Shown: positions 1 to 64,000 of the stretch, in pieces | Layout: every line of letters starts with the position of its first letter | Numbering within the stretch: position 1 is the stretch's first letter | Assembly (NCBI GenBank): GCA_021324535.1 | Contig: JAJPIU010000240.1 | Location: forward strand, 6,745-70,744 | DNA length: 64,000 nucleotides | From: Pseudomonadota bacterium | Lineage (GTDB): Bacteria; Chloroflexota; Ktedonobacteria; Ktedonobacterales; JADMIN01 | Direction: 5' to 3' | The notes under the pieces: model-generated | Told to the model about the DNA's origin: nothing | The model's database searches: none | The model's input: only the letters and a program-made list of their open reading frames with translations | Program-made: the position numbers and the translations under genes

Positions 1-1458
1 GTTTGCCCCCTGGGCCAGAGCCACCTCGGCGAAGTAGGCTTCCACCGTGGCGGGTTCTTTAGTCAGCGCCCGTAGCGTATCCAGGCTGTTCACGTTGCCG
101 GAGCCTTCCCAGATCGAGTTGAGCGGCGCCTCGCGGTAGAGCCGTGGCATGCCGCTTTCCTCTACGTAGCCATTGCCACCCAGGCATTCGAGCGCTTCCG
201 CCACATACGTTGGCGTGCGCTTGCAGACCCAATATTTGCCGATGGCCACGCCAATGCGCTTCAGCGCCGCCGCCTGCGCATCGCCCATTGCAGCTTCGTC
301 GCAGGCGCGCGCCAGCCGCAACATTAACCCAGTCGCCGCCTCCGACTCAATCGCCAGGTCGGCCAGAACGTTTTGCATCAGCGGCTGGTGGATCAAGGCG
401 CGGCCAAACGCTGCTCTGTGGGCGGCGTGATGGGTGGCCTGGGCTACCGCCTGTCGCATCAGCGCGGCTGACCCGGCGATGCAATCCAATCGGGTGGAGT
501 TGACCATCTCGACGATCACCTTGACGCCACGTCCCTCCTCGCCGATCAGCCGCGCCCAGGTGTGATCAAGCTCGATCTCGCTCGATGCGTTCGAGCGGTT
601 GCCCAACTTGTCTTTGAGTCGCTGGATGTAGATGCGGTTGCGCGCGCCATCGGGCAGGATGCGCGGAACCAGGAAGCACGAGAGGCCGCCCGACGTCTGG
701 GCAAGCATCAGGAAGGCGTCGCACATGGGGGCGGAGCAAAACCACTTATGGCCTGTGAGCAGATAATCGCCGCCAGGGCCGCCTGCGCCAACCGGCTCCG
801 CGCGCGTGGTGTTGGCGCGCACGTCCGAGCCGCCCTGCTTCTCGGTCATGCCCATGCCACAGAGCGCGCTTCCCTTCTCACTGGCGGGGCGTAGCGTTGG
901 CTGATAGCGGTTCGCTGTGAAGAGCGGCTCCCACTCGGCGGCAAGCTCTGGCTGTGCGCGCAAGGCCGGAATGGCGGCGTGGGTCATCGAGATGGGGCAG
1001 CCATGCCCGGCCTCCACCTGCGACCAGACGTAAAACCCTGCGATGCGGGCCACATGCGCGCCAGGGCATGGATCGCGCCAGGAGCTTGCGTGCAATCCCC
1101 AACCAGTGGCGTGCTTCATCAGTTCATGCCAGGCGGGATGAAACGTCACCTCGTCAATGCGGTGTCCGTAGCGGTCGTAGGTATGGAGAACCGGTGGATA
1201 GGCGTTGGCGTCGTCGCCCCACTGGATGACAACATGGCTGCCTGCGTGTTGGCCGATCTCGTGCAGTTGTGCGTTTGCCCATGCGGCGCCATCGCGCTCA
1301 ACGCCCTCGCGCAATGCCGCATCCTGCGCAAAGACGTTGTAGCCTACCAGCGGGGGCGGCTGGTTGAGCGCCTCCTGCGCGACGGTGTGGATGGTCTGGA
1401 TGGTCTGGGCGGCGGCTGGTGTTGCGTTTGTCGCGGGATTGGTAAGCGTGTCGGTCAT
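1..1458 (-). CDS. Acyl-CoA dehydrogenase family protein, AidB-like (C-terminal end runs off the left edge of the window)
   Basis: Absent from the supplied track, presumably because it is truncated. My minus-strand translation from the ATG at 1458 (GGAGGA about 8 nt upstream) gives MTDTLTNPATN...GMGMTEKQGGSDVRANTTRAE...GHKWFCSAP...SIWEGSGNV, typical AidB/ACAD motifs. The frame stays open to position 1. Confidence 0.85.
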   Translation of the reverse strand, partial: MTDTLTNPATNATPAAAQTIQTIHTVAQEALNQPPPLVGYNVFAQDAALREGVERDGAAWANAQLHEIGQHAGSHVVIQWGDDANAYPPVLHTYDRYGHRIDEVTFHPAWHELMKHATGWGLHASSWRDPCPGAHVARIAGFYVWSQVEAGHGCPISMTHAAIPALRAQPELAAEWEPLFTANRYQPTLRPASEKGSALCGMGMTEKQGGSDVRANTTRAEPVGAGGPGGDYLLTGHKWFCSAPMCDAFLMLAQTSGGLSCFLVPRILPDGARNRIYIQRLKDKLGNRSNASSEIELDHTWARLIGEEGRGVKVIVEMVNSTRLDCIAGSAALMRQAVAQATHHAAHRAAFGRALIHQPLMQNVLADLAIESEAATGLMLRLARACDEAAMGDAQAAALKRIGVAIGKYWVCKRTPTYVAEALECLGGNGYVEESGMPRLYREAPLNSIWEGSGNVNSLDTLRALTKEPATVEAYFAEVALAQGAN

Positions 1459-2591
1459 AGTTGTCCTCCGTTCGCGTCAGCCAGAATACGCCTGAAATAA
1501 CCAGCGATCTCCTCGTTTGTCAGGGCTTTTACGGCGTCGCCAATCGTCAGTTCGAACATCGAGTATCCGGGCGCGTCAGCCGGACGCAGCCAGGGCAGCA
1601 GCCATACGCGCTGATCGCGGGCCAGCGCCAGATTGGCGTCCATCAGCTGGTCTGGGTCGCCGCGCAGATAGACGTGCATCATATGCGTCTGCGGCGGATC
1701 GGGTGTGATGGCGACGCCGGGGATGCCGTGAAGAGCGGACGAGATCTCGACGGCGCGGCGGTGATATGTGGGGAAGTGGGGCAGGCGACGCTCGAAGTTC
1801 GCGCGCGCAGAGAGCACGTAGGGGAAGAGCTGGACGAGATTGCCGCCATGCCGTCGCTGCCAGACACGCGCATCGGCGATGAAGTCGGCTGGCCCGGCCA
1901 GCGCCGCCCCCGCGATGGCGCCCATCCCTTTGTAAAATGAGACGTAGACGCTATCGAAGAGCGCCGCCACCTCGGCGTAGCTGCGCTCGTAGTAGGGAGC
2001 AGCTTCCCACAGGCGCGCGCCATCCATATGCAGCGCGGCGCCATGCGCCCGCGCCCAGGCGGTTTGGGCGTTGAGTTCCTCCCATGAGGGCAGTTGACCG
2101 CCGATCTCGCGCTGTGGCAATTCGAGCAGCAAGGCGGCCAGCGGCTCGGTGATGGCATTGAGGTCATCGAGGGTGATCAGCCGGTTTGGTTCACCCACCA
2201 GCCGCGCATGCAGACCATGTAGTCGCTCGTAGCCCTTCTGCTCGTGGATTTCCAGATGGCAGGTAGGATGGAACGCGACGCTCCGGCGCCCGTTGCGTTC
2301 GCTCCAGATGCGCAGGGCGATCTGCTGCGCCATTGTGCCACTTGGCATGAAGACGGCGGCCTCTTTGCCCAGGATGCCCGCGATCTCACGCTCGAATCGC
2401 TCGATCAGCCGACCGGCTCCATAGCGGTCGGGGCCAGCTTCTTCATCTTCATCGGTAACGCTGGCCGCCAGCGCCGTCAGTTCCTCGCGCAGATGGAGTG
2501 GCCCATGCCCGGCGAGAAACCGCTCGCACTGGCGCATAACGGCCTGCCGCTCCTCGTGTTTTGCGCGTTCCTGATCGGATGTTTCCTGCAT
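1455..2591 (-). CDS. Threonine aldolase / beta-eliminating lyase family PLP-dependent enzyme
   Basis: Track ORF 1455..2651. Motifs PSGTMAQQIAL, HMDGARLWEA and SFYKGMGA (PLP lysine). I prefer the internal ATG at 2591 (MQETSDQ) because AGGAGGAG lies just upstream. The stop TGA overlaps the ATG of the downstream AidB-like gene (ATGA). Confidence 0.8.
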   Translation of the reverse strand: MQETSDQERAKHEERQAVMRQCERFLAGHGPLHLREELTALAASVTDEDEEAGPDRYGAGRLIERFEREIAGILGKEAAVFMPSGTMAQQIALRIWSERNGRRSVAFHPTCHLEIHEQKGYERLHGLHARLVGEPNRLITLDDLNAITEPLAALLLELPQREIGGQLPSWEELNAQTAWARAHGAALHMDGARLWEAAPYYERSYAEVAALFDSVYVSFYKGMGAIAGAALAGPADFIADARVWQRRHGGNLVQLFPYVLSARANFERRLPHFPTYHRRAVEISSALHGIPGVAITPDPPQTHMMHVYLRGDPDQLMDANLALARDQRVWLLPWLRPADAPGYSMFELTIGDAVKALTNEEIAGYFRRILADANGGQL

Positions 2592-2799
2592 AGAGACTCC
2601 TCCTATCTCCTGAAATCTGGTCGAAAGCCGAGACCGGAGCGCATCGAGCATGTTCCGGTCTCCTTCACAAGATCGGCTGCCGCGTCGTATACTGAGTATG
2701 CTGCGTTGAGGCGCGCCAGTGTCTGCGCACAGTATATCGTGGGCTATCTCGCGGGCTGCGTAGCTGCATATGCTGTTGTGGCCATGCGAGGCGCTCTCT

Positions 2800-2916
2800 C
2801 CAGCCGTTATAACACAAAGACCTCATTTCTCGCGTCTGATCATTTAGGTTGCTGGCAATTTTCTGTACAGATGGCGCCCAGGGGTCTATCAGCGGCGCGA
2901 CAAGAAAGGCTCTACA
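2800..2916 (+). promoter_or_regulatory. Conserved upstream region of the zinc-ribbon gene, with palindromes GTTATAAC (2806..2813) and TCTGTACAGA (2862..2871)
   Basis: Block-wise conserved with 5875..5988 upstream of the paralog. TCTGTACAGA lies 55 nt before the ATG in both copies. The shared ACAAGAAAGGCTCT includes the likely SD. Confidence 0.55.
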
Positions 2917-4338
2917 ATGTTTTGTCCCAGTTGCGGGCGTCCGCTTCCGCATAATGACTTTACCCGCTGTCCATCGTGTGGTACGCCACTGACGCCGCCC
3001 GTTCCCGCGAGCACACCATCCGGTGGTCAGATCGGACTGCCCGAACGTCCGTCGCAGGACGCCGAGACGGTGCTTTCGCAGCAAGGGCAAACGCCAACGC
3101 CAGGGGTTGGCGTTCCCACCAGCGTCTCCGATCCCGCTGCGCGTGTGCTGGCGACATCCACTCCTCCTCAGGCGCCACAGGTCGCACCTGCCGCCTATAA
3201 TCAGCCGCCACAAGCGCCGCACACACCACAACCGGCAGGCGCTCCTCCAGCGGCGGGCGGCTATGGTCAGCAGCAATGGCCCATGCAACAACAGCCGCAA
3301 CAACCGCAACCGGCTATGCCATCGGGCGCAGCGTATCCTCCACAGCCCCAATATCCACCGGCTGGCGGGTATGGCTATCCACAACAGGCGGCTCCGATGC
3401 CCTCAACGCCCACCACGCCGCCAGCGGTTGCGCCCTCCACTCCACTGACGCCGCCGATGCCCCCTGGCTACGCGGCGCAAACGCCGCAAACGCCGCAAGC
3501 GCCTCAGGCCCAGGGCGGCTATGGGCAAACCATGCCTGCCTACCAGCAGCAGCCGGGCTACGCGCCCCCTGCGCCTGGCTATGCGCCACAGCCGGGCTAT
3601 CCACAACAGCAGCCATATCAGCCAGGGTTTCCGCCGCCCCAGCCGCCGCGCAGACGCAGCCCCGCTCCAATCATCATTGGCAGCGTCGGCGCGATCCTGG
3701 TTCTACTGATTGTCGCCGTGTTGGTCGTACCTGCCATCAGCCGCACTTTCAGTACGGGAACCACCACACACCAGGGAACTAGCACGCCGCAGCCCACAGC
3801 GCCCCCCAGCGTCAAGACCTTCTTTCAGGATGCGTTGACCTCCAACACACATGGCTGGCTGGTGGACAGCACCCACTGCTTTTTCTCAGATGGGGGGTAT
3901 CTCATCGAGAACAACTTCATTTGTTATGCGCCCACCAGCACAAACCCCGATCCGAACTACACGGTCTCGGTGTCGGTAAAGGAGATCAGCGGCTCCGACA
4001 ATTACCCCTTTGGGCTGAGCATGCGTATTTCCGATAATAACAACGTTCCCTTGCACTATGATTTTGGCATTGATACGCGGGGCGATTGGGCGTTTTTCAA
4101 GGTGCAGGGGAGCAACGCCACCCGGCTTCACGACTTTACCACGAACTCGGCGATCAAAACGGGCTTGAACGCGACCAATACGTTGAAGGTCGTCGTACAG
4201 GGGTCAACCTTCACCTGCTATGTGAATAATACGCTCCTGGGAATCATACACGATTCCTCGTACACATCCGGCAAGGTCGGCCTGTTCAGCGATCAGTACA
4301 AAGCGGTCTTTAACAACCTGCTGATCACCCAGCCATAG
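2917..4338 (+). CDS. Zinc-ribbon / Pro-Gln-rich / single-TM protein with a C-terminal ConA-like (DUF1080/LamG-type) jelly-roll domain
   Basis: N-terminal CPSCG...CPSCG zinc ribbon. About 230 aa of P/Q/A/G low-complexity linker. TM helix APIIIGSVGAILVLLIVAVLVVPAI. C-terminal beta-rich domain ending GKVGLFSDQYKAVFNNLLI. The fold assignment is by pattern only. Confidence 0.8.
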   Translation: MFCPSCGRPLPHNDFTRCPSCGTPLTPPVPASTPSGGQIGLPERPSQDAETVLSQQGQTPTPGVGVPTSVSDPAARVLATSTPPQAPQVAPAAYNQPPQAPHTPQPAGAPPAAGGYGQQQWPMQQQPQQPQPAMPSGAAYPPQPQYPPAGGYGYPQQAAPMPSTPTTPPAVAPSTPLTPPMPPGYAAQTPQTPQAPQAQGGYGQTMPAYQQQPGYAPPAPGYAPQPGYPQQQPYQPGFPPPQPPRRRSPAPIIIGSVGAILVLLIVAVLVVPAISRTFSTGTTTHQGTSTPQPTAPPSVKTFFQDALTSNTHGWLVDSTHCFFSDGGYLIENNFICYAPTSTNPDPNYTVSVSVKEISGSDNYPFGLSMRISDNNNVPLHYDFGIDTRGDWAFFKVQGSNATRLHDFTTNSAIKTGLNATNTLKVVVQGSTFTCYVNNTLLGIIHDSSYTSGKVGLFSDQYKAVFNNLLITQP

Positions 4339-4380
4339 CGACACAGTATCAGAGGATCACAGAGAAAGCAGGACAACGAG

Positions 4381-5220
4381 GTGAGCGAAAAGACACAAAG
4401 CGGAGGCGCAAGCGTCGCCTTTACCGACCTGACAGGGGAGACACAGACGATCTGGGAGGGCAACGCGGCGTTTTGGGATGAGCAGATGGGAGAAGGCAAT
4501 GACTTCCAACTGCGGCTCATCGGGCCTGCCACCGAGCGCCTGTTGAACCTCCAGCCCGGCGAGCGAGTCTTCGAGGCGGCGTGCGGCAACGGCGTTTTCT
4601 CGCGCCGTATGGCGTCGCTTGGCGCGCAGGTGATGGCGAGCGACTTCAGCCCTACATTCGTTGAGCGAGCGCAGGCGCGCACCGTAGGCCAGCCCTACGC
4701 CGAACGTGTCAGCTATCATGTGGCCGACGCTACCGATGAGGCGCAACTTGTGGCGCTGGGAGACGGAGCTTCGTTCGACGCCGCCTATTGTGGGATGGCG
4801 TTTATGGATATGACGACCATCGAGCCACTGCTGCGCGCCGTGCGGCGGCTGCTCAAGCCTGATGGGCGCTTTGTCTTTTCGCAGGCGCATCCGTGCTTCA
4901 ATTCAGGAACATTCCGGCTTGCCATCGAGGAAGAGGATGTCTCAGGGGAGATACGCACGGTATATTCAGTGCGGATTGCACGCTACAGTCAGCCCCAGGC
5001 GGCGCGTGGCCTGGGCATATTGGGCCAGCCGGAGCCGCACTACTACTTTCACCGCCCGCTGAGCGAGCTATTGGGCGCATGTTTCCGGGCGGGTTTCGCG
5101 CTAGATGGCCTGGAAGAGCCGACCTTTCCACCAGAGGCGTCGTCGGCGCGTCCGCTCAGTTGGGTGAACTTCCACGAGATTCCGCCCGTGCTGGTGGCGC
5201 GGCTACGCCCCATAGGCTGA
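4381..5220 (+). CDS. Class I SAM-dependent methyltransferase
   Basis: GTG start. Motif I VFEAACGNGVFS, an acidic loop MASDFS, and the post-motif LLKPDGRFVFS. Confidence 0.8.
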   Translation: MSEKTQSGGASVAFTDLTGETQTIWEGNAAFWDEQMGEGNDFQLRLIGPATERLLNLQPGERVFEAACGNGVFSRRMASLGAQVMASDFSPTFVERAQARTVGQPYAERVSYHVADATDEAQLVALGDGASFDAAYCGMAFMDMTTIEPLLRAVRRLLKPDGRFVFSQAHPCFNSGTFRLAIEEEDVSGEIRTVYSVRIARYSQPQAARGLGILGQPEPHYYFHRPLSELLGACFRAGFALDGLEEPTFPPEASSARPLSWVNFHEIPPVLVARLRPIG

Positions 5221-5243
5221 GCGTCGTACCACGCGCCAGACAA

Positions 5244-5816
5244 TCACTGCGCGTCGCCATGCTGCTCAGGCGGAACAACCTGCACGCCATACCGCTCGAA
5301 TTCATTGCGGAAGCGCGCGTAGATGCTGTTCAGCAGCGCCTCGCCGTCCTTTGGAGAGAGACCCAGGAAGAGCTCGTTCAGCGGGAAGGTAATGCCTGGG
5401 CTTGCGGGATTTTGGCCGACCATGCGCTGTGAGGGCGTGCGATTGGGAGTTTTCAGATAGACGGCAAGCCGATACATGCTTCGGCCCTTCTGGCGAGTGA
5501 CGCCGACCGCTGCAATGTCGGGCCAGGCGATGACCTGGGGCGCGCTAAACGGCGACGCCCAGCCGCACCACTCGCGCGAGTCAATCGCCAGCACAGGATA
5601 GCGCAGCACGCCGCGCACGACAAATAGCGCCAGGTAGAACGCCAGCAGCGGGCAGCAGACGATCAGGACAGCATAGCCAAACACCACAAGGTCGCGACTT
5701 GTTTGGAGACACCAGAACCCAAAGGCAATATCGGCCACCATCAGCGTGATGGCCAGGGCATGTCTCCATAGATTGGCATACAAACGAAGTGAATTGGCTG
5801 CTTGCGGCGCGTGCAT
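5244..5816 (-). CDS. Hypothetical two-TM membrane protein
   Basis: Track ORF 5244..6080. I prefer the start MHAPQAANS at 5816 (GGAGG 7 nt upstream). The longer N-terminus would run through the conserved upstream region of the neighbouring gene. Two hydrophobic helices are followed by a soluble C-terminal domain. Confidence 0.6.
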   Translation of the reverse strand: MHAPQAANSLRLYANLWRHALAITLMVADIAFGFWCLQTSRDLVVFGYAVLIVCCPLLAFYLALFVVRGVLRYPVLAIDSREWCGWASPFSAPQVIAWPDIAAVGVTRQKGRSMYRLAVYLKTPNRTPSQRMVGQNPASPGITFPLNELFLGLSPKDGEALLNSIYARFRNEFERYGVQVVPPEQHGDAQ

Positions 5817-5874
5817 CTTTGCCTCCATACTGTACAATGCCTGCATGCGGGTAGAGGCATGTGAGACCCTTCTG

Positions 5875-5988
5875 CTCTCCGTTATAACATAAAACTGATC
5901 TTCCAGCGTATGAGTAGCAGGCAAAGGCAAATTTCTGTACAGATAACGCCAGGGTTTAGAACAACGGCGCAACAAGAAAGGCTCTGCG
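5875..5988 (+). promoter_or_regulatory. Second copy of the conserved upstream region, with palindromes GTTATAAC (5881..5888) and TCTGTACAGA (5934..5943)
   Basis: Aligns with 2800..2916. Same palindromes and same 55-nt distance from TCTGTACAGA to the ATG. Confidence 0.55.
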
Positions 5989-7153
5989 ATGTTTTGTCCA
6001 AACTGCGGGCGTACGCTTCCGCATAATGACTTTACCCAATGTCCATCCTGTGGCGCCCCGCTGACGCCTCCCGTAGCCAACGCGCCAGCTGGCAGCGACC
6101 TTGAGCTTCCCCAGCGCCCATCCCCCTATGCCGAGACAGCGCTTTCGCAGCAGGGACAAGCATCCCAACAGTTTCAAACGCCACACGGCCAGCAAACACA
6201 CATCATGCCATTAGCAGCAGGGGGATATGGGCAATCCCAACAACCACAGCAGCAATGGATAGCACTACCGCAACCGGCCATGTCACCGAACGCAGCGTAT
6301 CCGCAGCAGGCGCAGTATCCGCCTATGGGTGGCTATGGGTATCCACAGCAACCTGCGCCTGTGTACTTTACACCCGTGGCGCCTGTCTATTCCCAGCCGC
6401 CAAACTACGCGCCGCCGGGCTATCCGCTGATGTATCAGCCACAGCAGTCGCCACAACCGCCACGCAGACGCGCTTCGACGCCAATTATCATAGGCAGCGT
6501 CATCGCGATCCTGGTTTTACTGATCGTCACTGTGCTGGGTGTATTTGCCCTCAGAAACGGCTTTGTCCCAGGGTTTACCAACTTACACCAGGGGGCATAA
6601 CACGCCGCAGCCGACCGCGACTCCCAGTGGCACGGTCTTCTTCCAGGATCCGCTGACCTCCAACACACACTACTGGCTGGTGCTTGGCGGCTATTGCTTT
6701 TTCGCAAATGGTAGCTATCACATCGAGAACAATTATATTTGTTTTGCGCCAGCCGGTGATCCTGGGCCAAATTATACCGTCTCGGTGGATGTCAAAGAGG
6801 TTAACGGCTTCGACGATTATCCTTTTGGGCTGAGTCTGCGTATTGCCGCCCCGAACAATGTCTTTGAACACTATGACTTCGGCATTGATAGTCTGGGCGA
6901 GTGGGTGTTTTACAAGGTAAATGGGAGCAATGCCACTAAGCTTCACGGCTATACTGCGAACGAAGCGATCAATCAGGGAAATGATGTCAACAACACGCTG
7001 AAGGTGGTCGTGCGAGGATCAACCTACACGTGCTATGTGAACAACACATTGGTTGGAACCGTGTATGACGCAACATTTACCTCAGGCAAGGTAGGGCTGT
7101 TTAGCAACAAGTACGAGGCGGCCTTCAACAATTTGCTGATTACCCAGCCTTAG
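5989..7153 (+). pseudogene. Frameshifted paralog of the 2917..4338 zinc-ribbon / P-Q-rich / TM / ConA-like protein
   Basis: Track ORFs 5989..6600 (zinc ribbon, P/Q linker, TM) and 6539..7153 (ectodomain) lie in frames 1 and 2. Both align colinearly to the intact paralog. The frames join if one G is removed from the G5 run at 6591..6595. Confidence 0.75.
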
Positions 7154-7880
7154 AAAAGAGAGGAGACCCCAGGTGAGATACCACATGCTTACTTGAGACT
7201 CTGGCCAGCGCGCGGCTGATCGCGTAGCCTGTCACGATGGTCTGCGCCGTCCAGCAGAAGATCACACCTAGAGAGAACGAAGAGAGAGCGCCCAGGAGTA
7301 ACCCCGCTGGCCAGGCGATCCCCCAGCCCAGCGCGCTGAGCGCCAGCCAGCGCCACCATCCACGCCCCGCCCATTGGCGCAGGTCACGCAGTGTGAGCGC
7401 CTGCGCCGCGCCGACAACGATCCCAATGATCGCCGAAACGATAGCCAGCGAGACGAACAGCAGCAGCGTGTTGATTAGTGGCGGCGCCCCTGGCTGCGCC
7501 AGCGAGAGCACCGCAAAAGGGGGTTGCCCCTCAAAAATATACAACGGGATGACGCTGAGCGCCGAAAGCAGGCTGACCAGCGTCCAGCGCCACCCACGTC
7601 CGGCTTGCCTGGCGTGCGTCGTCAGCAGCGCAATCACCAGCGCCAACCCCTGCCCCAGCGCGATGCAGATGATATAGACGCCGAACGAACCAACCACTGC
7701 CAGCGTGAGGATGGCGTCTTCGCTGTTGAGCAGGCTGAACACACGCAGCAGCCCGGCGTAGAGGGGGGCATCGAGCGCAAGCCCAACTGCTGCGCCAAGC
7801 GTTGTCCCGACTGGCAAGAGCGCCCAAGTCAGCCAGCGTTGAATGGGTCGTGTGGCTGGCCGCTGTGACTGCTGGCTCAT
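7140..7880 (-). CDS. Hypothetical polytopic membrane protein
   Basis: 246-aa ORF with about 6 hydrophobic helices. Its 3' end overlaps the convergent gene by 14 nt. Confidence 0.6.
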   Translation of the reverse strand: MSQQSQRPATRPIQRWLTWALLPVGTTLGAAVGLALDAPLYAGLLRVFSLLNSEDAILTLAVVGSFGVYIICIALGQGLALVIALLTTHARQAGRGWRWTLVSLLSALSVIPLYIFEGQPPFAVLSLAQPGAPPLINTLLLFVSLAIVSAIIGIVVGAAQALTLRDLRQWAGRGWWRWLALSALGWGIAWPAGLLLGALSSFSLGVIFCWTAQTIVTGYAISRALARVSSKHVVSHLGSPLFSKAG

Positions 7881-7918
7881 GCTTCCGCCTCCTTGCCTAT
7901 CTTCTCATGGTACAGGCG

Positions 7919-8749
7919 TTAATGCGCCACCAGCGAGACGGGAACCAGCGAGGCCAGCAGCGGTGCGATCACCGCCGTCAGGAAGATGCCATCGAAGACG
8001 CCCGCGCCGCCGATGCTGAGGATGCGCGGCGGAACACGCAGCTCGCCGTTGGGGCCGACGCCCCAGAGCCGTTGTGGCCCGGCGTTCAACAGACCGCCCT
8101 GCAAGACCAGCGGAAGGTTCAAGAGATCGGCGCCGATCAGCGTACCGAGCGCGCCCGCGATGTAGGCCACGGGCGCCAGCGCGCCAATGCCCCCACCAAA
8201 GAAATGCACTGTCAGGAAGGCCGTCAGTGCGGCAATGATCGGCGCGACAAAGCTGGGAAGTGTGATGCCCACGCCAGGGACGGGGCGCGCCAGCAGTTTG
8301 GTGATTACGATCACTACGACGGTTGCCACCAGCGCATCGAGCAGGGCAAGCATGGCTTCGGGCAGGTCGCTCAGCGTGTGGATCAGGTAGATCGAGAAGG
8401 AGATGGGTACGAGCGCGCCGCCGACATTGATAGCAATCACCTCGTCCTGCGTGGCGGGCGGATAATAATGGATGATGGGCAGCGCCATCCGCAGGAAATC
8501 GGGCATGGTGGCGGCGCGCGGGTCGGTGATGACGATCTTGCGGCGGGTGATCGGGATATTGATCATGCTGCCGATCAGCGAGCCAACCAGCACGAGCAGC
8601 GCGCCGTTTGGCGACAGCCCCAGCCGCTGAAAGGCGTTGGCCGCCAAATTGAAATAAAACAAAGCGAGAAGGAAGGGAAGCACCAGCGCGATCAGCATGA
8701 TGGGCAGCCAGACATGATGTTGTGTAGGCGGGGTGGATTGTGGATACAC
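7919..8749 (-). CDS. DUF1614-like polytopic membrane protein
   Basis: This is the C-terminal 277 aa of track ORF 7919..9397 (VYPQSTPP...MLIALVLPFLLALFYFN...). GTG at 8749 has GGAGA 5-6 nt upstream; an alternative ATG lies at 8698. The long N-terminal extension is antisense to the Uma2 gene and is rejected. Confidence 0.65.
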   Translation of the reverse strand: MYPQSTPPTQHHVWLPIMLIALVLPFLLALFYFNLAANAFQRLGLSPNGALLVLVGSLIGSMINIPITRRKIVITDPRAATMPDFLRMALPIIHYYPPATQDEVIAINVGGALVPISFSIYLIHTLSDLPEAMLALLDALVATVVVIVITKLLARPVPGVGITLPSFVAPIIAALTAFLTVHFFGGGIGALAPVAYIAGALGTLIGADLLNLPLVLQGGLLNAGPQRLWGVGPNGELRVPPRILSIGGAGVFDGIFLTAVIAPLLASLVPVSLVAH

Positions 8750-9004
8750 AGGTGTCTCCGATTCTGATGGATGAAGCAGACAACGACCGGATTGAGAGCA
8801 GACAGATCGCCTCAGTTGTCTTTGCGCGTTTTCGGCGCCACACCGGCATACCCAAACATGCGCCGATCTGTCTCTCCTTGCCACCTTACCACATTGCGCC
8901 ACATCGCATCCCCGCCGCCATGTGCTATCATGACCGTATAGCAATACGTATGGCGAAGCCAGGCCAGGCCATTCCGGCGCTTTGCCGCGAAAGCGAGGGT
9001 TCAT

Positions 9005-9568
9005 ATGGCGCTTCCACAACCAATCTATACCACCCCTAAGGAATATTTGCGGCTGGATCGCAACAGCCCCGTCCGGCATGAATACGTGGATGGACAGGCG
9101 TATGCGCTTGCGGGTGGCACGCTGGATCTCTCGACGATTTGCGTGAATCTGCTCAGTCTGCTCCATCAGCGTATGCAGGAAGGCCCGTGCCGCGTCTACA
9201 ACTCGGATGCGCGTGTGCGGCTGAGTGCGATGCGCTACGTCTACCCGGATCTCTCCATCAGTTGTGAACCACGCGAACGCGGTCGGACGGATATACTGAC
9301 CGCGCCGCGCGTGGTGTTTGAAGTCCTCTCGCCTAGCACGCAGGAGTATGATCGCGGCGAAAAGTTTGGGTACTATCGCGAATGTCCCTCGCTGCAAGAA
9401 TATGTGCTTGTGGCGTCAGAGCAGGCGGCGATAGAGGTGTACCAGCGCCAGGAGGAAGGAGCCGACTGGACGTTGCGAGCATATGGGCCAGGAGATGCGG
9501 TCACGCTGGCAAGCGCCCCAGTCTCATTCCCGCTCGACGCCGCCTACGCCAACGTGCTCTTCTCCTGA
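9005..9568 (+). CDS. Uma2-family (DUF820) putative endonuclease
   Basis: Characteristic YLRLDRNSPVRHEYVDGQ...PDLSISCEP...VVFEVLSPST...D...K...Y pattern of the PD-(D/E)XK Uma2 family. Confidence 0.75.
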   Translation: MALPQPIYTTPKEYLRLDRNSPVRHEYVDGQAYALAGGTLDLSTICVNLLSLLHQRMQEGPCRVYNSDARVRLSAMRYVYPDLSISCEPRERGRTDILTAPRVVFEVLSPSTQEYDRGEKFGYYRECPSLQEYVLVASEQAAIEVYQRQEEGADWTLRAYGPGDAVTLASAPVSFPLDAAYANVLFS

Positions 9569-9580
9569 CTTGCTGGATGT

Positions 9581-10534
9581 CTACTCTGGGCAGATGTAGT
9601 AGCCGCCATCGCTGGGAATCTGTGATTTCATTGCCGGCGCCTGGCAGGCCGCGCCCGACCACTTGTGCGCCTGAGGGTCAATGAGGAAGATTTCAGGATC
9701 GGTGACGAACGGCGAGTTGGCGCCGTCCACCTTAACGCTAAAGGCGAACTGATAGTAGCCTGCGACGGTGGGCGGGGCAATCGCGACATTCATAAAGAGT
9801 TCATTGGCTGGCTGCAAGCTAAGCGGCAGTGGAGTTGCCTGCTGACCATTGGCGCCTGTCCCTGCCCGAAGAAACGTCGCGGGAATGCTCGTTCCCGCGC
9901 CTGCGGTTGGGCTAAACGTCGCTTTGAGATACTCCTGAGCGGTGAAAGCACCCCCGCAACCGCCACCGCCAAGCTGACCATTTGTGTACCAGCCGTCGCA
10001 GAGCTGCCAGGAGTTCAGATCGCCTGTGTAGGGGGTGAAGCTAGCGATCTGTACCGCGACGCCCTCAATATGGTGAGTCGTGGAAGCGGCGTCGCAGACG
10101 TCTACGAAGTAGCCGGAGCTAAGATACGGATTGACCAGGGGCGTTACGGGAAGCTGCTGGCTCAAGCCAGGATCATTAAGCGAGTTGAGCTTGAACGGCT
10201 TCAGTGGCGTGCCGTCTGGCAGCTTGCGCGAGGGATAGGTCAGGCCGGTTGGGGTGACGGCGATGTACAGATCGCCCAGTTGGTAAAAGGTTCCCTGCGG
10301 GTTGCCAAAGTTGTTAGTGCCGCAGGCTTGCGCCACCTGCGCTGGCGAGACGGTGGCCTGCGGGGTAGGCGTAAACGTCGGCGCAGCGGTTGCGAGGGCG
10401 CTTGTCGCGCCAGCGCCGCCACCGCTGGCGGGTGAGCCGCCCGCCGAAGAGCAGCCGGCGAGAACGATACTGGCTAAAAGACAGGCCAGCAACAACGCGC
10501 GCCAGAGTCCACGCGCCTGCACATTGATTCGCAT
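9581..10534 (-). CDS. Secreted lipoprotein, function unknown
   Basis: Signal peptide with a lipobox (LLASIVLAGCSS), a G/A/T/P linker, and strong GGAGGAAGGA upstream of the ATG. Confidence 0.7.
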   Translation of the reverse strand: MRINVQARGLWRALLLACLLASIVLAGCSSAGGSPASGGGAGATSALATAAPTFTPTPQATVSPAQVAQACGTNNFGNPQGTFYQLGDLYIAVTPTGLTYPSRKLPDGTPLKPFKLNSLNDPGLSQQLPVTPLVNPYLSSGYFVDVCDAASTTHHIEGVAVQIASFTPYTGDLNSWQLCDGWYTNGQLGGGGCGGAFTAQEYLKATFSPTAGAGTSIPATFLRAGTGANGQQATPLPLSLQPANELFMNVAIAPPTVAGYYQFAFSVKVDGANSPFVTDPEIFLIDPQAHKWSGAACQAPAMKSQIPSDGGYYICPE

Positions 10535-10664
10535 TGTTTCCTTGTCCTTCCTCCATGCAACGGTGATCGTCGTCTATTCCGATCAACGTCCGTTCCAGCG
10601 TACACTACCTCGTAGTGGTTGAAAAGTGGCGCATCTCACATTCTGTGAAAGAGAGAAAGCAGCT

Positions 10665-11429
10665 ATGCCGGTACAGATTGAACGTAACGGCCCAGTGACG
10701 ACGGTTATCATCAACCGCCCGGAAGTACGCAACGCCGTTGACCGCCAGACCGCAGAGGAGCTTGCAGACGCCTTTCGCGTATTCGAGCGTGATCCCGATG
10801 CGCGCGTGGGTGTGCTGGCGGGCGCAGGAGGTCACTTCTGCGCGGGAGCCGATCTCAAAGCCTTCGCGACGAGCGAGGGCAACCGCGTGGAGCCGGATGG
10901 CGACGGGCCGATGGGGCCGACACGCATGCTGCTCGGCAAGCCGGTGATCGCCTCCATTGCGGGCTACGCTGTGGCGGGTGGGTTGGAGCTTGCGCTGTGG
11001 TGCGATCTACGTGTGATGGAAGAAGACGCGGTCGTTGGCGTTTTCTGTCGCCGGTGGGGCGTGCCACTGATCGATGGAGGAACTGTGCGCCTGCCCCGAT
11101 TGATTGGCCTGAGTCGCGCGCTCGATCTGATCCTGACGGGGCGAGCGGTGGGCGCACAGGAGGCGCTGGCGATGGGGCTTGCCAACCGCGTTGTTCCCAA
11201 GGGGCAGGCGCGCGCCGCAGCCGAAACGCTGGCAGGCGAGATCGCGCGCTTCCCGTATGAATGCCTGCTCAACGACCGCCTTTCCGCCTATGAGCAAAGC
11301 GATTTCCCCTTCGCGGAGGCGCTTGCCAACGAGTTTCGCCAGGGCCAGCGGTCGCTCGATGCGGGCGGGCGCGCGGGGGCAAGCCGCTTCGCCTCCGGTG
11401 AGGGTCGCCACGGCGCATTTGGCGCCTGA
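10665..11429 (+). CDS. Enoyl-CoA hydratase/isomerase (crotonase) family protein
   Basis: MPVQIERNGPVTTVIINRPEVRNAVD...GHFCAGADLKAF oxyanion-hole motifs. I prefer the ATG at 10665 over the track start at 10626. Confidence 0.85.
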   Translation: MPVQIERNGPVTTVIINRPEVRNAVDRQTAEELADAFRVFERDPDARVGVLAGAGGHFCAGADLKAFATSEGNRVEPDGDGPMGPTRMLLGKPVIASIAGYAVAGGLELALWCDLRVMEEDAVVGVFCRRWGVPLIDGGTVRLPRLIGLSRALDLILTGRAVGAQEALAMGLANRVVPKGQARAAAETLAGEIARFPYECLLNDRLSAYEQSDFPFAEALANEFRQGQRSLDAGGRAGASRFASGEGRHGAFGA

Positions 11430-11649
11430 TCTTGCGCCTGATCCTTTGGCCTATGCAGCCTGCCAGAAAGATCGTCGCCAGCGCCTACTTCTCTAGCCCA
11501 TGATGTGAACAGGCCGCGCAGGCGTCCCTTTACGCGCACTTAGAGGCGCCCTGCGTTACTCCCGACCCTCCTGCATGGCCGCGCACGTTGCGTAGCGCCG
11601 CGCTCCAGGGCGGCGCGTCTCTGATAGACACCTGGGATGGACAACGAGT

Positions 11650-12888
11650 ATGTCGGCGCTACGAATATGGGCAGCGCGGCAGTGGGGCAAGAGGTATCCC
11701 CGGTCGTACTATGCGCTCTGGGCCGCTCGCTCCATCTCGGTCTTGGGCGACTATATCGCGCTGATGGCGCTGACACTGTACGCCGCGCGCCAGCCCAATG
11801 CGCCGTTCGCAGTGAGCGCACTCTTCCTCGCGCAGACTATTCCCTGGCTGCTCAGTCCCCTGGCGGGCGCGCTGGCCGACCGTATCGCGCCACGGCGCCT
11901 GGCTCTGGCCTGTAACCTTGGGCAGGCGATCCTGGTAGGTGTGCTTGCGCTGGCCACCACTCCATTCACCATTACGCTCATCCTCGTTGGGGCGGTCTCG
12001 CTGCTGGAAGTGTGTTTCCTGCCGGTTGGTCAGAGCGCGCTGCCCGTGATTGTGGCTCCCGCTGAGCTAAGCGACGCCAACGCGCTGCTGCGGTTGGGAC
12101 TCAATATCAGTCGAGCCGCTGGGCCAGTGGCGGGCGCCGCATTGCTTGCCATCAGCGGCCTGCGCGGAGCGTTGCTGGCCGACGCCATGAGCTTCGTGTT
12201 GGCGGCTGCGCTGCTCCTTTCGCTCCCCACGAAGGCGCCCGCACGCGAACTCGCTGAGCGTCCCTTGCAGAAGAATGGGCGCTTCTCTCGCCTTGGGGCC
12301 GAGCTTCGCCAGGGTTTGGCTTTTGTCATCCATACTGCCGTACCGCGCGCCGTGGCGCTTGGCCTGTTTCTGGCGACGCTCTTTGTCGCGCTGGACAACG
12401 TGGCGCTGGTTTTCCTGGCGCAGCGCACATTGCATGGTGGCCCGGTAGGGTACGGCGCGCTGCTGGCGGGCTATGGCGCTGGCATGATCGCGGCGCCGCT
12501 GCTGCTGATACTCGTGAGCCGTCGCCTGACCACCCAGATTAATCTGCTGATAGGTGTCACGGTGATGGGTCTGGGAACGGCGCTCTGTGCTCTTTCGCCA
12601 ACGCTTGGCCTCGCCGTCGCCGCAGAGGTTGTGGTGGGGATCGGCAACGGATTCCAGAACATCACCAACGATACGCTGTTGCAACAGACCACGCCGCCCG
12701 CGTTGCTGGGGCGCATCTTTGGCGTCGCCTATAGCGCGCCCTATCTTGCGCTCCTGATCACCTACACAGTCGGTGGGACGCTGATTCAGGCGACCTCGCC
12801 CCGCATCGCCCTCCTCATCGCCGGACTGGGAACGATGGCAGTGACGGCCATTATTTGGGGGCAGCTACAGGCGCCACAGAGAACTTAA
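11650..12888 (+). CDS. MFS transporter
   Basis: 412 aa with about 12 predicted TM helices and the loop motif GALADRIAPRR between TM2 and TM3. Confidence 0.8.
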   Translation: MSALRIWAARQWGKRYPRSYYALWAARSISVLGDYIALMALTLYAARQPNAPFAVSALFLAQTIPWLLSPLAGALADRIAPRRLALACNLGQAILVGVLALATTPFTITLILVGAVSLLEVCFLPVGQSALPVIVAPAELSDANALLRLGLNISRAAGPVAGAALLAISGLRGALLADAMSFVLAAALLLSLPTKAPARELAERPLQKNGRFSRLGAELRQGLAFVIHTAVPRAVALGLFLATLFVALDNVALVFLAQRTLHGGPVGYGALLAGYGAGMIAAPLLLILVSRRLTTQINLLIGVTVMGLGTALCALSPTLGLAVAAEVVVGIGNGFQNITNDTLLQQTTPPALLGRIFGVAYSAPYLALLITYTVGGTLIQATSPRIALLIAGLGTMAVTAIIWGQLQAPQRT

Positions 12889-12895
12889 CCCCAGA

Positions 12896-12919
12896 CCCCT
12901 TCCCATCGATGGGAAGGGG
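12896..12919. terminator. Perfect 24-bp palindrome CCCCTTCCCATCGATGGGAAGGGG between convergent genes; candidate bidirectional terminator
   Basis: Read directly from the sequence, 8 nt after the MFS stop. No clean U-tract. The arm sequence is shared with the 20141..20173 terminator. Confidence 0.5.
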
Positions 12920-12965
12920 AGATAAGGCGAAGAGAGCAGGCGTATGTCATGATCTGGCAGGCTGT

Positions 12966-14594
12966 TCAATCTTCTTCGCGATAGTCATACAGGCTGCGGC
13001 GTGGGGCTTGCCGTGCTCCAGAGCGATCAGGCCCAGGTGGACGCATGTCCCTATTCCCGCTGCTTCCTGCGCCGCCAGACATGCCCGGTCTGCGGGGCAA
13101 ACTTTGCCTGCCGGTCACGCTCTGTTGCGCGCCCTGGCCGCGTGTGGGATACGCGTTTGGCGCGCCTGACATGGGAGCGCGCCGCCCATACTGGCCCAAT
13201 TGTCCCGATTGTGGTGATTGGTTGCCAGACGAGCGTGGCGGCGCATCAGGCGCAAGACGACGAGCCGCTGGCGTTGGCGTTCCCTGGCGCATGGCCGTGT
13301 TTCCGCGCGACGCGCCCATATTCCCACTACCTGGGTTGGGCCTTCCGTATTGTCCCTGCGGATTGCGGCGCGTCCCGCCAGGACGGGCGCGGACACGCTG
13401 TTGGGCGAGCGCCAACCGCTGGCGACGTTGCTGCGCCAGCCACAAATAGACTGAAACGGCGATCACCACCAGCAACACCAGCGCGCCGCCAATCACCAGC
13501 CACCAATGTGATCCACCTGCGCTGCTGCTCGATACCTTGACCACGGGAGCGAGGGTGACTTGCACTGTGAGCGCCGCCACATAGACCGAGCTATCCGTAT
13601 TGACAAACTGAACGGCGATGCGATACTTTCCTGCCCTTGCGAAGGAGTGCGAAGCGCTTGGCGTCTGTGTGATCAGCGGCGCCGTGCCATCGCCGAAATC
13701 CCATGTCACACTGAGGAGCTTTGCCGCGCCTTGTGGGCCGTTTGGCAGCGCAGGCTCGGCGGCGGTGAAGCCGACGGCGGTGTTGGTATGGGCGCTGGTC
13801 GCATCGGCGTGAATGGTGGCGCCGGGGCCGCCAACAGCGATGTTGACCGACGCTGTGCTTTTCGCGCCGCGCGCATCGGTGACGATCAGCGTCGCCACGC
13901 CTACCCCTGAGACAACGAACTGGTGTGTGACACGCTCTCCGGTGGCGCTGGTGTTGTCACCGAAGTTCCAGGTGTAGGTTAGTTGCGAACCGACAACCGC
14001 ATGCGAGCCGCTGGCGTCGAAGGTGATGCTCTGGTTGGCGAGGATCTCCGTGGGAGTGAGCGCCCTGGCCTTAGCGACAGGCGGATTGGGGATGGAAGCA
14101 GCGACGATGTGGATCTGCGCGTTATCGAAGGGAGAATATTGCCCTGCGGTCTGATCGTAGGTATCTGATTCGACGGTGTAGGTTCCCGTCTGGGTGAAGG
14201 TATGTGTTACTTTCACGCCGCTGGCCGTCGCCGAGCCATCGCCGAAGTTCCATTGCCATTGAAACGATGAGGGGCTTGGCGCGAACGGCACACGGCTGAA
14301 GTTTTCGGTAAACGTAATGGGCTGGTTGACGGGAAAATCGTAAGCGAAGATGCCCGCGATCTGCTCCTGGACATAGTTGCCGTTGAAGGGGAAGGCAAGC
14401 GCGGCGATGTTATTTGCCATCATCGTCGGCGCCGCGCCAAGGCCACACGCCAGGGCGGTCTGCGCGCGAAACGGGCTGAGCGGGAGACCGTTCGTCTGCC
14501 CCGCGCTCGTCAGCGCGGGCGTCAGCCCTGCCCAGAGCGCTACACCGCCGCCCAAAAGGATCGCTAGCACAGCCAGCCGGAATATCTTCGCCAT
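12966..14594 (-). CDS. PKD-domain membrane protein with a long Arg/Gly/Gln/Pro-rich cytoplasmic tail
   Basis: Signal/anchor sequence, then three WNFGDG / WDFGDG PKD-type repeats, a TM helix (WWLVIGGALVLLVVIAVSVYLWL), and about 150 aa of low-complexity basic tail. Confidence 0.8.
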   Translation of the reverse strand: MAKIFRLAVLAILLGGGVALWAGLTPALTSAGQTNGLPLSPFRAQTALACGLGAAPTMMANNIAALAFPFNGNYVQEQIAGIFAYDFPVNQPITFTENFSRVPFAPSPSSFQWQWNFGDGSATASGVKVTHTFTQTGTYTVESDTYDQTAGQYSPFDNAQIHIVAASIPNPPVAKARALTPTEILANQSITFDASGSHAVVGSQLTYTWNFGDNTSATGERVTHQFVVSGVGVATLIVTDARGAKSTASVNIAVGGPGATIHADATSAHTNTAVGFTAAEPALPNGPQGAAKLLSVTWDFGDGTAPLITQTPSASHSFARAGKYRIAVQFVNTDSSVYVAALTVQVTLAPVVKVSSSSAGGSHWWLVIGGALVLLVVIAVSVYLWLAQQRRQRLALAQQRVRARPGGTRRNPQGQYGRPNPGSGNMGASRGNTAMRQGTPTPAARRLAPDAPPRSSGNQSPQSGQLGQYGRRAPMSGAPNAYPTRGQGAQQSVTGRQSLPRRPGMSGGAGSSGNRDMRPPGPDRSGARQAPRRSLYDYREED

Positions 14595-14630
14595 ATCCTC
14601 TTCCTCACCCTCGTTCCCGATTAGTTGTGG

Positions 14631-14698
14631 CGGGCGACGGGTGGATAACCCCGCGCCTCAAGGTTTCGCCACCTGGGCCGCCTGGAGAGCAGACGGCG
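14631..14698 (+). repeat. Copy of the dispersed intergenic repeat family (core ...CCGCGCCT-AGG--T-CGCCAC...GGCCGCCT..AGAGC.GACGGCG)
   Basis: Aligns by eye with 32885..32952. It is followed by a short tandem GGAGCCTCCAGAT x2 (14698..14725). Confidence 0.5.
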
Positions 14699-14958
14699 GA
14701 GCCTCCAGATGTGGAGCCTCCAGATAAGGTTAGCCAGACACGCCCCCCAGACATGCCCGAACTGACCCTTATTCTAGCATGCTCACTCATCCCAACCGGC
14801 AATTTGCCGCCGCGCATGGTACTTGCGTACCTACCAGCGGCGCCGGAGACCCACTGTGTAAGGTACTGTAAGGTTGTTTTCGGACGCCATCAGGTATACT
14901 ATAAACTGGCGGCGTAGTGAGAGCGGGCTGCAAGACGACGCGCAGGTAGGTACGGCGC

Positions 14959-15000
14959 GTGCTACAATAGATCAATGGGAACTTTGTGACACGCGCTCAC
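14959..15000 (+). promoter_or_regulatory. Candidate extended -10 promoter (TGCTACAAT, 14959..14967) and inverted repeat TGTGA-N7-TCACA (14984..15000) upstream of nuoB
   Basis: Read from the sequence 60-100 nt upstream of the nuoB ATG. I found no good -35. Confidence 0.3.
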
Positions 15001-15061
15001 ACAGCCCGCCACGCGCAACGCGCGCCAGCCGTATGGAGCGCCAAAGGAAGCAGCAATAGTT

Positions 15062-15628
15062 ATGAGCACAAATGCCAATACATCACGCCGTGGGATCGCC
15101 CTGCCAATGGCGGCGCGCACACCTGCGGAATACATTCCCGGCCAGCAAGAGCCAGGGGTGGCGCTGACAAGCCTTGCCGACATGATCACCTGGGCGCAAA
15201 ACTATATTCGTAGCCGATCCATCTGGCCGCTTGGCTATGGGCTGGCTTGCTGCGCCATCGAGATGATGGCCGCCGGCCAGAGCCACTATGATATGGCGCG
15301 GTTCGGCTCCGAGGTGTTCCGCTCTAGCCCACGTCAGGCCGACCTCATGATCGTCGCGGGAACCGTCTCGACGAAGATGGGGCCACGCCTCGTGCGGTTG
15401 TATGAGCAGATGGCCGACCCCAAGTGGGTGATCTCGATGGGCCAGTGCGCCACATCGGGCGGCGAGTTCTACGACAGCTACTACACTGTGCAAGGCGTGG
15501 ACACGTTGGTGCCGGTGGATGTCTATGTGCCTGGCTGCCCACCGCGCCCCGAGGCGTTGATCGAGGGGCTGCTGAAGCTGCGCGAGAAGATTGAGAAACA
15601 AGGCTTAAAGATCAAGGGTGAGGAGTAA
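15062..15628 (+). CDS. nuoB: NADH-quinone oxidoreductase subunit B (NuoB / 20 kDa, PSST family)
   Basis: [31 protein letters not shown] and [11 protein letters not shown]. All four N2-cluster cysteines are present. Confidence 0.9.
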
Positions 15629-15634
15629 GAGCGC

Positions 15635-16321
15635 ATGCGTGGAATCCTCCAGGGGCTGGGGTTGACCCTCAGCCATATGACACGCCCCAAGCAGACGCGG
15701 CTCTATCCCTATGAGAAGCGCCAACTGCCGGAGCGCAGCCGGGGCCTGATCCAGTTGCTCACCGAGGAGGGGCAGGACACACCCTTCAACTTGAAGTGCG
15801 AGGCGTGCCTGCTCTGTGAGAAGGTCTGCCCGCCGCGCGCCATCACCATTGACGCGCGCCCGACGCATCGCTTCCGCCGTCGCCCGTACTTCTCGCCCAC
15901 CTCAGTCGCCGGGTTCTACACGCCGCGTATGTCCGAATATATGGCGCCCTACCCCAATCGCCCGTTCTCGCCGCCAGTGGAGACGCCAACGAAGGTTCAA
16001 CTCGAACAACCGGTTGACCTCACCCTGGCGGATGACATCCTCGACGCGGCCTCACTCGACGCCTGGGACTTGACGGACACGCTGGATAAGCTGATGCAGG
16101 CGTATGGTGGGATGCCGCTTCAGGTAGCGTGGCGCGTGGTCGAACGGCGCGGCGTAGACATCAGCGACATCTTTGGTATCATCACAGCCAGCCCGCACTT
16201 CGCCCCGGCCAAGCCAGTGATGGCGGGCGTGCTGCGCGACGACCAGGTGGAGCGTGGCCCGTCGCCGTCTACACGCTCGAAATATGGCAATATCAACCAT
16301 CGGAGAGGACCGACCGCCTGA
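15635..16321 (+). CDS. NuoI-like protein with a single CxxCxxCxxxCP motif and a Cys-free C-terminal domain of unknown function
   Basis: The N-terminus (RLYPYEKRQLPERSRG...KCEACLLCEKVCPPRAITID) matches NuoI/TYKY. The second ferredoxin motif is missing. The last ~150 aa contain no cysteine. Confidence 0.7.
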   Translation: MRGILQGLGLTLSHMTRPKQTRLYPYEKRQLPERSRGLIQLLTEEGQDTPFNLKCEACLLCEKVCPPRAITIDARPTHRFRRRPYFSPTSVAGFYTPRMSEYMAPYPNRPFSPPVETPTKVQLEQPVDLTLADDILDAASLDAWDLTDTLDKLMQAYGGMPLQVAWRVVERRGVDISDIFGIITASPHFAPAKPVMAGVLRDDQVERGPSPSTRSKYGNINHRRGPTA

Positions 16322-16322
16322 C

Positions 16323-17672
16323 ATGCAGCAGACACAGCAGACACAACATGCTCCCACGCCTCTGCTTCAGGCGATGGGACTCACCGGCGAGGGCAAGGCC
16401 AGCGCCGTCCCGTTTACGCTTGATGATTACCGCAGACAGGGCGGCTACGACGCTCTTCGGCGCGCATTGCGGGAACTCTCACCCACGCAGGTGATTGAGG
16501 AGATTCGTACTTCCGGCCTGCGTGGACGCGGTGGCGCAGGCTATCCCACCGGCGACAAACTGGCGCTGGTAGCCAGCGGGCGCTCAACCATGCGCTATCT
16601 CATCTGCAATGCTTACGACGCTGACGCCCGCTCACTGATCAGCGCAACCCTGCTCGAACAGAATCCGCATCTTGCGCTGGAAGGACTGGCGTTGGCTTCC
16701 TACGCGGCAGGCGTCAGTGAAGCGTTTTTGTATGTGCGTAGCGCGCGCACTGAGGCGGCTGCTTCAGCGCAAAAAGCGGTCGCCGACGCCCTTGAGGCAA
16801 ACCTGATCGGGCGCAACATTATGGGGACGGCGTTCTCGCTGGCAGTCACAGTCGTTGGGGTGGATCGCAGCTTCATGGGTGGCGAGGAAAGCACGCTGAT
16901 CGAGATCATCAAGGGTCGCCCGATGAAGGCGCAGCAGCGTCCGCCATATCCCGCCATGCAGGGCCTCTACGATCAGCCGACCGCTGTGCAGAACGTGGAG
17001 ACGCTTGCCAACCTTCCCGCTATCATCTCGCACGGTGCGGGCGCCTTCCGCCAGAGCGGCTCACGCGCAACAACGGGGACAAAGCTGCTGACAGTGATTG
17101 GCCCAGGCGGCGCGCAACTCATCGAGATTCCCTTTGGCGCAAGCGTCCGTCAGGCGTTGCAACAGGCGGGGATTGACGCCAACGAAAACAACGCGCGCGG
17201 CGTGGTCGTCGGCGGGATGGAGGGCGGCGTGCTGCCGCTCTCGGCGCTCGATACGCCGTTCGACTTTGATCCGCTGGCGCAGGCCGACGCAATGGTTGGC
17301 TCTGGTATGATCGAGGTCTTGCCGGTTGACGCCTGCATGGTACGCTGGGCGATGGAGCGCAGCGACTACCTGAGCGAAGAAACCTGCGGGAAGTGCGTGC
17401 CGTGTCGGGTGGGGGTCAAGCGCATCGCGGGGACACTGCAAGGGCTGGTGAGCAGCCTGGGTCAGCCCGACGACTTGAAGCTACTGGAAGAGTTCTCCCA
17501 CTATGTGCCCGATGGCTCACTCTGCGGCTATGGCGTACATGCGATCCATCCGGTCGTCTCGGCGATGCGCTATTTTGGCGACGATTTTGCGGCGCACCTG
17601 GCGGGGAAGTGTCCCACAGGAACCTGCCAGCCGGTACGCGCGCATCGCTTCAATACAAAGCACGTACTTTAA
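16323..17672 (+). CDS. NuoF-like NADH dehydrogenase flavoprotein (51 kDa family)
   Basis: GLRGRGGAGYPTG (FMN/NADH site), GGEESTLIE, and ETCGKCVPCRVG...SLCGYG (N3-type 4Fe-4S). I prefer the ATG at 16323 (MQQTQQ), 1 nt after the upstream stop, over the track start at 16254. Confidence 0.85.
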   Translation: MQQTQQTQHAPTPLLQAMGLTGEGKASAVPFTLDDYRRQGGYDALRRALRELSPTQVIEEIRTSGLRGRGGAGYPTGDKLALVASGRSTMRYLICNAYDADARSLISATLLEQNPHLALEGLALASYAAGVSEAFLYVRSARTEAAASAQKAVADALEANLIGRNIMGTAFSLAVTVVGVDRSFMGGEESTLIEIIKGRPMKAQQRPPYPAMQGLYDQPTAVQNVETLANLPAIISHGAGAFRQSGSRATTGTKLLTVIGPGGAQLIEIPFGASVRQALQQAGIDANENNARGVVVGGMEGGVLPLSALDTPFDFDPLAQADAMVGSGMIEVLPVDACMVRWAMERSDYLSEETCGKCVPCRVGVKRIAGTLQGLVSSLGQPDDLKLLEEFSHYVPDGSLCGYGVHAIHPVVSAMRYFGDDFAAHLAGKCPTGTCQPVRAHRFNTKHVL

Positions 17673-17707
17673 CGTTCTGAGGCTAGAGCAAGAGCAAGAG
17701 GAAAACA

Positions 17708-20116
17708 ATGGCTATTACAGTTCGCCCCACTGCTTCCGGCGTGGCGCCCACGCCGGGCAGCGATTCGTCTCAGCGGAATGAGTACGGCCAGCCCACCTTC
17801 ACGGTGACGATTGATGGTCGCACGATGCAGGCATATGAGGGGCAGACACTGCTGAGCGTCGCCGAGGAGAACGGTATCCTCGATATTCCCAACCTCTGCA
17901 ACGACGACAAGCTGGAGCCGACCTCTGCCTGTCGCATGTGTCTGGTTGAGATCGAGGGGTTTGACCGCCCGGCGCCCTCGTGCAACACCGCTGCCACGCC
18001 GGGCATGGTGGTGCGCACGAAGTCCGACCGGCTAACGCACATTCGCCGCACCAATCTTGAGATGATCCTCTCGGATCACAACGCCTACTGCCAGCCGCCC
18101 TGCCAGATCGGCTGCCCCACGCATATTGACATCCCTGGCTATCTTGAACTGATCGCCCAAGGGCAGAACCGTGAGGCGGCGCGTCTGGTCAAAGAGGTGC
18201 TGCCCTTCCCCTATATTCTCGGCCTGACCTGCCCGGCGCCCTGCCAGGAGGTCTGTCGGCGTGGGCTGGTGGAGGAAGAGATCGCCATCTGCCGCATGCA
18301 CGGCTTTGCCGCCGAGCAGTGTATAGAAGACCCGCCGACCCCATGGCCGCAGGAAGCGCCGACCGGCAAGAAGGTCGCCATTGTGGGCGCTGGCCCGGCT
18401 GGACTGACGGCGGCGTATTACCTTGCCTTGAAGGGCCACTATTGCAAGGTCTTCGATATGATGCCTCAGCCCGGCGGCATGCTACGCTACGGCATCCCTG
18501 AGTATCGCCTGCCAAAGAACATGATGGATCGCGAGTTGGAGAGCGTCTGGAAGCTCGGCGTGGACGCGCAATACAATGTCAAGTTGGGCGTGGACTTCAC
18601 GATTGACGACCTCTTCAACGAGGGCTTCGATGCCGTGTTCCTGGCGATTGGCTGCTGGACATCCAACGAGCTTGGCTTGCCCGGCGAGGATAATCCGGGG
18701 GTCGTCAACGCCATTACCTATCTGATGGATAAGACGCAGGGCCTGCCGGTTCCAGTGGACGATACGCGCGAGGTGGTCGTGTTGGGCGGCGGCTTCACGA
18801 CGTTCGACTGCACGCGCACCTCGCTTCGCCTGGGCGCGAAGGTACATACGGTCTACCGCCGCGGACGCCAGGAGATGACCGCCACTTTTGAGGAGGTAGA
18901 GGACGGCCAGAGCGAGGGCACTGACCTCCAACTCTTCGCCTCGGCCAGCAGCTTGAAGATCAACGATAAGGGTGAACTGACCGGCATCGAGTTCCAGCGC
19001 ATGAAGCTTGGTGAGCCGGACTCTTCAGGCCGCCGACGCCCCGTGCCCATCGAAGGCAGTGAGTATGTCATCGAGTGCGACACGGTGATTCCGGCGTATG
19101 GTCAGAAGTGCGACCGCTCGGTGTTGCCCGATGAATACTGGACGAAGCGCACGACCATTGAGACCGATCCCTACAACTTCATGACGAAGCGCAAGGGTGT
19201 CTTCGCCGCTGGCGACGCCGTGCTGGGCGCTGCGACGATCATCCAGGGCATCGGTCAGGCCAAGCTGGCCGCCCGCGCGATTGACGCCTACCTGCGCGGC
19301 GAGGATATGGCCGCCGTCTCGAAGCGCATCGAGGCCGAGGAGGCCAAGCCCGACCTCTTCGACATCGTGCCCTACAAGCCAGTTGAGCCGAAGGTGAAGA
19401 TGCCCATGCTGCCCTATGAGGAGCGCAAGCGCAACTTCCGCCTGATCGAACTTGGCTACACGCCTGAGCAAGCAAAACGCGAGGCAGGGCGCTGTCTGCA
19501 ATGCGCCTGTCCGGCAGCGGGACAATGCGACCTGCAAAAGCATAGCATCGAGTATGGTCTGACGGATAACCGTTTCCACGACGGCGAGCCGACCGACTAT
19601 CATGACTATGAATTTGATATGTCGCACAGCTTCATCCTACGTGACCCCAACAAGTGCATCAACTGCACGCAGTGTGTGCGCGTTTGCCATGATGTGATTG
19701 GCCCGAACTGTTACGGCATGTTTGGCAAGGGCTTCGATACGATTGTCTCGACACCGTTCAACGTCTCGCTCCACGCGACCGACTGTGTGTCGTGTGGAGC
19801 GTGCGTGCAGGTCTGCCCGACCGGCTCGCTGATGATGGCTGAACGCGAGCTGGTGCGCTGGGACTTCGCGCTCGACCGCTGCATCTTCTGCGGCGACTGC
19901 GTAGAGGTCTGCCCACACGGCGCGCTTGGCGAGACGCCAAACTTCGAGCTATCGTTCTACAATCGCTTCGGCGAAGACATCAACATGCCCATGCAGGATG
20001 TCGCCCGCGCGCCGTCGTTCCTGGTGCGCCAGCGTGTGCCACGCAAACAGGGCGACGCCATGGAGGAGCCAAACCCGCTGGTGCGCCCGCTGCCCGCACG
20101 GCGCATCAGAGAGTAA
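17708..20116 (+). CDS. Fusion protein: NuoG-type N-terminal [2Fe-2S] domain, GltD-like (glutamate synthase small-subunit family) FAD/NAD(P)H oxidoreductase, and NuoG-type plus 2x[4Fe-4S] ferredoxin C-terminus
   Basis: FTVTIDGRTMQAYEGQTLL...CRMCLVEIEG; CQPPCQIGCP...CPAPCQEVC; KKVAIVGAGPAGLTAAYYL and VVVLGGGFTTFDC Rossmann motifs; CINCTQCVRVCHDV; CVSCGACVQVCPTG; CIFCGDCVEVCPHG. Confidence 0.85.
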   Translation: MAITVRPTASGVAPTPGSDSSQRNEYGQPTFTVTIDGRTMQAYEGQTLLSVAEENGILDIPNLCNDDKLEPTSACRMCLVEIEGFDRPAPSCNTAATPGMVVRTKSDRLTHIRRTNLEMILSDHNAYCQPPCQIGCPTHIDIPGYLELIAQGQNREAARLVKEVLPFPYILGLTCPAPCQEVCRRGLVEEEIAICRMHGFAAEQCIEDPPTPWPQEAPTGKKVAIVGAGPAGLTAAYYLALKGHYCKVFDMMPQPGGMLRYGIPEYRLPKNMMDRELESVWKLGVDAQYNVKLGVDFTIDDLFNEGFDAVFLAIGCWTSNELGLPGEDNPGVVNAITYLMDKTQGLPVPVDDTREVVVLGGGFTTFDCTRTSLRLGAKVHTVYRRGRQEMTATFEEVEDGQSEGTDLQLFASASSLKINDKGELTGIEFQRMKLGEPDSSGRRRPVPIEGSEYVIECDTVIPAYGQKCDRSVLPDEYWTKRTTIETDPYNFMTKRKGVFAAGDAVLGAATIIQGIGQAKLAARAIDAYLRGEDMAAVSKRIEAEEAKPDLFDIVPYKPVEPKVKMPMLPYEERKRNFRLIELGYTPEQAKREAGRCLQCACPAAGQCDLQKHSIEYGLTDNRFHDGEPTDYHDYEFDMSHSFILRDPNKCINCTQCVRVCHDVIGPNCYGMFGKGFDTIVSTPFNVSLHATDCVSCGACVQVCPTGSLMMAERELVRWDFALDRCIFCGDCVEVCPHGALGETPNFELSFYNRFGEDINMPMQDVARAPSFLVRQRVPRKQGDAMEEPNPLVRPLPARRIRE

Positions 20117-20140
20117 CCTCACCCCCTGTCCCCTCATTCA

Positions 20141-20173
20141 TCCCCTTCCCCACACGGGAAGGGGGCTTTTTTT
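20141..20173 (+). terminator. Rho-independent terminator of the nuo-like operon
   Basis: CCCCTTCCC-CACAC-GGGAAGGGG stem-loop followed by CTTTTTTTG, about 25 nt after the stop at 20116. Confidence 0.8.
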
Positions 20174-20240
20174 GTGTGTGGACAGCTTCCGCCGAAGCGT
20201 CGCGCTCCTGGGCGGCGTGTCTTGCCTGACGAGATGGATG

Positions 20241-20282
20241 GTGGGCGGTTGAAACGGCGCCTAAGGGCTGCGCCACACCGGG
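20241..20282 (+). repeat. Copy (5' half) of the dispersed intergenic repeat family
   Basis: GGGCGGTTGAAACGGCGCCTAAGGGCTGCGCCAC aligns with 32893..32928 and with the reverse complements of 23525..23560 and 33280..33315. Confidence 0.55.
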
Positions 20283-20384
20283 TGATTGGAGAAAGATCAG
20301 CAAGCGGCCTGCCACTTGACATCTCATGTATACTATTCTGGAGAATGCCGAGAGTCCGAGATGAGCGGAAGACGATTTTAGGAG

Positions 20385-21266
20385 ATGGAGCGATTCATGT
20401 CGTGGTTCTTCAGGCGTTGGCGACGCAGCCCAGTGACCAACGAGCCAACGGCGCCGGATAATTATCTCTACGGCGAAAGTGAGGCAGAGACCAGCCGCCT
20501 CGATTTCCAGCACTATATGTTTCGCCTTGCCTTTAACGGCGATTATTCCGCGCCGATCCGGGGAATAGGCGACATTCTCGATGTCGCCTGTGGCACGGGA
20601 CGTTGGGCGCGCGATATGGCGCGCCGCTTTCCACAGGCGAACGTGGTGGGCTTTGATCTCAACCGCAACCTTCTGGATGCCTCGCTCGCCGAAGGCACTG
20701 ACATCATGCCGGAGAATTGCACGTTTGTCACTGGCGACGCCTTGCAACCCTTCGCGTTTCCTGATGGCGCGTTCAGTTTCGTGATGGCCCGCGCCTGTTC
20801 ATCGTTTATCCCAACGGATCAGTGGCCACAGGTAGTGAGCCAGATGGCGCGTGTCACGCAACCGGGTGGCTGGATCGAAGTGCGCGACTTTGGGCAGGTA
20901 CGTAGCACAAACGTCGCGCTCAACGCGCTGACCCAGCGATTTACCACGCTGGCGCAGGCGCGTGGTATCCATCCCGGCTCCGGCGCGTTCCTCCAATCGT
21001 ATCTCACGCAGGCGCGTCTGCGCGATGTCCAGATACGCCAGGTTCGCCTGCGTAGCGGGGCGCAGCGTGCGACCAGAGCGGGTCAACTCATGCTGGCGGA
21101 TTACCTGGCTATTCTTGAACGGGTGGCGCCCCTCATTGAGCGCGCGGGCCTGGCCAGCGCTGAGCAGTGGCAATCGCTCGTGGCGCAGGCGCGTTACGAG
21201 ACGCGCCTGGCCCCCGACATGCAATATGCCGAGGTCGAGTTGACTGCCGCCTTCGGTCGGCGCTGA
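20385..21266 (+). CDS. Class I SAM-dependent methyltransferase
   Basis: Motif I ILDVACGTGRWARDMA, VVGFDLN and a post-motif GGWIEV. The start may instead be the ATG at 20397. Confidence 0.8.
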   Translation: MERFMSWFFRRWRRSPVTNEPTAPDNYLYGESEAETSRLDFQHYMFRLAFNGDYSAPIRGIGDILDVACGTGRWARDMARRFPQANVVGFDLNRNLLDASLAEGTDIMPENCTFVTGDALQPFAFPDGAFSFVMARACSSFIPTDQWPQVVSQMARVTQPGGWIEVRDFGQVRSTNVALNALTQRFTTLAQARGIHPGSGAFLQSYLTQARLRDVQIRQVRLRSGAQRATRAGQLMLADYLAILERVAPLIERAGLASAEQWQSLVAQARYETRLAPDMQYAEVELTAAFGRR

Positions 21267-21337
21267 ACGCCTGTCGCCCCTGTTTCATACCACTGGCAAA
21301 TGCTGTTTGCAGTAATGGCGCGTTGGCTTGGGTTGGC

Positions 21338-22399
21338 CTAGCGCCGACCAAACGGCCAAAAACTTCGCCTGGTCGGCGCAGCGATGGGGGCAGTGGCGAC
21401 CTCGTTGAGCGCAGGTATCACCCGCTCCGCGAGCAGATGCACGGTCTCCAGGTCGTGGCCCCAGAGCGAGGTCATGAAATATTGTGCTCCTACCGCAACC
21501 AGGCGGCGATAGTGCTCGATAGCTTCGTCAGGAGTCGCGATCAGCGTGCTGGTGCGGAAGAGTTCGCGCAGTGGCGGCGGCATCGTCGCGGCTTTGGCTT
21601 CCGCCTGGGCATGGGTTGGCGCCAGGATGGTGGTCAGGTTCAGGAACGAGCGCAGGATCGCGTCGTAAGGGCGGCCTATCGCCTCGCAGTGGCGCTTGAG
21701 CGCATCATATTTGCGCTGCACATCTTCGAGGGTAAAGGCGTTCCCGGCCAGCGCGCTCGCCGCCATATTGGAGACATCGCCGTACTGCGCGACCTGGCGT
21801 AGCGTCACCCGCTCGCCGCCGCCAGCGATCATCAGCGGTACATGCGACTGTTGCGGGCCGGGCGCGGCGCTCGCTCCATCTACGTGAAACTGCTTGCCGT
21901 GGTAGGTGAAGGTTGGGTTGCGCCAAAGCCCCTCGATGATGTGAATCGCATCCTCCAGCCCTTGAAGGCGTTCAGAGACTGGCGGCGCCGCGATCCCTAG
22001 CTGCTCGAACTCATGGGTATCGTCACCGATGCCCAGACCCAGGATCAGCCGCCCATTGCTGATGCGATCCACATCGGCGGCCATGCGGGCGAGCAGCGCG
22101 GGATTGCGATAGTAGACGCAGGTGGTCATCGTGCCCAAGCGTATTCGGCTTGTCACCGCCGCAACCGCGCTCAGGGTTGTCCAGCAGTCAAATCCAAAGA
22201 CAGGGTGATCATACGTCCAATACGAATCGAAGCCTAGCTCTTCCGCCGCCCGCACGACCTCCAGATAGGCGGGCCAGTCGTCCATCGTGGTGACTTGCGC
22301 CACGCCAAAGCGAATCTTGCCCTTGCCAGCCGCGACCCAGGGATGGATGGGGCGATTGCTGACGGGTTTCTCTTGCTCCGATTGTTCAGACGGATTCAT
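21338..22399 (-). CDS. LLM-class (luciferase-like) flavin/F420-dependent oxidoreductase
   Basis: IRFGVAQVT...ELGFDSYWTYDHP...GRLILGLGIG pattern. GAGGGAG SD upstream. Confidence 0.8.
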   Translation of the reverse strand: MNPSEQSEQEKPVSNRPIHPWVAAGKGKIRFGVAQVTTMDDWPAYLEVVRAAEELGFDSYWTYDHPVFGFDCWTTLSAVAAVTSRIRLGTMTTCVYYRNPALLARMAADVDRISNGRLILGLGIGDDTHEFEQLGIAAPPVSERLQGLEDAIHIIEGLWRNPTFTYHGKQFHVDGASAAPGPQQSHVPLMIAGGGERVTLRQVAQYGDVSNMAASALAGNAFTLEDVQRKYDALKRHCEAIGRPYDAILRSFLNLTTILAPTHAQAEAKAATMPPPLRELFRTSTLIATPDEAIEHYRRLVAVGAQYFMTSLWGHDLETVHLLAERVIPALNEVATAPIAAPTRRSFWPFGRR

Positions 22400-22585
22400 T
22401 GCGCCGCTCCCTCGCCTATTAGGTGGTTTCCAGACACACGGAGTGAACCTTTTTCATCGAGCACATGCCAGGTCTGCTCGCACGCAGGCCACTCCCTCTC
22501 TGCAAGGCAGTGTATCAGGTTATTTCACGGTGTGGCAATACCTGGAGCGCCATCCCTATCCTGGATGATCTCACGTTTGCCCTGT

Positions 22586-23299
22586 TCAGAGATGCTTTCT
22601 GGCTTTCGCCGGGGCAGGCTTGGCTTCCGCATAGGCAACCACGACCCGCCAGTAGTACAGGTGACGCCGGATGAACTCCAGCAGGAAGAGTGTTACGATC
22701 ATTGCCGCAACGAAACTGGTGGCGCCTGGTAGGCGCATCACACCATCAATCCAGGCGAAGGCGCCGAGCGCGCTGGCCAGCGCCAAGAGCAGCAAGATGG
22801 CGGCCCCGATGATATTGAATCGCTGCCCCGACTTCCGCATGGGTCGGAGATAGGCGAATAGGCTGGCGTTCTCCGCATGGAAGCCAGCGTTGCGATTGGT
22901 GAGGCCAATCGCCAGCGTCGAGAGCGCCACCAGCACGGCGACACCTATCAACCATGCCTGCTCATTCGTCCGTATCGAATGGTTGAGGAAAAGCTCGAAC
23001 GCGCCGACGATGAATGGGATGATAGCGTAAAACATATCGGGAACCTGCACCCAGGAGAGCGTATCTATACTGACCTGGTTCCACGCGGCGATCAGCAGCA
23101 GAAATGTGGGGACGACGAGCAACCATTGCGTCGGCGAGAAATGGGTATAGCTCGCGAAGACGACGCCCGCTAGATCAGCCAGCGCCACCCCCTGCACAAT
23201 GCTCATCAGCGTCAGCGACGTGGTGGTGGCCGACTCCTTCAGTCGCCGCAGCAACGTATCACGGCTCTCGCCATCGCCGGGCAGTTCGTCGCGCTCCAT
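22586..23299 (-). CDS. Hypothetical polytopic membrane protein
   Basis: 237 aa with 5-6 hydrophobic helices. AGGAGGA SD upstream of the ATG. Confidence 0.65.
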   Translation of the reverse strand: MERDELPGDGESRDTLLRRLKESATTTSLTLMSIVQGVALADLAGVVFASYTHFSPTQWLLVVPTFLLLIAAWNQVSIDTLSWVQVPDMFYAIIPFIVGAFELFLNHSIRTNEQAWLIGVAVLVALSTLAIGLTNRNAGFHAENASLFAYLRPMRKSGQRFNIIGAAILLLLALASALGAFAWIDGVMRLPGATSFVAAMIVTLFLLEFIRRHLYYWRVVVAYAEAKPAPAKARKHL

Positions 23300-23500
23300 A
23301 GGTGTTCCTCCTGGCTGACTGGCTGTATATTCTCCATCGTGGCGCTACAACACTCAATCAATGTCAATTCAGAATGAGTGCGTACTGGCATGCCAGACGC
23401 CATCCCGTCAGGTCACACGCCGCCAGGGACAGCGGCGGTACTCGCTTGGCTCTGCTGCTCGGCATGCTACAACATTACCTTGCAGCGACCATCTTCGGCT

Positions 23501-23566
23501 GAGACGAGGCCACGCAGGTGGCCTTTGTGGCGTAGCCTCTAGGCGCGGGTTTACCCGCCCGCCGCT
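23501..23566 (-). repeat. Copy of the dispersed intergenic repeat family, with hairpin GGCCAC-GCAG-GTGGCC
   Basis: GAGGCCACGCAGGTGGCCTTTGTGGCGTAGCCTCTAGGCGCGGGTTTACCCGCCCGCC aligns with 33251..33318. The stem differs from that copy by two compensated pairs. Confidence 0.65.
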
Positions 23567-23614
23567 CTCTGCCGCTCGCTCTGCCGCACGCCGCTATAAC
23601 GCTACACCATCATC

Positions 23615-24760
23615 TTACCCCGCGAATGGGAGTTGCAGGCCGGGGCGCACGTCGAGGTCGAAGCCGTTGCGCTCACCCAGCCGCAGATGAAAGTACGCCG
23701 CCGCGCCAATCATCGCCGCGTTGTCGGTGCAGAGCGCCACTGGCGGAAAACGCAGAGCAATCCCCAATGGCGTAAGCTCTGCTGTCAGCCGTTCACGTAG
23801 CGCCAGATTGGCCGCCACACCGCCCGCCAGCAACACCTGGCGCACGCCAAGTGTCCGCGCTGCCTGGGTTGTCTTCGTCGCCAGCACATCCACTACAGCT
23901 TCCTGAAAAGCCGCCGCCAGATCGGGGATGCTCAGCGCCGCCGCGCCCTCAGCCGATTCGCCAGCGCGGCGGTAGCGACTCCCCTTTGTTTTTGCGCTGG
24001 CCTTCGTCTGACTGGCGCCTGCATTCAAAGCGCCCTTTACTATCTCAAGCGTCGCCGTCTTCAGGCCGCTGAAGCTGAAATCGTAGCTGTCCTTCAGCCA
24101 GGCGCGCGGCAGGCGATAAGGATTGGGCTGCGCAGGGTCGCGCTGGCGGGCGGCGCGCTCAATGGCCGGGCCGCCCGGATAGCCCAGCCCCAGCAGCCGC
24201 GAGACTTTATCAAACGCCTCGCCTGCCGCATCGTCGCGCGTCTGCCCCAGCAGTTCATAGCGTCCGTGGTGAGGAATCGAGACAAGTTCGGTATGCGCGC
24301 CGGAGATCACCAGCGCCAGCAGCGGAAACTGCGGGTCGCCTGGCCATACCTCGTGATCGACATCCGTCGGAGGCGCATCGCTAACCGCTTCTGTGCGTAG
24401 CCAGTTGGCGTAGATGTGCGCTTCGAGATGGTTGACGCCTAGGAAGGGTAGGCCGCGCGCCATCGCCATGGTTTTGCCCGCCGTCAGGCCGACCAACAGC
24501 GAACCGGCCAGCCCCGGCCCATATGTCGCCGCGATGGCGTCAATCTGCTCCCAGCCAATCCCGGCCTCGGCAAACGCCATATCGAGCGTGGGGATGAGCG
24601 CGCTCACCTGCTGGCGCGAGGCCACCTCAGGCACCACGCCGCCATAGCGCGCATGGACGCTTGCCTGCGAGGCGACCACGTTCGCACGAATGATGCGCCC
24701 GTCCTCGATGATGGCAGCGCCCGTCTCGTCACAGGAGCTTTCAATTGCAAGAATCCGCAT
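23615..24760 (-). CDS. tsaD: tRNA N6-adenosine threonylcarbamoyltransferase TsaD
   Basis: MRILAIESSCDETGAAII..., HLEAHIYA, and the Kae1/TsaD fold pattern. It carries a ~35-aa Lys/Ala/Ser-rich insertion. Confidence 0.9.
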   Translation of the reverse strand: MRILAIESSCDETGAAIIEDGRIIRANVVASQASVHARYGGVVPEVASRQQVSALIPTLDMAFAEAGIGWEQIDAIAATYGPGLAGSLLVGLTAGKTMAMARGLPFLGVNHLEAHIYANWLRTEAVSDAPPTDVDHEVWPGDPQFPLLALVISGAHTELVSIPHHGRYELLGQTRDDAAGEAFDKVSRLLGLGYPGGPAIERAARQRDPAQPNPYRLPRAWLKDSYDFSFSGLKTATLEIVKGALNAGASQTKASAKTKGSRYRRAGESAEGAAALSIPDLAAAFQEAVVDVLATKTTQAARTLGVRQVLLAGGVAANLALRERLTAELTPLGIALRFPPVALCTDNAAMIGAAAYFHLRLGERNGFDLDVRPGLQLPFAG

Positions 24761-24773
24761 AACTTGCCCGGCC

Positions 24774-25421
24774 TTACCCTATCACCGCAGGCGAGTTGTC
24801 CGCCTCAAGCCGCGCCAGCAGCTTCGCGCGCAACTGCGAGAAACGCTCGGCGTAGGCGGGGGTATCAATATCATCGGTGGTCATGATGTAGGCGTCCTCG
24901 TTGTTATCGCTGTAATAGCGGCGGCGGCGGCCTTCTTGCTTGAAGCCATATTTGCGATAGAGGTTCTGTGCAATAGTATTGGAAACACGCACCTCGAGCG
25001 TCACGCGGGCGGCGTGGATGGTGTAGGCGATGCCGATCAGCGACGAGAGCATCAACTCGCCAACGCCGCGTCCCCGATAGGCAGGATGCGCCGCGATGGT
25101 AGTGATATGCGCCTCATCCACCATCAGCCAGAGGCCCGCGAAGCCAACAATCGTGGCAGCGTCGGGCGTGACCTGTTGCGAGCGATGCGGCAGCCAGGAG
25201 AACGGGAAGGGACGCCGGGGCGGTGATTCCTTATTCGCCGGTTGCGCCATGACCAGTTCGTTCAGGCGCGTGTCGCGCACAACGATATAGTGCGCTGTGC
25301 GCTTCTCTTGTAGTTCGCCGCGATAGGCGCTGGGTGGCCAGGGTGTCGGATACGCCAGTTTCTCGATCTCGACAACCCGTGGGATGTCGCCAAGCGTCAT
25401 CCGATCAACCACGTAACGCAT
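24774..25421 (-). CDS. rimI: Ribosomal-protein-alanine N-acetyltransferase RimI (GNAT)
   Basis: Start MRYVVDRMTLGDIPRVVEIEKLAYPTPW at 25421. GNAT motif A is RGRGVGELMLSSLI. The track ORF's N-terminal extension overlaps tsaB and is rejected. Confidence 0.85.
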   Translation of the reverse strand: MRYVVDRMTLGDIPRVVEIEKLAYPTPWPPSAYRGELQEKRTAHYIVVRDTRLNELVMAQPANKESPPRRPFPFSWLPHRSQQVTPDAATIVGFAGLWLMVDEAHITTIAAHPAYRGRGVGELMLSSLIGIAYTIHAARVTLEVRVSNTIAQNLYRKYGFKQEGRRRRYYSDNNEDAYIMTTDDIDTPAYAERFSQLRAKLLARLEADNSPAVIG

Positions 25422-26313
25422 GCGTGGTCCCTTCTTCGTGTTCTTGCTGTTCCGGTTGCTGTATGCGCTGCATACGCTGGTCGAGCGTCGGCTTCGCGCT
25501 GGTGGTGATGGCCGGTCGCCGCAAATACAGCGGTTCGAGCGCGGCCAGGTCTTCGGTTGTGTTGAGCGCGCCTTGCCCTGTCGCCAGCCGCGCCAATGCC
25601 AGTTGCGCCAGGCTCCATGCGCGCCGTGGGGTCGCATCGAAGCGCGCCTGTACGCCCTGAACGGCAAGCGCAGCCTCAATCGCTGCTCGCGTGTCGGGTC
25701 GCCACTCGCCACAGAGCAACGTCTCGGTTGACTCGCGCGCCAACGCCTCCACCAGCCGCTCAGGAGCCATTACCTGATAGCGCGCCTGGGCGTCGGCGCC
25801 TTCGCCTGGCTGCCCTTCAGCGGTGGGCATGAGAACAGGCGTTGGCCCCCATGCGCTTATGCCGAGTATGTTAGCGTCTCTATAAGAAATATAACGCGCG
25901 GCGTAGACTTCGCCACGTCCTGCGTCGAGCAGCGACCAGACGGGTTCCTGCGCGGGTAGTGTGGCGTATGCGCCCCAGGCGATTATGTCGAGTGTGGGAT
26001 GCGCTGAGACGGGTACGCCAAGCGCAAAGCCAAGCGATTTCGCGGTTGTCACGGCGACACGCACGCCATTGAACGAGCCGGGGCCGGTCGCCACAGCCAG
26101 CGCCGTTATCTGCGCCATGTCGGCGTTCTGCGTGCGGAGCAGCCATTCGATGCGCTGAAGCAGTTCGACGCTATGCCTCTGGCCCACCTCCCAGGTATGC
26201 TCAACAAGCAGGCGCTGCTGAATGGAGAGCATGGCGTCGGCGGCGGCTGCTGGTGGATACGCCACAAGCGCGACGGTGGCGAGGCTGGTGGAGGTGTCAA
26301 TCGCCAGCAGCAT
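25405..26313 (-). CDS. tsaB: tRNA threonylcarbamoyladenosine biosynthesis protein TsaB, with a C-terminal extension
   Basis: Start MLLAIDTSTSLATVAL at 26313. GPGSFNGVRVAVTTAK motif. Overlaps rimI by 17 nt. Confidence 0.85.
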   Translation of the reverse strand: MLLAIDTSTSLATVALVAYPPAAAADAMLSIQQRLLVEHTWEVGQRHSVELLQRIEWLLRTQNADMAQITALAVATGPGSFNGVRVAVTTAKSLGFALGVPVSAHPTLDIIAWGAYATLPAQEPVWSLLDAGRGEVYAARYISYRDANILGISAWGPTPVLMPTAEGQPGEGADAQARYQVMAPERLVEALARESTETLLCGEWRPDTRAAIEAALAVQGVQARFDATPRRAWSLAQLALARLATGQGALNTTEDLAALEPLYLRRPAITTSAKPTLDQRMQRIQQPEQQEHEEGTTHALRG

Positions 26314-26947
26314 GCGCGCGCTCCTTCTGGGGACGTTTGGATGTGGGCGTCGGTGTGGCTCCTGAGGAAATTTGGTTTGGAGTGACAGATAGCGCCGCCT
26401 GCGCAAAAGCAGCGAGCAGCGCCATACCCCGTGCGCCATGCGCCGAGCAGTGTAACTCGCGCAGTTCACGTCCGCCGCTGCCCTTTGCGCCAGGCATGGA
26501 GAAGCGGATGTGCAGCCAGCTCGCGGGCCAGGGTGAGGCAGCGCCATGCGCCCCATCGGCGTATTCGCCCCGCTCAGCCCACTCTACCACACTCACGCCA
26601 TCGCCGCCAAAGTAGTCCTCGAAGCCAAGCGCGCTCACTTCTTCAGGCGTCTCGATGCGATAGAGATCGAAATGGTAGAGCGACAGCCGCCCGACGTATT
26701 CTTTGAGGATGGTGAAGGTGGGGCTGTTGACGGTGGAGGTAACTCCCAGGCCACGCGCGATCCCCTGGGTGAAGGCGGTTTTGCCAGCGCCTAGCGCGCC
26801 CTGTAAGAGGATGACATCGCCAGAGACGAGCAGTTCGCCAAGCAGCGCGCCCAGCCGATGCGTCTCAGCAAGGCTGCGGCTGACCAGTGTTGCTTCAACA
26901 GGAGGATTATTGCTGTTCTGGCTCACGGAGCTGCTCCAATGTATCAC
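26297..26947 (-). CDS. tsaE: tRNA threonylcarbamoyladenosine biosynthesis ATPase TsaE, with a C-terminal extension
   Basis: LQGALGAGKTAFTQGIARGLG P-loop, SPTFTI and LYHFDLYR motifs. A possible GTG start lies at 26926. Overlaps tsaB by 17 nt. Confidence 0.85.
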   Translation of the reverse strand: MIHWSSSVSQNSNNPPVEATLVSRSLAETHRLGALLGELLVSGDVILLQGALGAGKTAFTQGIARGLGVTSTVNSPTFTILKEYVGRLSLYHFDLYRIETPEEVSALGFEDYFGGDGVSVVEWAERGEYADGAHGAASPWPASWLHIRFSMPGAKGSGGRELRELHCSAHGARGMALLAAFAQAALSVTPNQISSGATPTPTSKRPQKERAHAAGD

Positions 26948-27434
26948 TCTGAGAGGGAGTATCCTGCGATTCGGTTGCCATCTGCTGAACAGCCTCTTGA
27001 AGCTGTTGTTTGAGCGTGGGCAAATTGTTCGATGCTGTCCACATTTCGCTCAGGAGGATCAGGGGATCACGCTCACTCATAGAACTGCCTGCTTCTGGCG
27101 TACTACCCGCGAACGAATTATGTCGAGATCAAGCGATGGGCATGGCGCCGTAGCGATTCCTGAACTGGCCGTGTCTGTTTCCATTGCACATCTCCTTTCT
27201 GCGTACCTCATTATACACCGTCGCAGAGCCTCTTCGCTTCCTTATCCCTTCTGGTGAACACCGCTCAGTCGAAGCAAATGGGCTATACTGATCTGGCGCC
27301 CCACGCGACAGGGATGTGACACTGTGGTATGCTGTGCCGTAAGATCATCAAAGACCATTTTCTCATTGTTTTCTCACCACGCTTCTCAACACAGCCATGT
27401 ATGGAGTAATCATGTTCTGAGGAGGAAAGCCACT

Positions 27435-29414
27435 ATGCTCAGGAAGAAGAAACATCTTGAAAGCGCGGCCCAGCCGGGCGCAGACGCGCAGAGGTGGAAT
27501 TCGCTGCTTCCGCCGCATGTGGCGACGGGCGCTGGTCAAAAGGGGAACTACGATCCCCGCTATGACCCAGCGTATCGTATCTTCCCCGATCCTGCGGATA
27601 CTTCCTCTTCACGGCCCCGCAATCAGGCGCTGGCGCGCCATCGCCCAGAGCTTTCGCCGGAAGAAATGGCCGCGTTCGAGGCGGCTGTGAACGGCAAACT
27701 CGCGCAGCACAATCGCCGCCAGGTAAAACAACAGGCGCACGCGGCGCAGCGCGCGCGCCTGCGTCGTGGGATTGCGCGAACAATGGCTAGGCTGGCGCAT
27801 CTGCCGGAAGGGTGGCGGCTGCCACAACGCTATACCCGTCGGCAGGTCATGGTGGGCCTGGGGGTGACCGGCGCCGTCGCCGCAGGAATCGCTACGGGAG
27901 TGATCGCTGCGGACGCCAGCCTGCGCTCCGCGCTCACCTCGCGCCGCCCGTTTGCGTTCTCGCCTGATGTCAGTGGGCGCCCGCTGGCGCCGCCATTTAT
28001 TGACGATGACCAGCGCATCGCCCATTTACTCCGGCGCGTTGGCTTTGGATTGATCCCCGGCGAGCTGGAGACATATCGCAAGCAGGGGCTGGCGCAAACC
28101 ACCGAGCAGCTTATCAATTACGCCGCAATTCCTGAGGACATGACCGGGCTGGAGCAGGCTCTAGCCCTCAACCTCTCCGACGCTGCGCAGTTGGCTCCGT
28201 GGTTTCTGGCGCGCATGACCTATAGCAAACGCCCGCTCCAGGAGAAAATGACGCTCTTCTGGCATGGATTACTGACGGGCAGCTATCGCAAATTAGGCTA
28301 TAGCAATCAGATGCCACTGGTTATCCAGCAGAACGAAACGATCCGTAAATATGCGCTTGGGCGCTTCGACGACCTGATCTACGCGATGACTATTGATCCC
28401 ATCATGCTTTACTGGCTGGACGGTCACTCGTCTACAGGCGCTAACCCCAACGAGAACTACGCGCGGGAACTGATGGAACTCTTCACGATGGGCATTGGCA
28501 ACTATACCCAGAAGGATGTCCACTATGGCGCGCTGGCCCTGACCGGCTGGACGGTGATCGGTCTCAAATCGAGCTACATTGCGAAAAACCATTACGATGG
28601 GGTCGTCACCTTCCTGGGGCATACCGGCCATCTGGGCGTGAACGATGTCGTGCGGCTCGTCTGCGCGCATCCGGCGACAGGCAAACACCTGGCGTCGCAT
28701 CTGTGGGCGTTCTTTGTCTCCGATACGTTCACCGACGACGATCTCAAGCCGTTGGTTGACGCCTACTACCACAGTAACCACAGCATCGAAGCGGTCATGC
28801 GTGCGCTGCTGGCCTCGCCCGCTTTTTACGATCCCCATACCTACCGTGCGCGGGTCAAGAGTCCGGCGGAGTTCGTGGTGAGCGCGCTGCGAGGGATGGG
28901 CGTAGCGCCAGGGAAATCGGAACTGATCGCGATGGCGCGGGCAATGGATGGCATGGGGCAAAGCCTCTTTGATCCACCGAACGTGGCCGGATGGCCTGGC
29001 GACAAGACCAGCGGCGCATGGGTTTCCACCCAGGCATGGATGGCGCGCGCCAACTTCATCAACACGCTGGTCAACAACATTACCACGAGCGCCCCCAATC
29101 CATTTGGGACGGCCGCCGGATATGCGTCGCAGGGGGACGCGCACGACTCGTTCATCCAGCGTATCGTCACAGGGGCACGCATACGCTCCGGCTGGGATCT
29201 GGTTGACTACTTCAGCAAGGCGCTCATAGATGGCTATATCAGCATTGATCGGCGCGCGTTCCTGGCTTCCACACTCAAGGAAACTCCCAATACGCATAGC
29301 GACTCGCGTTTCACGCAGCCCCTCAGGCTGGCGGAAGGCCCCTATCTGGAAGCGCAGAGCGTGCGCGAGATGCTCTATCTGCTCTTGTTCTCACCTGACT
29401 TCCTGATGAACTGA
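27435..29414 (+). CDS. DUF1800 domain-containing protein
   Basis: AHLLRRVGFG, MTLFWHGLLT, NENYARELMELFTMG and DPPNVAGWPG motifs. I prefer the ATG at 27435 (GAGGAGGA upstream) over the track start at 27324. N-terminal disordered region, then an RR-hydrophobic segment. Confidence 0.85.
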   Translation: MLRKKKHLESAAQPGADAQRWNSLLPPHVATGAGQKGNYDPRYDPAYRIFPDPADTSSSRPRNQALARHRPELSPEEMAAFEAAVNGKLAQHNRRQVKQQAHAAQRARLRRGIARTMARLAHLPEGWRLPQRYTRRQVMVGLGVTGAVAAGIATGVIAADASLRSALTSRRPFAFSPDVSGRPLAPPFIDDDQRIAHLLRRVGFGLIPGELETYRKQGLAQTTEQLINYAAIPEDMTGLEQALALNLSDAAQLAPWFLARMTYSKRPLQEKMTLFWHGLLTGSYRKLGYSNQMPLVIQQNETIRKYALGRFDDLIYAMTIDPIMLYWLDGHSSTGANPNENYARELMELFTMGIGNYTQKDVHYGALALTGWTVIGLKSSYIAKNHYDGVVTFLGHTGHLGVNDVVRLVCAHPATGKHLASHLWAFFVSDTFTDDDLKPLVDAYYHSNHSIEAVMRALLASPAFYDPHTYRARVKSPAEFVVSALRGMGVAPGKSELIAMARAMDGMGQSLFDPPNVAGWPGDKTSGAWVSTQAWMARANFINTLVNNITTSAPNPFGTAAGYASQGDAHDSFIQRIVTGARIRSGWDLVDYFSKALIDGYISIDRRAFLASTLKETPNTHSDSRFTQPLRLAEGPYLEAQSVREMLYLLLFSPDFLMN

Positions 29415-29652
29415 GTGAGCCAATATATCCTGAGCATGTTTCCTGAGCATGCCCTAACGCGCTCCTCAGCGTGCGCTAAGGAAGAGAGGATACCATAGGG
29501 GGTGAAGCTCTTATCAGAGCGTATGCCTGAACAACATGATGGCCCGCATTTGCGCCCGACCACAGACACAGACCACATGCGCAATGCGCAGGAAAGGCAA
29601 AAAAGGCGAAGGCGGCTGCCAGCACAGGCGATAATGGAGGCGTATCAGGAAC

Positions 29653-31473
29653 ATGACAAACGCTCAACAACCACCATATCCTCCCATTCCACCTCGCCCT
29701 GGGAACGCGGGAAACCGAACGGCGCGTATGCCTGCGCCGCAAACGCCGACACCCCAACAAAGTTACCTGGCGGCGCAAAGCGGCCAGGCGACCGCGAACT
29801 ATGAGAACTATGATCCGTATTCGACAGACACGACCCAGGTGATACGCCGGGGCAGCGCGCTTCCTGCGCCGGAGACAGGCGAGCCAAAGCCGGGCATCTC
29901 GCGGCGGTCTGTGGTGATCGGAGCGGCGGCTGGCGCCGTGGCGGTGGGCGCGGCAGGCGCAGGGATTGGCTTCGCACTGCCCCAACTGCTCCACCATACC
30001 GCTCCATCCGCGCCGCTGAACCTTTCATCCAGCAACGAGTGGCAGATCAACCACCTGTTACGGCGAGCAGGGTTCGGCCCCTCGCCAAGCGACCTGAACA
30101 CCTATCTCAGCGCGGGCGTTTCCGGCTCGATTGACCGTTTGCTCAACTATGGGAACATTGACAACAGCGCGCTCGAACAGAAACTCAACGCGCTTGGCAA
30201 CAGCTTTGCGAAGGTTGCCGATTTGTTCACCTGGTTTCTGACACGCATGATCTACACGGCGCGCCCGTTTGAAGAGAAGATGACGCTCTTCTGGCATGGC
30301 GTGCTGACCAGCAGCGTCACGAAACTTGGCGGCAAGGGCCGCCTGGGTTGGATGATCAACCAAAACGAGTTGCTGCGTTCAAAGGCGCTGGGCCGCTTCG
30401 ATGATCTGATCCTGGCCATCAGCACGGATCCTGCGATGCTCTACTGGCTTGATGGCCATGCGTCTACCGGCAGAAACCCCAACGAGAACTATGCGCGGGA
30501 ACTGATGGAACTCTTCACGATGGGCATTAACACCTATACGCAGGACGACGTGCATAACGGCGCGCTGGCCCTGACCGGCTGGACGGTGCCCAGGGGACAG
30601 GATACCAGTGTCTTCATTCCTTCCCACCATTACGATGGAACCGTGACGTATCTGGGTGAGACGGGCCAGCTTGGGCTAAACGACGTTGTACGGTTGGTGT
30701 GTTCGCATCCCACAACGGGGGGTCATATCGCCTGGCGCATGTGGAACTTCTTCGTGTACGATGGGGTTTCAGCCAGTGATCCCGTCCTCAAGCCAATGAT
30801 TGATGCCTACTACAGCAGCAACCACAGCATTGCCGCGATGGTCAAGGCGATGTTCACTTCGCCTGAGTTCTTCAGCCAGAAGGCGTATCGTGCGCGGGTG
30901 AAGAGTCCGGCAGAGTATGTGGTAGGTGTCGTGCGGGCGCTGGGCATTCCCACACCGACGCTGGCGCTAGAGTACATGGCGCGCGCGATGGCCAGTATGG
31001 GGCAGATTCTCTTCGATCCGCCGAACGTGGCAGGCTGGGTAGGCGATGCTTATAGCAGCAATTGGGTCTCGACCCAGGCGTGGATTACGCGCGTCAACCT
31101 AAATAACCTGGTGGTGGGCTGGATGACAGGCGCGCCGCTCCGCGCCTATGTCGCGCAGAACAACGGCAAGACCGTCGGCAGTCAGCAAGTCTCTCAGGCG
31201 GCGGTCAGCGCCTCGCTGATCCAACAGACGATCAACGCACAGAACCTGCGTTCCGCGCAGGATGTCTTGAAGTATTTCACTACGCTACTGTTGGACAACC
31301 AGATCACCCCCGACCGCCAGGCGCAGTTGCTCAGCACACTGACGAACGGCGACGGAGGCGTAGTGGACGACGGCACAACGCTGGCGCTGGTGGGCGGGGG
31401 TACCCTGAAGACCGCGTATGTGCGCGAGGCGCTTTATTTGATGCTGTCACTTCCTGAATACCAGATGAATTGA
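29653..31473 (+). CDS. DUF1800 domain-containing protein (paralog)
   Basis: Same motif set as the preceding gene: NHLLRRAGFG, MTLFWHGVLT, NENYARELMELFTMG and DPPNVAGWVG. Confidence 0.85.
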   Translation: MTNAQQPPYPPIPPRPGNAGNRTARMPAPQTPTPQQSYLAAQSGQATANYENYDPYSTDTTQVIRRGSALPAPETGEPKPGISRRSVVIGAAAGAVAVGAAGAGIGFALPQLLHHTAPSAPLNLSSSNEWQINHLLRRAGFGPSPSDLNTYLSAGVSGSIDRLLNYGNIDNSALEQKLNALGNSFAKVADLFTWFLTRMIYTARPFEEKMTLFWHGVLTSSVTKLGGKGRLGWMINQNELLRSKALGRFDDLILAISTDPAMLYWLDGHASTGRNPNENYARELMELFTMGINTYTQDDVHNGALALTGWTVPRGQDTSVFIPSHHYDGTVTYLGETGQLGLNDVVRLVCSHPTTGGHIAWRMWNFFVYDGVSASDPVLKPMIDAYYSSNHSIAAMVKAMFTSPEFFSQKAYRARVKSPAEYVVGVVRALGIPTPTLALEYMARAMASMGQILFDPPNVAGWVGDAYSSNWVSTQAWITRVNLNNLVVGWMTGAPLRAYVAQNNGKTVGSQQVSQAAVSASLIQQTINAQNLRSAQDVLKYFTTLLLDNQITPDRQAQLLSTLTNGDGGVVDDGTTLALVGGGTLKTAYVREALYLMLSLPEYQMN

Positions 31474-31491
31474 GAAAGCTGGGGAAACACG

Positions 31492-32775
31492 ATGCCAATC
31501 CAACTGACACGGCGGGCGATGATCCGCGATGGCCTGCTCTCGGTGAGCGCGGGCATGATCATGCCGTCAATTTTCGCGCGCGCGGTGCAGGCGGCGCGCA
31601 ACGCCGCACACGATGGCTCAACCTGGGCGCAGCAGCAACAAAACACCATCCTGATTGTGGTGCAGATGGCGGGTGGCAACGACGGTCTGAATACCATCGT
31701 GCCCTACACCGACAGCGCCTACTATCAGGCGCGCCCCACGTTGGCGATTCCCCACAGCCAGCTCATCACTCTGAATGACCGCATCGGGATGGCGCCGTCG
31801 CTGAAGGCGCTGCAACCGCTGTGGACGGCGAAGAAGATGGCAATCGTCGAAGGAGTGGGCTACCCTAACCCCAACCTGTCGCACTTCGCCTCGATGGACA
31901 TCTGGCAGACGCTCGACCTGAACGGCCAGGGCGCATCGGGCTGGCTCGGCAAGTACGTCGCCGGACTGGTGGACAACCAGGGCCACCCCTTCCAGTCCCT
32001 TGCCGTCGGCCAGACGTTGCCGATGGCGTTGCAGGCGATCAATGCGCCAGTGCCGGTGGTGCAGTCGGCGCAAAGCTACCGGCTAGAAGGCGATCCCACC
32101 GCACCTATCTCTGCGGCGGAGGCGCGCATCCAGGCGCTCCTGAAGCTCTATAACACCTATCCGCAGTCGGCGCCCTACGCGGCCCTGCTCGACGCGACGG
32201 CGCAGAACGCGGTGAGCGGCTCGAAGCAGCTTGCGGTGGCCGCCTCAGCCTATAAACCCGGCGTCACGTATCCTGATACGGGGCTGGCGAAGGGCTTGCA
32301 GGTGTTGGCCGAGGCGATTGTGCAGAACCTGGGGCTACGCGTGGGCTATGTGACCCAGGGCGGCTACGATTCGCACGCCGATCAGGAACACTCACAGCCA
32401 ATGCTGCTGCAAGAGCTGGCTGAGGCAATCTCTGCGTTCTACAATGATCTGGTTGCGCACAACGCCTCGCACAACGTGGTGATCATGACGTGGTCGGAGT
32501 TTGGACGCCGGGTGGAAGAGAACGCCAGCGGCGGCACCGATCACGGCACGGCGGCTCCGCTGTTTGTCTTTGGCGATCAGGTGATGGGCGGTACGACGTA
32601 TGGCGAGCCAGCCGACCTGAACAATCTCGATCCGTATGGCAACCTGAAGTTCACCACGGATTTCCGTTCGGTCTACGCCACCGTGCTGGATCGCTGGCTC
32701 GGCGCCTCGTCGAAGGGCATCCTGGGCGGCTCCTTCACAGAAAGCACGACGGGCTTCCTGCCTGCGGGCGGGTGA
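31492..32775 (+). CDS. DUF1501 domain-containing protein (sulfatase-like fold) with a Tat-type signal
   Basis: TRRAMIRDGLLSVSAGMIMPSIFARA signal, QMAGGNDGLNT, GGYDSHADQ and SEFGRRVEENASGGTDHG motifs. Confidence 0.85.
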   Translation: MPIQLTRRAMIRDGLLSVSAGMIMPSIFARAVQAARNAAHDGSTWAQQQQNTILIVVQMAGGNDGLNTIVPYTDSAYYQARPTLAIPHSQLITLNDRIGMAPSLKALQPLWTAKKMAIVEGVGYPNPNLSHFASMDIWQTLDLNGQGASGWLGKYVAGLVDNQGHPFQSLAVGQTLPMALQAINAPVPVVQSAQSYRLEGDPTAPISAAEARIQALLKLYNTYPQSAPYAALLDATAQNAVSGSKQLAVAASAYKPGVTYPDTGLAKGLQVLAEAIVQNLGLRVGYVTQGGYDSHADQEHSQPMLLQELAEAISAFYNDLVAHNASHNVVIMTWSEFGRRVEENASGGTDHGTAAPLFVFGDQVMGGTTYGEPADLNNLDPYGNLKFTTDFRSVYATVLDRWLGASSKGILGGSFTESTTGFLPAGG

Positions 32776-32884
32776 TTGCCCCCTCCCCTGCCCCTCCCCC
32801 AGCGGAAGAGGGATCGCTGGCCGAACGGATCGCGGATGGCTGTGTGTTGGCGTTTGGTGAGGTCGGCGGGATAGGCGGCGGGCG

Positions 32885-32952
32885 GGCGGAGGGGGCGGGT
32901 GAAACCGCGCCTAAGGGCTACGCCACAAAGGCCGCCTAAAGAGCGGACGGCG
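32885..32952 (+). repeat. Copy of the dispersed intergenic repeat family
   Basis: GGGGGCGGGTGAAACCGCGCCTAAGGGCTACGCCACAAAGGCCGCCTAAAGAGCGGACGGCG. Confidence 0.6.
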
Positions 32953-33177
32953 CGGGCTGGAGATCGTTTGCCCTGTGTGATCCCGTTCGGCAAAGGCACG
33001 GTCACACAGATGGGTATCTGCGTGGCTGCTGGCCTCGATGCGCGCGTTGATGCGCGCGCTCGGATGGCGAGGCCATGACCAGGCCAACGACGCGGGGCCG
33101 CCCGGGACGGCGGCGCTACTCGGTTTGGCGCCTGCCGCATGGCGTGTTGGTTCGCTTGCCAGCAGCGATCACCTCGG

Positions 33178-33232
33178 CGCATCTGAGTCCGCGCAGGCGG
33201 ACTTTGTGGCGTAGCAGCCTCTGAGGGAGATT
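33178..33232 (-). repeat. Copy (hairpin half) of the dispersed intergenic repeat family
   Basis: GCATCTGAGTCCGCGCAGGCGGACTTTGTGGCGTAGC. A tandem duplicate of the next copy lies 73 bp away. Confidence 0.6.
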
Positions 33233-33250
33233 GACCTGTCCTCAGTAGAG

Positions 33251-33318
33251 GCATCTGAGTCCGCGCAGGCGGACTTCGTGGCGTAGCCCCTAGGCACGGT
33301 TTCAACCGCCCGCCGCGC
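33251..33318 (-). repeat. Full copy of the dispersed intergenic repeat family, with hairpin GTCCGC-GCAG-GCGGAC
   Basis: GCATCTGAGTCCGCGCAGGCGGACTTCGTGGCGTAGCCCCTAGGCACGGTTTCAACCGCCCGCC. Confidence 0.65.
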
Positions 33319-33440
33319 TCAGTGCCGACGCGACGCCCACTCCTCCCCCTCGCATACCCCCTTTGCCCATTCGCTCGTATCTGTTCATAATGATATAGTG
33401 AATTCAGAACGTTGACCGGAGCGTGCAAAGGGGCGAGACA

Positions 33441-34670
33441 GTGAGCGAACACGAGGGACAACACGAACGAAGCGCCGATGGGAAGAAACGCGGCTTTGCG
33501 ACACGGGCGATCCACGGGGCGCGCTATCGGAGCGCCGGAAAAGGATCGCCCATTGTGTTTCCGTTGTTCCAGACAGCTAGTTTCTCCTTTGAGAGCGCCG
33601 AAGAGCAGGCAGCCGTCGCGGCGGGCGCACAGGAGGGCTTCTCCTACAGCCGCTCCACCAACCCCACAACGAACGCCTTCCACGAGGTGATCGCCGATCT
33701 CGAAGGCGGCGAGGAGGCGGTGAGCTTTGCCTCCGGCATGGGCGCCATTCATGCCGCGATGACAGCTGTGGTGGGCGCTGGCGATCACATCCTCTGCACT
33801 GATAAAGTCTATGGCGGCACGGCCACGCTGTTGACGCGCACGTTGCCGCGTTTTGGCGTCACCCATAGCCTGGTGGATATGACAAACCTCGACGCCGTGC
33901 GCGCCGCCATTCGCCCGCAGACGAAGCTGCTCTGGGCTGAGACAATTGGCAATCCCCTCACCACCGTCCTCGATCTGAAGGCGCTGGCGCAGATCGCGCA
34001 CGAGCATGGCGCGCTGCTTGGCGTTGACAATACCTTCGCCAGCCCGTATCTGGCGCGTCCGCTTGAGGATGGCGCCGATCTGGTGGCCCACAGCGCGACG
34101 AAGTATATCGGTGGGCATGGCGACCTACTGGCGGGCGCGGTGATTGGCTCGCACGATCTGATTCATCGGGCAAAGGTGATCTGTGTGGATGTTGGTGGGT
34201 GCGCCGCGCCACTTGAAGCATGGCTGATGTTGCGTGGCCTGAAAACGCTCAACCTGCGGATGGAGCGCCACTGCGCCAATGCGCTGGGTCTGGCGCGCTT
34301 CCTGGTGGAACACCCTGGGGTGGAGCGGGTAAACTATCCAGGGCTGCCCAATCATCCGCAGCATACGCTGGCGACCGAGCGATTCGGCGTGATGGTGGGC
34401 TACGGTGGCGTGCTCAGCTTCGAGGTGAAGGGCGGCAAAGCGGCGGCCTTCCAGGTGATTGACCGCGTGAAGCTGGCGCTCCGCGCGGGCAGCCTGGGCG
34501 ACACCGATACGCTCATCTCGCATCCTGCGACGATCTCGCATCGCCTGCTGACGCCTGAGGCGCGCGCGGTCTCCGGCGTGACAGACAGCCTGATTCGTGT
34601 CTCGGTTGGCCTCGAAGATTTGCCCGATATTCTCGATGACTTCAGGCAGGCGTTGGCAGGGCTGGCATAG
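33441..34670 (+). CDS. Cys/Met-metabolism PLP-dependent enzyme (methionine gamma-lyase / cystathionine gamma-synthase / O-acylhomoserine sulfhydrylase family)
   Basis: [24 protein letters not shown] and [12 protein letters not shown] (PLP lysine) motifs. I prefer the GTG at 33441 over the track GTG at 33423. Confidence 0.85.
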
Positions 34671-34747
34671 AGTATGTAGAGCATGTAGAGTATTTGAGTA
34701 GATAGGCGCACGCATGTAGGGTGTTTAGATCAGGCGGGGAGAACGAG

Positions 34748-35563
34748 ATGGCGACGCTGATCGGGTTTGTGCATAGCCTGGGGATGATACCGCCGCTGGC
34801 GGTGTATGGCTTCGTGCTGCTGTGGCTGGCGGCGGAAAGCTGCGGTGTTCCTCTGCCCAATGAACTTGTCTTGCTGCTGACGGGATCGCTTGCGGCGGCG
34901 GGGCATATCTCGCCGTATATCCTCGTCGCGGTGGCCGTCGCGGGCAGCCTGATTGGCGCGAGCCTGGGCTACGCGATTGGCAAGATTGGCGGGCGAACCG
35001 CTGTGCTGCGTTGGGGGCGCTTCGTGCGGCTGGACACAGATCGCTTCGCCAGCGTTGAGCAATGGTTCGCCCGCTCCGGGACGGTGGCGATTTTCCTCTC
35101 GCGCATCACACCATTCGTCCGCACGGTCGCCTCGTTCCCCGCCGGAGTGCTACAGATGCCGTTGCGCAAGTTCTTCCTGGCAACCTTCGCCGGATCGCTG
35201 ATCTGGTGTGGCGTACTGGTGGGTGTGGGCGACGCGCTTGGTAACAACTACACCATCGCGCTCAGGCTGATCGAGCAGTACACCATTCCGGCGGTGATTG
35301 TGCTGGTGGCGCTGATCGTCGGCTACTTCTGGCTACACAATCGCCTCTCGCATGTGGGGCAGGCCAAAGCGTCCGTGCAACAGGGCAAGCCAACCACAGT
35401 GAAAAACCCTGCCCTGGCTCCCAATGTGGCTGGCGCCTCACGCCCTCTGCCTGCGCATAGCGCCCCTCTGAAAGCCGGTGGCGCGCCACGGGGTAGGCCC
35501 GCGCAGTCGCGAGACTTCAGGCGCAAACAACGAGCGGCAGGACAAACCAGGAGGAATGGCTAG
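34748..35563 (+). CDS. DedA family membrane protein with a basic C-terminal tail
   Basis: ESCGVPLPNELVLLLTG...RITPFVRTVASFPAG DedA/SNARE-associated motifs. ATG at 34748 (MATLIGF). Confidence 0.8.
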   Translation: MATLIGFVHSLGMIPPLAVYGFVLLWLAAESCGVPLPNELVLLLTGSLAAAGHISPYILVAVAVAGSLIGASLGYAIGKIGGRTAVLRWGRFVRLDTDRFASVEQWFARSGTVAIFLSRITPFVRTVASFPAGVLQMPLRKFFLATFAGSLIWCGVLVGVGDALGNNYTIALRLIEQYTIPAVIVLVALIVGYFWLHNRLSHVGQAKASVQQGKPTTVKNPALAPNVAGASRPLPAHSAPLKAGGAPRGRPAQSRDFRRKQRAAGQTRRNG

Positions 35564-35601
35564 CAGCCAGGCTAAATGCTGAGCTTGGCTTCTGGTGGCC
35601 C

Positions 35602-36795
35602 TTATCCCACCACAGCCGGGCGAGTGGAAAGCGCCCGCAACCGCTCCACGATCTCAGGCAGGCGCGCTATCACGAAGTCCACGTCTTCTTCTGTGCTGCT
35701 GTGGCCAAGCGTCAGCCGCAGATGCCCACGCGCTGCGCTTGCCGGAATGCCCATCGCCGTCAGCACGTGCGATGGCTCAACCGAGCCGGATGAGCATGCG
35801 CTCCCGCTTGATGCCGCCACGCCGATCAGATCGAGGTTGAGCAGCAGCGATTCGCCCTCCACACCGGCCAGTGTGAAGCTGGCGCTGCTGGCAAGCCGCC
35901 GCGTGGGATGCCCCGTCAGGCGCGTCTCGGGGATGCGCAGAACGCCCGCGATCAGCATGTCGCGCAAGGCAGTGAGCCGCGCGTTCTCGCTGGCGCGTTC
36001 GGCGTGGGCGCGCTCCAGGGCAAAAGCGGCGCCCACCACGCCCGGCACGTTTTCAGTTCCGGCGCGGCGGTTGCGCTCCTGCGAGCCGCCAAGCACCTGT
36101 GGCTGAATGCGTGTCCCCTGGCGCACATACAGAATGCCAACGCCTTTAGGGCCGTAAAACTTATGGGCGGAGAGCGTCAGCAGGTCAACGTTGAGCGCGC
36201 CAACATCCAGATCGAGCAGAGCGCCCGCCTGCACGGCGTCGGTATGGAAGGGAACGCGTTGCGCCCGACAGAGCGAGCCAATCTCCGCGATGGGCTGAAT
36301 CGTTCCCACCTCATTGTTGACGTACATGATGGTGACGAGCGCCACCTTGCCCGCATGTTCTGCCAACGCCTCGGCCACCACCGGCGGAGCGACCAGCCCA
36401 TCGCCATTCACCGGCAGAGAGGTGACGGTGAAGCCCTCCTGCGCCAGCCGCTCACAAGTATGCAGAATGGCGTGGTGTTCGATGGCGCTGGTGATGATAT
36501 GGGTGCGCTGGGGATCGCGTTTACGCTGGGCGTAGGCGACACCCTTGATCGCCAGGTTGTCTGCCTCGGAGCCGCCGCCAGTGAAGACGATTTCGGTAGG
36601 GCGACAATGCAAGACGCGGGCGACGGTCTCGTGCGCCTCATCCAGCGCGTCGAGGCTTTTGCGTCCCAGGGTATAGACGCTGCTGGCGTTGCCAAACCAC
36701 TGACTGAAGTACGGCAGCATCCGCTCGACCACCGCCGGATCGGTTGGGGTGGTGGCCGCGTGATCCATATAAATAACACCATCCGGGAGCGCCAT
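35602..36795 (-). CDS. Cysteine desulfurase (NifS/IscS class V aminotransferase)
   Basis: IYMDHAATTP, SAHKFYGPKGVG (PLP lysine) and SSGSACSSGS (catalytic Cys loop). Confidence 0.9.
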   Translation of the reverse strand: MALPDGVIYMDHAATTPTDPAVVERMLPYFSQWFGNASSVYTLGRKSLDALDEAHETVARVLHCRPTEIVFTGGGSEADNLAIKGVAYAQRKRDPQRTHIITSAIEHHAILHTCERLAQEGFTVTSLPVNGDGLVAPPVVAEALAEHAGKVALVTIMYVNNEVGTIQPIAEIGSLCRAQRVPFHTDAVQAGALLDLDVGALNVDLLTLSAHKFYGPKGVGILYVRQGTRIQPQVLGGSQERNRRAGTENVPGVVGAAFALERAHAERASENARLTALRDMLIAGVLRIPETRLTGHPTRRLASSASFTLAGVEGESLLLNLDLIGVAASSGSACSSGSVEPSHVLTAMGIPASAARGHLRLTLGHSSTEEDVDFVIARLPEIVERLRALSTRPAVVG

Positions 36796-36828
36796 GGTTA
36801 CCGCTACTTTCTTGATCTATCGCTCAGG

Positions 36829-37593
36829 TTAATGGGTATCGTTTAGGAAACTCCACGATTTGAGGTCTCGATCTAAATGATAGCGCAACGTTGCCCGTAG
36901 CAGCGGCTCGATCTCATTACGCAGTGAAGCTTCGATGCGGATGGCGGGCAACGCCTCCCATTCGGAGGTTTGGAGCAGGCGCAGCACTTTGAGCGCGTTG
37001 AGCGAGACGCGCCGCGCGCCAAGATGCAGGCAGGCGGGACAGAGCGCGCCGCCCAGGTCGGGACTGTAGCCGTTCTCTTCCGGGCGCAATGGGGTATCGC
37101 AGTTGACGCACTGATGGAGGTTGGGCCGGTAGCCAAGTTCGCCAAGCAACCGCAGCTCAAAGAAGCGCAACGCCAGCCAGCTTCGCGTCTCTTCATGGGC
37201 CTGCGCGCCTGCCTCCATGCGCCGCAACGTCTCGGCGAAGAGGGTGTAAAAGCGCGGATGGGGATCATCCTCTTCGAGGAAGCGATCCACCAATTCGGCG
37301 ACATACCACGCGCCCGTCGCGTGCCACACATCGCCGCGTAAGGCTTCGAGCCGCTCGCGTCCCTCGGCTTGGGTCACGATGTCGAGGTTGCGTCCGCTGG
37401 CCAACAAGAGTTGTGTGCGCGTGAACGGCTCCAGGTGGCCCGCCAGACGGCTTGTCGTCCGGCGGACACCCTTGGCGATGGCGCGCACCTTGCCATAGGC
37501 GGGCGTAAAGATGGTGAGGATGCGATCCGCCTCGCCGAAGTCTGTGCGGCGAAGGATGATTCCCTCAGTTGAATAGACACGCGGATGTGGCAT
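36829..37593 (-). CDS. recO: DNA repair protein RecO
   Basis: GIILRRTDFGEADRILTIFTPAYGKVRAIAKG OB-fold N-terminus, and C-terminal CxxC...CxxC zinc motifs (CVNC...CPAC). Confidence 0.85.
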   Translation of the reverse strand: MPHPRVYSTEGIILRRTDFGEADRILTIFTPAYGKVRAIAKGVRRTTSRLAGHLEPFTRTQLLLASGRNLDIVTQAEGRERLEALRGDVWHATGAWYVAELVDRFLEEDDPHPRFYTLFAETLRRMEAGAQAHEETRSWLALRFFELRLLGELGYRPNLHQCVNCDTPLRPEENGYSPDLGGALCPACLHLGARRVSLNALKVLRLLQTSEWEALPAIRIEASLRNEIEPLLRATLRYHLDRDLKSWSFLNDTH

Positions 37594-37676
37594 AGGTAGC
37601 TCGAATAGGTTTTCTGGAACGGCTGACTCTCTTACCTATTCTAAGGCAGCGCGCCACATCCGGTCGTGTCCACCCA

Positions 37677-39548
37677 TCAAGGGGTGGGCGTTGGGTCGGG
37701 CGTATTCGTCGGCGTCGGACTCACAGTCGGCGTCGGCGTGGGGGTGGCTGTGGTGGTCGGCGTCGGTGTCGGACTCACAGTCGGCGTCGGCGTGGCAGAT
37801 GGCCCAGAACTGGTGTACAGTGTAACGGTTGTGCCTGCCGGTACAGACGAGTTGGCAGGGGGATTCATCGAAGTTACTTCACCGGCAGGGAGCGAGCTGG
37901 CAATCGTTCCTCCCGGAACGCATTTCAGATTGTGCGTGCTGAGAACGTTGCAAGCTGTGGCGTAGTCATCGCCAACGACATCCGGCACAGTGACATTGCC
38001 CGGACCATCGCTTACATCCACCGTCACAGTGGCCGGTAGGCGCACGCGGGTATTGGCTGCTGGCTGCTGGCCGATGATGGTACCCGCAGGACTCTGGCTT
38101 GTGACATGCTGGCAGACAACCTTCAGCCCCTGTTGCGCGCCTTTTTGCTGCGCCTGATCGCACGTCATGTTGGAGAAAGATGGGACGATAGCAAACTGCG
38201 TGTTCGTGGCTGGCGGGCCAAAGAGGTTGAAACCCGAAGCGGCTATGATCAAGAAGGCGCTCAGGCCAAGCAGGACGACCGCCGCGACCACGATCAGCGC
38301 GATCAGCGGAGTGTTGCGGCGCTTGCGCTCATCGCCATAGGCGTCGCGTGGGGTCGTTTCGTCAGATGGGCGATAGGGCGGAGGCGGATAGCCGCCGTAT
38401 GGCCGGTCGGGGCGCCACCCACCATCGTAGTCCTCAATGGTTGGCTCATCGGAGGTCGTCGGATCATCGAGCAGCGATGGCGGCCCAATTTTCACGCCTC
38501 GCCCCTCCGCGCGGTAGCCACCAATGCGTGGCTCACTGGGGATGGTTGCGCCATTGACGCCGCTGATTAGGCCGGAGCGCAGATTTGGGCCGGAAGGGCC
38601 AGCCACCACGCCTGGCATACTGCGCGCCCCTGGCATGGACACAGGACCAAGCACACCCAAGCCGCCGCCCCGCGCGGCTGGCCCTGAGCCAGGAGAGCGT
38701 ACCGCCTCGCGCATGTAGCTTTCGAGCGCCTGCGCCAGCCGATCTCCATCTTTGTAGCGGTCGCGTGGGTCTTTGGCCATACAGCGAAGGATGATGCGCT
38801 CTAACCCAGGAGTGATGCGCGGGTTGTACTCGCTGGGCGGCGTCGGCTCCTCCTGGATGTGTTTCATCGCCACGGCGACCGGCGTATCGCCATCGAACGG
38901 CGTGCGCCCGGTCAGCATCTCATACATCACGATGCCCAACGCATACACATCCGCCGCCGGTTTGACGATCTCGCCCTGGGCCTGCTCAGGCGCGTAGTAT
39001 TGCACGGTGCCGAGCGTCATGCCTGTGGTGGTCAGCCGCTCAGCCTCGGCGTCTTTATACATGCTGGCGATGCCAAAGTCAGTCAGCTTGACCAGCCCCT
39101 CGTCGTTGAGCATGATGTTCTGCGGCTTGACATCGCGGTGAACAATGCCGCGCCTATGGGCTGCCCCCAACCCCAATGCTACATCATGGGCGATCTCGAC
39201 GGCGCGGTCGTTGTCCAGCACACCCCTCTTTTTGAGGTAGCGGCGTAAGTCCATGCCGTCAATGAACTCCATGACGATGAAGTAACTCTCGTTGCTCTGG
39301 CCGTAATCGAGCACCTGGACAATGTTGGGGTGTTGCAGCGTGGAGGCCGCCAGCGCCTCGCGCTGGAAGCGGGTGACGAACTTGGGGTCGGAACTATACA
39401 TCTCGCGCAGAATCTTGACTGCGACGATGCGTCCCATTTTCAGGTCAACGCCACGGAAGATGGTAGCCATGCCGCCGCGCCCAATCGGGTCTTTGATTTC
39501 ATACCGATCGGCGATGACATCCGGCGTCGGTGGTAGTTCCTGACTCAT
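37677..39548 (-). CDS. Ser/Thr protein kinase, PknB-like, with TM helix, two PASTA domains and a Pro/Thr-rich tail
   Basis: GRGGMATIFRG...AVKIL, HRDVKPQNIM, DFGIA and APE motifs. TM helix IALIVVAAVVLLGLSAFLII. Two PASTA-like repeats. C-terminal TPTPTVSPTPT repeats. Confidence 0.9.
   Translation of the reverse strand: MSQELPPTPDVIADRYEIKDPIGRGGMATIFRGVDLKMGRIVAVKILREMYSSDPKFVTRFQREALAASTLQHPNIVQVLDYGQSNESYFIVMEFIDGMDLRRYLKKRGVLDNDRAVEIAHDVALGLGAAHRRGIVHRDVKPQNIMLNDEGLVKLTDFGIASMYKDAEAERLTTTGMTLGTVQYYAPEQAQGEIVKPAADVYALGIVMYEMLTGRTPFDGDTPVAVAMKHIQEEPTPPSEYNPRITPGLERIILRCMAKDPRDRYKDGDRLAQALESYMREAVRSPGSGPAARGGGLGVLGPVSMPGARSMPGVVAGPSGPNLRSGLISGVNGATIPSEPRIGGYRAEGRGVKIGPPSLLDDPTTSDEPTIEDYDGGWRPDRPYGGYPPPPYRPSDETTPRDAYGDERKRRNTPLIALIVVAAVVLLGLSAFLIIAASGFNLFGPPATNTQFAIVPSFSNMTCDQAQQKGAQQGLKVVCQHVTSQSPAGTIIGQQPAANTRVRLPATVTVDVSDGPGNVTVPDVVGDDYATACNVLSTHNLKCVPGGTIASSLPAGEVTSMNPPANSSVPAGTTVTLYTSSGPSATPTPTVSPTPTPTTTATPTPTPTVSPTPTNTPDPTPTP
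37680..37800 (-). repeat. Imperfect 54-bp tandem coding repeat (PT-rich tail of the kinase)
   Basis: CGGACTCACAGTCGGCGTCGGCGTGG occurs at 37716 and 37770 (plus-strand reading), encoding TPTPTVSPTPT twice. Confidence 0.7.
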
Positions 39549-39932
39549 GCCTCTCTCCGTTGTGACCTGCTGACTCCGCTCTGCTACTGTAGGGCTTTAC
39601 GCGCGGCATGTCAAGCGGTTTCTGTCTTCATGAAAAGCTCTCAGCGTTCCCCAAGCTGATCGCCTGTTGATTCCTGGCGCGCCATCAAGCGTTCTCACCA
39701 TTCGCGCCATCTCGCAGTATAGCATACCTGTGGACAATGTACCCATTGTTGGGCCTAATTGGCCGTGGCAGCCTCCACCCCTGACCCCTCCCCGCGCTGT
39801 GGGAAAAGGGAAAGTGACCAGCACGCCACGAAGGCTGCCTCCACTGTCGTTACATTATACGGCGCAGGTGATCGCCCTGTGGTGTGGCGTCCGTCACTTT
39901 ATCACACACCTGGCGCCCTCTCAGTATCACCA

Positions 39933-41090
39933 TTATGCGCCTGCCCATACCTCAGCCAGAGTACCACGGTACCGGTCGAGCCAGAGCCAGAAGCGATCCG
40001 CCCAGGCCAGCCGCGCCAGCGCATCCTCTTCGTCAAGCTCGCCCTCGTAGTCAGCGTGGAAGACCATATCTTCGCCCGCGCCGTTGGCGAAGACGATGGG
40101 AAACACCAACGCCAGCGCATCGGCCAGCGCGTCGGCCTCGCCAACATCTGGCGGCGCCTCTTGTCCATACGCCGCCAGGAAGCTGTGCGCCCGCACGACA
40201 TCCAGCCCGTCGTCCACCAGTGGCGGCGTCACGCCGGTCGGCTGGAACTTTTCGCCCTCAGGGCGCTCCCAGCGCACGCCGGTAAAGAACAGCAGGCTAT
40301 AGGCAAGCTCGATCAGCCGTTGCTCCCAGTGGGCGGCGTCGAAGTCAACGATAGCCGTTACTTGGCCGCTGGCGTCAGGCGCAAACGCGAGATGGTGCGG
40401 CTGGTAGTCGCCGTGGATGTGGAGCGCGGGGAAGCGTGGCGAGAGGGCCACGGCGGCAAGCTCGCAGCGTTCATCGCAGGCATCGGCCAGCCTGAGCAGT
40501 CCATCGCAGACTGGCTGGCCAAGCGACGACTCATCCGCTGCCGCGTGTATCAGATCAGTATAGGTCTGGGCCAGCGCCAGCGGCGCTCGTTCTGCGGGCC
40601 AGTGATGCTGACCCCAGGAGAACTCCGCCGAGGCTTGATGGAGCATGCCAAGCGTACGCGCGGCCTCGCTCAGACCTGCGCTAGCGGTTGGCCCTTCCGT
40701 CTCGAAGGGCTGCCCAGGGAGCCAGCGTTGCAGTTCATAGACGCCATTGGCCGCGTCCTCGGCAAGGATGGCATAGGTATGCCCATCGGGGCGGGGCAAC
40801 GGCGTGGGGACTGGCAATCCGGCGTCGGCGAGATGGCGCATGAACGCCTGGCGGAAGTGGAGATCGTCTTCGGTGAGGTCGGGCGTCTGGCGGCGCAGCA
40901 GATAGCGCGGCGCGTCGGGCCGGTCAGGATTTCCCTCCTGGCTAATGGCGATGATGGGGCGGAGGATAGCGCCCTGCATGCCAGGGACATAGCTGGTGAT
41001 GCGCCATGCGCCTGCATCGAGTTCCCATGCGGCCAGCGCAACGCGCGCCTCATCCTGCATGGCGTCGAGCGCCGCTGGCCTTGGTTGCAT
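39933..41090 (-). CDS. Phosphotransferase family protein (APH / choline-kinase / homoserine-kinase-II fold)
   Basis: Brenner-type LHIHGDYQPHHL catalytic loop and IVDFDAAHWE metal-binding motif. AAGGAG SD upstream. Confidence 0.75.
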   Translation of the reverse strand: MQPRPAALDAMQDEARVALAAWELDAGAWRITSYVPGMQGAILRPIIAISQEGNPDRPDAPRYLLRRQTPDLTEDDLHFRQAFMRHLADAGLPVPTPLPRPDGHTYAILAEDAANGVYELQRWLPGQPFETEGPTASAGLSEAARTLGMLHQASAEFSWGQHHWPAERAPLALAQTYTDLIHAAADESSLGQPVCDGLLRLADACDERCELAAVALSPRFPALHIHGDYQPHHLAFAPDASGQVTAIVDFDAAHWEQRLIELAYSLLFFTGVRWERPEGEKFQPTGVTPPLVDDGLDVVRAHSFLAAYGQEAPPDVGEADALADALALVFPIVFANGAGEDMVFHADYEGELDEEDALARLAWADRFWLWLDRYRGTLAEVWAGA

Positions 41091-41360
41091 GGTTGGCTAC
41101 TCCTTATGATCTTGATGATCTTGAACACGTTATAGATGCTTATTGAAATTGTAGCGCAGGAATGACAGTTTCTTGGGGCGCCTATGAACATTTCCCCTCG
41201 TTTCCGCTACTCACTCTTTGGAAACGTTGGAAGCGCCGGGGACGAGGGAAAGCATGATGGGAGTTGGCGTATGCGACCGGCAGCGCGGGCGAGGGTGATG
41301 ATCGAGCAAACTGGCGCCTGCGACGCTCGCGTGCAACAGCAGCATGGGGAGAACGCCTGG

Positions 41361-42017
41361 ATGGCTGAACCCGCATCCATAGAGTCGGACGCGCAGTGTG
41401 AGGCTGATGAGCGCGCCCAGGCAGATCGCTTGCTTATCCAACGGATAGGCGCAGGGGATCGGCAGGCGCTCACGACGCTGTATACGCGCTATGGCCAGGC
41501 GCTTCTGCGCTATCTGCTGCGGCTGACACCGGATCATGGGCTGGCCGAAGAGATAGTGCAAGATACGCTGCTGGCCGTCTGGCGCAGCGCCGCCAGCTAT
41601 GAGGGGCGTTCGTCGCCGTTGACCTGGCTGATCGGCGTGGCGCGTCGGCAGGCGCACAATACGCTGCGCCAGCGTGGCTTGTCCCTGATCGAGGACAAAA
41701 CGCTTGAAACAATTACGGCGCCCGCCGTGCAGGCCGACCCCGCCGAGATCGCGCTGGCGAACGTTGCGCGCGATGAACTGATGGCGGCAATCAACCGGCT
41801 CGCGCCAATCCATCGCGAGGCGCTGACGCTGGCCTTCGTGCATGGCCTGACATACCAGGAGATGGCGGAGGCGCTTGAGACGCCGGTTGGCACCATCAAG
41901 AGCCGCCTGTATCATGCGCGCCAGGCGTTGCGCGCGCTGCTGGCGACTGTGAGCGATGGCTCATCCGACGCAATAACATCCGCAGGCAAAGGCGATCTGA
42001 CAAAGGAGGGACGATGA
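41361..42017 (+). CDS. ECF-type RNA polymerase sigma-70 family factor
   Basis: Sigma-2 (EEIVQDTLLAVWRSAASY...TWLIGVARRQAHN) and sigma-4 (REALTLAFVHGLTYQEMAEALETPVGTIKSRLYHAR). Start uncertain: 41361, 41298 or track 41184. Confidence 0.85.
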   Translation: MAEPASIESDAQCEADERAQADRLLIQRIGAGDRQALTTLYTRYGQALLRYLLRLTPDHGLAEEIVQDTLLAVWRSAASYEGRSSPLTWLIGVARRQAHNTLRQRGLSLIEDKTLETITAPAVQADPAEIALANVARDELMAAINRLAPIHREALTLAFVHGLTYQEMAEALETPVGTIKSRLYHARQALRALLATVSDGSSDAITSAGKGDLTKEGR

Positions 42018-42886
42018 TGACCCATCAGATTCCTGAACCGTCGCAGCCATTCTCTCAGCCATCTCCCGATGATGGGCCTATCCGCTCTCGCCCATATGAC
42101 GACCTGCAAGCGGAATCGCGCGAGTGGCAGGCCATCGCCGAGGCGACACGCGCGCTCAGCGCCGATGTTCCGCCGCCCTCGCTGGCCCTTCTCGAAGGCG
42201 TCTGGGCGCAGCTCGATGCTGAAGCAACCCAGACGCAAGCGCCAGTCGCCATGCCTTCGCGTGCAAATACGGCGCTGGCGGCTGGCGGCTGGAGGTTTTT
42301 CATTGCTCAGGCGCGTGTTATTCATCGTGGCGTCTGGCTGGGATCGGCGCTCAGTATCGTGATACTGGCGCTCTTTGCGGCGCTGACGCAAGGCGTGATA
42401 GGAATGAGGGCGCTTGCCGTCTTCATCCCACTAATCGCCGCCGCCGGAGCAGCGTTTGTCTATGGGCGTGAGGCCGATCCCGCGCTTGAACTTGCGCTGG
42501 CTGCGCCGGTCTCGCCGCGTGCGCTTCTGTTGAGCCGTGTCGCGCTCGTGCTAGGGTTCGACCTGACGCTCGGCGTGGGGGCGACCTGGCTGGCGGCAGC
42601 GCTGCATGGGCAGAGCGTTGGCGGGGCGCTGGCGCTCTGGCTGGGGCCAGCCGCGCTGCTTTCTATGGGCGCGCTGTTGCTCTCGTTGCTGCTTGGCCCG
42701 GTGGTGGCGGCGTTCTCTGCGCTGAGCTTCTGGCTGGCGCAGATCATCGCGCTGGATCATGCGCTGGGTGTCCATCTGGCGCTTGATCTCTTTTGGCAGA
42801 CCAATCCGCTGACGCTGCTCGTCGCGATGGCTCTGCTGCTGATCGCGGTTGCCTATACGCCGCGCCAGGAGCGTTGGGCAGAATAA
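42014..42886 (+). CDS. Multi-pass membrane protein, candidate anti-sigma factor
   Basis: ATGA overlap with the sigma gene. About 95 aa of cytoplasmic N-terminus followed by about 6 TM helices. No zf-HC2 motif seen. Confidence 0.6.
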   Translation: MMTHQIPEPSQPFSQPSPDDGPIRSRPYDDLQAESREWQAIAEATRALSADVPPPSLALLEGVWAQLDAEATQTQAPVAMPSRANTALAAGGWRFFIAQARVIHRGVWLGSALSIVILALFAALTQGVIGMRALAVFIPLIAAAGAAFVYGREADPALELALAAPVSPRALLLSRVALVLGFDLTLGVGATWLAAALHGQSVGGALALWLGPAALLSMGALLLSLLLGPVVAAFSALSFWLAQIIALDHALGVHLALDLFWQTNPLTLLVAMALLLIAVAYTPRQERWAE

Positions 42887-42912
42887 AATCTACAGGAAAG
42901 AAGCATGTTTGT

Positions 42913-43743
42913 ATGGGGATGTCTTCACAATCACTGGGGGTGGCTGGCGTGTCGTCGCTCAGGTTGGCTCCCGCAGCCTCATCATTGCGCACGTTTGGAA
43001 TAACGGCGCGCTATGAGTTCTGGATGCAGCTTCGGCGTTATGCGCTCTGGATCATCTTCGCGCTGCTTGGCCTCTTTACGCTGCGCACGTTCAACTCCTT
43101 ACTGTCCGATCCAAATCTCACCAGCGCAAAGATGACGATCAGCGTCTGGTCTAGCTTCATCGCTGAGTTTTCCCCGTTGGGCGCCGGATTGCTGCTGGCG
43201 GATCGTTTCCCGCGTGACCGCGCAACCCACATGGATGAATTGCTCAGCGTGACACCCGCGCCACTGGCGACACGGCTGCTTGGCAAATACGTCGGCGCGA
43301 CGCTGGCGACCTTGCTGCCGATCCTGCTGGTCTATCTGGCGGGCGCCCTGGTGATCATGCTGCATTGGCATGATGTGAGCGTGCTGCCGCTGGCGCTGGT
43401 GGAGTTCGTGGCGACGACAGGGGTAGCTGTATGCTTCGTCGGCGCGTTTTCCATCGCTTGCACGACGGTGATCTGGCCGTTGCTCTATCAGTTTCTCTTC
43501 ATCGGTTACTGGTTCTGGGGCAACTTCCTCAATCCAAAGCTTGGCATCCCTACCCTCAATGGCACACTGCTTACCTCAGATACACGCCTCATTGAGGACG
43601 GGCTTTTCACACTCCCACCTGGCTATGGGCTGCCTACGAGTCCGCTGGTGGGGTGGGAAAGCCTGGGCGCGCTGCTGGGCTGTGCGGCGCTGGCGCTCAT
43701 CGCGACGTGGGGTTTGCTGCGCTGGCAGACGACGCATCGCTAA
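42913..43743 (+). CDS. ABC-2-type transporter permease-like membrane protein
   Basis: Polytopic membrane protein. I prefer the ATG at 42913 over the track start at 42793, which overlaps the upstream gene. Confidence 0.6.
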   Translation: MGMSSQSLGVAGVSSLRLAPAASSLRTFGITARYEFWMQLRRYALWIIFALLGLFTLRTFNSLLSDPNLTSAKMTISVWSSFIAEFSPLGAGLLLADRFPRDRATHMDELLSVTPAPLATRLLGKYVGATLATLLPILLVYLAGALVIMLHWHDVSVLPLALVEFVATTGVAVCFVGAFSIACTTVIWPLLYQFLFIGYWFWGNFLNPKLGIPTLNGTLLTSDTRLIEDGLFTLPPGYGLPTSPLVGWESLGALLGCAALALIATWGLLRWQTTHR

Positions 43744-43754
43744 GGAGAGAGACG

Positions 43755-44483
43755 ATGAACAGTGCATTTCTCCGGCGCATTGGCCAGGAGCTTCGCATCC
43801 TTGGCGCGCTCAACCTGCTGGCGCCGCTGATCGTTGCGGCGATCTACCTGGGTTTCAGCCTCATTGTAGGCTACGCGACGCTGCACAACAGCGGCTCACC
43901 TGCGGATGCGCGTTTCCAGGCGGCGCGCGGCTTGCTGGCGCTCCTCGAAAACGGCCTGCCGCTGATTGGCGGATTGCTTGCCGCGTTTGTGGTTGGTAGT
44001 GATCCTGCCATCGAACTACACCTGGCCGCTGCTACACCCTATCGTTTCACCGCCGGATTGCGCCTGGCGCTCATCATCCTCTGGACGACGCTCTGTACGG
44101 GTGGCGCGGCGTTGGTCATCACCGCCGCTGGCTACTGGCTGGCGATCCTTCAGTCGCTTTCCATCGGGGAAAGCATCCTGCTCTGGCTGGCGCCGCTCCT
44201 CTGGTTCATCGGCGCGGGCGCGACGCTGGCGTTGTTGCTGCGCAGCCGTGCGGCGAGCGGCGCGCTGTTGGGGATGGTCTGGATCGCACAGTTTATTTTC
44301 AAACCACAGTTCTTGCAAAATGGTGTGCTTGAGCGTGTCTACCTGTTCCTGACGGAGGAGGCGGGCGTTCCGTCGTACTGGCTAGCCAACCGGCTGATTC
44401 TGCTGGCGATCGCGCTGGCGCTGCTTGGCCTGACGATGCTCTTGCTGGGGCGGAGTGAATCGCTGCTTGGCGGCGAGCATTGA
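43755..44483 (+). CDS. ABC-2-type transporter permease-like membrane protein
   Basis: MNSAFLRRIGQELRILG... with 6 predicted TM helices. AAGGAGAGAG SD precedes the ATG at 43755. Confidence 0.6.
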   Translation: MNSAFLRRIGQELRILGALNLLAPLIVAAIYLGFSLIVGYATLHNSGSPADARFQAARGLLALLENGLPLIGGLLAAFVVGSDPAIELHLAAATPYRFTAGLRLALIILWTTLCTGGAALVITAAGYWLAILQSLSIGESILLWLAPLLWFIGAGATLALLLRSRAASGALLGMVWIAQFIFKPQFLQNGVLERVYLFLTEEAGVPSYWLANRLILLAIALALLGLTMLLLGRSESLLGGEH

Positions 44484-44519
44484 GATACATGAGATACCTA
44501 CGAAAGAGGAGAGAGAGAC

Positions 44520-45434
44520 ATGGTAATTACGATGCGCGGCGTCACGAAGGTCTATCGCGGCCAGGCGCGGGCGCTCAGCGGGGTTGATCTGACCATCGAG
44601 AATGGCATGTTTGGCTTACTGGGGCCAAACGGCGCGGGCAAGACGACGCTGATGCGGATTCTCGCTGGCATCTTGCGGCCAAGCGCGGGGTCGGTTGTGG
44701 TGGATGGTATAGACTGCTCAACTGAGCGGGGACGCACGGCGGTCAAACGCATGCTGGGCTATCTGCCGCAGGAGTTGGGCGTCTATCCCGACCTCAACGC
44801 GCGCGAGTTCCTGGACTATATTGCCGTGCTCAAAGGGCTGAACGACGGGCGCGCCAGGCGTGCGCGGGTCGCCGAGTTGTTGGAGACGGTCGGGCTGGCC
44901 GATGTGGCCGGGCGTAAACTGAAGACGTATTCCGGCGGGATGAAGCGACGGGTGGGCATCGCTCAGGCATTGCTCAACGATCCCCGATTGCTGATTGTAG
45001 ACGAACCGACCGCAGGACTCGATCCTGAAGAGCGCATCCACTTCCGTAATCTGCTGGTTGACCTGGGCGGCGAGCGCATCGTCATCCTCTCGACGCATAT
45101 CGTCGAAGACATCGCCCAGACCTGCCAGCGGTTGGCTGTGCTCGACAAGGGGCGCATCATCTTCACTGGGACGATTCCGGCGCTGGTAGATGTCGCGCGG
45201 GGCGTCGTCTGGACGGTGACGACGACTGGCCCCAGGCCACAGGGCACGGTGATTGCTATGCTGCGGAGTGGCGAGGCGGCGCAGTATCGCATCCTCAGTG
45301 AACAGGCGCCGGTTGTCGCGCAGGGGATTGTCGCGCCCGCCGAGCCGGGGATCGAGGATGGCTACGTCTGGCTGATGCGCGACCAGCAATCCGCTGGCGC
45401 GATGGCTGAGCTCACCCCCGTAGCGTCAGCGTGA
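44520..45434 (+). CDS. ABC transporter ATP-binding protein
   Basis: Walker A GPNGAGKTT, signature YSGGMKRRVGIAQAL, Walker B LLIVDEPTAGLD, and an H-loop STH. Confidence 0.9.
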   Translation: MVITMRGVTKVYRGQARALSGVDLTIENGMFGLLGPNGAGKTTLMRILAGILRPSAGSVVVDGIDCSTERGRTAVKRMLGYLPQELGVYPDLNAREFLDYIAVLKGLNDGRARRARVAELLETVGLADVAGRKLKTYSGGMKRRVGIAQALLNDPRLLIVDEPTAGLDPEERIHFRNLLVDLGGERIVILSTHIVEDIAQTCQRLAVLDKGRIIFTGTIPALVDVARGVVWTVTTTGPRPQGTVIAMLRSGEAAQYRILSEQAPVVAQGIVAPAEPGIEDGYVWLMRDQQSAGAMAELTPVASA

Positions 45435-46362
45435 ACGGCGGGGCGGGCGTCTTGCGGGCGGCGTCGGCGGCTGTGCGCAGCCGCTCGACCACCTCTGGGG
45501 GAACATAGCGCCCACCCAGCGGCGTAGGATGGATGTTTGGCCCGTGGTAGTCGGAGCCGCCCGTCGCGATCAGGCCATAGCGATCTGCCAGCGCCAGCAG
45601 CCGGTTGACCGTCGCCTCGTCGTACTGGCCGTAGTAGCATTCAAGGCCGCCCAACCCCGCACTGACAAGCGCAGGCAAAATGAGGTCGTCAAGCCCCAGA
45701 ATATACGCCGGATGCGCCAGTGTAGGGACGCCACGCGCCGCGCGGATCATGCGGATCGCTTCAGCGGGCGCCAGCCGGTAGCGCGGCACAAAGCCCGGCA
45801 TTCCTGGATTGAGATAGCGGTCAAATGCGTCGCTGACACTGCTGGCGTAGCCGCCCTCCATGAGCGCGCGGGCGACGTGTGGGCGACCCACGGCGCCCTG
45901 ACCAAGCTGGCGCACACGCTCCCAGGTAATGTTGATTCCCTGCGCGCGTAGCTTCTCCACCATGCGCTCGCCACGGCGTTCACGCAGATCGCGCAACAGC
46001 TTGAGGTTGGCCTGCAAACCTGTGTCGGAGCGGTCGAGAAAGTAGCCCAGGATGTGCGCCTCGCCGCGTGGTTCCAGGTTGGTGTTGATCTCGATACCGG
46101 GGATCACCGTGACGCCAAGCGTCGCGCCAGCCGTTTGCGCCTCGTCCAGCCCATTGGTCGTATCGTGGTCGGTCAGCGCGATCAGGTCGAGACCGGTCTC
46201 GTGCGCCAGCCGCACAAGCTCACTGGGAGCATAGAGGCCGTCCGAGGCGGTGGAGTGGGTATGCAGGTCAATCCGCCGGGGTGGCGCGGCTGATGGATCG
46301 TCGCGCTCCATATCGGCCTGCATTCCCACGGTCGGCTCGCCAAAGTCGTTGTTTTGGTTCAT
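45412..46362 (-). CDS. PHP-domain metal-dependent phosphoesterase (TrpH/YciV-like)
   Basis: [12 protein letters not shown]...ALTDHDT...HILGY motifs. ATGA overlap with rny. Confidence 0.8.
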
Positions 46363-47951
46363 CTGGCGTAATCCACCATGCGCGTCTCGCGCACCACACA
46401 GACCTTGATCTGGCCTGGATAATCCATACTCTCTTCGATCTTGCGCGCTACGTCGCGGGCAAGCTGCGAGGCGGCCACTTCGTCCACCTCTTCGGGCTTG
46501 ACGATAATACGAACCTCGCGGCCCGCCTGGATGGCAAACGACTTCTCTACGCCGCGAAACGAGTTGGCGATGCCCTCCAACGCTTCGAGCCGCTTGATAT
46601 AGAGGTCAATCGTTTCGCGGCGGGCGCCCGGACGCGCGGCTGAGAGCGCATCAGCCGCCTGGACAATGGCGGCCTCGAGCGATTGCGGCTCGGCCTCGGT
46701 AGCGTGGTGCGCGACGATGGCATGGACGATCTTGGGCGAACGGTTGAAGCGCCGGGCGACCTCGCCGCTGATCAGCGCGTGCGGCCCCTCCACCTCCTGG
46801 TCAATCGCCTTGCCCAGGTCATGCAATAACCCTGCCACCTTGCAGACGTTGACATCGGCGCCAAGCTCGTGCGCCATCGTCGCCGCCAGCACCGAGACCT
46901 CAATCGAGTGGTTGAGCACGTTCTGACCATAGCTCGTGCGGAAGTGCAGCCGCCCCAGCAGGCGCACCAGATCGGGCGGCAGGTTAGTCACGTTGGCCTC
47001 CATGCAGGCGCGTTCACCCTCCTCCTGCACAATCTGCTCCACCTCCTGACGGGATTTGGCTACCACCTCTTCGATGCGCGCGGGATGGATACGTCCATCT
47101 ATAATCAGCTTGGTCAGCGCCACCCGCGCAATCTCGCGCCGCACGGGATCGAAGCCGGAGAGGATGACGGCCTCAGGGGTATCGTCAATGATGAGATCAA
47201 CGCCGGTCATGCTTTCGAGCGTGCGAATGTTGCGGCCCTCACGCCCGATGATGCGCCCCTTCATCTCCTCGTTGGGCAGCGGCACGACGGAGATGGTCAC
47301 ATCGGAGACCTGATCCGAGGCGCACCGCTGGATCGCCAGCGTGATGATCTCGCGCGCCCTGGCCTCGGCCTCCTCGCGTGCGCGTAGCTCGATCTCGCGT
47401 GCGCGCTTCTCACCCTCGCGGCGGGCCGCCTCTTCGACCGAGCGGATCACCTCGGCGCGAGCCTCGGCCACGCTCAGCCGCGCCACACGTTCAAGTTCGG
47501 CGCGCCGCTGCTGCTGAATATCTTCAAGGCTGGCGCGCTGCTGCTCGCGTAGTTCTTCGAGACTGGCCCGTTGCGCCTCAAGTTCCTGCGCGCGCTGGTT
47601 GAGCGTGCGCTCACGCTTTTCCAGATTGTCAATCTTACGGTCGAGCGTCTCTTCTTTCTGCTGAAGGCGCTGCTCCTGGCGACGCAGCTCCTGGCGGCGC
47701 TCGCGCGCCTCGCTTTCAAGGGATGTGCGGATTTTGGCAGTCTCATCTTTCGCCTCGCGCAGGGCCACCCGCTGCTCTTCTTGCAGGGCGAGCAGGCGCG
47801 CCTCGGCGGCTTCCGACGCCAGGCGCATCTGTTCTTCGTGGTCGAGTTTCGATTGCTGGCGCCCATAGGCGAAGCCGCCACTCATGCCTATGATCAGGCC
47901 GGGAAGCACGCCTGCGATGATGATGAGAACAATCTCCTCAGGGATGTTCAA
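46359..47951 (-). CDS. rny: Ribonuclease Y
   Basis: N-terminal TM helix, long coiled-coil, KH domain ([12 protein letters not shown]) and HD domain (HSIEV...LHDLGKA). I prefer the TTG start at 47951 (GGAGG 9 nt upstream) over the longer track ORF ending at 48146. Confidence 0.9.
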
Positions 47952-48181
47952 GACGATAAACCTCCAGAGAGCGCCAGGTATGCTGGCTCCCTCGTTGTTG
48001 GAAAACGAAGAAATGAAGAACGCTGGCGTGTTCATTCCCGTGGGTCGGGTGGTCTGATGGGCCAGCGCTGATATGTGACTCTTGGGATGTGTGATCACGT
48101 GCGCTGTTGCGCTATGATGGGGATTGCAGGCGCACACGCCACGCAACCTATTCTCTTAACTATACTGAGGACGGCGATTTG

Positions 48182-49174
48182 ATGTCAAGCGGGCAGCGCG
48201 TGAGCGGCACAAAGATTCTCGCACAGGTGAAGGATTGGCAAGTCAGGCAAGGTGACGATAATCACAAGACAGTTAGCAATTCCTTTGAGAGCGAACACTT
48301 GCCGCTTCGTGGTAGCGTTCTCCACAGGTTGCCGTTCTCCGACGCGCCGATGGGGCACCAGCTTGCGCTGAGCGAAGGCATGCTTGCTGCGTTTGGTGAG
48401 GGCAATGGTAGCGACTACGAGCCAACGCCAGCCTTTCGCTGGTATGTTCCACGCCAGACTGCGCTTGTGCTGGGGAATGGCCAGCCGCTCACGGCGGTGG
48501 ACGCCGCAGCTGCCAGCAAAAGCCAGGTAACGGTCTACCGGCGCACATCCGGTGGGACGGCGGTGCTGGTGGATCGGGCGCTGCTCAGCCTCGATATTGC
48601 CCTGCCACACAATCATTCGCTGGCGAGCGCCGATGTGACGCTGGCCTATCGTTGGGTGGGTGAGATGTGGGCGCGGGCGCTACATACGCTGGGGATCCCC
48701 AACGCCTACGCGATCCCCACCGCCCGTGTGCGCGCCATCTCACCGCTGGCGCAGGATGATCCGTTGCGGCTGGCCTGCTATGGCGCGCTCTCGCCGTGGG
48801 AGGTGGTGGTGGATGATCCGATGACGAGAAAGCCGCGCAAGCTGGTGGGTCTCTGCCAGGTGCGACGACGCCATGGCGCGCTCTTTCAGACGGGCGTCTA
48901 CCGGCGGCTCGATGCGTCTCGGCTGGCGCGTTTGCTGGCGCTACCGCCTGACGCGCGCCAATCGCTCACAACGAGACTAAGCGCAGCAGCCATCGGGATG
49001 GCCGACGTGACGCCGCCACACACACGCCTCTCGATGAAGCGCGTGATACAGACGGTTGAGCGTGAGCTTGCTAATGTATTCAGCGCGCCTGCCGAAGACG
49101 CCGAATGGACAGCGCCGATGCTGGCGACGGCAGAGAGGCTCGAACGAGAAAGGTTTCAGCCTGTTCAGTTTTGA
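48182..49174 (+). CDS. Lipoate-protein ligase / octanoyltransferase family protein (BPL/LPL catalytic domain)
   Basis: [12 protein letters not shown] and [10 protein letters not shown] (catalytic Lys) motifs. Start uncertain (48182, 48107 or later). Confidence 0.65.
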
Positions 49175-49896
49175 TACGGCAGGGGATCGCTTAGTCCGGC
49201 CTCGGCAAAGCCTTTCAGTCGCAGCAGGCAGCTATCGCAGCGCCCACAGGCCAGCGCGCCGCCTTCGTAGCAGCTCCACGTCAGCTCCCACGGCACGCCA
49301 AGCCGCGTCCCCTCGCGCACGATGTCGGCCTTGCCCAGCAGAATGAGCGGCGCATGGAAGCGCAACGTGCGGCCATCCTCTGTGCCTGCTTTCGTCGCCA
49401 GGTTGGCCGTGTGCGCGAAGGCTTCCAGGAACTCCGGGCGGCAATCGGGATAGCCAGAATAATCGGTGGCCGTTATCCCCAAGAAGATGTCGTCCGCGCC
49501 GATGACTTCGGCGTAGGCAGTGGCGAACGAGAGAAAGATCAGGTTGCGCGCAGGCACATACGTCACCGGGATGCCCTGGCCCATCTCGTCGAGCGGGCGA
49601 TCCTGCGGGACGGCGATCTCATCTGAGGTGAGGGCGCTGCCGCCAAACGCGCGCAGATCGATCTCAACGATCTTATGCTCGTGGCAGCCGTAGCGCTGGG
49701 CAAGATGGCGCGCCGCCTCCAGTTCGCGCGCGTGGCGTTGGCCGTAGCGAAACGAAAGGGCATAGAGGTCGTGGTTCTGCTCCTTTGCCAGCGCCAATGT
49801 TGTCGAAGAATCGAGACCGCCGGAGAGCAACACGACCGCGCGCCTTTGTGTGGTCGAAGTGGATGATGAAGATGCTGCGTTTGTGGCGCCGGTCAC
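49165..49896 (-). CDS. queC: 7-cyano-7-deazaguanine synthase QueC
   Basis: [14 protein letters not shown]-loop and C-terminal [10 protein letters not shown] zinc motif. GTG start. The 3' end overlaps the convergent gene by 10 nt. Confidence 0.9.
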
Positions 49897-50238
49897 AGGT
49901 GTGTTCCTTTCGCTATACGGCGATTTGCGCTATGAAACGAGACATACACGCCGCCTGGCGTATTATATCATCCCAACCGTCTTTTCCGGTGGATATGGTC
50001 TGCTACAAGATATAGCCAACGGCGTCGAAGGCACATCAATGGTTGCGCACAAATGAGAAGGGCGACAGTGTTAGCGGCAGAATTGTCCAGGTACAATCTA
50101 CAATCCTATTGCCGATTGCCGACGTTGTATAGAACGTCGTTAGTTGTAGTGCGCCGCCAGGCCAGCCGGAGACTTGAGCGCCTGCATGACAAAAGATTCC
50201 CTACTCCCGCCGCGCAGGTAAGGGGCAGGGGTGGGCCA

Positions 50239-51177
50239 TCACCGATGATACGATGGCGTGGGGGTCGCGCCTGTCGTATATGAGCCGCCGTTGGCGTTGG
50301 GTGGTAGCACGTAGACCCAGACCTGATCCTGCTCCACCTTCGTCCTGATGGCTGGCAGCGGGCTGTAGCGAATGGGCGAAGATGCCGCCGCCTTGCCGTC
50401 CTCAGTGAAGCGGCCACCGTGGCAAGGACAATCGAAGGTGCGCGCGGAGACGTTCCAGTTCAGGAAGCAACTCATATGTGTGCAGACGCCTGAGAGCGCC
50501 GAAAAGCCTTCCTCTGTGTGGCGGATGAACCCCACGATGTAGTTGGTCTGGAAGCGATGTACCTTGCCCAACGGGATCGCGCTGACCGGCGCGACCGCCA
50601 CCCAGACGCCCTCACCCTCCGGCACGAGCGCCTGTGATGGTGGGGATGATGGGCCGTTAGGTTGGCTGGCATGTTCCAATGCAGCGCCCACTGCGCCACC
50701 AACGACCGCAGCGGCAGCCGCGCCCAATCCGCCTGCCAGCAGTCCACGCCGCGAGACGCCACCCTCGCCGTTGCGCTGCTTACGCGGGCGGCTCACGCGC
50801 CTGGCGCGCGGGTCGGTGGTATGCAGGCGCAAGGGAAGCGGCGCCTCATCGTGTTCATCCGCCGGTTTCGTGGCTGGCGCGCCCTCGCTCTGGCTTGCGG
50901 GGAGTTGCGCCAATAAGCGGTTGAGAAACGCCGGATTGGGATCGGCTGCGCCAGGGGCGGCCGCACGGAACAGCGCAGCCATAGGGTAGGCGTCCGCCTC
51001 ATCCGTTGAGGAAAGCAATGGGGCGTTGGGACGGCGCTCCATACGCAGGCGCTCGATGTACGTGTTGAGTTGCTCGGCGCGGGCCATCTCGGCTTCCTGT
51101 TCCGCCGGATTTGTTGGCTCAGGGTACTCCTCGTATTCGCCAGGCGAGGGGGAGTGATGATTTTCCCAGTTGCTCAT
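50239..51177 (-). CDS. Membrane-anchored Rieske [2Fe-2S] domain protein, candidate anti-sigma factor
   Basis: About 140-aa acidic/Pro-rich N-terminus, Tat-like SRRGLLAGGLGAAAAAVVGG anchor, and a C-terminal Rieske domain with CTHMSC...CPCHG. ATGA overlap with the upstream sigma gene. Confidence 0.8.
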   Translation of the reverse strand: MSNWENHHSPSPGEYEEYPEPTNPAEQEAEMARAEQLNTYIERLRMERRPNAPLLSSTDEADAYPMAALFRAAAPGAADPNPAFLNRLLAQLPASQSEGAPATKPADEHDEAPLPLRLHTTDPRARRVSRPRKQRNGEGGVSRRGLLAGGLGAAAAAVVGGAVGAALEHASQPNGPSSPPSQALVPEGEGVWVAVAPVSAIPLGKVHRFQTNYIVGFIRHTEEGFSALSGVCTHMSCFLNWNVSARTFDCPCHGGRFTEDGKAAASSPIRYSPLPAIRTKVEQDQVWVYVLPPNANGGSYTTGATPTPSYHR

Positions 51178-51905
51178 TGCGCACTCTCCCTGTGTGTTAG
51201 CCCCGCTGGCTGGCTCTGTGCATGCTGGGCAGTGGATGATGTCCGTGACGATTGCGTGCTTTGCGCGATCTGGTTAGCCTTTTTGAGCGCACGAAACTGA
51301 AGCACCTTGATGTTTGCCTCGCTCAGGTTCATCCGTGCGGCGGTCTCCTTCAACGAATAGTTCAGCAAAAACCGGCAGGTCAACACCTCGCGATAGCGCG
51401 GGGGCAAGGCCGCCAGAATCTCTTGCGCCAGCGCCTCGGCGGGGGTCATGCGTTCCCCAACCTCTGGCGTATATGAGAGCGCCGCCCTGATGTTAGCCCT
51501 TTCCATCGCTTGCGCCGATTGCATGGCGGGAACTGTCGCCAATGGCGCGCCTTCCGGCCCAATAGGAGCGCCTCGACCGATCTCGCCAGATTCCGTCAGC
51601 GCCGCCAGGTCGTCGTCGGTTGAAGGGCCTTCCCAGCCCGCTTCCAGCAGATCGTCGAGCGAACGCGCATGCAGGCGATAAAACGCGCGCCAATGATCGG
51701 CGACTGTTGTGCGCGCCACTTGAAAAAGCCAGTTCTGAATGGTCTGCGGGTCACGCTCTTGGTCAAGGTCGCGCAGCGCCTTCAGGAAGACCTGCGAGGT
51801 GAGGTCTTCGGCTTCTTCGCGGTTGCCCACTTTACTATAGATGAAGCGATAGATCGCCGTCAGATGTGTTTCATAGACCGCGCGCAGACGCTGGTCGTCC
51901 GACAT
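51174..51905 (-). CDS. Sigma-70 family factor (ECF-like sigma-2/sigma-4 with an ~85-aa linker)
   Basis: IYRFIYSKVGNREEAEDLTSQVFLKAL...WLFQVARTTVADHWR (sigma-2) and PPRYREVLTCRFLLNYSLKETAARMNLSEANIKVLQFRALKKA (sigma-4). I prefer the start MSDDQRL at 51905. Confidence 0.8.
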   Translation of the reverse strand: MSDDQRLRAVYETHLTAIYRFIYSKVGNREEAEDLTSQVFLKALRDLDQERDPQTIQNWLFQVARTTVADHWRAFYRLHARSLDDLLEAGWEGPSTDDDLAALTESGEIGRGAPIGPEGAPLATVPAMQSAQAMERANIRAALSYTPEVGERMTPAEALAQEILAALPPRYREVLTCRFLLNYSLKETAARMNLSEANIKVLQFRALKKANQIAQSTQSSRTSSTAQHAQSQPAGLTHRESAQ

Positions 51906-52142
51906 GAATGCCTCGCGATTGCTTCGGCGACTTGTGCGCCGTGCTTCCTGGAAAGCCATCTTTGGTTGGGCGTATACTCCGACAAAAAGAGGCGCCTGCA
52001 GAACATACGCTTGCAGGTTACGGCGTTTGCGGATATGATAGCACAATAGTCGCTTTATCTTCCTTTACCCTCTTGCTTGCGCTTCACGGTTGAATGGCGC
52101 ATTGGCGCTCATGCAGGTGTGTCGTTTTCTCGGAGGGGATAT

Positions 52143-53156
52143 ATGCCTGGCCTGACCACCATCCTTGTGATTGTCGTCGCAGTTGTCATCATCGTTGTTG
52201 TTCTTCTGGCGTTGGCGCTCTGGTGGGTCTTGCGCACACGCCACCGGTTGCGTGAGGCTTCGCGCGAGGGGCGGCGTGTCTCGGCGCAGGTCACGCAGAA
52301 TCCGGTGACGAGCTTCAGCCGCAATGGACTTCCCAGCGATCCGCTGAATGTCAAGCTGATCGGCACATCCGGCCAGCTTGGCGCCGCCTTCGCTGAGGCG
52401 GGCTGGTATCGCGCCGACGAGATTGATTTCGTGACCTCCGTGCGCATCAGTGTTGATTCGATCCTCGGACGCAAGTACAGCACAGCGCCCGTCAGCAGTC
52501 TTTTCTTGTTTGGTCGGAAAGAAGACTTCGCCTTCGAGCGTCCAGGCTCTTCGGTGCGCCAGCGCGACCATGTGCGCCTGTGGAACACTGGTACGCCCGC
52601 TACTGATGGGCGGCCGGTCTGGATCGGCGGAGCGACACACGACATCGCGGTAGAAATCTCGCATGTGACACATCTGCCCACCCATAAGATCGCGCCCGAT
52701 GTGGATGACGAGCGCACATCGCTGATGGATAGCATCATTGAGGCAGGCTGGGTGATTGACGAGGGCTGGGAACCGGGCTTTGGCAAGCCAACAGTGCAGC
52801 GCAACTCGCTTGGCGATACCTATCACACCGACGGGCGGCGCGCAGTGCTGACTCTGGCGGATGTCTTCACGCTGACACCCATCGCCACCCAAGTGCGCGG
52901 GCGCTGGGGACTACGGCTGGCGCAGGCGCTTGGGGGACTGCTCCGTCGCCGCCTGCCTGAAGAAGGCAAACGGCGGGCAAAGGCGCATCGCGAGGCGAGA
53001 CTTGCCAGCCAACAGGGACACCCTGCGCAAGCCACGCCTGCAACCGAAGAGCCGACTCAACTGCAAGAGGCGGCAGAAGCCCAGGCTACTCCCACACCTG
53101 CGCCTGTCGCTTCGGTTCCCCCGGCTGCTTCGGAGCCACCCACGGCAACCGAATGA
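52143..53156 (+). CDS. LssY-like C-terminal domain membrane protein
   Basis: N-terminal TM helix (ILVIVVAVVIIVVVLLALALWWVL), then a domain with DPLNV...GW...HVRLW...ATHD resembling the LssY_C family. ATG at 52143 (GGAGGGG upstream). Confidence 0.65.
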   Translation: MPGLTTILVIVVAVVIIVVVLLALALWWVLRTRHRLREASREGRRVSAQVTQNPVTSFSRNGLPSDPLNVKLIGTSGQLGAAFAEAGWYRADEIDFVTSVRISVDSILGRKYSTAPVSSLFLFGRKEDFAFERPGSSVRQRDHVRLWNTGTPATDGRPVWIGGATHDIAVEISHVTHLPTHKIAPDVDDERTSLMDSIIEAGWVIDEGWEPGFGKPTVQRNSLGDTYHTDGRRAVLTLADVFTLTPIATQVRGRWGLRLAQALGGLLRRRLPEEGKRRAKAHREARLASQQGHPAQATPATEEPTQLQEAAEAQATPTPAPVASVPPAASEPPTATE

Positions 53157-54556
53157 TGAATGCGTCGAATGGGTCAGGGCAGGGAGGTGGTATGGCATAC
53201 ACGGGGGAGCGAAGCGTGCATCCTGGCCATCCTGGCATTCCTGTGCCCACGCTTGCCGCTGGCTGGCGTGCATTCCAGGCATTGAGGCGGCACAGGCATA
53301 TTCTGGGAGCGTTAGCCGCCTTGCATGAGGAATTGGGCGATGTCTTCCGGCTGCCTCTTCCTGGGTTTGATGGCGTCTTTCTCGTAGGGCCAGAAGCCAA
53401 CAGGTTTGTTCTGACCGAAGAGCGCGCGAACTTTCGCTGGCGCGCGGAGGCTGATCCTGTTACCCATCTGCTTCGCCATGGACTTCTTGTCGAAGATGGC
53501 CCCGCGCATGATGCGGCGCGGAGCCTCATGGCTCCTGCGCTTCATAAAACCATGCTCGCCAGCTATGTCAGCCAGATGCAACGGCGCGCCGATCAGGTCA
53601 TCGCGAACTGGGCGGATGGCGACCGTGTGGATATGCTGGTGGAGATGCGGCGCATCGCGTTGCTCATCCTTATGGACACCTTGTTTGCAGAAGACTTTGA
53701 TCCCGAGTTGAAGGCGCTCTGGCCTGCCATTCTGCGTACCCTTCGCTTTATCTCGCCGGGCGCGTGGCTCGTGTGGCCGGGGATTCCCCGCCCCGGCTAC
53801 CGGGAAGCGTTGCGGCGAATGGATCAGTATTTCTATCAATTGATTGCTCTACGGCGCGGCCAGCAAGGCGTTGACTCAAAGACAAACAATCTGCTCGATA
53901 CGTTGATCGCGTCCGGTATGAGCGATGACCTCATTCGTGACCAACTGTTTACCTTATTCATCGCCGGGCACGACACCAGTACCGCCCAGCTCGCCTGGAG
54001 CCTCTATCTCCTCTCGACCCATCAGGACATCCTGGCGCGTGTGCGCGCGGAACTCGATAGCGCGTTGGGGAAGGCAGGATGTGAAGAGGATGCGGCTGGC
54101 CCGACGCTGACGCAGCTCAAGCAACTGAGCTACCTGGATGGCGTGTTGAAGGAAACGCTACGGCTGTATCCGCCGATTCACCTTGGCTCACGCATCGCAG
54201 CGACCGATCTCACGTTCCAGGGCTACTTTATTCCGGCAAGAACGCGCGTGCTGTACTCCATCTACCTGACCCATCGGCAAAAGAGGTATTGGCCCACGCC
54301 GGATCGTTTCGAGCCGGATCGCTTCATCGGTGAACACGCCGGACAGCGCCCTGCCTATGCGTATACGCCATTTGGCGGCGGCCCGCGCAACTGCATCGGG
54401 GCCTCTTTCGCTCAACTTGAAGCGAAGGTTGTGCTGGCGCGTATCCTTCAGCGATTCGATCTTCGCTTCGTTGGCGGCGCAGCGCCATCCCCGCGCATGC
54501 GCGCCACCCTTGAACCATCGCCAGGTGTGTATGTCCAGGTACGGCGTCGGCCATAG
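53153..54556 (+). CDS. Cytochrome P450
   Basis: I-helix FIAGHDTS, ExxR (ETLRLYPP) and heme loop FGGGPRNCIGASFA. ATGA overlap with the LssY-like gene. Confidence 0.9.
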   Translation: MMNASNGSGQGGGMAYTGERSVHPGHPGIPVPTLAAGWRAFQALRRHRHILGALAALHEELGDVFRLPLPGFDGVFLVGPEANRFVLTEERANFRWRAEADPVTHLLRHGLLVEDGPAHDAARSLMAPALHKTMLASYVSQMQRRADQVIANWADGDRVDMLVEMRRIALLILMDTLFAEDFDPELKALWPAILRTLRFISPGAWLVWPGIPRPGYREALRRMDQYFYQLIALRRGQQGVDSKTNNLLDTLIASGMSDDLIRDQLFTLFIAGHDTSTAQLAWSLYLLSTHQDILARVRAELDSALGKAGCEEDAAGPTLTQLKQLSYLDGVLKETLRLYPPIHLGSRIAATDLTFQGYFIPARTRVLYSIYLTHRQKRYWPTPDRFEPDRFIGEHAGQRPAYAYTPFGGGPRNCIGASFAQLEAKVVLARILQRFDLRFVGGAAPSPRMRATLEPSPGVYVQVRRRP

Positions 54557-54575
54557 CCGTTCACGCTTGCTCACT

Positions 54576-55793
54576 TCAATGCGGATAGAGCCGCCCCTTC
54601 CATTCGCTCTTGCCTTTCCGCCATCGCCGAGAGAGCGCACCAAGCCCAATCGCCAGAACGCCCCAGGCCGCCAGCGGCGTTGTGAGCACCTCATTGAGCG
54701 GCCTCTTCAGGTGGCGCGCGACAATGGCGCGGAGCACGCCAAGCCAGAAGATCTCACCCGCTGCCATCCATCTGTGCTTCCCAAAAGCCAGGCGCCAGAA
54801 TGGGATGATGAATAGACAGACGTAGCCCCAGGCGAAGAGGGGAGCGCGCCAGGCGGTTCGCCAGAACGGGCGCTCGCTTGGCGAGGACAACGAGAGCGCC
54901 GCCAGCAGGTTCTTTGAGAATCCTTCCCACACAGCGCGCGGCGAGGAATACATGCGGCAACTGAGCATCCCCGCGCCATCCGCCAGCGCGATACGATACC
55001 CCTGATCGCGGAATTGCCCCGCAAGAGCAAAATCATCCACCAGCGCACTTCGAATACTGGCGTGCCCACCTGTCGCCCGATAGGCAGCGGCCTGCGTGAG
55101 CAGATATTGTCCGTTGGCGGCCACCCGCGTCTGTTTGTTTGTCCCGCGCCAGATGGCCCCAAAATCAAGTCCAATGAGCGGCAGAAAGTCAAGAATGAAC
55201 GATACCATCAACCGCTCGCTCCAGGTGTTCGTCTGCTGGTAGGGAAACGCACTCAGAAAAGCCACATCGAGGGCCGACGCCAGCCCGATGCCACGCGCGA
55301 CGCTGTGAGCGGTATGCAGCGTATCGGCGTCGGTAAAGAGCAGCCACTCGCCATGCGCCAGTTCGGCAAGGCGCTGGCAGGCGTAACTTTTGCCGTTCCA
55401 TCCAGGTGGCGGATCGGCATCGCTATGGATGACGCGAAAAGCATAAGGTTGTGGATACTGCGCATACTGTAGCACGAGTCTGTCGAGTCGCTCGCTCGTG
55501 CCATCAGTTGATCCGTCATCCAGGACGATCACTTCCAGGCAGGGATAGTCTTGGCTCAGAAGCGAGGTGAGGCAAGCGGTGATCGTCGCAGCCTCGTTGC
55601 GCGCCGGTACCAGGACGCTGACCAGCGGTACAGACGTTGCCTTGTCCGTCGCCCGCCGATTGGCCCAACGAAGAAAGCGAAGGTTGGCGCAAAGGCGGTT
55701 GGTAAGATGCGCTAAGAGCGCCAGGCTGGTAAGATGTGCTCCTAGCTCGAAAGAGAGGCGGAGCAGGCGCCATAGTCGCCAGATACCCATCAT
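54576..55793 (-). CDS. Family 2 glycosyltransferase (candidate carotenoid glycosyltransferase by context)
   Basis: VSVLVPARNEAATI...VIVLDDGSTDGT...FTDADT GT-A motifs plus C-terminal TM helices. ATGA overlap with the upstream PlsY-like gene. Confidence 0.8.
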   Translation of the reverse strand: MMGIWRLWRLLRLSFELGAHLTSLALLAHLTNRLCANLRFLRWANRRATDKATSVPLVSVLVPARNEAATITACLTSLLSQDYPCLEVIVLDDGSTDGTSERLDRLVLQYAQYPQPYAFRVIHSDADPPPGWNGKSYACQRLAELAHGEWLLFTDADTLHTAHSVARGIGLASALDVAFLSAFPYQQTNTWSERLMVSFILDFLPLIGLDFGAIWRGTNKQTRVAANGQYLLTQAAAYRATGGHASIRSALVDDFALAGQFRDQGYRIALADGAGMLSCRMYSSPRAVWEGFSKNLLAALSLSSPSERPFWRTAWRAPLFAWGYVCLFIIPFWRLAFGKHRWMAAGEIFWLGVLRAIVARHLKRPLNEVLTTPLAAWGVLAIGLGALSRRWRKGKSEWKGRLYPH

Positions 55794-56398
55794 GCCACTT
55801 CCCTCTGGCTGTTTTGCCGGGATTGAGCAGGCGGGTGAAGATAAAACGCGCCGATTTTGAGCATCAAGACGAACAACTGCGCAGCCGCCAGCCAGATCAT
55901 CCAGCTCGCAGCGCCCGTAACGAACAGAAAGGCAATGAGGCCAAGCGGGATCGCCAGCGTCCGGTAGTCATCTTTCTTGAAAAGCACGAACGCGAGCAGC
56001 CCAATCACGCCCATCACCAGAGGAATCCGATAGAGCGTTAGCCCCGTCCAGACGCCAAACATTGCGACGATGCCGCGCCCGCCCCGGAAGAGCAGGAAGA
56101 CAGAAAACGCATGCCCAATGGTCGGAGCCAGCGCAATCCAAAAGAGCTGGATGGGGGGAAATCCCCCCTTCCAGGCAGCCAGCGCAACGGGGAGGAAGGC
56201 TTTGAGAAAATCCAGGATGAGCACACCAGCGCCCAGGCGCCAGCCGACCGCACGAAACGCATTGGCCGTTCCCGGATTGCCATCCGCCTGTGCGCGGGGA
56301 TCAACATGAAAGAAAAGTTTTCCCAGCCAGACTGCCCACGGCAATGCTCCCGAAAGATAGGCGCTGAGCAGCCAGAAGATGAAGCGAACGCTGAACAT
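55790..56398 (-). CDS. PlsY-family (G3P acyltransferase family) membrane acyltransferase
   Basis: YLSGALPWAVWLGKL, DGNPGTANAF, LDFLKAF and IGHAFSVFLLFRGGRG are PlsY-type motifs with several substitutions. Confidence 0.75.
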   Translation of the reverse strand: MFSVRFIFWLLSAYLSGALPWAVWLGKLFFHVDPRAQADGNPGTANAFRAVGWRLGAGVLILDFLKAFLPVALAAWKGGFPPIQLFWIALAPTIGHAFSVFLLFRGGRGIVAMFGVWTGLTLYRIPLVMGVIGLLAFVLFKKDDYRTLAIPLGLIAFLFVTGAASWMIWLAAAQLFVLMLKIGAFYLHPPAQSRQNSQREVA

Positions 56399-56404
56399 AT
56401 AGGG

Positions 56405-57487
56405 CTAATCCCCCTCTGCATTCAAAGCATTGAGATCGAGCAGGAGCCGATGAATCCTGGCGTAGCCTTCATCGAGCGTTTGCCCCAGCAGTATACCGGG
56501 AATCTGCTCGGCAAGCAGCGGGTTTTCTGTGAAGGCACGACCACCATAGCCAACGAGCGGCAGTTGTGGCGCCGATTGCCCAGGTTTCCTGTGGTTTGCG
56601 TTCTCCGGCTCCTGTGGCAGCCAATGAGGCCAACCCATCAGGGCAAGCGCCGTCTCCTCACTCATTGCAACAAAGACGATGAGCGCTGGCTCAACCGTGC
56701 GCGCCACGGTGGCGAGATCGGACAACGGGAGCAATTGTCCCAAATACACAACGGGCCAGCGTCGTTGCCGCAATACTGCTCCCAAAATCAGCAGGCTTCC
56801 TTCGTGCAGTTCGCCAGGCGCACACCCCAGGACAACCGGAGACACACGATAAGCTGGCGGACTCGCGCGCATCATGCTGAGCAAATGATGACGCAAGAAA
56901 TTTGTGGCAAAGTGTTCGGTTGTAATGTCGACATCTCCCGCGCGCCAGGCGTCACCAATCGCTGAGAGCGTCGGACGAATCATCTCAAGGATCACAGTTT
57001 CCTTTGGATAGCGCCGTGGCGCCTCTTCGAGCAGTGTGGTGGCCCCTGTACTATCGTAGGCCAGCAACAACTCATACAGACGTCGCTGCTCTGACGCTAG
57101 TTCGGCAGCCTGAGAGGAGTCCACCCGGAGAGAAGAGGAGAGCGGTAAAGCCATCTGGAAGGTAGTGGCGACTGCCGCAGCGCGTGGTACCTGATGAAGG
57201 GCTGCAATGGCCTGGCTGGCGCGCATCCCTTCCTCCAGACGCAGCTTGACCCATTGCAACTGAATCACCATCTGCTGGGAATAGAGGCGATGTCTGCCTG
57301 CGCTACGAACAGCCTGAGGAAAACTGTAGCGCCGCTCCCAGGCTCGCAGCGTCGCCTCAGACACATGCGTGATCTCTGCGACCGAACCGATAGGAAAGAG
57401 CAGGTCGGTTTCCTGAAGAACACGCATGACTTCCCAGGCTGGTTTGCTCATGATAGGCGCCTTTGGAGAACTAGAGAGTTCGAACAT
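56405..57487 (-). CDS. MerR-family regulator with a C-terminal B12-binding domain (LitR/CarH-type light-responsive repressor)
   Basis: N-terminal MerR HTH (IGSVAEITHVSEATLRAWERRYSFPQ...GRHRLYS). C-terminal cobalamin-binding signature GELHEGSL (E/DxHxxG) with VVYLG. The start may be 57451 instead. Confidence 0.85.
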   Translation of the reverse strand: MFELSSSPKAPIMSKPAWEVMRVLQETDLLFPIGSVAEITHVSEATLRAWERRYSFPQAVRSAGRHRLYSQQMVIQLQWVKLRLEEGMRASQAIAALHQVPRAAAVATTFQMALPLSSSLRVDSSQAAELASEQRRLYELLLAYDSTGATTLLEEAPRRYPKETVILEMIRPTLSAIGDAWRAGDVDITTEHFATNFLRHHLLSMMRASPPAYRVSPVVLGCAPGELHEGSLLILGAVLRQRRWPVVYLGQLLPLSDLATVARTVEPALIVFVAMSEETALALMGWPHWLPQEPENANHRKPGQSAPQLPLVGYGGRAFTENPLLAEQIPGILLGQTLDEGYARIHRLLLDLNALNAEGD

Positions 57488-57591
57488 TGCAAGATAAAGA
57501 TGAGGTAGCCGTCATCTCACCACAGGATCACCAGTGTCGTCCTCTGAAGTGTATCGCTGACCGGGCGATTTGTCCAATTATTTAGCAAAAA

Positions 57592-57636
57592 AACCTGGAC
57601 ATACTATTGACAATGACCAAACAAAGCACTTACAAT
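57592..57636 (+). promoter_or_regulatory. crtB promoter (TTGACA 57607..57612, N18, TACAAT 57631..57636) overlapped by four 11-bp-phased ACA repeats, a candidate LitR/CarH operator
   Basis: ACA triplets lie at 57599, 57610, 57621 and 57632, exactly 11 bp apart. The first repeat, AACCTGGACAT, fits nAnnTnnACAn. Confidence 0.6.
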
Positions 57637-57722
57637 CCCTTTTAGTCCTGTGTCAAAGCGAAAACTCACGACGAGTAGATGTGAGGCGCTACATGGAAAT
57701 ATGGAAATGCCGGAGTTGAGGA

Positions 57723-58730
57723 ATGGAGTTGCATACCACATCGTGGGAATACCCGTTACTGGCGCAGGCGTTTGAAGCCCTCGATACAGGCGCCATGCTC
57801 TCACCAACCGCTCACATCTCTGGCGCTTCCGGACGAGATGAACGCCAAGACGCCTATGACTACTGTGCGCGTATCGTCAGGGCCAACAGCCGCACCTTTG
57901 ATCTCGCTGCACATCTCATGCCGAGTGAGAAACGGCGCGCTATTCATGCGCTGTATGCTTTTTGCCGCGCTACCGATGACCTTGTAGACAAAGCTGCGAG
58001 TACGAGCGAGGCGACGCGACTACAGGCAAGCTGGCAGGAGCGATTGCAAGGCTGCCCCAATGCGTATGATCCGGTGGCGCTTGCCTGGGCGGATACTCAG
58101 GCGCGCTATCAGATTCCTCATGGGTATGTGGCGCAACTGATGAAGGGAATTACGCGCGACTTATATCAGCAGCGCTATGCTACCTTTGTTGAGCTGGCCG
58201 AATACTGTTATGGCGTGGCCTCAACGGTGGGCTTGATGGTGATGCACATCATCGGCTTCTACGGGGCAGCCGCTTTACCCTATGCCGTGAAATTGGGTAT
58301 TGCCTTGCAACTGACCAACATCCTGCGCGACGTTGGCGATGATTGGCGCGCCGGTAGGCTCTATCTGCCGCTCGATGAGCTAGCGCAATTTCACCTGAGC
58401 GAAGACGACATCGCCGCTGGCCGCGTAGATGATCACTGGCGCGCGTTCATGCGTTATCAGATCGCTCGTGCGCGACGCCTCTATCAGGAAGCTGAGCCTG
58501 GGATTGCGTTGCTTCATCCTGAAGGTCGGTTTGCCATTGCCGCCGCGTCTAGCCTCTATCGCGCTATTTTAGAGGACATCGAGGCCCATGACTATGATAT
58601 TTTTTCCCGGCGCGCGCATATCGGCTTGTTTGGCAAGCTCAGACGCCTGCCGGGGATTTGGTGGCGTGGCGCCCACCTGGGGCAACCGTCGCTGACTGAC
58701 CTGGATCAGCCAGCATTGCGTGTTCGTTGA
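57723..58730 (+). CDS. crtB: Phytoene synthase CrtB
   Basis: [29 protein letters not shown] and [11 protein letters not shown] Asp-rich squalene/phytoene synthase motifs. Confidence 0.9.
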
Positions 58731-58803
58731 CCTGGTTTCTCTTTGGAGAGTTTGGGGAAGATTGGGCGTAGAGACGAGCGGATGGGGAAGGACACAAGAA
58801 GGA

Positions 58804-60351
58804 ATGGCAAAAATCATCGTTCTTGGCGGCGGCTTTGGTGGATTGAGCGCCGCTATTCGGCTGGCCGCCAGAGGGCATCGCGTAGACCTCTTCGAGAAGC
58901 GCGATCAATTGGGTGGACGCGCCTATGTCTACCGCCGCAATGGCTTCACCTTCGATGGTGGCCCGACCATCATTACCGCGCCATTCCTCTTCGATGATCT
59001 CTGGGCGCTGGCGGGCAGACGCCGCGAAGATGACGTGCAGTTTGTCCCCTGTGATCCATTCTATCGCATCTTCGACCACAACGGGCGTAGCTTTGATTAC
59101 AATGGCGACGAGGCGTTTATCCTCAATCAGATCGCGCGCTGGAATCCGCAGGACGTGGCTGGCTATCAGCGATTTATCGCAACCACCAAACCTATATTTG
59201 AGAAGGGATTTGTCGAGCTGGCCGATCAGCCATTTCTACGCCTGGCGGATATGCTCAAGGTCGCTCCAGATCTCATCAAAATGCAGTCGTACAAAAGCGT
59301 CTATCGCTATGTCTCGCAGTTCATCCAGAACGACTTCTTACGGCGCTGCTTCTCATTTCATCCGCTGCTGATCGGCGGCAATCCATTTGACGCGCCTTCC
59401 ATCTACGCGATGATTCACTATCTGGAACGCCAATGGGGTGTGCATTACGTGATGGGCGGAACGGGCGCGCTGGTGTCTGCGATGGGGCAGCTCTTTCAAT
59501 CGCTGGGCGGGACGATACACCTCAATGCCGAAGTCGCGGAGATTCTTGTCGAAAAGCACCGGGTCACCGGCATACGCCTCATGGATGGAACGACTCATCC
59601 CGCCGATGATGTCGTCTCGAACGCTGATGTCGCTTTCACCTATCGCAACCTGATTCCGGCGGCCTATCGCCATACCTACACAAACCGCAAAATCGAGCGG
59701 ATGAAATACGGTATGTCTCTGTTTGTGCTGTATTTCGGCACAGATCGACGCTATACCGATACCCGGCTGGCGCACCATAACATTCTGCTTGGCGAGCGGT
59801 ATAAGGGATTGCTGACGGATATTTTCGAGCGCCATATTCTGGCTGACGACTTCTCGCTCTACCTGCACATGCCCAGCCTGACCGACGTCTCCGTGGCGCC
59901 CGCCGGATGTGAGGCGTTCTACGTGCTGGCTCCTGTGCCGCATCTTGGCGCGGCTGTGGATTGGCGACAGGCCGCGAAACCCTACCGCGATGCGATTGTG
60001 AGCTTTCTCGAAGAGAACTACTTGCCCGATCTCTCGCGCCATATCATTGCTGAGCATCACATTGACCCGCTGCACTTCAAGAATGAGCTCAACAGCTATC
60101 TTGGGGCGGCCTTCTCGTTCCAACCAACGCTGACGCAATCCGCCTGGTTCAGGCCACATAACCGCTCGGAGGAGTTTGACAATCTCTATTTCGTGGGCGC
60201 GGGAACACATCCAGGCGCAGGATTGCCGGGCGTGCTCTCCTCGGCTATTATCGTCGAACAGCTTATCGGTGGCGCGTCCCTCCCTGCGCCTCTTCCCATG
60301 CCTCCACACGAAGTTGAAGAAGCTGAAACACGATTGCGAGCCACCTCATGA
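58804..60351 (+). CDS. crtI: Phytoene desaturase CrtI
   Basis: [40 protein letters not shown] dinucleotide fold and C-terminal [16 protein letters not shown] prefer the ATG at 58804 over the track start at 58720. Confidence 0.9.
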
Positions 60352-61316
60352 GCGCCATGCTTGCCATGAGCATCCTCGCTGTTGTCACTAGCAAGGCACG
60401 CGCGCCACTCACCTATGGAACCCTGCTGCTGCTGTTTCTTGTTGCGCCGATGCTTGCGCTTGCCTTCATGCTCTGGTGGGATAGCCGCCGGAAGAAGCCA
60501 AGTTTGTCCGATGCGCCCACCGCGCCCACCGCGCCCGGCTGGCGTTTTTCCGGCGTTTTGCTTGCCCTGGTCGCTGTGGCAATCCTCTACACGCTGCCGT
60601 GGGATAATCATCTCATTGCCCTGCGCGTGTGGTGGTACAGCCCTGCGCGGATCAGTGGCGTGGTTTTTGGGTATGTGCCGCTGGAGGAAGTCGCGTTCTT
60701 CGTGTTGCAAACGCTCTTCGTTGGCGTGTGGTTTCTCTGGCTGGTTCGCCATGCGCAGCCCCGTCCACAAGATGTCGCCGCTCGTGCGAATTACGCGCTA
60801 CGCTTGCTTGCAGCAAGCGTTGGCGCTTGCCTGTGGGCGCTGGCCCTCGCGGCGGTGTTCTCCGGCTGGCGCGCCGCCACCTATGTGGGCTGGGAATTCA
60901 TCTGGGCATTGCCGCCCATTATTGTGCAGCTTGGCGTGGGAGCCGACATTCTCTGGCGTCAGCGCCGTTTGCTTTGCCTTGCCATAGCGCCAATGGTTCT
61001 CTACCTCTGCGCGGTTGACGCCCTGGCCATCCGCAATGGCATCTGGACGATCAATCCGCAGCAATCCCTTGGTCTGCTACTCGGCGGACAATTGCCCATA
61101 GAGGAGTTTTTCTTCTTCCTGCTGACGACGACGGTTGTGGTCTTTGGGCTGGCGCTTGGCACATCCCCCCTTTTGAGGAGACGATTTTCCACCCTCTTGC
61201 AAAGGGCGCGCTTGGCGACGGCTTTGCGCCTGCCGTGGCTGCCTGGATTCCCTTTCTGGCAACGGGCGACGGCCTTATCGGCGCGCTTCAGGCAGCGTTC
61301 ACTCTTACGAAGGTGA
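60348..61316 (+). CDS. Lycopene cyclase, fused CrtYc/CrtYd-type (two lycopene-cyclase domains); 3' tail probably chimeric
   Basis: Two repeats with PWDN...PLEE and a PIEEFFFF motif in polytopic membrane halves. ATGA overlap with crtI. The last ~40 codons are antisense to a TnpB fragment. Confidence 0.75.
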
Positions 61317-61492
61317 CGCTGGTTCTCTATCACGAGGCCATGCGCCGTCACCAGGAAGACCTTCAGCCCCACATCTATGCCGGTTTCTTGGCCCGTCAGT
61401 GGCAAGGGCTGGATGGGCACGCCCTCACCACAGGAGATGCAGGCATACCACCCATCTGCTTCACGGCTGACAGCCCTCAAGGGACGGGGGCT
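61190..61492 (-). pseudogene. Fragment of an IS200/IS605-family TnpB (OrfB) RNA-guided nuclease gene
   Basis: GWYACISC...[64 protein letters not shown] matches the central TnpB region, including RuvC-I GIDxGL. The N- and C-terminal parts are absent. Confidence 0.7.
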
Positions 61493-61525
61493 TCAGCCGC
61501 GTTTTTGCTAATCTCCCTGGGATTG

Positions 61526-63175
61526 CTACACCGCCGCCTGGGTTGAGCGGCTATAGACCACTTTGGGATCGGTCAGCACGTTGACACAGGCGGGTCTGCC
61601 GGAAGCGAAGGCGCGTTCGAGCGCAGGACGGATGTCTTCGGGACGCTCAACCAGTTCGCCGTAGCCGCCAAGCGCCTCCACCATCTTATCATAGCGGATG
61701 CCTGGCGCAAGGTCGGCGGCGGTGCTGTGCCCAAGCATCGCCTTCTGGGGATGCTTGATCTGCGCCCACTGTCCGTCATTGCCAATCACCCCGACGATGG
61801 GCAGGTTGTGGCGCGCCATCGTCTCGAACTCCATCCCGTTCAGGCCAAACGCTCCGTCACCAAACAGAATCGCCACCTGCTTCTCGGGATGCGCCAGCTT
61901 GGCCGCAAGGGCAAAGCCGGTTCCCGCGCCAAGCGTGCCAAGCGGCCCGGCGTCCAGCCAATGCCCTGGCTCCCAGGCATTGATCACCCGCGCGCCGTAA
62001 CTCACGATGTCGCCACCGTCACCCACTACATAGGCGTCGCGGTCAAGGAAGTCGCGCAATTCTCGGCAGAGGCGCAACGGATGGATCGGCGTCGCATCCG
62101 AGCGCATCAGCGCCTCCTCGGCCTCGCGCGCTTTGTTCTCAGCTTCGCGCGCATGCGCCAGCCAGCTTGCATGGTTGGCTGTATTGCCCAGCGCGTCGGT
62201 GATCTGCCCCATGATCAGTCCGACATCGCCGACGATGCCTACGTCCGCGCCACGATTAACGCCGATGTCCTGGCCCAATGTATCCAGCCAGACGATCTTG
62301 GCATTGGCGGGGATTAGTGGCGGCTGGCCGTAGTTCAGGCGGAAGTCCAGCTTTGTGCCGACGAGCAGCAACAGATCGGCCTCGCCGAGCGCAGTGCGTC
62401 GGGCCAATGAGAAGAAGAGCGGATGATCGGGCGGCAGGCTGCCGCGTCCACCGCCATTCAGGAAGACGGGCGCCTGGAGCTTCTCGGCAAGCGCACGCAG
62501 GGGAGCGGCGGCGTCATCCCACCAGACGCTCGTGCCTGCGAATATTACCGGGCGCTTGGCCTTTTCCAGCAGAGCCGCCGCCTGTGTGATCGCCGCCGGA
62601 TCACCCAGCGCGCGCGCCTCTGTGCGGTAGCCCTCACCGGGGATAATGGCCTCTTCTGAGGGGATGAGGTTATTCAGCACGTCCATCGGGCATTCGAGGA
62701 AAACCGGGCCAGGGCGGCCTACCGTCGCCTCGCGGAAGGCGGCGGCCGTGTAGTCAGCCAACCGCTTTGTTTGAAGCACGGTGCGCGCCCACTTGGTGAT
62801 GGGTCGCAGTAGCTCAATCTGGCGGAGTTCTTGTAGCGCGCCCTGGTCGAGATGTTCGATGGGCGCGGAGCCACCAAAGACGATGATGGGGCTACCTGCC
62901 TGATAAGCGTTGGCGACACCCGTCACGCCGTCGGTCACGCCCGGCCCCGCCGTCAGCAGCGCCACGCCGGGGCGGCGCGTCACCTTCGCCCAGCCCTCGG
63001 CGGCGTGCACCGCCACCTGCTCGTGGCGCACATCCATCACGCGAATGCCCTCACGCACGCAGCCATCGTAGATTGCGGCGATGTGGCCGCCGCTCAACGT
63101 AAATACCACCTCGACGCCCTCGCGTTTGAGCGTCTTGGCGACCAGCATGCCCCCGTGGACAACCACTTCTTCCAT
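61526..63175 (-). CDS. Thiamine pyrophosphate-dependent enzyme (acetolactate synthase / oxalyl-CoA decarboxylase / 2-hydroxyacyl-CoA lyase family)
   Basis: N-terminal Pyr domain ([31 protein letters not shown]) and C-terminal TPP motif [30 protein letters not shown]. Confidence 0.85.
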
Positions 63176-63304
63176 TGGTGTGTTCCCCTTTTATCGTCTC
63201 CTCAACAGTGAGAAGTTCGCTACTCTTGCGATGAGGATACCACGCCATAGCGGCTAAAGATAGGTAGCTGGGAACAGGTTTGCCAATCACTGGGCCAACG
63301 CCAC

Positions 63305-63340
63305 AAGCCGACCGGATGGCGTCTTACCTGCGGTCGGCTT
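63305..63340 (-). terminator. Candidate terminator hairpin downstream of rpsU
   Basis: AAGCCGACCG-N16-CGGTCGGCTT 10-bp stem about 70 nt after the rpsU stop. No clear U-tract on the minus strand. Confidence 0.35.
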
Positions 63341-63408
63341 CTCTTCTCAATTGGGCGCTCTTGGATTGTTGGTCTGGGCGTCGGCTGGCGCGGCGATGTC
63401 TCTAGGGC

Positions 63409-63615
63409 TTAGAGGCCCTGGGCAGCCGCCTTTGCGCGGGCTTTGCGCGCCTTGCGTTCGCGGGCGTCGGCCTTGCGCTTGCGTTTAACGCTGGGGGGTT
63501 CGTAGTGTTGGCGGCGTTTGGCTTCCGAGAGCAGGCCGTCCTGCTGTACCTTGCGGGTAAACTTTTTCAGGGCGGCCTCGAAGGAGTCGCCTTCTTTGAT
63601 CACGACTTCACTCAC
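63409..63615 (-). CDS. rpsU: 30S ribosomal protein S21
   Basis: MSEVVIKEGDSFEAALKKFTRKVQQDGLLSEAKRRQHYEPPSVKRKRK is the typical S21 sequence. GTG start. Confidence 0.9.
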   Translation of the reverse strand: MSEVVIKEGDSFEAALKKFTRKVQQDGLLSEAKRRQHYEPPSVKRKRKADARERKARKARAKAAAQGL

Positions 63616-63930
63616 GCGCGATGTTTCGCAGGTTCGTTCGCCGCATATGTGGCGTTGTCCACCTGCGGTCTCCTTTCTGTCTGGATTGCGAATGTTTCTA
63701 GATATGGCAAGATAAAGCTGGACGCATGCCGCTCACGGATATTCTGGTATGCTGTCCGCGTGGATACATGCCGCTTCGTACATAGCATACTATAGCATAC
63801 CATAATTTGGACGTTTGTACAGAGCTTGAGGTTGCAATTTTGGCTATTCGCTCGTCACGCGCGCATAATTGATAAAAGATAGCCGGATATGGCGTCTGAT
63901 GAAACAAAACGTGGAGGGCGAGAGAGACAA

Positions 63931-64000
63931 TGCTTCGAGCGTTACGTGGGCGCAATGTGTCGCATGTGGGATGCGCCTTGGGCCTAGTGCTAGGACTGAT
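63931..64000 (+). CDS. Possible 5' end of a CDS with a signal/anchor-like N-terminus (runs off the right edge)
   Basis: ATG at 63931 preceded by GGAGGGCGAGAGAGACA. Translation MLRALRGRNVSHVGCALGLVLGL. Too short to judge. Confidence 0.3.

Follow-up and report, generated by a model that had tools for sequence, protein, structure and literature searches.

The DNA analyzed here, a 64-kb stretch referred to below as the window, contains a compact group of four genes, g1 to g4, which together occupy 15062-20116 on the + strand. The genes are separated by 6, 1, and 35 nt, and a terminator-like hairpin closes the operon.

15062-15628, + strand: g1 (NuoB), ORF of 188 aa
15635-16321, + strand: g2, ORF of 228 aa
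16323-17672, + strand: g3 (NuoF-like), ORF of 449 aa
17708-20116, + strand: g4 (NuoG/GltD/Fe-S fusion), ORF of 802 aa
20141-20165, + strand: terminator-like hairpin of 10 pairs, 7 of them G-C, with a T run to 20175 (tail CTTTTTTTGT)

The quartet is flanked by a PKD protein and a class I methyltransferase. Homologs of NuoA, C, D, H, J, K, L, M, and N were not detected in the 64-kb window by tblastn (E ≤ 0.01), and in four other Ktedonobacteria the DNA up to 10 kb from the quartet contains none of nuoA, C, D, H, or J-N. These results bear out a first-pass annotation of the sequence, which had described four packed genes with a terminator, the same two neighbors, and no NuoC, NuoD, NuoH, or antiporter-like subunit nearby; its domain calls for the four proteins also agree with Pfam/NCBIfam-type HMM searches. 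Conservation of the neighborhood, on which that annotation's reading turned, was seen in other Ktedonobacteria loci (L003, L004, L086-88, and L089-90), where the quartet stays together as a unit with differing flanks.

Domain composition of the four proteins

The domains predicted within g2, g3, and g4 are as follows.

15635..15886, + strand: g2 residues 1-84, NuoI N-terminal half, with an amphipathic N-terminus and the first CxxCxxCxxxCP motif
15887..16000, + strand: g2 residues 85-122, Pro-rich linker without HMM or family match
16001..16237, + strand: g2 residues ~123-201, N-terminal four-helix domain of the NuoE/HydC/StnA/NfnC type (profile, AF2, Foldseek)
16323..17672, + strand: g3, NuoF-like core with FMN, NADH site, and N3 cluster (HMM matches)
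17795..18025, + strand: g4 residues 30-106, NuoG/HydA-type [2Fe-2S] domain (Fer2_4 1.9e-19; Cys64/75/78/92)
18086..19303, + strand: g4 residues ~127-532, GltD/NfnB-like insert with two [4Fe-4S] clusters, FAD, and NAD(P)H Rossmann folds
19493..19837, + strand: g4 residues 596-710, NuoG/HydA-type clusters (Cys596/599/601/607 and motifs 1 and 2)
19844..20032, + strand: g4 residues 713-775, NuoI C-terminal half with the third motif CIFCGDCVEVCPHGALGETPNFELSF (TIGR01971 model positions 75-111)

The first protein, g1, matches Oxidored_q6 (3e-29) and scores 236 bits against the NCBIfam NuoB subfamily model (cutoff 116), and its Cys63, 64, 129, and 159 have the canonical N2 spacing. On this evidence, g1 is assigned as NuoB of the 20 kDa/PSST type and is the predicted carrier of cluster N2. 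Over 140 core columns, it averages 64.2% identity to 78 canonical NuoBs, a figure raised slightly because the panel consists of the best matches to g1, and canonical NuoBs are 66.2 ± 2.2% identical to one another. Quartet-type NuoBs are 62.5-64.2% identical to canonical ones and the NuoBs of full variant operons 61-63%. Relaxed constraint on g1 is not apparent, and NuoB conservation is too high for identity to prove NuoD binding.

The assignment of g3 as a NuoF-like core comes from matches to Complex1_51K (1e-29) and NADH_4Fe-4S (1.5e-21), together with Cys355, 358, 361, and 401. It aligns with residues 115-533 of the 584-aa StnB (8oh5_B, 1.6e-99) and lacks the additional N- and C-terminal cluster domains of the bifurcating BfuB/StnB proteins. 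The ORF list also holds a longer version of g3 that starts at a GTG at 16254.

Residues 32-731 of g4 match 9bov_A (1.5e-180), 8oh5_C (1.7e-163), and 9n5u_A (2.3e-149). Within this span, the GltD-like insert is recognized by Fer4_20 (2e-17) and Pyr_redox_2 (1.4e-22) and, among structures, by the NfnI large subunit (5jca_L, 2e-81) and GltD (6s6s_G, 3.6e-55). The following region matches Fer4_Nqo3 (3.7e-7) as well as Fer4 motifs; its motif 1 (from Cys650) and motif 2 (from Cys693) correspond to the FS4A/FS4B pair, and residues 596-710 align column by column with residues 557-695 of StnC (8oh5_C), both motifs included. The third motif is extra relative to StnC. Three motifs are present in all eight g4-like tails compared, the last always of the NuoI C-half type, and nuoJ lies directly 3' of it in L091 and L092. 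Thus, g4 is StnC/NfnA-like to residue ~710 and continues as the C-terminal half of NuoI. The description of this end as a NuoG/ferredoxin-type Fe-S tail was correct as to the Fe-S motifs but missed that the last one belongs to NuoI, as its second half.

The first half of NuoI is found in g2, of which residues 1-85 alone match NuoI (model positions 1-74 of 121); residues 1-84 correspond to positions 1-71 of the TIGR01971 NuoI model (51 bits), and residues 1-83 match NuoI/TYKY chains in a profile search (E 3e-14). Cys55, 58, 61, and 65 are the sole cysteines of the protein, and exactly one Cys motif occurs in 19 of 19 g2-like proteins. There are 489 g2 homologs, and the NuoI-type N-terminus is invariant across the g2 family. 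AF2 assigns residues 18-115 a pLDDT under 50 and the helical domain that follows one of 74-93. Residues 123-201 match 9bov_C (5.7e-10), 8oh5_A (9e-9), and HydC 8a6t_C (6e-7) by profile, and the best Foldseek matches are 9bov_C (rmsd 1.5 Å over 66 columns), StnA, and HydC. The thioredoxin-like [2Fe-2S] domain of NuoE is missing from g2, and a complete NuoE occupies the g2 C-terminal position in distant relatives. Taken together, g2 joins the NuoI N-half, in a single chain, to the helical domain that begins NuoE. The first-pass annotation had called g2 a truncated NuoI-like protein and NuoE absent; g2 does have only the N-half of NuoI with one Cys motif and no NuoE [2Fe-2S] domain, but its residues ~123-201 are the NuoE-type helical domain.

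Because g2 begins with the N-half of NuoI and g4 ends with its C-half, NuoI is split, and the NuoE-F-GltD/G block sits inside it. Separately, the halves score 51 bits (g2) and 39 bits (g4); a chimera of g2 residues 1-84 and g4 residues 713-802 covers NuoI model positions 1-111 in one run at 95.9 bits. AF2 gave the fused chimera a pLDDT of 36.8. Clusters N6a/N6b may be reconstituted in trans from g2 and g4.

Gene context in relatives

In full operons of relatives, the g2-g3-g4 block occupies the place of nuoI, in the order nuoA-B-C-D-H-(g2-g3-g4)-J-K-L-M-N. Gene orders are nuoC-D-H-g2-g3-g4-J-K in L091, nuoD-H-g2-...-J-K-L-M-N in L092, nuoA-B-C-D-H followed by a g2::nuoF fusion in L095, and nuoA-B-C-D-H-g2-g3-g4 in both L096 and L179, and nuoH is immediately upstream of the block in L094, L097, and L122. 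Limnocylindria have nuoB-nuoD-g2-g3-g4 at about 75 loci, and Limnocylindria loci L176-L178 carry nuoA-C-H-J-K-L-M-N, with an H-J gap of 4 nt and without B, D, I, E, F, or G. These appear to be two complementary gene sets, the operons being matched by class label and known from separate loci. The Ktedonobacteria quartet is split one step beyond this arrangement. Ktedonobacteria have been reported with a nuo module (KEGG M00144; PMC13374853).

Proposed function and alternatives

We consider it likely that the four genes specify the hydrophilic subunits that carry the cofactors in a non-canonical respiratory complex I, one found in a clade of soil Chloroflexota, with the membrane half encoded elsewhere, and the resulting complex most likely has both NADH and NADPH sites. 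No description of such a variant was found in the literature searched. In its proposed origin, a block related to the Stn/NfnABC transhydrogenases, consisting of NuoE-like, NuoF-like, and NuoG N-terminal parts, the last with an embedded GltD flavoprotein, would have been inserted within nuoI. The N-half of NuoI would have been fused to NuoE, here reduced to its NuoF-binding helical domain, giving g2, and the C-half to the end of the NuoG/GltD protein, giving g4, such that two half-ferredoxin motifs would rebuild N6a/N6b across the g2-g4 interface. Electrons would enter from NADH at the g3 FMN and from NADPH at the g4 FAD, pass along the g4 Fe-S chain and then through both NuoI halves, arrive at N2 in NuoB, and reduce (mena)quinone in the NuoD/NuoH pocket, coupled to proton pumping; reverse operation, in which quinol and the proton-motive force reduce NAD(P)+, may also be possible. 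NuoA, C, D, H, and J-N would have to come from other loci of this genome. The use of NADPH by g4 is suggested by homology of its GltD-like domain, and we infer both the assembly of the quartet with a membrane arm in this organism and the direction of electron flow.

An unlikely alternative is that the quartet is a second, exchangeable NuoB/NuoI/input module beside a complete canonical nuoA-N operon, where it would compete for the same NuoC/D/H membrane base and, for example, give NADPH a conditional route to fill or drain the quinone pool. The quartet does carry its own NuoB and split NuoI, as a swap at the NuoB/NuoD interface requires, the M00144 call is easier to reconcile with canonical nuoE/G/I present, and bacteria with two complex I gene sets exist (PMC4758237). 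However, the variant genes replace, rather than supplement, nuoI and nuoEFG in every relative with readable context, and a second canonical set was seen in no examined locus. We also know of no precedent for NuoB exchange on an assembled Q-module.

Quite improbable is a stand-alone cytoplasmic NADH/NADPH oxidoreductase or transhydrogenase in Ktedonobacteria, with N2 of NuoB as the terminal site reducing a soluble acceptor without NuoD/NuoH. NuoD, NuoC, and NuoH genes are indeed absent nearby in five Ktedonobacteria contexts, nuoD is gone from the operon relative to Limnocylindria, and g3 and g4 have their origin in soluble Stn/Nfn-type enzymes. Yet g1 is as conserved as the NuoBs of full complex I operons, and the NuoI N-terminal segment of g2, which in complex I contacts the NuoH/NuoD region, is invariant across the family. 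Moreover, the homologous block sits in membrane-complex operons in all other lineages, and the bifurcation parts of Stn/Nfn are missing, including the ferredoxin-reducing domain (StnB terminal cluster domains, StnA [2Fe-2S]). A soluble oxidoreductase of this kind, one of two proposals in the first-pass annotation, with NuoB reused without a quinone pocket, is probably wrong: against it stand the place of g2-g3-g4 between nuoH and nuoJ in complete nuo operons of relatives, the complementary Limnocylindria operons, and the normal constraint on NuoB. The other proposal, an electron-input module that can detach, comes nearer the mark, and the split but canonical complex I that the annotation had set against both is half correct, as the complex is very probably split but non-canonical.

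We give very little credence to an electron-bifurcating Bfu-type enzyme (Nfn/Stn-like or "Nuo-Bfu") coupling NADH, NADPH, and low-potential ferredoxin: the nearest solved structures of g3 and g4 are the bifurcating Nfn-ABC and StnABC, and membrane-bound Nuo-Bfu complexes have been predicted (PMC9304861), but the 449-aa g3 is the NuoF core of StnB only, without the N-terminal [2Fe-2S] and C-terminal 2x[4Fe-4S] clusters, g2 lacks the C-subunit [2Fe-2S] domain, and Stn bifurcation resides in the StnAB parts missing here, the StnC FAD being non-bifurcating (PMC10482914).

Comparison with described complexes

The proposed complex I variant shares with canonical complex I (NuoA-N/Nqo1-14, NDH-1) a NuoB with four N2 cysteines, a NuoF core with FMN, NADH, and N3 motifs, NuoG-type [2Fe-2S] and [4Fe-4S] clusters, both NuoI cluster motifs, and, in the operons of relatives, NuoA, H, J, K, L, M, and N together with NuoC and NuoD. 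It differs in that NuoI is divided between two polypeptides and the E-F-G genes lie within nuoI, in the nuoH-nuoJ interval, whereas their canonical place is the nuoD-nuoH interval. In the variant, NuoE and the NuoI N-half form one protein, whose NuoE part here has no [2Fe-2S] (N1a) domain; NuoG has gained a GltD flavoprotein insert that brings a second nicotinamide site, but the large molybdopterin-like domain at its C-terminus is missing. In Limnocylindria the genes occupy two or more separate loci, and by extension this presumably holds here as well.

StnABC/NfnABC (Nfn-Bfu; PDB 8oh5, 9bov, 9n5u; PMC10482914, PMC12018979) is related to three of the proteins: g4 residues 32-731 can be aligned over their whole length with StnC/NfnA across the [2Fe-2S] domain, the GltD insert, and the HydA-type clusters, g3 corresponds to the StnB/NfnB core, and the C-half of g2 to the StnA/NfnC N-domain. 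In contrast, the quartet lacks the bifurcation-specific StnB N- and C-terminal cluster domains and StnA [2Fe-2S] domain, g4 lacks the FdhF-like C-terminal domain of StnC, with the NuoI C-half and NuoB continuing the chain instead, and quartet-type genes are tied to membrane complex I genes in relatives.

The idea of a complex I whose NADH-input module has given way to a HydABC-family module, encoded mid-cluster among the nuo genes, is shared with the "Nuo-Bfu" complex I predicted for Geobacter, Planctomycetes, and Nitrospirae (Schut et al. 2022, PMC9304861). However, what defines Nuo-Bfu is a complete bifurcating BfuBC core whose BfuB bears a ferredoxin-type domain; g3 lacks the domain by which that survey recognized BfuB. 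Nuo-Bfu as described also has an intact nuoI and no GltD/NADPH domain (PMC9304861). The Mbx-like complexes of Thermotoga and proteobacteria (Degli Esposti 2015, PMC4758237) are likewise complex-I-related membrane complexes with a recruited GltD-type NAD(P)H flavoprotein adjoining the NuoI position. In those complexes, which are of the Mrp/Mbx type, linked to ferredoxin, and devoid of NuoF/NuoG, GltD reportedly takes the place of NuoI (PMC4758237), whereas here NuoI is retained in split form and GltD forms part of a NuoG-like subunit that accompanies NuoF.

Subunits encoded by the quartet

The quartet forms a compact operon with the following features.

Features of the quartet operon
15062-15628, + strand: ORF g1, NuoB
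15635-16321, + strand: ORF g2, NuoI N-terminal half and NuoE N-terminal domain, 6 nt after g1
16323-17672, + strand: ORF g3, NuoF-like (449 aa), 1 nt after g2
17708-20116, + strand: ORF g4, NuoG/GltD/Fe-S fusion (802 aa), 35 nt after g3
20141-20165: strong terminator-like hairpin, then a T run, at the operon end

The terminator described in the first-pass annotation was found again, as were the flanking genes, which encode a PKD protein and a class I methyltransferase, and HMM searches bore out the domain assignments made for all four proteins. Identical copies of the quartet region are present on two further public metagenome contigs. The class I methyltransferase gene 3' of the quartet (20385-21266) is not conserved beside it and is unrelated to Methyltransf_28, a family found next to related operons (see below).

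The g1 product scored 236 bits against the NCBIfam NuoB subfamily model (cutoff 116), and its residues Cys63, Cys64, Cys129, and Cys159 are the CC...C...C ligands of cluster N2. The g3 product is of NuoF type, with Complex1_51K and NADH_4Fe-4S matches indicating an FMN/NADH site and cluster N3. It matched E. coli NuoF (7p64_F) at 1.1e-76 and scored 323 bits against nuoF_fam, which is under the equivalog cutoff of 558. In comparison with StnB of the bifurcating transhydrogenase StnABC, g3 aligned to residues 115-533 of 584 only, corresponding to the core; the flanking N-terminal [2Fe-2S] and C-terminal 2x[4Fe-4S] domains of BfuB/StnB are absent, and g3 gave no Fer4 or thioredoxin-like match.

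In the g4 product, a [2Fe-2S] domain of NuoG type is followed by a GltD-like flavoprotein and then by an Fe-S tail. Residues 32-731 matched StnC/NfnA with E values of 1e-149 to 1e-180 (9bov_A, 1.5e-180; 8oh5_C, 1.7e-163), and g4 shares with BfuA/StnC the layout of a [2Fe-2S] domain, a GltD insert, and then HydA-type clusters. The GltD insert contains Rossmann motifs and a YRR...EM stretch, which we take to be typical of NADPH-binding GltD/NfnB proteins. The first and second ferredoxin motifs of g4 align to the StnC pair; the third motif, CIFCGDCVEVCPHGALGETPNFELSF, has no StnC counterpart and fits the C-terminal half of the NuoI model. The protein ends at residue 802 after this NuoI C-terminal half, and the FdhF-like or molybdopterin-like C-terminal domain of NuoG is absent.

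The first half of NuoI is found on g2, of which residues 1-83 gave a profile match to solved NuoI/TYKY chains (E 3e-14). Residues ~123-201 matched the NuoE-type N-terminal helical domain (NfnC 9bov_C, 5.7e-10; StnA 8oh5_A, 9e-9; HydC, 6e-7). An AF2 model based on a 31-sequence alignment was confident only at the N-terminal helix and at residues 120-200, which form a four-helix bundle. The top Foldseek matches of this bundle were the C subunits of Nfn-ABC, StnABC, and HydABC together with NDUFV2 (rmsd 1.5 A over 66 columns to 9bov_C). The four cysteines of g2 make up a single CxxCxxCxxxCP motif, and the thioredoxin-like [2Fe-2S] (N1a) domain of NuoE, which StnA retains, is absent. The earlier statement that no NuoE is encoded therefore applies to the [2Fe-2S] domain but not to the helical domain carried by g2. 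Similarly, g2 had been described as a truncated NuoI-like protein, which is correct in that the NuoI match covers only its first ~85 residues, but the missing half sits on g4.

Both CxxCxxCxxxCP motifs of NuoI thus exist on different proteins, at Cys55-65 of g2 and Cys725-735 of g4. When g2[1-84] and g4[713-802] were joined, the chimera covered positions 1-111 of the NuoI model in one stretch and scored 95.9 bits (cutoff 113), as compared to 51 bits for the g2 half and 39 bits for the g4 half scored singly. Each protein therefore carries one unpaired NuoI half. Consistent with this arrangement, one motif is present in every g2-like protein and three in every g4-like protein. These sequence matches suggest a putative assembly of NuoI in trans from g2 and the g4 tail, which would bind two clusters. 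The NuoI half of g2 did not fold alone in the AF2 model, which is compatible with, though no proof of, a need for a partner; a single-sequence AF2 model of the chimera of the g2 N terminus and g4 C terminus had low confidence (pLDDT 36.8).

Gene context in related genomes

Two overlapping searches with g2 returned 489 and 773 matches, amounting to hundreds of public clusters at 90% identity. The protein is strongly conserved at full length, with the best 120 of the 489 homologues all at least 71% identical, and named homologues come from MAGs of Ktedonobacterales, within Chloroflexota. A decaying or pseudogenized quartet was rejected, given full-length conservation in hundreds of homologues. 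As the first-pass annotation had proposed could be checked by neighborhood, the quartet recurs as a unit with differing flanks in the Ktedonobacteria loci L003, L086-88, and L089-90, and in L004 (labelled Chloroflexia). The g4 homologue of L004 (12737-15150), a long-read MAG, is spread over three reading frames, probably owing to indel errors and not to pseudogenization. Nothing related to the quartet was found in the plasmid collection.

A tblastn search of the 64-kb window, in which the NuoA, C, D, H, J, K, L, M, and N sequences of related loci served as queries, found nothing else, in agreement with the earlier observation that no NuoC, NuoD, NuoH, or antiporter-like gene lies nearby. The window accordingly contains no homologue of NuoD, the quinone-pocket partner of NuoB. 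Likewise, no NuoA, H, J, K, L, M, or N genes were found within +/-10 kb of the quartet in four other Ktedonobacteria. A hydrogenase remnant was rejected, as the window holds no hydrogenase large subunit with NiFe-binding Cys pairs, g1 scored at most 26 bits against hydrogenase small-subunit models, and the NuoD proteins of related operons have no CxxC pairs and show MGPQHPSTHG and ...GEVDR, which are signatures of complex I.

The first-pass annotation had suggested either a soluble oxidoreductase or a detachable electron-input module. NuoB of the quartet type is 62.5-64.2% identical to canonical NuoBs over 140 core columns, as compared to 61-63% for NuoBs from full variant operons and a canonical-versus-canonical mean of 66.2 +/- 2.2. 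It is as near canonical as the NuoBs from full operons and thus shows no sign of having lost NuoD and NuoH as partners, for which reason we regard the quartet as encoding the detached, cofactor-bearing arm of a complex I that is split and non-canonical. It should be noted that NuoB and NuoD identities are too saturated to reveal a "variant" clade across distant lineages, except for NuoD of L179 versus Limnocylindria. A short NuoD (358 aa) was considered as a mark of a soluble form and rejected, since NuoDs just as short are found in ordinary nuo operons. A NuoB scan of the genome collection contained at least four relevant Chloroflexota loci among the matches listed.

When g2 was searched exhaustively with phmmer against 1.84 billion representatives, only 36 clusters were obtained at E<=1e-10. 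In the more distant clusters, the NuoI N-terminal half is joined to a full NuoE in which the [2Fe-2S] domain, of BfuC/StnA type, is retained (P0257, P0258, P0273, P0290, and P0296), and a single 607-aa member fuses the NuoI N-terminal half, the NuoE N-terminal domain, and NuoF. Another protein, P0315 (228 aa), combines a NuoI N-terminal half, the start of a NuoE-like domain, and a NuoH C terminus, and may reflect either a rearrangement or an error of assembly or gene calling. The contexts of distant members are listed below.

Arrangement of the g2-g3-g4 block in distant loci
L091: nuoC-D-H-g2-g3-g4-J-K
L092: nuoD-H-g2-[NuoE-dom+NuoF+GltD]-[NuoG-N+NuoI-C]-J-K-L-M-N
L095, L096: nuoA-B-C-D-H-g2...
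L094, L097, L122: nuoH immediately 5' of the block
L179, 7408-16619: nuoA-B-C-D-H-g2-g3-g4, a fourth arrangement, from the context of NuoH P0403

In every distant context the block occupies the position of nuoI in ordinary operons, and membrane nuo genes surround it in L091, L092, L095, L096, and L179. The NuoI C-terminal half forms the end of the block's last gene, which lies directly 5' of nuoJ where the operon continues (L091 and L092). The domains are shuffled in L092 (2076-6023), where a 1048-aa protein comprises a thioredoxin-like domain, NuoF, and then GltD, and the NuoG N-terminal part and NuoI C-terminal half form a separate 265-aa protein. In L179, g4 is 60% identical to that of the window and NuoD is 63% identical to Limnocylindria NuoD; a small ORF and a rubrerythrin gene, and no nuoJ-N, lie 3' of g4.

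In Limnocylindria, where nuoD stands beside nuoB, the order nuoB-nuoD-g2-g3-g4 is found at ~75 metagenomic loci; relatives with full operons have a nuoD gene as well. A search with NuoH, started from L096, retrieved NuoH proteins labelled Limnocylindria, whose context (L176-178) is nuoA-nuoC-nuoH-nuoJ-K-L-M-N with only 4 nt between H and J and with no nuoB, D, I, E, F, or G in the locus. This operon is the exact complement of nuoB-D-g2-g3-g4; the two are separate loci, both Limnocylindria by class label. A Methyltransf_28 (PF02636) gene is always 3' of the Limnocylindria operon (L083 14637-15704; L085 14338-15441; also L107, L110, L116, L127, L131, L138, L139, L153, L165, and L166). NDUFAF7/MidA, a mitochondrial methyltransferase whose substrate NDUFS2 is homologous to NuoD, belongs to this family.

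We interpret the family as a variant form of complex I: its nuoI carries an inserted input block related to Stn/Nfn, and its genes are spread over one, two, or more loci, depending on the lineage. The window contains its most reduced "redox" operon, namely B, the split I with the NuoE N-terminal domain, F, and G/GltD.

Proposed electron path and relation to known systems

Complex I is among the most studied energy-converting enzymes and, to our knowledge, the 14 subunits of its core are regarded as almost unvarying in NADH-oxidizing forms. In comparison with canonical complex I, the quartet retains NuoB with the N2 ligands and the NuoF core but lacks the NuoE [2Fe-2S] domain and the NuoG molybdopterin-like C-terminal domain. 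The nearest concepts, besides canonical complex I, are Stn/Nfn-ABC (PMC10482914, PMC12018979), the predicted "Nuo-Bfu" (PMC9304861), and an Mbx-like complex with a GltD subunit (PMC4758237), none of which has a split NuoI together with a truncated NuoE fused to a NuoI half and a GltD-bearing NuoG-like subunit. The quartet had not been recognized as a described complex at first reading, and our full-text literature search, which is no proof of absence, likewise found no description of a split-NuoI/GltD complex.

The proposed mechanism requires that the genes for NuoA, C, D, H, and J-N lie elsewhere in the genome. The FMN of g3 would be reduced by NADH and the FAD of the g4 GltD insert by NADPH, with both flavins feeding the g4 cluster chain. 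In StnC, the branch past the HydA-type pair is a non-functional remnant (PMC10482914); in g4, this branch is followed by the NuoI C-terminal half and plausibly forms the exit to N6a/b, then N2, and then quinone. The Pro-rich linker of g2, ~40 residues, could serve as a tether between the NuoF module and the NuoI site. The elements responsible for bifurcation in Stn/Nfn-ABC are missing, so simple non-bifurcating electron transfer is expected.

A NuoI assembled from two polypeptides and an NADPH site in the input module would make the complex a proton-pumping NAD(P)H:quinone oxidoreductase. Our tentative proposal, in which we place somewhat less than even confidence, is that abundant soil Chloroflexota (Ktedonobacteria, Limnocylindria, and relatives) respire with such an undescribed complex I. 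Speculatively, the variant complex may oxidize NAD(P)H in respiration or, alternatively, may run in reverse from quinol to NAD(P)+ in trace-gas-oxidizing Ktedonobacteria, a lifestyle that has been described (PMC13374853, PMC6776052).

If the proposal is true, insertion of the whole input module has cut NuoI in two, only a tether remains of NuoE, and a GltD flavoprotein that adds a second nicotinamide site is built into NuoG. Such an enzyme would show that other polypeptide pieces can serve to reconstruct the electron wire. The NADPH pool would then be linked directly to the quinone pool or the proton-motive force; in reverse, proton-motive force would make NADPH from quinol, which would suit users of atmospheric H2 and CO that fix CO2. 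The lineages carrying the variant dominate many soils, giving it ecological weight. Furthermore, no Pfam domain in g2 exceeds threshold, and the model that g4 fits best, though below cutoff, is one for a putative glutamate synthase small subunit, so that the completeness of complex I in these genomes could be misjudged in pathway calls. The only relevant statement on Ktedonobacteria nuo gene content found in the literature is that cave Ktedonobacteria carry the nuo module M00144 (PMC13374853).

Another type of orphan NuoB/NuoI cluster was seen in an Acidobacteriota MAG (L035, 9995-11579), where nuoB, a full-length nuoI, and a second nuoB stand in a row, with no NuoD, NuoC, or NuoH among the neighbors checked. 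Elsewhere in the window, 23615-26556 on the - strand is an ordinary tsaD/acetyltransferase/tsaB-like/tsaE cluster for t6A tRNA modification, as read from Pfam matches on the identical contig L001, and is unrelated to the quartet.

Follow-up and report, generated by a model that had tools for sequence, protein, structure and literature searches.

Why does the gene for a Rieske iron-sulfur protein stand directly beside that of an alternative sigma factor? The question is raised by a 64-kb stretch of bacterial DNA (the window), in which the gene for an ECF sigma factor runs into a gene whose product combines a conserved N-terminal region, a twin-arginine hydrophobic segment, and a Rieske domain. 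Pairs of an ECF sigma factor and its anti-sigma factor rank with the most common signalling devices of bacteria, but only in a few cases has the signal been identified. An earlier note on this DNA had read the two genes as a candidate sigma/anti-sigma pair that senses redox state through the Rieske domain and may control a carotenoid (crt) cluster close by. We analyzed the two proteins, their homologues, and the surrounding DNA. The features of the locus are collected in Table 1.

Table 1. Features of the sigma factor/Rieske protein locus (positions in the window)
Feature	Position	Strand	Basis
ECF sigma factor gene, 243 aa	51174..51905, including stop codon	minus	Pfam/NCBIfam domains
Membrane Rieske protein gene, 312 aa, candidate anti-sigma factor	50239..51177	minus	ORF, Pfam, homologue alignment
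ATGA overlap, sigma stop/Rieske-protein start	51174..51177	minus	Direct sequence reading
Conserved cytoplasmic N-terminal domain, aa 24–96, candidate sigma-binding domain	50890..51108	minus	AlphaFold2, conservation
Twin-arginine motif S142-R-R-G-L-L147	50737..50754	minus	Conservation, Tat profile match
Ala/Gly-rich hydrophobic segment, aa 145–167	50677..50745	minus	Sequence reading
Extracytoplasmic Rieske [2Fe-2S] domain, minimal bc/b6f type, aa 190–290	50308..50610	minus	Pfam, AlphaFold2, Foldseek
Rieske box I	50467–50484	minus	
Rieske box II	50419–50430	minus	
Conserved upstream element GTAACCTGCAAGCGTA	52006..52021	minus	Family consensus YGTAAC-N7-CGTA

An ECF Sigma Factor Gene Overlaps the Gene for a Rieske Protein

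On the minus strand, the junction of the two genes reads GTGCGCAATGAGCAACTGG, with the TGA of the sigma gene at 51176..51174 and the ATG of the next gene at 51177..51175, so the stop/start overlap described in the earlier note is present. This overlap suggests that translation of the Rieske-protein gene is coupled to that of the sigma gene. The separation of about 240 bp from the divergent LssY-P450 side was also confirmed: the gap from the sigma ATG (51905) is 237 bp to the first ATG of LssY (52143) and 171 bp to the listed TTG start of that open reading frame (52077).

The sigma factor has the domain content of an ECF (group IV) protein, namely Sigma70_r2 (aa 11–74) and Sigma70_r4_2 (aa 161–209) with no other Pfam domains, and it scored 77.8 bits against the ECF superfamily model TIGR02937 of NCBIfam, for which the cut-off is 42.9. 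Translation from the ATG at 51905 yields 243 aa, and an identical 243-aa product is called in a public collection. The best NCBIfam model was that of the BldN family (103 bits, under its cut-off of 206 bits), and the nearest solved chain was BldN itself (6dxo_A, E 3.2e-17; runner-up, E 2.7e-07). Alignment with relatives revealed an insertion of ~50 aa in the sigma2-sigma4 linker of the window protein.

The Rieske Domain Is Complete and Lies behind an Internal Twin-arginine Motif

The second protein was said to carry a complete Rieske domain (CTH...CPCH), and this proved correct. Pfam Rieske matched aa 192–265 of the 312-aa protein (E 1.5e-10). Its two boxes read C232-T-H-M-S-C237 (box I) and C250-P-C-H253-G-G-R-F (box II), and C232, H234, C237, C250, C252, and H253 are invariant in the homologue alignment. 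AlphaFold2 modelled the domain with a pLDDT of 93–98, and the best Foldseek matches were the soluble domain of a Chlorobaculum Rieske protein (8hn2_A, E 1.5e-10), kuste4569, PetC3 (5cxm), and b6f PetC. With boxes of the CTHxGC and CPCHG kind, two extra disulfide cysteines, and a Rieske fold, the domain is of the bc1/b6f type.

Ahead of this domain, V-S142-R-R-G-L-L147 is followed by GGLGAAAAAVVGGAVGAAL and preceded by a strongly basic stretch, RARRVSRPRKQRNGEGG. The position of the basic stretch after the N-terminal domain is consistent with a cytoplasmic location of that domain. R143 and R144 do not vary across 119 homologues, and S142 is nearly invariant. The Pfam model TAT_signal was reached by 7 of 119 members and, right at its cut-off, by P0203, and the PDB matches of the N-terminal profile A2 were Tat signal peptides only. 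The protein thus has the S/T-R-R-x-hydrophobic-hydrophobic pattern and the mildly hydrophobic h-region of a Tat substrate, with the motif beginning at residue 142, behind a conserved folded domain, and not at the N terminus of the precursor. To our knowledge, internal RR motifs are known only for actinobacterial QcrA. Rieske domains outside the cytoplasm are as a rule Tat substrates, and from this rule and the motif together we infer that the Rieske domain is carried across the membrane to its outer side by Tat.

The hydrophobic segment had a pLDDT of <50 and no helix in the AlphaFold2 model; judged by its sequence, it may be a Tat signal-anchor or else form the h-region of a signal that is cleaved off, and the homologue consensus is ...AAGA/xxER. 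Of the single-pass anti-sigma topology proposed in the earlier note, the N-terminal region of ~140 aa and the SRRGLL segment were upheld, whereas the anchor may be a cleavable signal.

The N-terminal Domain Is Found Only in Fusion with Rieske Domains

Three helices are predicted in the N-terminal domain (residues 24–45, 58–72, and 82–96), with a pLDDT of 76–88 in the full AlphaFold2 model and a mean of 84 when the domain was modelled alone. Its core motif, YxMAALFRAAAPGAxxPxPxFxxxLxxxL, is conserved in the homologue alignments. Residues 1–140 contain no Cys, and the HxxxCxxC zinc motif of the ZAS subgroup is absent from them. A profile of the domain, searched against 1.84 billion proteins, returned 331 cluster representatives in which it occurred exclusively as a fusion with Rieske domains, and all full-length members among these representatives carry the CTHxGC and CPCH boxes.

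An HMM and structure search of this region for an anti-sigma domain, as the earlier note had advised, returned none. Neither the window protein nor 54 family members matched the anti-sigma families of Pfam and NCBIfam, with the exception of one member at E 0.034; the domain matched no PDB sequence; and Foldseek against the PDB gave no fold match, anti-sigma domains included. The domain is the proposed binding site for the sigma factor.

The Pair Is Conserved in All Testable Related Loci

The architecture of N-terminal region, SRRGLL segment, and Rieske domain is common to all 120 homologues listed. A sigma orthologue (43–61% identity) is the immediate upstream neighbour, in the same orientation, in 63 of 63 testable loci, and three deep-branching loci (L146–L148) also carry an adjoining sigma gene, which brings the total to 66/66 testable related loci; the adjoining, co-transcribed regulator typical of ECF sigma factors is thus represented in each by a same-strand neighbour. 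The pairing holds down to 22–36% identity in the N-terminal domain. As a control, we used a contig scan by generic Rieske boxes, whose listed matches comprised 79 unrelated Rieske loci and one true relative (L001), and a sigma gene was nearby in 0/79 of the unrelated loci. Co-occurrence across genomes, which the earlier note had named as a check, therefore spoke clearly for the pair, which was met again at each related locus and is not due to chance. The spacing between the two genes in relatives ranges from overlap to about +110 bp, and the 4-base overlap is found again in L092, L093, L146, and L147. The flanking genes vary among relatives, and the neighbours found there are absent from the window. 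The locus comparison supports the view that the pair is a self-contained, autonomous two-gene module.

We also looked for cytochrome b, with which bc1/b6f Rieske subunits are encoded. A tblastn search of the window and 69 related loci with an approximate cytochrome b6 probe detected nothing at E <1, and the two genes are thus not encoded with cytochrome b in any of them. A respiratory bc/b6f operon was rejected because a cytochrome b gene is absent nearby. The earlier note had stated that its proposal would fail if the protein were simply a respiratory bc/b6f subunit; the window and the related loci argue against this, although partners could be encoded elsewhere in the genome.

Some neighbours recur in part of the family. 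In 7 of 19 non-redundant loci, the next gene downstream, in the same orientation, is YtkA-like, and in L146 a cupredoxin gene is directly downstream; these neighbours hint at electron-transfer or copper biology. A FeS_assembly_P gene stands near the pair in several relatives, which is local Ktedonobacterales synteny absent from the window.

A Conserved Element Precedes the Sigma Gene

By direct reading of upstream sequences, we recognized the element YGTAAC-N7-CGTA. Of 27 non-redundant relatives, 23 carry it ahead of the sigma gene in the same orientation, and L146 and L148 have a variant form. In the 64-kb window it has a single exact match, located before the sigma gene, with 0.21 expected. 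YGTAAC is the −35 element of BldN and ECF40 promoters (PMC2375139, PMC12019637), the −35 of BldN being CGTAAC (PMC2375139). GTAAC is likely the −35 element of the sigma operon's promoter. The invariant CGTA, on the other hand, sits 7 nt past GTAAC and not 16–17 nt, and only a weak YG occurs at N16. A typical ECF autoregulatory promoter has an AAC-type −35, a spacer of 16–17 nt, and a CGT-type −10; the geometry of the element is non-canonical in this respect, so autoregulation is not established. The search for an autoregulatory promoter proposed in the earlier note was therefore successful in part: a conserved YGTAAC precedes the sigma operon, but the invariant CGTA does not stand at the ECF −10 spacing. 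Exact bipartite k-mer enumeration with spacers of 14–19 nt gave nothing above shuffles. Across 443 kb of loci the element had few further copies, within the number expected by chance, and no target genes of the sigma factor can be named from them.

The Pair Shows No Conserved Link to Carotenoid Genes

The proposal that the two genes form the ECF sigma/anti-sigma arm of light- or redox-regulated carotenogenesis, acting on LssY-P450/LitR/crt in the manner of Streptomyces LitS/LitR or Myxococcus CarQ/CarR, draws on gene order in this genome: they are transcribed divergently from LssY-P450, with LitR ~4.5 kb and crtB 5.8 kb away. An ECF sigma factor and a membrane regulator near LitR/crt, as in the LitS and CarQ/CarR systems, are seen in this one genome. 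L146 likewise has a P450 divergently upstream, but it is just 23% identical to the window P450, and LssY, the orthologous P450, GT2, PlsY, LitR, and CrtB are absent from 65 related loci. Control of the crt cluster, as suggested in the earlier note, thus did not survive comparison with relatives, and the features of a carotenogenesis ECF system were not found, neither kept crt/LitR linkage (0/65 loci) nor sigma-type crt promoters.

The earlier note had also called for a search for promoters of the sigma factor before the crt and P450 genes, and no copy of the upstream element was found near crtB, LitR, P450, or LssY in the window. The LitR-crtB spacer holds TTGACA-18-TACAAT (11/12), a near-consensus sigma-70-type promoter for crtB, together with a divergent 9/12 promoter; on the evidence of sequence, this is a LitR plus housekeeping-sigma arrangement. 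Compared with the LitS and CarQ/CarR systems, then, adjacency is not conserved, the cis-element is not shared, and the crtB promoter is of housekeeping type. We rejected the carotenoid-regulator reading because conserved linkage and common cis-elements are lacking, and consider it very improbable; a functional tie of the pair to the neighbouring carotenoid genes is not supported by the sequences and is not demonstrable from them.

Comparison with Known Systems

The nearest solved relative of the window sigma factor is BldN in the RsbN-sigma BldN complex of Streptomyces venezuelae (6DXO), and the CGTAAC −35 of BldN resembles the conserved YGTAAC found here. RsbN, whose anti-sigma domain is of class III, crosses the membrane once, and its 117-aa cytoplasmic domain consists of three helices and is unlike other anti-sigma factors (PMC6101532); the Rieske protein would likewise be single-pass, with three helices predicted in its N-terminal region. 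No sequence or Foldseek similarity was detected between the N-terminal domain of the Rieske protein and any PDB chain, however, 6DXO included; the outer domain of RsbN (272 aa) is not Rieske, and RsbN is without a twin-arginine motif. Moreover, BldN controls chaplin and rodlin genes in Actinobacteria, whereas the Rieske-paired family belongs to the Ktedonobacterales (Chloroflexota).

Class I anti-sigma factors (RseA, RsiW, RskA, and RslA) share with the Rieske protein a gene just downstream of the ECF sigma gene, often translationally coupled, a cytoplasmic helical N terminus, one membrane segment, and an extracytoplasmic sensor domain; these single-pass proteins are released by regulated proteolysis. 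The Rieske protein differs from them in having no match to zf-HC2, RskA, or other families, no HxxxCxxC, three rather than four predicted helices, predicted Tat rather than Sec insertion, and a metal-cluster domain as its presumed sensor.

Rieske subunits of bc1/b6f complexes and their stand-alone relatives (Chlorobaculum Rieske 8HN2, Synechocystis PetC3 5CXM, and Kuenenia kuste4569 9RK4) have the same minimal CTHxGC...CPCHG fold with its disulfide cysteines, and they too carry a twin-arginine motif with an Ala/Gly-rich hydrophobic segment behind it. In contrast to these proteins, the protein described here has an extra conserved cytoplasmic extension of ~140 aa before the RR, and its gene is paired with a sigma gene rather than with cytochrome b.

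Gating of an alternative sigma factor by a redox-active cofactor or thiols, as proposed here, has counterparts in RsrA and ChrR (zinc-binding) and in RsmA, the last a [2Fe-2S]-containing anti-sigma factor of the kinase-like type from Streptomyces. The sensors of RsrA, ChrR, and RsmA are cytoplasmic, whereas the cluster here would sit outside, on a Tat-exported domain, and none of the three has a sequence relationship to the Rieske protein. In the literature searched, we found no description of a Rieske anti-sigma factor, in keeping with the novelty that the earlier note had claimed for such a sensory domain.

Interpretation of the Pair

The invariable pairing (66/66), the recurrent ATGA overlap, the single-pass topology, and the lack of a bc/b6f operon all favor the candidate sigma/anti-sigma reading with which the earlier note began. 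The pair is probably a sigma/anti-sigma system of the ECF kind that senses through a Rieske domain exported by Tat, and such a system would probably act as a redox- or iron-sulfur-sensing switch of a new type. To the fuller statement, that the locus is a self-contained module of a BldN-like ECF sigma factor and a cognate single-pass membrane Rieske regulator that senses the state of its cluster, we assign a probability of roughly 0.55. In such a module, translational coupling would keep sigma factor and regulator in fixed proportion, the three-helix N-terminal domain (aa ~24–96) would hold the sigma factor inactive at the membrane, and SRRGLL with the Ala/Gly-rich segment would act as an internal Tat signal-anchor for a pre-folded, cluster-loaded Rieske domain. 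The input would be the state of the [2Fe-2S] cluster, whether oxidized or reduced, damaged, or never inserted, which would affect the regulator's stability or its conformation and so free the sigma factor, most likely by proteolysis as with other membrane anti-sigma factors. The freed sigma factor would transcribe its own operon from the YGTAAC −35 promoter, plus a further regulon. On this reading the Rieske domain would serve to sense and not to carry electrons, and the module would lie beside the LitR/crt cluster through chance gene order and not through function.

It is unlikely, in our view, that the Rieske protein is instead a working extracytoplasmic electron carrier of a quinol-oxidizing or copper-protein-linked pathway, the co-expressed partner or main target of the sigma factor, with partners encoded elsewhere and an N-terminal domain used for assembly (for example, in Tat proofreading, chaperone docking, or docking of a cytoplasmic partner). 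The complete bc/b6f-type domain with both disulfide cysteines, the respiratory or photosynthetic Rieske proteins that are its best fold matches, the same-strand YtkA-like genes (7/19) and the L146 cupredoxin gene, and the lack of a detectable anti-sigma signature in the N-terminal domain are what an electron carrier would lead one to expect. Such a carrier does not account for adjacency to one sigma lineage in 66/66 loci, with recurrent overlap, over a deep divergence in which the other neighbours change; nor does it fit an N-terminal domain never seen without the Rieske domain, a pair never seen without the sigma gene, and the lack of a cytochrome b gene nearby in any locus. It also runs against the pattern that, where an ECF sigma factor has no other adjoining regulator, the next gene usually encodes its anti-sigma factor (Casas-Pastor et al. 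2021, PMC7826278).

Rather improbable, too, is a checkpoint coupled to export or assembly, in which the first ~165 residues would be a giant Tat signal peptide containing an anti-sigma domain and the sigma factor would report Fe-S assembly or Tat flux, not external redox. Release could then follow either export and a signal-peptidase cut at ...AGA/xxER, with degradation of the stub, or failure of cluster loading, with rejection of the precursor by Tat proofreading and its degradation. The Ala/Gly-rich h-region without a stable predicted helix (pLDDT <50), the conserved small-x-small motif after it (consensus AAGAxxER), and the fact that the sole PDB matches of the profile are cleaved Tat signal peptides are compatible with cleavage, and signal peptidase is a known site-1 protease for the anti-sigma factor RsiP (PMC8844934). 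The FeS_assembly_P gene near the pair in several relatives would fit a report on cluster assembly, but its neighbourhood is the local synteny noted above. The similar Ala/Gly-rich Tat anchors of bc1 and b6f Rieske proteins, moreover, are retained uncleaved. We see only a slim chance for an export-coupled anti-sigma factor whose release of the sigma factor is tied to [2Fe-2S] loading and Tat passage, as a checkpoint for Fe-S biogenesis and export resembling FlgM secretion.

If the preferred sigma/anti-sigma reading is true, the Rieske protein would, for the first time among anti-sigma factors, place an iron-sulfur sensor on the membrane's outer face, and it would also be the first of them predicted to need Tat; its N-terminal domain would be an additional anti-sigma domain type, unrecognized by current profile libraries. 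Databases label these homologues as cytochrome bc1 or b6f subunits; some 330 protein clusters should not be tallied as respiratory Rieske subunits in annotation. The [2Fe-2S] cluster offers experimental handles (EPR, midpoint potential, and ligand mutants) by which its redox or assembly state could be related to transcription. As to the potential, the protein has Gly and Phe (CPCHG-G-R-F) in place of the Ser and Tyr of bc1. Mutagenesis of bc1 has shown that Ser and Tyr near box II raise the Rieske potential, and by analogy the replacement predicts a potential lower than that of bc1.

Conserved pairing of the sigma and Rieske protein genes

The sequence confirms the translational coupling pointed out in the earlier note: the stop codon of the sigma gene and the ATG of the Rieske-protein gene overlap in ATGA. 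Both products are present identically in a public protein collection. Pfam recognized Sigma70_r2 and Sigma70_r4_2 and nothing else in the sigma product, which NCBIfam assigned to the ECF superfamily; its top family match there was BldN, at a score under that model's cut-off. BldN (6dxo_A) was also the nearest solved sigma in the PDB by a wide margin (E 3.2e-17 versus 2.7e-07 for the runner-up).

Features of the pair and of the LitR-crtB intergenic region
Feature	Position	Strand	Basis or remark
Rieske-protein gene, 312 aa	51177..50239	minus	ORF, ATG at 51177..51175
ECF sigma gene, 243 aa	ATG 51905 to TGA 51176..51174	minus	ORF and Pfam
YGTAAC-N7-CGTA element	52021..52006	minus (sigma coding strand)	only exact match in 64 kb
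Near-consensus sigma-70-type promoter, TTGACA-18-TACAAT	57607-57636		11/12, ~87 nt upstream of crtB
Weaker divergent promoter, TGGACA-17-TACACT	within LitR-crtB intergenic 57548-57636		towards LitR-like MerR/B12 gene

A search of a large protein collection with the Rieske protein gave 422 matches; the 120 listed were all roughly 250–350 aa long with most of the query covered, and the named homologues among them came from Ktedonobacterales metagenome-assembled genomes. On long contigs, three homologues could be seen in context: an ECF sigma gene directly preceded each of them, and the surroundings differed. Scanning metagenomes with the N-terminal alignment as seed added 60 further loci. Wherever a locus included DNA upstream of the Rieske gene, tblastn located an ortholog of the window sigma (43–61% identity) immediately before it on its strand; the only 3 loci without one have a contig end within 100 bp. 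Three deep-branching members also had the sigma, with overlaps of 4 or 11 bases; in the diverse N-terminal-domain alignment A4, which includes such members, identity to the window domain goes down to 22–36%. In total the pairing held in 66 of 66 testable loci (~30 non-redundant), at spacings from overlap to about +110 bp, compared with a homolog of the window sigma in 0 of 79 generic Rieske loci from other phyla among the matches listed.

In the set of 19 non-redundant loci spanning 5 kb or more, the sigma (19/19) and the Rieske protein (18/19) were the only shared genes; a YtkA-like gene came next (7/19). Neither the window's neighbors nor those of its relatives were found in the other set. 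Judged by gene order, the pair behaves as a module of two genes that stands on its own. The Rieske gene is followed by a same-strand gene for a YtkA-like/FixH-like membrane protein in loci L084 (6041–6544), L126 (9562–10206), L109, L114, L123, L127, and L134; the deep-branching L146 has a cupredoxin gene (6158–6469) in its place. These downstream genes suggest a copper or electron-transfer theme in the relatives, which the window lacks.

In the window sigma and its closest relatives, from L092 and L093, the sigma2-sigma4 linker is enlarged by an insertion of ~50 aa, and low-complexity C-terminal tails occur in the window and L093 sigmas; in the window these regions are about aa 88–160 and 212–243 (gene 51174–51905). 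The motif SLDDLLxAGWEGP directly after sigma2 is conserved in all family members. In an AT-richer clade (L109, L131, L121, L114, L134, L142), the sigma start apparently lies ~32 codons further upstream (GTG GGT ACG CTG..., with GGAG before it), and a conserved N-terminal extension, VGTL...SQFAAAGRN...RFPxGEEG, is absent from the window sigma.

Architecture and predicted structure of the Rieske protein

The three parts first read in the protein were all present: an N-terminus of ~140 aa, an SRRGLL-type hydrophobic segment, and a complete Rieske domain (aa 192–265 in Pfam) with boxes CTHMSC and CPCHGGRF. The N-terminal region contains no cysteine and had no match in Pfam or NCBIfam; a basic stretch ends V-S-R-R-G-L-L, and aa 145–167 form the hydrophobic segment, rich in Ala and Gly. 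Homologue alignments revealed a conserved N-terminal block (ExYxxLHxHIExLRADxRP ... AYQMAALFRAAAPGAxxPDPxFxxxLxxRL), a variable linker with an unchanging RR after it, and cluster ligands and disulfide cysteines that never vary (C232, H234, C237, C250, C252, H253). Databases annotate the family as respiratory subunits, under the names “Rieske (2Fe-2S) protein,” “ubiquinol-cytochrome c reductase iron-sulfur subunit,” and “cytochrome b6-f complex iron-sulfur subunit.” A variable Pro/Ser/Thr-rich tail C-terminal to the Rieske domain (50239–50310), also found in homologues, ends in a nearly invariant Tyr (window Y310; ...GGY.., ..SYHR).

An N-terminal-only profile scored against 1.84 billion representatives matched 331 clusters, 127 of them with E < 1e-10. 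Both Rieske boxes were present in every full-length match, and fusion to a Rieske domain is therefore the one known setting of the N-terminal domain; the shorter matches were frameshifted reads or contig-end fragments. Five cluster representatives of 207–245 aa (P0203, P0224, P0241, P0148, P0221) lost the boxes through apparent frameshifts, their out-of-frame sequence still echoing the motif region; they are either pseudogenes or sequencing errors. Weak matches to DUF7739 (Pfam, function unknown) came from 4 of the 54 A4 domains (best E 2e-4), making it a possible remote relative.

The full-length AlphaFold2 model, built with 119 sequences, has three N-terminal helices (24–45, 58–72, 82–96; pLDDT 76–88), a linker and hydrophobic segment of low confidence, and a very confident Rieske domain (pLDDT 93–98). 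Modeled alone from 54 diverse sequences, the N-terminal domain reached a mean pLDDT of 84. The best Foldseek matches of the Rieske domain were small bc/b6f-type Rieske proteins, led by the Chlorobaculum Rieske soluble domain (E 1.5e-10), with Kuenenia kuste4569, Synechocystis PetC3, and b6f PetC among the others. Foldseek found no fold match in the PDB for the N-terminal model, and profile searches of PDB sequences matched only Tat signal peptides, via the RR and h-region. An anti-sigma domain, looked for in this region, was recognized by none of Pfam, NCBIfam, PDB sequence profiles, and Foldseek.

A candidate membrane regulator of the sigma factor

Strict co-occurrence, recurrent translational coupling, a conserved cytoplasmic helical domain, and one hydrophobic segment preceding an outer domain indicate that the Rieske protein is probably the sigma's cognate membrane regulator and a candidate anti-sigma factor; such features are the standard criteria for assigning ECF anti-sigma factors. 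RsbN, the anti-sigma of BldN, is a single-pass membrane protein whose cytoplasmic region of 117 aa forms three helices and resembles no other anti-sigma factor (PMC6101532). The Rieske protein has the same predicted topology, and its invariant SRRGLL motif is in keeping with the Tat route. Rieske proteins receive their cluster in the cytoplasm, and the domains that work outside it are exported folded by Tat, a route well documented for bc1, b6f, and actinobacterial QcrA. The cluster itself could be the sensor, with its redox state, integrity, or presence as input, and the sigma would be released by proteolysis or conformational change. The window domain has Gly and Phe where bc1 proteins have Ser and Tyr, which raise the cluster potential according to bc1 mutagenesis; by this analogy the substitutions suggest a cluster of lower potential, which would fit the menaquinone pool that the source group presumably has.

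The intact bc-type Rieske domain and the YtkA-like or cupredoxin genes downstream in some loci would also suit a functioning electron carrier simply co-expressed with the sigma, but the sigma pairing is exclusive and deeply conserved, and tblastn with a cytochrome b6 probe found no cytochrome b nearby (nothing at E < 1) in the window or in 69 related loci. Alternatively, the protein could be a checkpoint coupled to export or assembly, with the hydrophobic segment acting as a Tat signal that can be cleaved; the low confidence of a helix in this segment, its similarity to cleaved Tat signals, and an AAGA|xxER motif allow this.

As an ECF sigma/candidate anti-sigma module, the pair would be unusual in three features: a putative anti-sigma domain of unrecognized type, a topology predicted to depend on Tat, and a putative iron-sulfur sensor domain outside the cytoplasm. 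In agreement with the earlier note, full-text literature searches found no description of a sigma-paired Rieske anti-sigma protein; the main text of the ECF reclassification paper mentions neither Rieske nor Chloroflexi (PMC7826278).

Upstream element and carotenoid neighborhood

YGTAAC-N7-CGTA lies on the coding strand upstream of the sigma gene in 23 of 27 non-redundant relatives; among the deepest branches it is exact in L147, has N6 in L148, and reads CCTA in L146. BldN promoters have CGTAAC-N16-CGTTGA, so that YGTAAC is the −35 (PMC2375139), and ECF40 sigD/ShbA promoters have the same −35 (PMC12019637, PMC6338062); by analogy, YGTAAC would agree with a BldN-like sigma that transcribes from its own promoter. 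The CGTA block follows after only 7 nt, inside the expected spacer (usual 16–17 nt), and at N16 after YGTAAC the only trace is a weak YG (L083 CGATGA, L147 CTGTTGA, window TGCAGG). Because the invariant CGTA at 7 nt departs from canonical ECF geometry, autoregulation is likely rather than established. The element is equally readable as a direct repeat, YGTA-N9-CGTA.

The autoregulatory promoter that the earlier note suggested looking for has a −35-like candidate before the sigma gene and none near crt or P450: no copy of the element lay near crt, LitR, P450, or LssY, even allowing one mismatch. The suggested link to carotenogenesis was not supported: LssY, P450, GT2, PlsY, LitR, and CrtB were not found in 65 related loci, and the only P450 seen beside a relative, in L146, is 23% identical. 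With no conserved linkage, no shared element, and a housekeeping-type promoter before crtB, we rejected the pair as a carotenoid regulator; its position beside these genes is best read as coincidence. The LitR-crtB layout is that expected for direct LitR control with the primary sigma, without an ECF sigma. Four-base overlaps of the LssY and P450 genes (53153–53156) and, downstream of LitR on the minus strand, of the PlsY-like and GT2 genes (55790–55793) suggest two operons within 52077–57487, LssY-P450 and LitR-PlsY-GT2, the latter of which may have a role in carotenoid glycoside or ester formation.
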